DNA from: Opitutus sp. GAS368 | Lineage (GTDB): Bacteria > Verrucomicrobiota > Verrucomicrobiia > Opitutales > Opitutaceae | Reading direction: 5' to 3' | DNA length: 10,046 nucleotides | NCBI GenBank assembly: GCA_945861645.1 | Contig: CAMAVZ010000057.1 | Span: forward strand, 1-10,046 | Shown: positions 1 to 10,046 of the stretch, piece after piece | How the letters are laid out: each line of letters begins with the position of its first letter | How positions within the stretch are numbered: position 1 is the stretch's first letter | Made by a program: the position numbers and the translations under genes | Notes under the pieces: model-generated | Database searches by the model: none | What the model was told of the DNA's origin: nothing | Seen by the model: only the letters and a program-made list of their open reading frames with translations

Positions 1-78
1 GTCATGGAAATCAGCCGGCAGCTGATGGGGGGAAATGAGGGCCAGCGACATAACAACCAGCAGATGATTTATTTTCAT
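1..78 (-). CDS. 5' end of an exported protein with signal peptide (truncated by window edge)
   Basis: Reverse strand from ATG at 78 reads MKINHLLVVMSLALISPHQLPADFHD with no stop to the edge. It has a basic N-terminus, a hydrophobic core and a plausible cleavage site after LPA, and is co-oriented with the upstream dehydrogenase. Confidence 0.6.
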   Translation of the reverse strand, partial: MKINHLLVVMSLALISPHQLPADFHD

Positions 79-184
79 AGGGTAAAATGAGAGCGACCAA
101 CTCAATTTGTTAATTCTCCTCTCAGCGTCGATTCAGAAATGATCCTGGCACCAGTCTTTGTGAACTGATGGGTCAACCGCCGCA

Positions 185-1126
185 TCACACAGCGGGTTTG
201 GCCCGCTGCGCGAGCACGCTCAGAATTGCTTGGTCGCGCGCTTTCTCCAAATCTTCCAACGACCGGCCCGCGGCCGCCTCGTGCACTCCCTGAATAATGG
301 CCGCCTTGAGCTCGGGCGTTAATTCTGGTTGGCCCAGATCCGCCCACATTTTGGCGAAGGGCCCCGCAAGATGATGCATAAAATGAGTCATTCCACCCTG
401 ACCACCCCCCAGATGGAAAATTAAATTAGGTCCGAGCGCGCTCCATCTTAAACCCGGTCCTTCACTCACCGCGGCATCCACATCTGCGACACTCACGACT
501 CCCTCAGCGACTAAATGCACCGCCTCCCGCCAGAGCGCCGCTTGGAGCCGATTGGCCACATGACCGGGAATTTCCTTATTTAGGCGAATTGTACGCTTAC
601 CGAGTCGCGTATAAAATTGCTCAGCCGCAATGATCGTGGCGAGCGATGTTTTCTGTCCGCCGACAATTTCCACCAACGGAATTAAATGCGGCGGATTAAA
701 GGGATGCCCCAAGACACAGCGTTCGGGATGGCGGCACTCGCTCTGCATCACGCTCATCGCCAAGCTCGAGGAGCTGGACGCTAAGATCACGGTACTCGGC
801 AATACCGCATCCATTTCCGCAAACAATTTAATTTTAAAGTCGGCTCTTTCTGGACCATTCTCCTGCACAAAATCAACGCCGGTTAGCGCCGTCGGCAAAT
901 CGGCGTCAAAACGCAACCGCGCGCGATCAGCTCCGGGCGCCAGACCCAATGTGACCAGCAGCGGCCAGACCCGATCCACATAACCGCGCAAATCACGCTC
1001 CGCATTGGGCGCGGGATCTGTCGCCACTACATCCAAACCATGCGCCAGAAAAAATGCGGTCCAACTAGAGCCAATGAGACCAGTGCCGACCACCGCGACG
1101 CGTTGAATAGAATGCGAGGCGGGCAT
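185..1126 (-). CDS. 3-hydroxyacyl-CoA dehydrogenase family NAD-binding protein (L-carnitine dehydrogenase / lambda-crystallin L-gulonate 3-dehydrogenase-like)
   Basis: Rossmann motif VAVVGTGLIG, QENGPE, LASSSS, catalytic-His motif GHPFNPPHLIPLVEIV, KEIPGHVANRLQAALWREA and GPGLRW. The ATG at 1126 is preferred over the TTG at 1147. Confidence 0.9.
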   Translation of the reverse strand: MPASHSIQRVAVVGTGLIGSSWTAFFLAHGLDVVATDPAPNAERDLRGYVDRVWPLLVTLGLAPGADRARLRFDADLPTALTGVDFVQENGPERADFKIKLFAEMDAVLPSTVILASSSSSLAMSVMQSECRHPERCVLGHPFNPPHLIPLVEIVGGQKTSLATIIAAEQFYTRLGKRTIRLNKEIPGHVANRLQAALWREAVHLVAEGVVSVADVDAAVSEGPGLRWSALGPNLIFHLGGGQGGMTHFMHHLAGPFAKMWADLGQPELTPELKAAIIQGVHEAAAGRSLEDLEKARDQAILSVLAQRAKPAV

Positions 1127-1217
1127 CAGGGGTAGGTTAACAATCAAGAGGCCCAGCTAAATTTATGCGATGGTCGTGACGGGCGGCCTCCATTACATAA
1201 GAGCATGCCCCGCGTGC

Positions 1218-2057
1218 TCAAGTCTGCTGCCAAGCGCGGGCCAAAGCTTGCCGCAGGACCACGGCGTCTGGCCAAGCTGGCGGTAAGCCCGTGATATTGT
1301 AGCCGCCTCCGCCCGCAAAGTACGGCCCCATTTCAGGACAAGCGTACATCGTTTTGTTTTTATTAGAGCGAGCCCGCTTCCATAATTTCATCAGTGCTTC
1401 CACAAAAATGAGATAGCTTTTAACTTCAGGCGTCAGGACCCCGCGGTGAGTAACCGCCACCTGCGCGTGGTGGCCGTTAAAAGGACGGAAATGGACCTGC
1501 TCACTATTCTGCAGCAAAGCCGGATGATCGAGCAGGCGCTCAATATAATTACCGGGATGCAAATGTTTAACCGCCGCCAAGTGCGAGAAATCAAAATTCA
1601 TTTTAATCAATTCGCCCGTCGCGCGGTGATAGCGATCGGCAATCTCGTAGGTTTTCTCGGGCGTCTCGGTGCAGCAATCACGGTGAATTTCCAGCGAGAG
1701 GACAACGCCGCCGATTTTCTCGGCCGCGCGCACCAACTGCAGCCAGTGGCGCGTCGCCAAGGCGGGCGGAGTATCGTGGTTATCCAACTGCACATTAATA
1801 TGCACCGCACCGCTTTCTTTTTGCGCCCGGATCAAGCGGCTGAAATCAGCCGGTTGATCGGTGGAGATAAATCCGAGAATATATTTGAGGCCGTATTTTT
1901 CCGCGAGGCGGCGATGCTCGGGCGTCACGGCCGTAGTCAAGCCATCAAAGCCCGCGGCGGCGACAGCCTTGATTTTTCTTTCGAGCGACCACTCGCGAGC
2001 CACGACAGGATGACCAGTGAGCGACCAGAGATTAGCGATATGCGCGATTTGGGACAT
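1218..2057 (-). CDS. Xylose isomerase-like TIM barrel protein (sugar phosphate isomerase/epimerase family)
   Basis: 279 aa. N-terminal 'IKAVAAAGFDG' plus metal-ligand pattern LEIHR, FDFSH, HFR and CPEMGP, typical of the AP-endonuclease-2/xylose-isomerase-like barrel. Confidence 0.8.
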   Translation of the reverse strand: MSQIAHIANLWSLTGHPVVAREWSLERKIKAVAAAGFDGLTTAVTPEHRRLAEKYGLKYILGFISTDQPADFSRLIRAQKESGAVHINVQLDNHDTPPALATRHWLQLVRAAEKIGGVVLSLEIHRDCCTETPEKTYEIADRYHRATGELIKMNFDFSHLAAVKHLHPGNYIERLLDHPALLQNSEQVHFRPFNGHHAQVAVTHRGVLTPEVKSYLIFVEALMKLWKRARSNKNKTMYACPEMGPYFAGGGGYNITGLPPAWPDAVVLRQALARAWQQT

Positions 2058-2201
2058 GAGGGTAGGATTAAATTAGTTCGCTTATTTGACCTCTCGCCCA
2101 GCGGGAGTCCAGCCTGCGTAATTATTTCTGGTGAAAAATCATCTCCCCCTCCCCGCCAAAGTCGACTTGCCAAACCGCTAAACAACTCAATGCATTCTCC
2201 C

Positions 2202-3023
2202 ATGCCTCGCATTCCTCTCGAAGATAGTTTCGCCGACGTTATTAGCAAGACGCAGCGTGGCTACAAACTCACCGATGCTGCGCTCGTCGAAAAAGCGCAA
2301 ATCACCGCCAGCGATCTCGCCGCCCTCAAGGCTGGCGAAATTATTGAGCCTGCCCTCCTGGCCGTAGCCGGGGCGCTCGATTTAGGCCGCCATGCACTGC
2401 TCGCTCACGCCCGCCGCGAGTGGTACCCCGAACCGCCGATCTTCAAGCGGGGGTTCGCCATGTTTAATACCCCATTCGATGATATGACGGTCAACAGCTA
2501 CTTGGTCTGGGATAGCAAGACCCGCCTCGCCGCGGCCTTTGACACCGGCGCCAACTGCCAGGCCATGCTCGATACCATCGCGGGGGAAAATCTGACGCTG
2601 CGTTATATTTTCTTAACTCACACCCACGACGACCACATCGCCGACCTCGATCGTTTAGCCGCCAGCGGCGCGGAAGTGTGGGCCAGCGAACTCGAACCCA
2701 GCGATCGGCCCGGGGCGAAAATCTTCCAAGAAAATGCCCACTTTCATCTGGGTGAGCTCGCGATAAAAACTTTGTTCACCTGGGGCCACTCACCCGGCAT
2801 GACGACATTCTTTGTCACGGGATTATCTTGGCCCCTCGCCATTGTCGGCGACGCAATCTTTGCCAGCTCCATGGGTGGCAGCGCCACTCACTTCGATATG
2901 CAGCTCCGCAATAATAAACAAAAAATCATGAAGCTGCAGGCTGACACCGTCCTCGCCTGCGGCCACGGCCCGCTCACGACTCTGAAACAAGAAAAACAGC
3001 ACAATCCTTTTTACGCTCACTAA
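2202..3023 (+). CDS. MBL-fold metallo-hydrolase (glyoxalase II-like) with N-terminal HTH-like domain
   Basis: Motifs FDTG, THTHDDHIAD (HxHxDH), GHSPG, GDAIF, CGHG and terminal EKQHNPF. The first ~70 aa are helical and XRE/HTH-like. The true start is ATG 2202 (or 2190), not 1446. Confidence 0.88.
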   Translation: MPRIPLEDSFADVISKTQRGYKLTDAALVEKAQITASDLAALKAGEIIEPALLAVAGALDLGRHALLAHARREWYPEPPIFKRGFAMFNTPFDDMTVNSYLVWDSKTRLAAAFDTGANCQAMLDTIAGENLTLRYIFLTHTHDDHIADLDRLAASGAEVWASELEPSDRPGAKIFQENAHFHLGELAIKTLFTWGHSPGMTTFFVTGLSWPLAIVGDAIFASSMGGSATHFDMQLRNNKQKIMKLQADTVLACGHGPLTTLKQEKQHNPFYAH

Positions 3024-3024
3024 T

Positions 3025-3909
3025 ATGTCTCAAAAAATCGCTTTCGTCGGTACCGGTCGCATGGGTGGCAACATGGCTCGTCGCCTCAAAGATTGCGGCT
3101 ATCAGATCACCGCGGTCTATGACGCTCATGCTCCCCTGGCCGAAAGCCTAGCCACCGAAATCGGGGCGCGCGCCGCTCGCACCTTGGCTGAAGTCACTGC
3201 CGCGGCCGATCTGATCTTCACGGTCGTTACCGATGATGCGGCCCAACTAAAAGTATTTGCCGAAACGGGTGACTCATTGCTGATCGGCGCCTCAGGCAAA
3301 ATTTTCGTCAACTGCGCGACCCTCACTCCTAAAGTTCATGTGGAAGTTGAACGGCGCGCCCAACGCGTCGGGGGTATTACCCTCGAAGGCTGCATGGCCT
3401 CCAGTATTCCTCAGGCGCGCAACGGCACGCTCTATCTCATGTGCGCCGGGGATCGGTCGACGTTTGATCAGGTGCGTCCCATCTTGGAAAAATTAAGCAC
3501 CGCCCTCCGCTATATCGGGCCGACTGGGAGCGCCGCGCAAGTCAAGGCCCTGGTCAACATGGTCATGAATATCAACACAGCCGGTCTCGCTGAGGGGCTC
3601 GGCCTGGGCCAAGCTCTCGGCCTCGATCTTGATATGCTTCGGGAAGTTTTCAGCCAGACGGGCGCTAACTCGCAAGTGCTCAAGACCGATGGCGAGGACA
3701 TGCAAAATCGCGCGCACGATTGCTACTTCTCCGCCTCGCATGCCGCCAAGGATTCTGGCATTGCCTGCCAACTCGCAGTCGACTGCCAATTAAATTTACC
3801 GGTGGCCAAAGTTACCCAAGCACAATTCGCTCGGCTGACTGAGCTTGGCCTCGGCGGCCTAGATAAATCAGGTATCGCCGAGCTCACCTTTCCTGGTCGC
3901 CATGGCTAA
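3025..3909 (+). CDS. NAD(P)-dependent beta-hydroxyacid dehydrogenase (3-hydroxyisobutyrate dehydrogenase / 2-hydroxy-3-oxopropionate reductase family)
   Basis: IAFVGTGRMGGNMARRL Rossmann motif, ARNGTLYLM, catalytic Lys in AAQVKALVN, and AKD motif. Starts 1 nt after the MBL stop (TAA-t-ATG), implying an operon. Confidence 0.9.
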   Translation: MSQKIAFVGTGRMGGNMARRLKDCGYQITAVYDAHAPLAESLATEIGARAARTLAEVTAAADLIFTVVTDDAAQLKVFAETGDSLLIGASGKIFVNCATLTPKVHVEVERRAQRVGGITLEGCMASSIPQARNGTLYLMCAGDRSTFDQVRPILEKLSTALRYIGPTGSAAQVKALVNMVMNINTAGLAEGLGLGQALGLDLDMLREVFSQTGANSQVLKTDGEDMQNRAHDCYFSASHAAKDSGIACQLAVDCQLNLPVAKVTQAQFARLTELGLGGLDKSGIAELTFPGRHG

Positions 3910-4108
3910 GTCATAATGCCGCGACGGGTATTTAGCCGCCGGGCTGAGCGACCGCGGCGACCGAGATCAAACGATCCGCTCGTCACTCCTGGTGCTGCTC
4001 GTCCTCCGGCGGAGGAGCCCGCGGGGGAGATTCTAGGCCGCCCCCCAACGAGATCGCGGTATATTGCTCGATCGATTGGCGGTGGTATCAGCGCCGCGGC
4101 CAATTGGC

Positions 4109-5590
4109 CTAGTGCGACTCAGCGAAGCTGGTGATCGAATGCCATTCGAGCACTTCTTGCAGGATCGCGCGCTCCGTTCTTGATACAATTTTCTCCAAAC
4201 TGTTCCACGTTTGGCAGAACATCACCCGCTGTCGGCTATTCGATAAATTAAGCTGCATCTCGCGGAAGCGGGCGACGCGACGCTGGAGGTCGTTGATCGA
4301 GATCAGGGAAATGAAGGAGGCGGCGATGACCGGCAAGGCGATGGGCAGGAAATAGAACAAGCTAGTCTCAAGCGCCGGCGGGACGATCAGGTGGGCCGTA
4401 TGGCAAACGGCGTAGGCCAGCGTGCAAGCCATGGCGAGCAGCGTCGCCACCCAAAATCCGAGTCTTAAGCGACGCAAGAGCGGCACCGCGCGGGCCTCCT
4501 GCCGGCGATAGTATTTCAGTTGGTCATCGATACGTTTTTCCAAATAAATTCGCCGGAATTCTTCCATGGAGACCGGCTGGGCTCCCGCTGAGCGAGTGTG
4601 GAGAATCCCCAGCGAGCGGGTCAGCCCGCGCATGATGGGTAAATCAAGATCCTCGAATAACGGCGCCGCGCGGGGTAAGCCCCAGGTAGCCAAACCTGAG
4701 CGGCAAAATTCAGCGGCCAACCGACACCGCACCCAGTTGTGCTGCGAGTGATGATGCTGACGCAAGATGACCGCCACGCCCAAGGCGCCAGCAAGACAGA
4801 GTAATTTCAGCCAAGGAATAACGGTGAAGTGCAGATCAAAGGAAAGCGCCGCCGCCGCAATCAGCGTGGCCAAGACATGCAGCCCAACGGTCAGCACAAT
4901 CAAGCGGCGAAATTGGGGCGCGCCATGACTCGCCGCGAAGTCGCACTTTTGCTGAAACGCAAAGATCGGCGCTGGGGCGTCGAAAGGATTTTCGCCCCAG
5001 CCCGCTGATCCCACTGGGAGCGAATTTAAATTAACCAAAGTCTGATCGGTGCGTTCGAGGCGCTCAAAATTTTCGCGCCGCAGTTCGAGCGTTACCGCAT
5101 CTATCACCAGTACCGGCTTGCCCAGTGATTTGGCGTAATGCACGACCTCCGCCGTGCCCCCTTTGCCGCGCGCAGGTTGACCGTCCCAAACCGCAATCAG
5201 GACATCAGCGCCATCCACCGTCTCCATGCCACAATCGAGATAAGCATCCTCGCGCGAACCATTTTCCGCAATCACGCGCTCGTGTTCTGCGCACGCGAGT
5301 AGTTCCTCGGCGGTTAGCCATTCTGCCGGTAGAAAGTCTTTTTGAAATTCGGCTTTCGGTAGCGGCAAAATCGCGTGCCAGGAAAGACCAAGCGCCTGGG
5401 CCTGCTTAACAAAGAGCTGATCGCTGCCAATCGCGATTGAGGAAAGCGCAATCCACTCGCCCGCGGCCTCTTGCCGGAGCAAAGCCAGTGCCGTCGTGAT
5501 CGCACGAGCGACCCCGGCAGGATTCGCTACGGACCGATGTCCAGAAAAACCCACAACATGAAACAACGGTAAAACAGAGGAGGAATTCAT
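4109..5590 (-). CDS. SLOG (YspA/LOG-like nucleotide-binding) domain fused to two SLATT/DUF4231-like 2TM modules
   Basis: N-terminal VVGFSGHR, SSIAIGSDQLF, LPLP and DVLIAVWDGQPARGKGGTAEVVHYAKSLGKPVLVI indicate a SLOG fold. The C-terminal half has four hydrophobic helices with SLATT-type motifs WVRCRLAAE, YLEKRIDDQLKYY and TERAILQEVLEW. ATG 5590 is preferred over GTG 5611. Confidence 0.8.
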   Translation of the reverse strand: MNSSSVLPLFHVVGFSGHRSVANPAGVARAITTALALLRQEAAGEWIALSSIAIGSDQLFVKQAQALGLSWHAILPLPKAEFQKDFLPAEWLTAEELLACAEHERVIAENGSREDAYLDCGMETVDGADVLIAVWDGQPARGKGGTAEVVHYAKSLGKPVLVIDAVTLELRRENFERLERTDQTLVNLNSLPVGSAGWGENPFDAPAPIFAFQQKCDFAASHGAPQFRRLIVLTVGLHVLATLIAAAALSFDLHFTVIPWLKLLCLAGALGVAVILRQHHHSQHNWVRCRLAAEFCRSGLATWGLPRAAPLFEDLDLPIMRGLTRSLGILHTRSAGAQPVSMEEFRRIYLEKRIDDQLKYYRRQEARAVPLLRRLRLGFWVATLLAMACTLAYAVCHTAHLIVPPALETSLFYFLPIALPVIAASFISLISINDLQRRVARFREMQLNLSNSRQRVMFCQTWNSLEKIVSRTERAILQEVLEWHSITSFAESH

Positions 5591-5840
5591 GCGGGCGTTA
5601 GCGAATCGCACGCGACGCTCACAGGTGCGTCAACGTCAAAGCCGCCCGGGCCGACCGCTTGACCAGCATTGCAGGGCCTTTGCGGGGATCAGAAACAGAC
5701 CCTTCCCCCCTACTCACTTTTCGCGGTTGCCCGCTAGTAACACCACCAAGCTTCCGAATATAATGATACTATTTTGCGTTAAAAAAACAAGCCTGAGTTA
5801 ACCCAAAAGTTTCCTCACCCCTGACTAATTTTAGTGGAAC

Positions 5841-5869
5841 TTACGATGATTGCTGAATAATGGTAAGAT
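5841..5869 (+). promoter_or_regulatory. Putative sigma70 promoter for the 5927 gene
   Basis: TTACGA (5841-5846), 17 bp spacer, TAAGAT (5864-5869) with extended -10 TG at 5861-5862, in AT-rich intergenic DNA. Confidence 0.45.
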
Positions 5870-5926
5870 CGAACAAGAATTGATTTTATTTTTAGTTTAG
5901 TCGTTTAACATTAAATCGCGCAGAAA

Positions 5927-6658
5927 ATGAAAATTAAATTATGGTTATCTCTCATCGCGTTAACCGCGATTGGTTTCGCTCAAACCACGGAAGAACAAAT
6001 TGCCACCAGCTATCGAATCCAAGCAAAGCCAGGCAAAGATGCGGCTTTGAAAGCTGCTTTAATTGCGCATGGAGAAAAATTCCATGGCGGCGCTAATAGC
6101 TGGCGCATTGCCCAAGTAATTTCGGGAATGCAGGAAGGCATGTTTCAAATTAATGAAGGCCCCAATACGTTCGCTGGTTTAGAAGAACGCGGCGACTTAG
6201 GGCCTGAGCACATGGCCGAATATGACCAAACAATCACCCCATTGGTCGAGAGTCGCACCGGTTCCAACTATCTTCGTTTTCGGCCGGAATATAGTACGGG
6301 AACAATTATCCCAAAAAACGGAATGAAGGTTACCCTCCGCATTTTTTACCTTAAACCCGGCAGATTGGATCATCTCATGGCGAGCATGAACTTGATTAAA
6401 AATACTTGGGAAAATCTGGGGTGGAATGTCGCACTCTACACTACGGTATATTCCGGTGAACCGAGAGTTATCGTGGCCCGCCGGTTCGCCAATGGCTTTA
6501 AAGATTTTAGCCTCAGCGCTTCAGCGAAATTTACGGCTGCTTACAACAAAATGAACGGAGCCGGTTCTTACGAAAAATTCCAGGAGAATATCGGTGATGA
6601 TGTCAGCAAGGTTGACGAAGAGATTATTGAAATAATCGCTTCACCAATCAAAAAATAA
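5927..6658 (+). CDS. Secreted/periplasmic hypothetical protein with two NIPSNAP/Dabb-like repeats
   Basis: Signal peptide MKIKLWLSLIALTAIGFA|Q. Internal duplication TSYRIQAKPGKDAALKAAL vs TLRIFYLKPGRLDHLMASM (strand-KPG-helix, as in dimeric alpha/beta barrels). Confidence 0.7.
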   Translation: MKIKLWLSLIALTAIGFAQTTEEQIATSYRIQAKPGKDAALKAALIAHGEKFHGGANSWRIAQVISGMQEGMFQINEGPNTFAGLEERGDLGPEHMAEYDQTITPLVESRTGSNYLRFRPEYSTGTIIPKNGMKVTLRIFYLKPGRLDHLMASMNLIKNTWENLGWNVALYTTVYSGEPRVIVARRFANGFKDFSLSASAKFTAAYNKMNGAGSYEKFQENIGDDVSKVDEEIIEIIASPIKK

Positions 6659-6670
6659 TAGTTTGTTAAG

Positions 6671-6710
6671 GTGATCGCGCCGCCGAAAAAATGCGGCGCG
6701 GTCACATTTT
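6671..6710 (+). terminator. Intrinsic terminator hairpin after the 5927 gene
   Basis: 13-bp stem GTGATCGCGCCGC (6671-6683) / GCGGCGCGGTCAC (6693-6705) with one G-U pair and a 9-nt loop, followed by ATTTT, 12 nt after the stop. Confidence 0.7.
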
Positions 6711-6727
6711 AGGACCGTGCCAAGGCC

Positions 6728-6756
6728 TTGTCTAATTTTTTTGTGAATATTAACTT
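6728..6756 (+). promoter_or_regulatory. Putative sigma70 promoter for SIR2-TIR / STAND operon
   Basis: TTGTCT (6728-6733), 17 bp spacer, TAACTT (6751-6756), lying between the terminator and ATG 6772. Confidence 0.4.
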
Positions 6757-6771
6757 GGGATCTATTTAAAA

Positions 6772-8163
6772 ATGTCTGCCCCCACGCTTTCTGCCCTCCT
6801 CCTCGCCCCTTTTGAAAATGATGCTTGGGAGGATCTGCTAAATTTCATTGAAGAGAAAAAAGTCATTCCGATCATCGGGCCTGAGCTACTCACCGTTGAG
6901 ACGGAGACCGGACCGCAAAATCTTTATACGTGGCTAGCTCCCCGCTTGGCCACTCGGCTGGGGATTCCGCCGGAGGAACTCTCGCCGACGCCTACCCTGA
7001 ACGATGTCGTGGTGCGCTTCCTCGCGCGGCGGGGGCGACGGGAAGATGCGTATTCTCGGCTGCGCACCATTCTTCGGGAAACTAACTTTGCTCCTCCCTT
7101 GGCCCTCCGCCAGCTCGCGGAGATCACCGACCTCGATCTCTATATCACAACGACCTTCGATAGCCTGCTCGAAGATGCGCTCAATACCGTGCGTTTCGCC
7201 GGTCTCCGCAGCACCGAAGTCGTCGCCTACGCCCCCAACAAGGTGGCCGATCTTCCGTCCGAACGCGCCCAGTTCACTCGCCCACTCGTCTATCATCTGC
7301 TCGGCCGGCTCTCCGCTTCGCCCACTTATGTTTTGTCCGATGAAGATACGCTCGAGTTCATGTGCGCACTCCAAACGGAAGCGTACTGTCCGGAAAAACT
7401 TTTTGCGGCCCTCGAAGAAAGCCACCTGCTTGTGCTCGGCGGCGGCTTTCCCGATTGGTTAATGCGGCTATTTTTACGCCTAGCGAAACGCCGGCGCCTG
7501 TCCGACCCGCGGGAGGTGGGGGAAGTTGTCGCCGATCGTCAGCTTAACGGGGATACCGGCTTAGTGGGATTTCTGCAGCAAGTGAGTAGTCGGTCCCAAG
7601 TATTTGGTGGATCAGCTGACGGGTTCGTCGCGGAGTTGCACCGCCGTTGGTTAGAGCGCCGCGGGGCAACCAGTGGAACTGGATCGACGGCGGCAGTCGC
7701 GGCCGGCCCCCGACGTTTTTTTGCGCCCGAACGCGAAATGCCCGACCGCGCCGTGTTTATCAGCTATGCCCGGGAGGATTTAGCCGCCGTGCAACGCCTC
7801 AAAACTGCTTTCGACGCCGCCGGGATCGTCACCTGGTTTGATATGGATCGGCTCGAGAGCGGCGACGATTTCGAACGTAAAATTCAGCGCAACATTGCCC
7901 GGTGCTCATTCTTCATCCCCATCATCTCCGCCGCCACTCAACGGCGCGTCGAAGGATACTTCCGCCGGGAGTGGTCGTGGGCGGTTGATCGCACCCGGGG
8001 TATGGCCGAAGGCGCAGCTTTTATTCTACCAGCCTGCATTGATGACACCCCAGAAAATGGCGCGCTTGTACCGGAGAAATTTCTGAAAAGTCACTGGACG
8101 CGTATTCCCGCTGGTGAACCCGGCGCTGATTTCACAAAGCACCTGCGCGAGCTCCTCAGCTGA
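6772..8163 (+). CDS. SIR2-like (SIR2_2, degenerate active site) + C-terminal TIR domain protein
   Basis: Sirtuin-fold landmarks VIPIIG, YITTTFDSLLEDAL, VYHLLG and LLVLGGGFPDW, then a G/S/T/A linker. The TIR domain reads VFISYAREDL...WFDMDRLESGDDFERKIQRNIARCSFFIPIIS...YFRREW, with conserved Glu400. Confidence 0.85.
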   Translation: MSAPTLSALLLAPFENDAWEDLLNFIEEKKVIPIIGPELLTVETETGPQNLYTWLAPRLATRLGIPPEELSPTPTLNDVVVRFLARRGRREDAYSRLRTILRETNFAPPLALRQLAEITDLDLYITTTFDSLLEDALNTVRFAGLRSTEVVAYAPNKVADLPSERAQFTRPLVYHLLGRLSASPTYVLSDEDTLEFMCALQTEAYCPEKLFAALEESHLLVLGGGFPDWLMRLFLRLAKRRRLSDPREVGEVVADRQLNGDTGLVGFLQQVSSRSQVFGGSADGFVAELHRRWLERRGATSGTGSTAAVAAGPRRFFAPEREMPDRAVFISYAREDLAAVQRLKTAFDAAGIVTWFDMDRLESGDDFERKIQRNIARCSFFIPIISAATQRRVEGYFRREWSWAVDRTRGMAEGAAFILPACIDDTPENGALVPEKFLKSHWTRIPAGEPGADFTKHLRELLS

Positions 8164-8187
8164 TAAATAAACTACCCCTCTTTTCTC

Positions 8188-10046
8188 ATGAGTTCCAACT
8201 TACCCCAATCCTCGGTTGATCGCGAAAATCCTTGGCCGGGCTTAGCCACATTTACCGAAGCCCAACGGGCATTTTTCCATGGCCGCGACGAAGAGATTCG
8301 CGAACTCACCCGGCGACTCGAACGTAAAACGCTGACCGTGCTCTTTGGTCAGTCTGGCCTCGGCAAGTCATCCCTCCTCCAAGCGGGAGTTTTCCCGCGC
8401 TTACGCTCGGCTGGCTACTGTCCGATCTACGTGCGACTCGATCACTCTCCCGATGCCTTGCCCCTCGCTGAGCAGATCAAGCCGACGGTGACGGCCGCAA
8501 CGTCTTTGATGGGCGTGTGGTCGCAAGGCGGCGTGGCCGTGGCCGGCGAGTCTCTCTGGGAATACTTTCATCACCGCGATGACATTTTGCGGGGCGGCAG
8601 CGGTCAGCTGCTCATTCCCCTGCTCGTCTTCGATCAATTTGAAGAATTGTTCACCTTGGGGGCCGCGGCCGATAGCACCCGTGCACGTGCGCAAGCATTC
8701 CTCACGGAACTCGCAGATGTCGTGGAAAATCGCCCACCGGCTTCGTTTGAAGCTCGGCTCGATGCCGGCACTGTCGATGCGGAGAAATTTGATTTCACCC
8801 GCAGCGATTATCGCGTGCTGATTTCCCTCCGCGAAGATTATCTGCCGCACCTTGAAAGCCTGAAGGGGGCCATGCCCTCCCTCATGCAGAATCGCTTGCG
8901 GCTTAAGCGCCTCTCCGGCACTCAAGCGCTGGAGGCCGTCGTCAATCCCGCCCCTGGTCTCGTCACCGAAGATGTGGCGCGGGCAATCGTAACTTTTGTC
9001 TCAGGCCGGACTGATCTGACCCAAGCGGAAGTGGAGCCCTCACTCCTAAGCTTGGTGTGTCGTGAACTCAACCATCGCCGCCAAGCGGTGGGCGCTACGG
9101 CGATTGATGCCGCCCTGCTCGATGGCTCGCGCGAGACGATTCTCGTTGAATTTTATGAACGTACTTTAGCCGACCAACCGGACGCTGTCCGCCACTTCAT
9201 CGAAGACGAATTGCTGACTGATTCAGGTTACCGTGAGAATATCGCACTCGAGCGAGCGCAAAAACTCTTAGCGACTGCGGGTGCCCCCAGCACCGCGATC
9301 GACACGCTCGTCGCGCGCCGCTTACTCCGCATTGAAGAACGACTCGATGTCCGTCGCATTGAGCTCACCCATGATGTTCTCTGTGGGGTGGTAAAAGCGA
9401 GCCGCGCAATTCGGCAAGAACGCGAGGCGCGAGTCGCCGAGGAGCAGCGCCGCCAGGCAAGCGCGGCCCAGCTCTTGGCCGCCCAAGAGAGCGCAGCCAA
9501 AGCTCAGCGTTCAGCGCAGCGCTCACGATTCGTGGCCGTAGGGAGCAGCGTCCTCGCCGTGGTGGCCATCGGCGCGGCGATTTGGGGCTATATCAATTTG
9601 CGGCGAGCGGAAGCGGCCGAAAGCCATATCAGTGCTGAGCGCGATCGCGCCCAAGCTTCCCGCGGTGAAGCCGAAAAACTCGTGAGCTTTCTGCTCGATG
9701 ACCTTTACCGGCAATTAGAGTCCACCGGCCGGACCGCCGTGGTCAGCAGTCTAGCGAGCCGCGCCCTCGCTTATTTTGAAGCGCTGCCACCGGAATTTCG
9801 TGATGCGAGCAGCGAGCGCTATCGAGGCGTCGCCCTGAGTCGACTCGGCATGGCCTTATCGATGCAAGGCAAGACGCGTGAAGCCGAAGAGCCGATGCTC
9901 GCAGCGGAGGCTTTATTTAAAGGCCTGCGCGACCAGGGAGACAAAACGGTGGGATTGGCGGTCGATCTCACTGCCCTGCTCCGCCAGCGCAGCAGAAATG
10001 CTTATGGTCAAAATCGCATGGCAGCCGGGCTTGAGATTAGTAAACG
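8188..10046 (+). CDS. nSTAND1-type (NLR-like) NTPase with coiled coil, TM helix and TPR-like C-terminal region (partial, runs off window)
   Basis: Translated by hand and open for 619 codons. Motifs: NPWPGLATF...FFHGRDEE, Walker A GQSGLGKS (8347-8370), Walker B LLVFDQFEELFT, ISLREDYL, PSLLSLVC, LVARRLLR and ELTHDVL. These are followed by an R/E/A-rich coiled coil, hydrophobic FVAVGSSVLAVVAIGAAIWGYINL (9529-9600) and TPR-like ALSRLGMALSMQGKTREAE. Confidence 0.9.
   Translation, partial: MSSNLPQSSVDRENPWPGLATFTEAQRAFFHGRDEEIRELTRRLERKTLTVLFGQSGLGKSSLLQAGVFPRLRSAGYCPIYVRLDHSPDALPLAEQIKPTVTAATSLMGVWSQGGVAVAGESLWEYFHHRDDILRGGSGQLLIPLLVFDQFEELFTLGAAADSTRARAQAFLTELADVVENRPPASFEARLDAGTVDAEKFDFTRSDYRVLISLREDYLPHLESLKGAMPSLMQNRLRLKRLSGTQALEAVVNPAPGLVTEDVARAIVTFVSGRTDLTQAEVEPSLLSLVCRELNHRRQAVGATAIDAALLDGSRETILVEFYERTLADQPDAVRHFIEDELLTDSGYRENIALERAQKLLATAGAPSTAIDTLVARRLLRIEERLDVRRIELTHDVLCGVVKASRAIRQEREARVAEEQRRQASAAQLLAAQESAAKAQRSAQRSRFVAVGSSVLAVVAIGAAIWGYINLRRAEAAESHISAERDRAQASRGEAEKLVSFLLDDLYRQLESTGRTAVVSSLASRALAYFEALPPEFRDASSERYRGVALSRLGMALSMQGKTREAEEPMLAAEALFKGLRDQGDKTVGLAVDLTALLRQRSRNAYGQNRMAAGLEISK

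Follow-up and report, generated by a model that had tools for sequence, protein, structure and literature searches.

The type I Thoeris system pairs the TIR protein ThsB with the SIR2-SLOG protein ThsA, whose SLOG domain, according to the available text of one preprint, binds 3'cADPR made by the TIR protein (bioRxiv 10.64898/2025.12.03.692087). The same text describes type VII as a TIR protein with the SLATT effector ThsH and canonical cADPR as the signal, and it relays the description of type III, in which several TIR proteins accompany a SLOG-domain effector (van den Berg et al., 2024). A TIR gene adjoining a SLATT membrane effector gene is likewise described for Shaseng in the part of its report available (bioRxiv 10.1101/2024.12.27.630466). 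Avs and other NLR-like STAND proteins, including the SIR2-STAND protein Avs5, combine a STAND NTPase with an N-terminally fused effector domain and a variable, cytoplasmic C-terminal repeat sensor. PCTM, which the accessible text of its preprint presents as a computational prediction only, comprises a ParA NTPase with a C-terminal TM helix and a periplasmic TPR, pentapeptide or SPOR domain, and an upstream effector gene, e.g., for a SLATT protein or a caspase; it is proposed to sense periplasmic or membrane perturbation (bioRxiv 10.64898/2026.10.19.760177).

The window analyzed here is the whole of a 10,046-nt contig (CAMAVZ010000057.1) of Opitutus sp. GAS368. It contains three real genes at the positions and in the orientations given in an earlier note on this DNA, which had described adjacent, co-oriented genes for a SIR2-like-TIR protein and a STAND NTPase and a divergent gene for a SLOG-SLATT protein (Table 1). 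Linkage tests show that the arrangement is non-random. Our judgement tilts slightly towards a Thoeris-like nucleotide-signaling system with sensors tethered to the membrane and a SLATT pore gated by SLOG, to which Thoeris types I, III and VII would be nearest.

Table 1. Genes, domains and other features of the window (nt positions of the contig; aa, residues of the respective protein).
Feature	Position	Strand	Remarks
SLOG-SLATT_3-SLATT_1 membrane effector gene (predicted)	4109-5611	-	500 aa from GTG start
SLATT_1 2TM domain	4142-4546	-	aa 356-490, Pfam E 7.2e-8; TM helices aa 384-402, 413-431
SLATT_3 2TM domain	4697-4951	-	aa 221-305, Pfam E 7e-7; TM helices aa 237-255, 264-282
SLOG domain	5012-5563	-	aa ~17-200; YpsA-like Rossmannoid fold; AlphaFold2 + Foldseek vs PDB + alignment
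Intervening gene	5927-6658	+	243 aa, ~47% GC, between divergent partners
SIR2-like + TIR gene	6772-8163	+	463 aa
SIR2-like domain	6817-7665	+	aa ~16-298; defense-type sirtuin fold
TIR domain	7747-8160	+	aa ~326-463; E400 codon 7969-7971 in motif FRREW
nSTAND1 STAND NTPase gene	8188-10046	+	cut by contig end after 619 aa
nSTAND1 NTPase module	8230-9465	+	aa 15-426, Pfam E 3e-34
Single TM helix	9529-9585	+	aa 448-466; found in 23/23 orthologue ORFs
Post-TM region, probably extracytoplasmic	9586-10046	+	helical-repeat-like look, incomplete

The likelier start of the SLOG-SLATT gene, which is single-copy across 101 Opitutaceae genomes, is the ATG at 5590, because the orthologues align from M8. Both SLATT domains claimed earlier score above the Pfam gathering cut-off of 26.3 (SLATT_1, 32.9 bits; SLATT_3, 30.1 bits), and NCBIfam SLATT_1 scores 45.6 against a cut-off of 41; with four hydrophobic helices in all, the protein carries the 2TM domains of SLATT effectors, whose role as a pore is predicted. 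Although Pfam gives no match to aa 1-200, the claimed SLOG domain holds, because the AlphaFold2 model of the N-terminal part (pLDDT 87.6) is matched best in the PDB by YpsA (Foldseek; 2nx2, E 1e-4, TM-score on target 0.71), with ShosA, DprA, a Moco carrier protein and the SLOG domain of BcThsA (7uxs, E 0.025) among the further matches. Among 31 homologues, G24, R26, S58-A60-G62-D64 and G151-G152-T153 are invariant and H25 is conserved in at least 90%, which bears out the GHR and GGT motifs singled out in the earlier note. On the strength of this model, a putative signal-binding SLOG domain of the YpsA clade fused to two SLATT modules would suit a Thoeris effector.

Pfam matches to SIR2_2 (aa 123-242, E 1.7e-12) and TIR_2 (aa 328-428, E 3.5e-16) confirm the SIR2-like-TIR architecture. 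The residue proposed earlier for mutation, E400, is invariant in 78/78 TIR paralogues and aligns with FFKKEW of PdTIR (3h16), so that the TIR domain, like those of Thoeris, retains the catalytic Glu. The SIR2-like domain has the sirtuin fold of SIR2_2 defense NADases, its best Foldseek matches being ThsA, KomC (TM-score on target 0.71), Avs5 and DSR2, while SIR2/HerA is also matched. Its motif at aa 126-130 is TTTFD; among 140 sequences, position 128 is occupied by T (127) or S (13) and never by N, and H175 is conserved in 136. If T128 stands at the position of the catalytic Asn, as we presume from the motifs TTNYD and TQNID, the domain appears to lack the Asn of the catalytic Asn-His pair but to retain the His, and a regulatory, scaffolding or NAD-binding role is likelier for it than that of a standard NADase.

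The nSTAND1 protein is predicted to be a STAND NTPase of the Avs/NLR-like kind, with Walker A (GQSGLGKS) and Walker B (DQFEE, aa 149-153) motifs that are invariant in 24 sequences, including the Walker A Lys (K60, codon 8365-8367) proposed earlier as a target of mutation. From the NTPase-TM-TPR architecture attributed to it, the NTPase module and the TM helix stand and the TPR is unconfirmed: no TPR family of Pfam scores E 0.1 or better over the 150 residues past the TM helix. Judged from orthologues of ~1070-1390 aa, the protein lacks about 450 or more residues at the contig end; the C-terminal regions of five orthologues contain WD40 propellers in two cases and are Pfam-silent in three. Because it lies past the TM helix, the repeat domain is probably outward-facing. 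The nSTAND1 gene is directly downstream of the SIR2-TIR gene in 21/21 pairs found in 20 loci of relatives, and the two form an obligate gene pair; 24 nt separate them in the window, and they overlap by 4 nt in locus L035. Complex prediction for SIR2-TIR and nSTAND1 aa 1-440 gave a score of 0.44, the best of three controls scoring 0.00 (contact agreement among runs at least 80%; partner pLDDT at least 78). The mark applied is reached by 58/80 solved complexes and 2/110 mismatched pairs, and scores up to 0.60 are held by only 7/80 solved complexes and by both passing mismatches, counts that are rough because the alignments were custom. The prediction therefore lends a complex of the two proteins weak support.

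Among 101 Opitutaceae genomes, 34 have both SLOG-SLATT and the TIR family, 6 TIR only, 2 SLOG-SLATT only (one a 43-aa fragment, the other a partial match) and 59 neither, counts that overstate independence because the genomes compared are relatives. In each of four genera among the first 30 tabulated (g10, g19, g20 and g30), one genome has the two genes and another has neither. SLOG-SLATT has an adjoining TIR gene in 24 of the 50 non-redundant loci of close orthologues and one within 5 kb in 8 others, and 16 head-to-head arrangements were found in the first locus set. For SLOG-SLATT and TIR, the co-occurrence check called for in the earlier note came out in favor of linkage: as in Thoeris, the effector gene is genomically coupled to a TIR gene, the pair in the window being split by the 243-aa gene. 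As an exact trio the three genes are not conserved: SLOG-SLATT adjoins only 4 of the 21 SIR2-TIR/nSTAND1 pairs, window included, and is most often partnered by a TIR-TM-TPR protein instead of a STAND protein. The hybrid Avs-Thoeris-like circuit proposed earlier is partly borne out: the linkage of TIR and SLOG-SLATT, the fixed SIR2-TIR/nSTAND1 pair and the conserved TIR, Walker and SLOG motifs speak for it, whereas the loose trio and the usual partner of SLOG-SLATT do not. Most partners consist of a TIR domain, one TM helix and a TPR, CARDB or lectin-like domain predicted to face outward; a single TM helix precedes the sensor domain in 47/59 N-terminal-TIR ORFs, and an IAVLPF-type motif follows the helix in 29. 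One TIR-TM-TPR gene lies elsewhere in the source genome, on contig C12. SLOG-SLATT is also found beside unrelated TIR proteins in two other phyla. The copies of Dehalococcoidia and SAR202 adjoin TIR-CARDB, TIR-lectin-like, TIR-TPR and TIR-NB-ARC genes, and those of Steroidobacteraceae/Gammaproteobacteria, which a quick tree places inside the Opitutaceae clade, are directly followed by a different TIR-TM-TPR protein.

With type I Thoeris the locus shares a TIR domain with a catalytic-type Glu and an effector whose SLOG domain, we propose, reads the signal, and the SIR2-TIR model aligns at full length with ThsA structures (8wc0, E 2.6e-9). It differs in that its SLOG domain is fused to predicted SLATT pore modules rather than, as in ThsA, to SIR2, and in that the SIR2-like domain, which lacks the canonical Asn, is joined to TIR. 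PADLOC models, in a library of 2023 that predates Thoeris types III-XI, gave no match to SLOG-SLATT, ThsA included, and only TIR-domain matches to SIR2-TIR, with ThsB1 weakly so (E 1.2e-4). Type VII and Shaseng have in common with the locus a TIR gene adjoining a SLATT membrane effector gene; their effectors are annotated as SLATT, with no SLOG domain, in the available descriptions by which we set them apart, whereas the effector here has a SLOG domain ahead of two SLATT modules, and its TIR partners are membrane-anchored or STAND-coupled. Type III, compared by its available description only, also has multiple TIR genes per SLOG effector. The earlier note did not recognize the combination as a named system; TIR with SLATT (type VII and Shaseng) and TIRs with SLOG (type III) have, however, been published, as far as the available texts describe them. 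Like Avs, the nSTAND1 proteins keep their Walker motifs intact and vary in the C-terminal repeat sensor, which is WD40 or helical; the SIR2 and TIR modules are of the kinds found as Avs effectors. The effector of nSTAND1, however, is encoded by the separate upstream gene in all 21 pairs, and the nSTAND1 profile begins at residue 15, so that an N-terminal effector fusion is absent. As the TM helix lies between NTPase and sensor in 23/23 orthologues, an outward-facing sensor is implied, which departs from the cytoplasmic sensing of Avs and from the Avs-like sensing suggested earlier. The order of cytoplasmic NTPase, one TM helix and periplasmic repeat domain, with an effector gene upstream, resembles PCTM as its available text describes it, except that nSTAND1 takes the place of ParA and the upstream gene encodes SIR2-TIR.

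In the Thoeris-like circuit that we favor, nSTAND1, anchored in the membrane, would sense a trigger through its repeat domain; at sister loci, the outward-facing domain of the TIR-TM-TPR protein would do so. Oligomerization of nSTAND1 may gather the TIR domains of SIR2-TIR, which is encoded by its own gene, and these domains would convert NAD+ to an ADP-ribose-derived messenger. Binding of the messenger to the cytoplasmic SLOG domain could then turn the SLATT helices into a membrane-permeabilizing assembly, leading to growth arrest or cell death. A single effector would serve several exchangeable TIR inputs, with SIR2-TIR/nSTAND1 as one of them.

Phages are not usually sensed by outward-facing domains, which counts against the Thoeris-like circuit. 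So does the fact that TIR and SIR2 domains linked to STAND proteins usually deplete NAD+ rather than make signals; Avs-linked TIRs were discarded by Yirmiya et al. because they are usually NAD+-depleting effectors. Two separate systems may be neighbors here, a reading that we consider unlikely although it deserves serious attention: SIR2-TIR/nSTAND1 would be a self-contained NLR/Avs-like abortive infection system, in which the STAND protein makes TIR, and perhaps SIR2, deplete NAD+, and SLOG-SLATT would answer other TIR proteins, such as the TIR-TM-TPR protein on C12, or none. It would explain why 17 of the 21 pairs have no adjoining SLOG-SLATT, why 3 of 18 SIR2-TIR genomes have no SLOG-SLATT match (G024, G043 and G092; 96-99% complete) and why SLOG-SLATT usually neighbors TIR-TM-TPR rather than SIR2-TIR; structurally, moreover, the SIR2-like domain is best matched by NADase effectors (ThsA, the SIR2-STAND protein Avs5, DSR2 and SIR2/HerA), and in the window an apparently foreign, low-GC gene separates SLOG-SLATT from SIR2-TIR. 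This separation, the unaccompanied pairs and the three genomes also weigh against the Thoeris-like circuit. However, one conserved family takes in both the TIR domain of SIR2-TIR and the SLOG-SLATT-adjacent TIRs (44-55% tblastn identity to the TIR domain of the window; shared invariant residues), the other 15 of the 18 genomes have a SLOG-SLATT family member, SIR2-TIR adjoins SLOG-SLATT in four independent loci and in two different orientations, and the canonical SIR2 Asn is missing in 140/140 sequences.

The TM helix before the sensor, in most N-terminal-TIR ORFs (together with the IAVLPF-type motif) and in every nSTAND1 orthologue, also accords with envelope or environmental signal transduction, in which TIR-TM-TPR and STAND-TM receptors would read extracytoplasmic cues (polysaccharides, cell-wall damage, competitors or kin) and SLOG-SLATT would regulate membrane permeability or dormancy. 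The CARDB and 3-keto-disaccharide-hydrolase (lectin-like) folds of the partners are typically extracellular, many loci, C12 included, lie among housekeeping genes and not in defense islands, and up to at least 16 TIR matches occur per genome. We nevertheless hold this non-antiviral role to be improbable, given the patchy distribution (40/101 genomes), the broken copies (G080, G014, L147 and L151), the cross-phylum copy nested in the Opitutaceae clade and the tandem diversifying arrays typical of conflict systems; the characterized bacterial TIR systems with SLATT or SLOG are all antiphage in the available texts of two preprints (bioRxiv 10.64898/2025.12.03.692087; 10.1101/2024.12.27.630466). 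Among the 50 close SLOG-SLATT loci, 17 have no TIR gene in the flanking sequence covered and have seemingly housekeeping neighbors, which weighs against the Thoeris-like circuit and would be expected if the SLOG domain were an enzyme (a LOG-like N-glycosidase, or a maker or degrader of signals) rather than a receptor and the protein acted alone. An acidic residue comes after the invariant Gly-Gly-Thr, a pattern that we take to be LOG-like and that points the same way, and the superfamily includes enzymes in the available part of one source (PMC9503650). Such an enzyme seems very improbable to us, as the best structural match is in the YpsA clade, the cADPR sensor ThsA is among the matches, and co-occurrence with TIR at the genome level is strong.

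The gene at 5927-6658, which the earlier note does not mention, has no family match in profile searches, including Pfam, and no tblastn match in the SLOG-SLATT loci of 36 relatives. It lies within a low-GC segment (~5750-6770), the N-terminus of its product is signal-peptide-like, and it is probably an inserted cassette outside the system.

The window is the complete contig C57 (10,046 bp) of a metagenome-assembled genome (G000; 2.30 Mb, 116 contigs, 84% complete), and its bases 1-3909 are taken up by ordinary metabolic genes. The three genes that the earlier note placed after them are real, and four genes lie in that span, as a gene encoding a 243-aa protein (p243) between the divergent SLOG-SLATT and SIR2-TIR genes had been overlooked. 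The TPR attributed to the STAND protein was not borne out, since Pfam detected no TPR family in the 150 residues that follow its TM helix. PADLOC gave no system-level match for the window, and Rfam and repeat searches of it returned nothing relevant. Among the metabolic genes, a 525-aa ORF at 1446-3023 (+) overlaps a gene at 1218-2057 (-); its true start is probably much downstream of the listed GTG, because its family match (MBL-fold hydrolase or glyoxalase II-like) is confined to the C-terminal ~270 aa (2202-3023).

Positions of the annotated genes, domains and TM helix in the window
Feature	Position	Strand	Description
Carnitine/3-hydroxyacyl-CoA dehydrogenase-like gene	within 1-3909		
MBL-fold hydrolase gene	within 1-3909		
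HIBADH-type reductase gene	within 1-3909		
SLOG-SLATT gene	4109-5611	-	500 aa
SLATT_3	aa 221-305 of SLOG-SLATT		Pfam, above threshold
SLATT_1	aa 356-490 of SLOG-SLATT		Pfam, above threshold; NCBIfam concurs
p243 gene	5927-6658	+	243 aa; signal-peptide-like N-terminus; without family match
SIR2-TIR gene	6772-8163	+	463 aa; SIR2_2 and TIR_2
nSTAND1 gene	8188-10046	+	NTPase module, E 3e-34; truncated by the contig end at 619 aa
Single TM helix	aa 448-466 of nSTAND1		

The SLOG-SLATT protein has four hydrophobic helices, and its residues 1-200 match no Pfam family. In an AlphaFold2 model built with 31 homologues (pLDDT 87.6, pTM 0.79), the N-terminal domain is Rossmann-like, with YpsA (2nx2; E 1e-4, TM-score on target 0.71) as its top PDB match, further matches to ShosA, DprA, the Moco carrier protein and TM1055, and an E of 0.025 against the SLOG domain of ThsA with bound 3'cADPR (7uxs). 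Because the model matches YpsA, ShosA, DprA and the ThsA SLOG domain, we assign its N-terminal domain to the YpsA type of SLOG domains, in agreement with the SLOG call of the earlier note, whose GHR and GGT motifs are both among the invariant columns of the alignment. The YpsA-like SLOG clade is reported to include cADPR sensors (PMC9503650), and the SLOG domain of ThsA is reported to bind 3'cADPR (bioRxiv 10.64898/2025.12.03.692087). Orthologues begin aligning at residue 8, which makes the ATG at 5590 the more probable start codon of the gene. Two distant paralogues (33-37% identity; fetched loci L163:11352-12548 and L173:4789-5877) are followed by a gene for a patatin-like phospholipase where a TIR gene would be expected. 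In loci of Streptomyces and other Actinomycetota (L183-L194), one gene matches the SLOG part only (profile positions ~13-165), and in several of them a separate, weakly SLATT-like ORF adjoins it on the opposite strand; the two may together represent a split effector.

Across one set of 101 Opitutaceae genomes, the TIR family (E <= 1e-20) was found in 40 and SLOG-SLATT (E <= 1e-5), nearly always as a single copy, in 36. Both were present in 34 genomes, TIR only in six (G005, G024, G026, G034, G043 and G092), SLOG-SLATT only in two (G018, a 43-aa fragment, and G095, a partial match) and neither in 59, the kind of co-occurrence that the earlier proposal of a joint SLOG-SLATT and TIR circuit implied. 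This raw table overstates significance because the remaining genomes are relatives; four of the 30 tabulated genera (g10, g19, g20 and g30) each include a genome in which both genes are present as well as a genome that lacks both, and these contrasts are separate within-genus differences. At the level of loci, pooled from the fetched sequences with duplicates removed and scanned with two TIR profiles, counts are approximate, as gene ends were set heuristically: a TIR gene is adjacent in 24 of 50 close SLOG-SLATT orthologues, within 5 kb in eight, farther in one and not found in the flank examined in 17, and the corresponding counts for 20 distant full-length homologues are five, seven, three and five. 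The first (Opitutaceae) TIR profile missed the TIR subfamily of other phyla, which is covered by Pfam searches of the neighbours and by the second profile. In 16 of the first 31 loci, the TIR gene is head-to-head with SLOG-SLATT across gaps of roughly 50-250 bp. The TIR-less loci have neighbours of housekeeping type (PQQ dehydrogenase, GDSL lipase, ABC transporter, TonB receptors, beta-lactamase-fold, amylase, DUF885 and Moco-binding proteins), and in all six genomes of the 101-genome sample with such a locus, TIR family genes are still present elsewhere.

Broken copies also occur: SLOG-SLATT is split into two frames in G080 (contig C32, locus L103), SIR2-TIR is split in G014 (contig C3, locus L050), two MAGs of Gammaproteobacteria (L147 and L151) carry the gene as several fragments, and G018 has only its 43-aa SLOG-SLATT remnant (contig C34) and no TIR family match. 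These copies suggest frequent decay and turnover.

The TIR partners share a common plan. All ten TIR genes neighbouring SLOG-SLATT that were analysed with Pfam encode an N-terminal TIR domain, and eight encode TPRs. Among 59 ORFs with an N-terminal TIR and at least 150 residues past it, a TM-like segment lies no more than 130 residues from the TIR domain in 47, and in 29 it is followed by an IAVLPF-type motif, as in periplasmic TolB-N/FlgO-like modules; one protein has a weak Pfam match to FlgO. The TIR genes occur in tandem arrays, such as that of L101 with seven TIR matches, and a single genome can have 16 or more matches. SLOG-SLATT, SIR2-TIR and nSTAND1 are each present once in G000. The one further TIR gene of this genome, for a 792-aa TIR-TM-TPR protein on contig C12 (L195:8081-10459, -), lies among genes for lipid synthesis (CdsA-like, acyltransferase and CDP-alcohol phosphatidyltransferase), a sulfatase and a fatty-acid hydroxylase, and not in a defence island.

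The pairing extends to other phyla. Three SLOG-SLATT copies from Steroidobacteraceae/Gammaproteobacteria MAGs (61-63% identity) fall within the Opitutaceae clade of a quick maximum-likelihood tree, midpoint-rooted for drawing only. The gene directly downstream of the copy in L124 encodes 734 aa, in which Pfam detects TIR_2/ThsB_TIR and TPR_12/TPR_10 repeats and which include one TM helix, and the second TIR profile found the same kind of gene in that position in all three gammaproteobacterial loci. The Dehalococcoidia/SAR202 neighbours are TIR-TM-CARDB (L161), TIR-TM-3-keto-disaccharide-hydrolase-like (L160), TIR-TM-TPR (L182) and TIR-NB-ARC (L179) proteins, and four of these five cross-phylum partners have their TM helix ~180-200 residues in. 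Across these phyla, SLOG-SLATT is thus repeatedly paired with TIR proteins, although everything outside their TIR domain changes completely, and this is the strongest argument for functional coupling over inherited synteny. Upstream of the Dehalococcoidales TIR-TPR/SLOG-SLATT pair, L182:5910-8405 encodes an 831-aa protein with RelA/SpoT, TPR and RyR and a weak, below-threshold match to LSDAT-type SLOG, which may be a second nucleotide-signalling component.

Database relatives of the SIR2-TIR protein number in the thousands (4330 of 8000 scored candidates with E <= 1e-3), and the best 120 all contain both domains at 64-99% identity. This conservation raised the idea of a core housekeeping gene, which was rejected because the full-length gene is present in just 18 of the 101 sampled family genomes. 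All 78 paralogous TIR domains compared keep F397, R398, E400 and W401, and this segment lines up with FFKKEW in the Paracoccus TIR structure 3h16 as well as with SARM1 TIR chains; the TIR domain thus looks enzymatically competent. The SIR2-like domain folds as defence sirtuins do, the whole protein aligning best with ThsA (8wc0; E 2.6e-9) and Foldseek matching the N-terminal domain also to KomC, Avs5 SIR2-STAND, DSR2 and SIR2/HerA. A PDB sequence search with the SIR2-domain profile gave chance-level matches only and no mapping of Asn or His by sequence. The sirtuin motif is TTNYD, or TQNID in classical sirtuins. The domain reads TTTFD, with Thr (127 of 140) or Ser (13 of 140) and never Asn at position 128, and 136 of the 140 sequences retain His175. 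By these motifs, rather than by residue-level structural alignment, we take T128 to occupy the position of the catalytic Asn; if it does, the SIR2-like domain would not be a standard NADase.

SIR2-TIR and nSTAND1, a name that originates in PMC8195603, form an obligate gene pair: nSTAND1 is downstream on the same strand of 21 of 21 SIR2-TIR genes in 20 fetched loci, with spacing of 24 nt in the window and a 4-nt overlap in L035. The two Walker motifs, GQSGLGKS (A) and DQFEE (B), are invariant, and a single hydrophobic helix lies just past the NTPase module in all 23 orthologue ORFs, most of which are ~1070-1390 aa long. Because the region past the helix contains WD40 propellers in two of five full-length orthologues and is silent in Pfam in three, the sensor part is variable; judged from topology, it would lie outside the cytoplasm. 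A predicted complex of SIR2-TIR and nSTAND1 aa 1-440 scored 0.44 against 0.00 for the best of three controls; at least 80% of contacts were common to the runs, and the partner's pLDDT was at least 78. Of 80 solved complexes, 58 reached its mark, as did two of 110 mismatched pairs, counts that hold only roughly here as the prediction used our own alignments; at scores <= 0.60 it was reached by only seven of the 80 and by both passing mismatches, so that support for the complex is weak. A TIGR02436 four-helix-bundle ORF is inserted within the pair in two loci (L038:10789-11160 and L034:8842-9246), where several genes have N-terminal extensions translating a repeated upstream DNA motif (e.g., ...LGVERSA...). 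One SIR2-TIR gene is followed by two nSTAND1 genes in L032 and L034, a local duplication of the module, and L033 has two complete pairs in tandem.

We propose that a membrane-anchored receptor would sense a trigger and that, in the window's variant, nSTAND1 would oligomerise and so gather TIR domains from several SIR2-TIR proteins; these would make a nucleotide signal, and its binding by SLOG would lead both SLATT modules to permeabilise the membrane. For the window's genes we modestly favour this Thoeris-like circuit, and we are somewhat more confident of a general coupling between SLOG-SLATT and TIR proteins. The Avs-Thoeris-like hybrid of the earlier note keeps the association of SLOG-SLATT with TIR genes, the conserved catalytic-type residues and the fixed SIR2-TIR/nSTAND1 pair in its favour; the exact trio is only loosely linked and does not hold as a tight unit, as no SLOG-SLATT gene adjoins 17 of the 21 pairs. 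Those 17 pairs, together with three nearly complete genomes in which the pair is present with no SLOG-SLATT match, speak for the main rival, a self-sufficient NLR-like module in which SIR2-TIR/nSTAND1 depletes NAD+ by itself, which we regard as rather unlikely. Apparently outward-facing sensors and the many loci among housekeeping genes would fit a signalling role outside immunity, an improbable one in our judgement; TIR and SLATT systems are reported to act in phage defence (bioRxiv 10.64898/2025.12.03.692087, bioRxiv 10.1101/2024.12.27.630466).

The proposed circuit would work like Thoeris, in which TIR proteins are reported to make ADPR-derived signals and SLATT effectors to kill via the membrane (bioRxiv 10.64898/2025.12.03.692087, bioRxiv 10.1101/2024.12.27.630466, PMC9503650). 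By this analogy its nearest forms would be type I, with which it shares the SLOG sensor, type III, which the sentences citing it describe as several TIRs with a SLOG effector, and type VII and Shaseng, which are reported likewise to combine TIR and SLATT. The computationally proposed PCTM systems have a similar NTPase-TM-periplasmic-repeat layout and likewise an effector gene upstream (bioRxiv 10.64898/2026.10.19.760177), and PMC7159879 notes SLATT together with TIR or PNPase effectors. In characterised Thoeris systems, phage infection is reported to trigger the TIR protein. The TIR proteins of those systems are generally soluble. Burroughs and colleagues reportedly predicted SLOG- and SMODS-associated SLATT effectors in 2015. 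In the literature searched, we found no description of the SIR2-TIR/nSTAND1-TM pair, nor of TIR-TM receptors with a SLOG-SLATT effector; this effector may be among the 29 putative effector classes of Yirmiya et al.

Membrane-tethered TIR inputs, their presumed sensor lying past the TM helix, recur in Verrucomicrobiota, Gammaproteobacteria and Chloroflexota, and in one variant the presumed sensor is a STAND NTPase and SIR2-TIR is encoded separately. More tentatively, and as less likely than not, we consider a bacterial surveillance in the style of Toll-like receptors, in which single-pass receptors with an outward TPR, WD40, CARDB or lectin-like domain and a cytoplasmic TIR, or a STAND NTPase recruiting SIR2-TIR, would respond to events outside the cytoplasm, such as phage adsorption, envelope damage or competitors, and a TIR-made nucleotide would open a SLOG-gated SLATT pore; in Opitutaceae, the receptors would have expanded to 16 or more paralogues per genome that share one effector. 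The appeal of the system lies in these apparently outward-facing, membrane-tethered TIR/STAND inputs and in many sensors for one effector. If the coupling is true, it would add a fused SLOG-SLATT effector to the Thoeris repertoire, a route from events at or outside the envelope to nucleotide immune signalling, and a natural many-receptors-to-one-effector layout recalling animal TLR signalling. The SIR2-TIR protein also offers a tractable case for learning what a SIR2-like domain that apparently lacks the catalytic Asn does beside a TIR domain.

The p243 protein has no Pfam, NCBIfam or PADLOC match, and its language-model look-alikes are hypothetical proteins, most commonly from Bacteroidota. 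Its segment (~5750-6770) has a GC content of ~47%, compared with 54-62% in the surroundings, AT-rich flanks and a hairpin with a 13-nt stem 3' of the stop codon, and tblastn with p243 found no match in the SLOG-SLATT loci of 36 relatives. On the low GC, the Bacteroidota-type look-alikes and the lack of a match in these loci, p243 is rejected as a probable non-member of the system, and the segment looks like a cassette recently inserted between the divergent genes.
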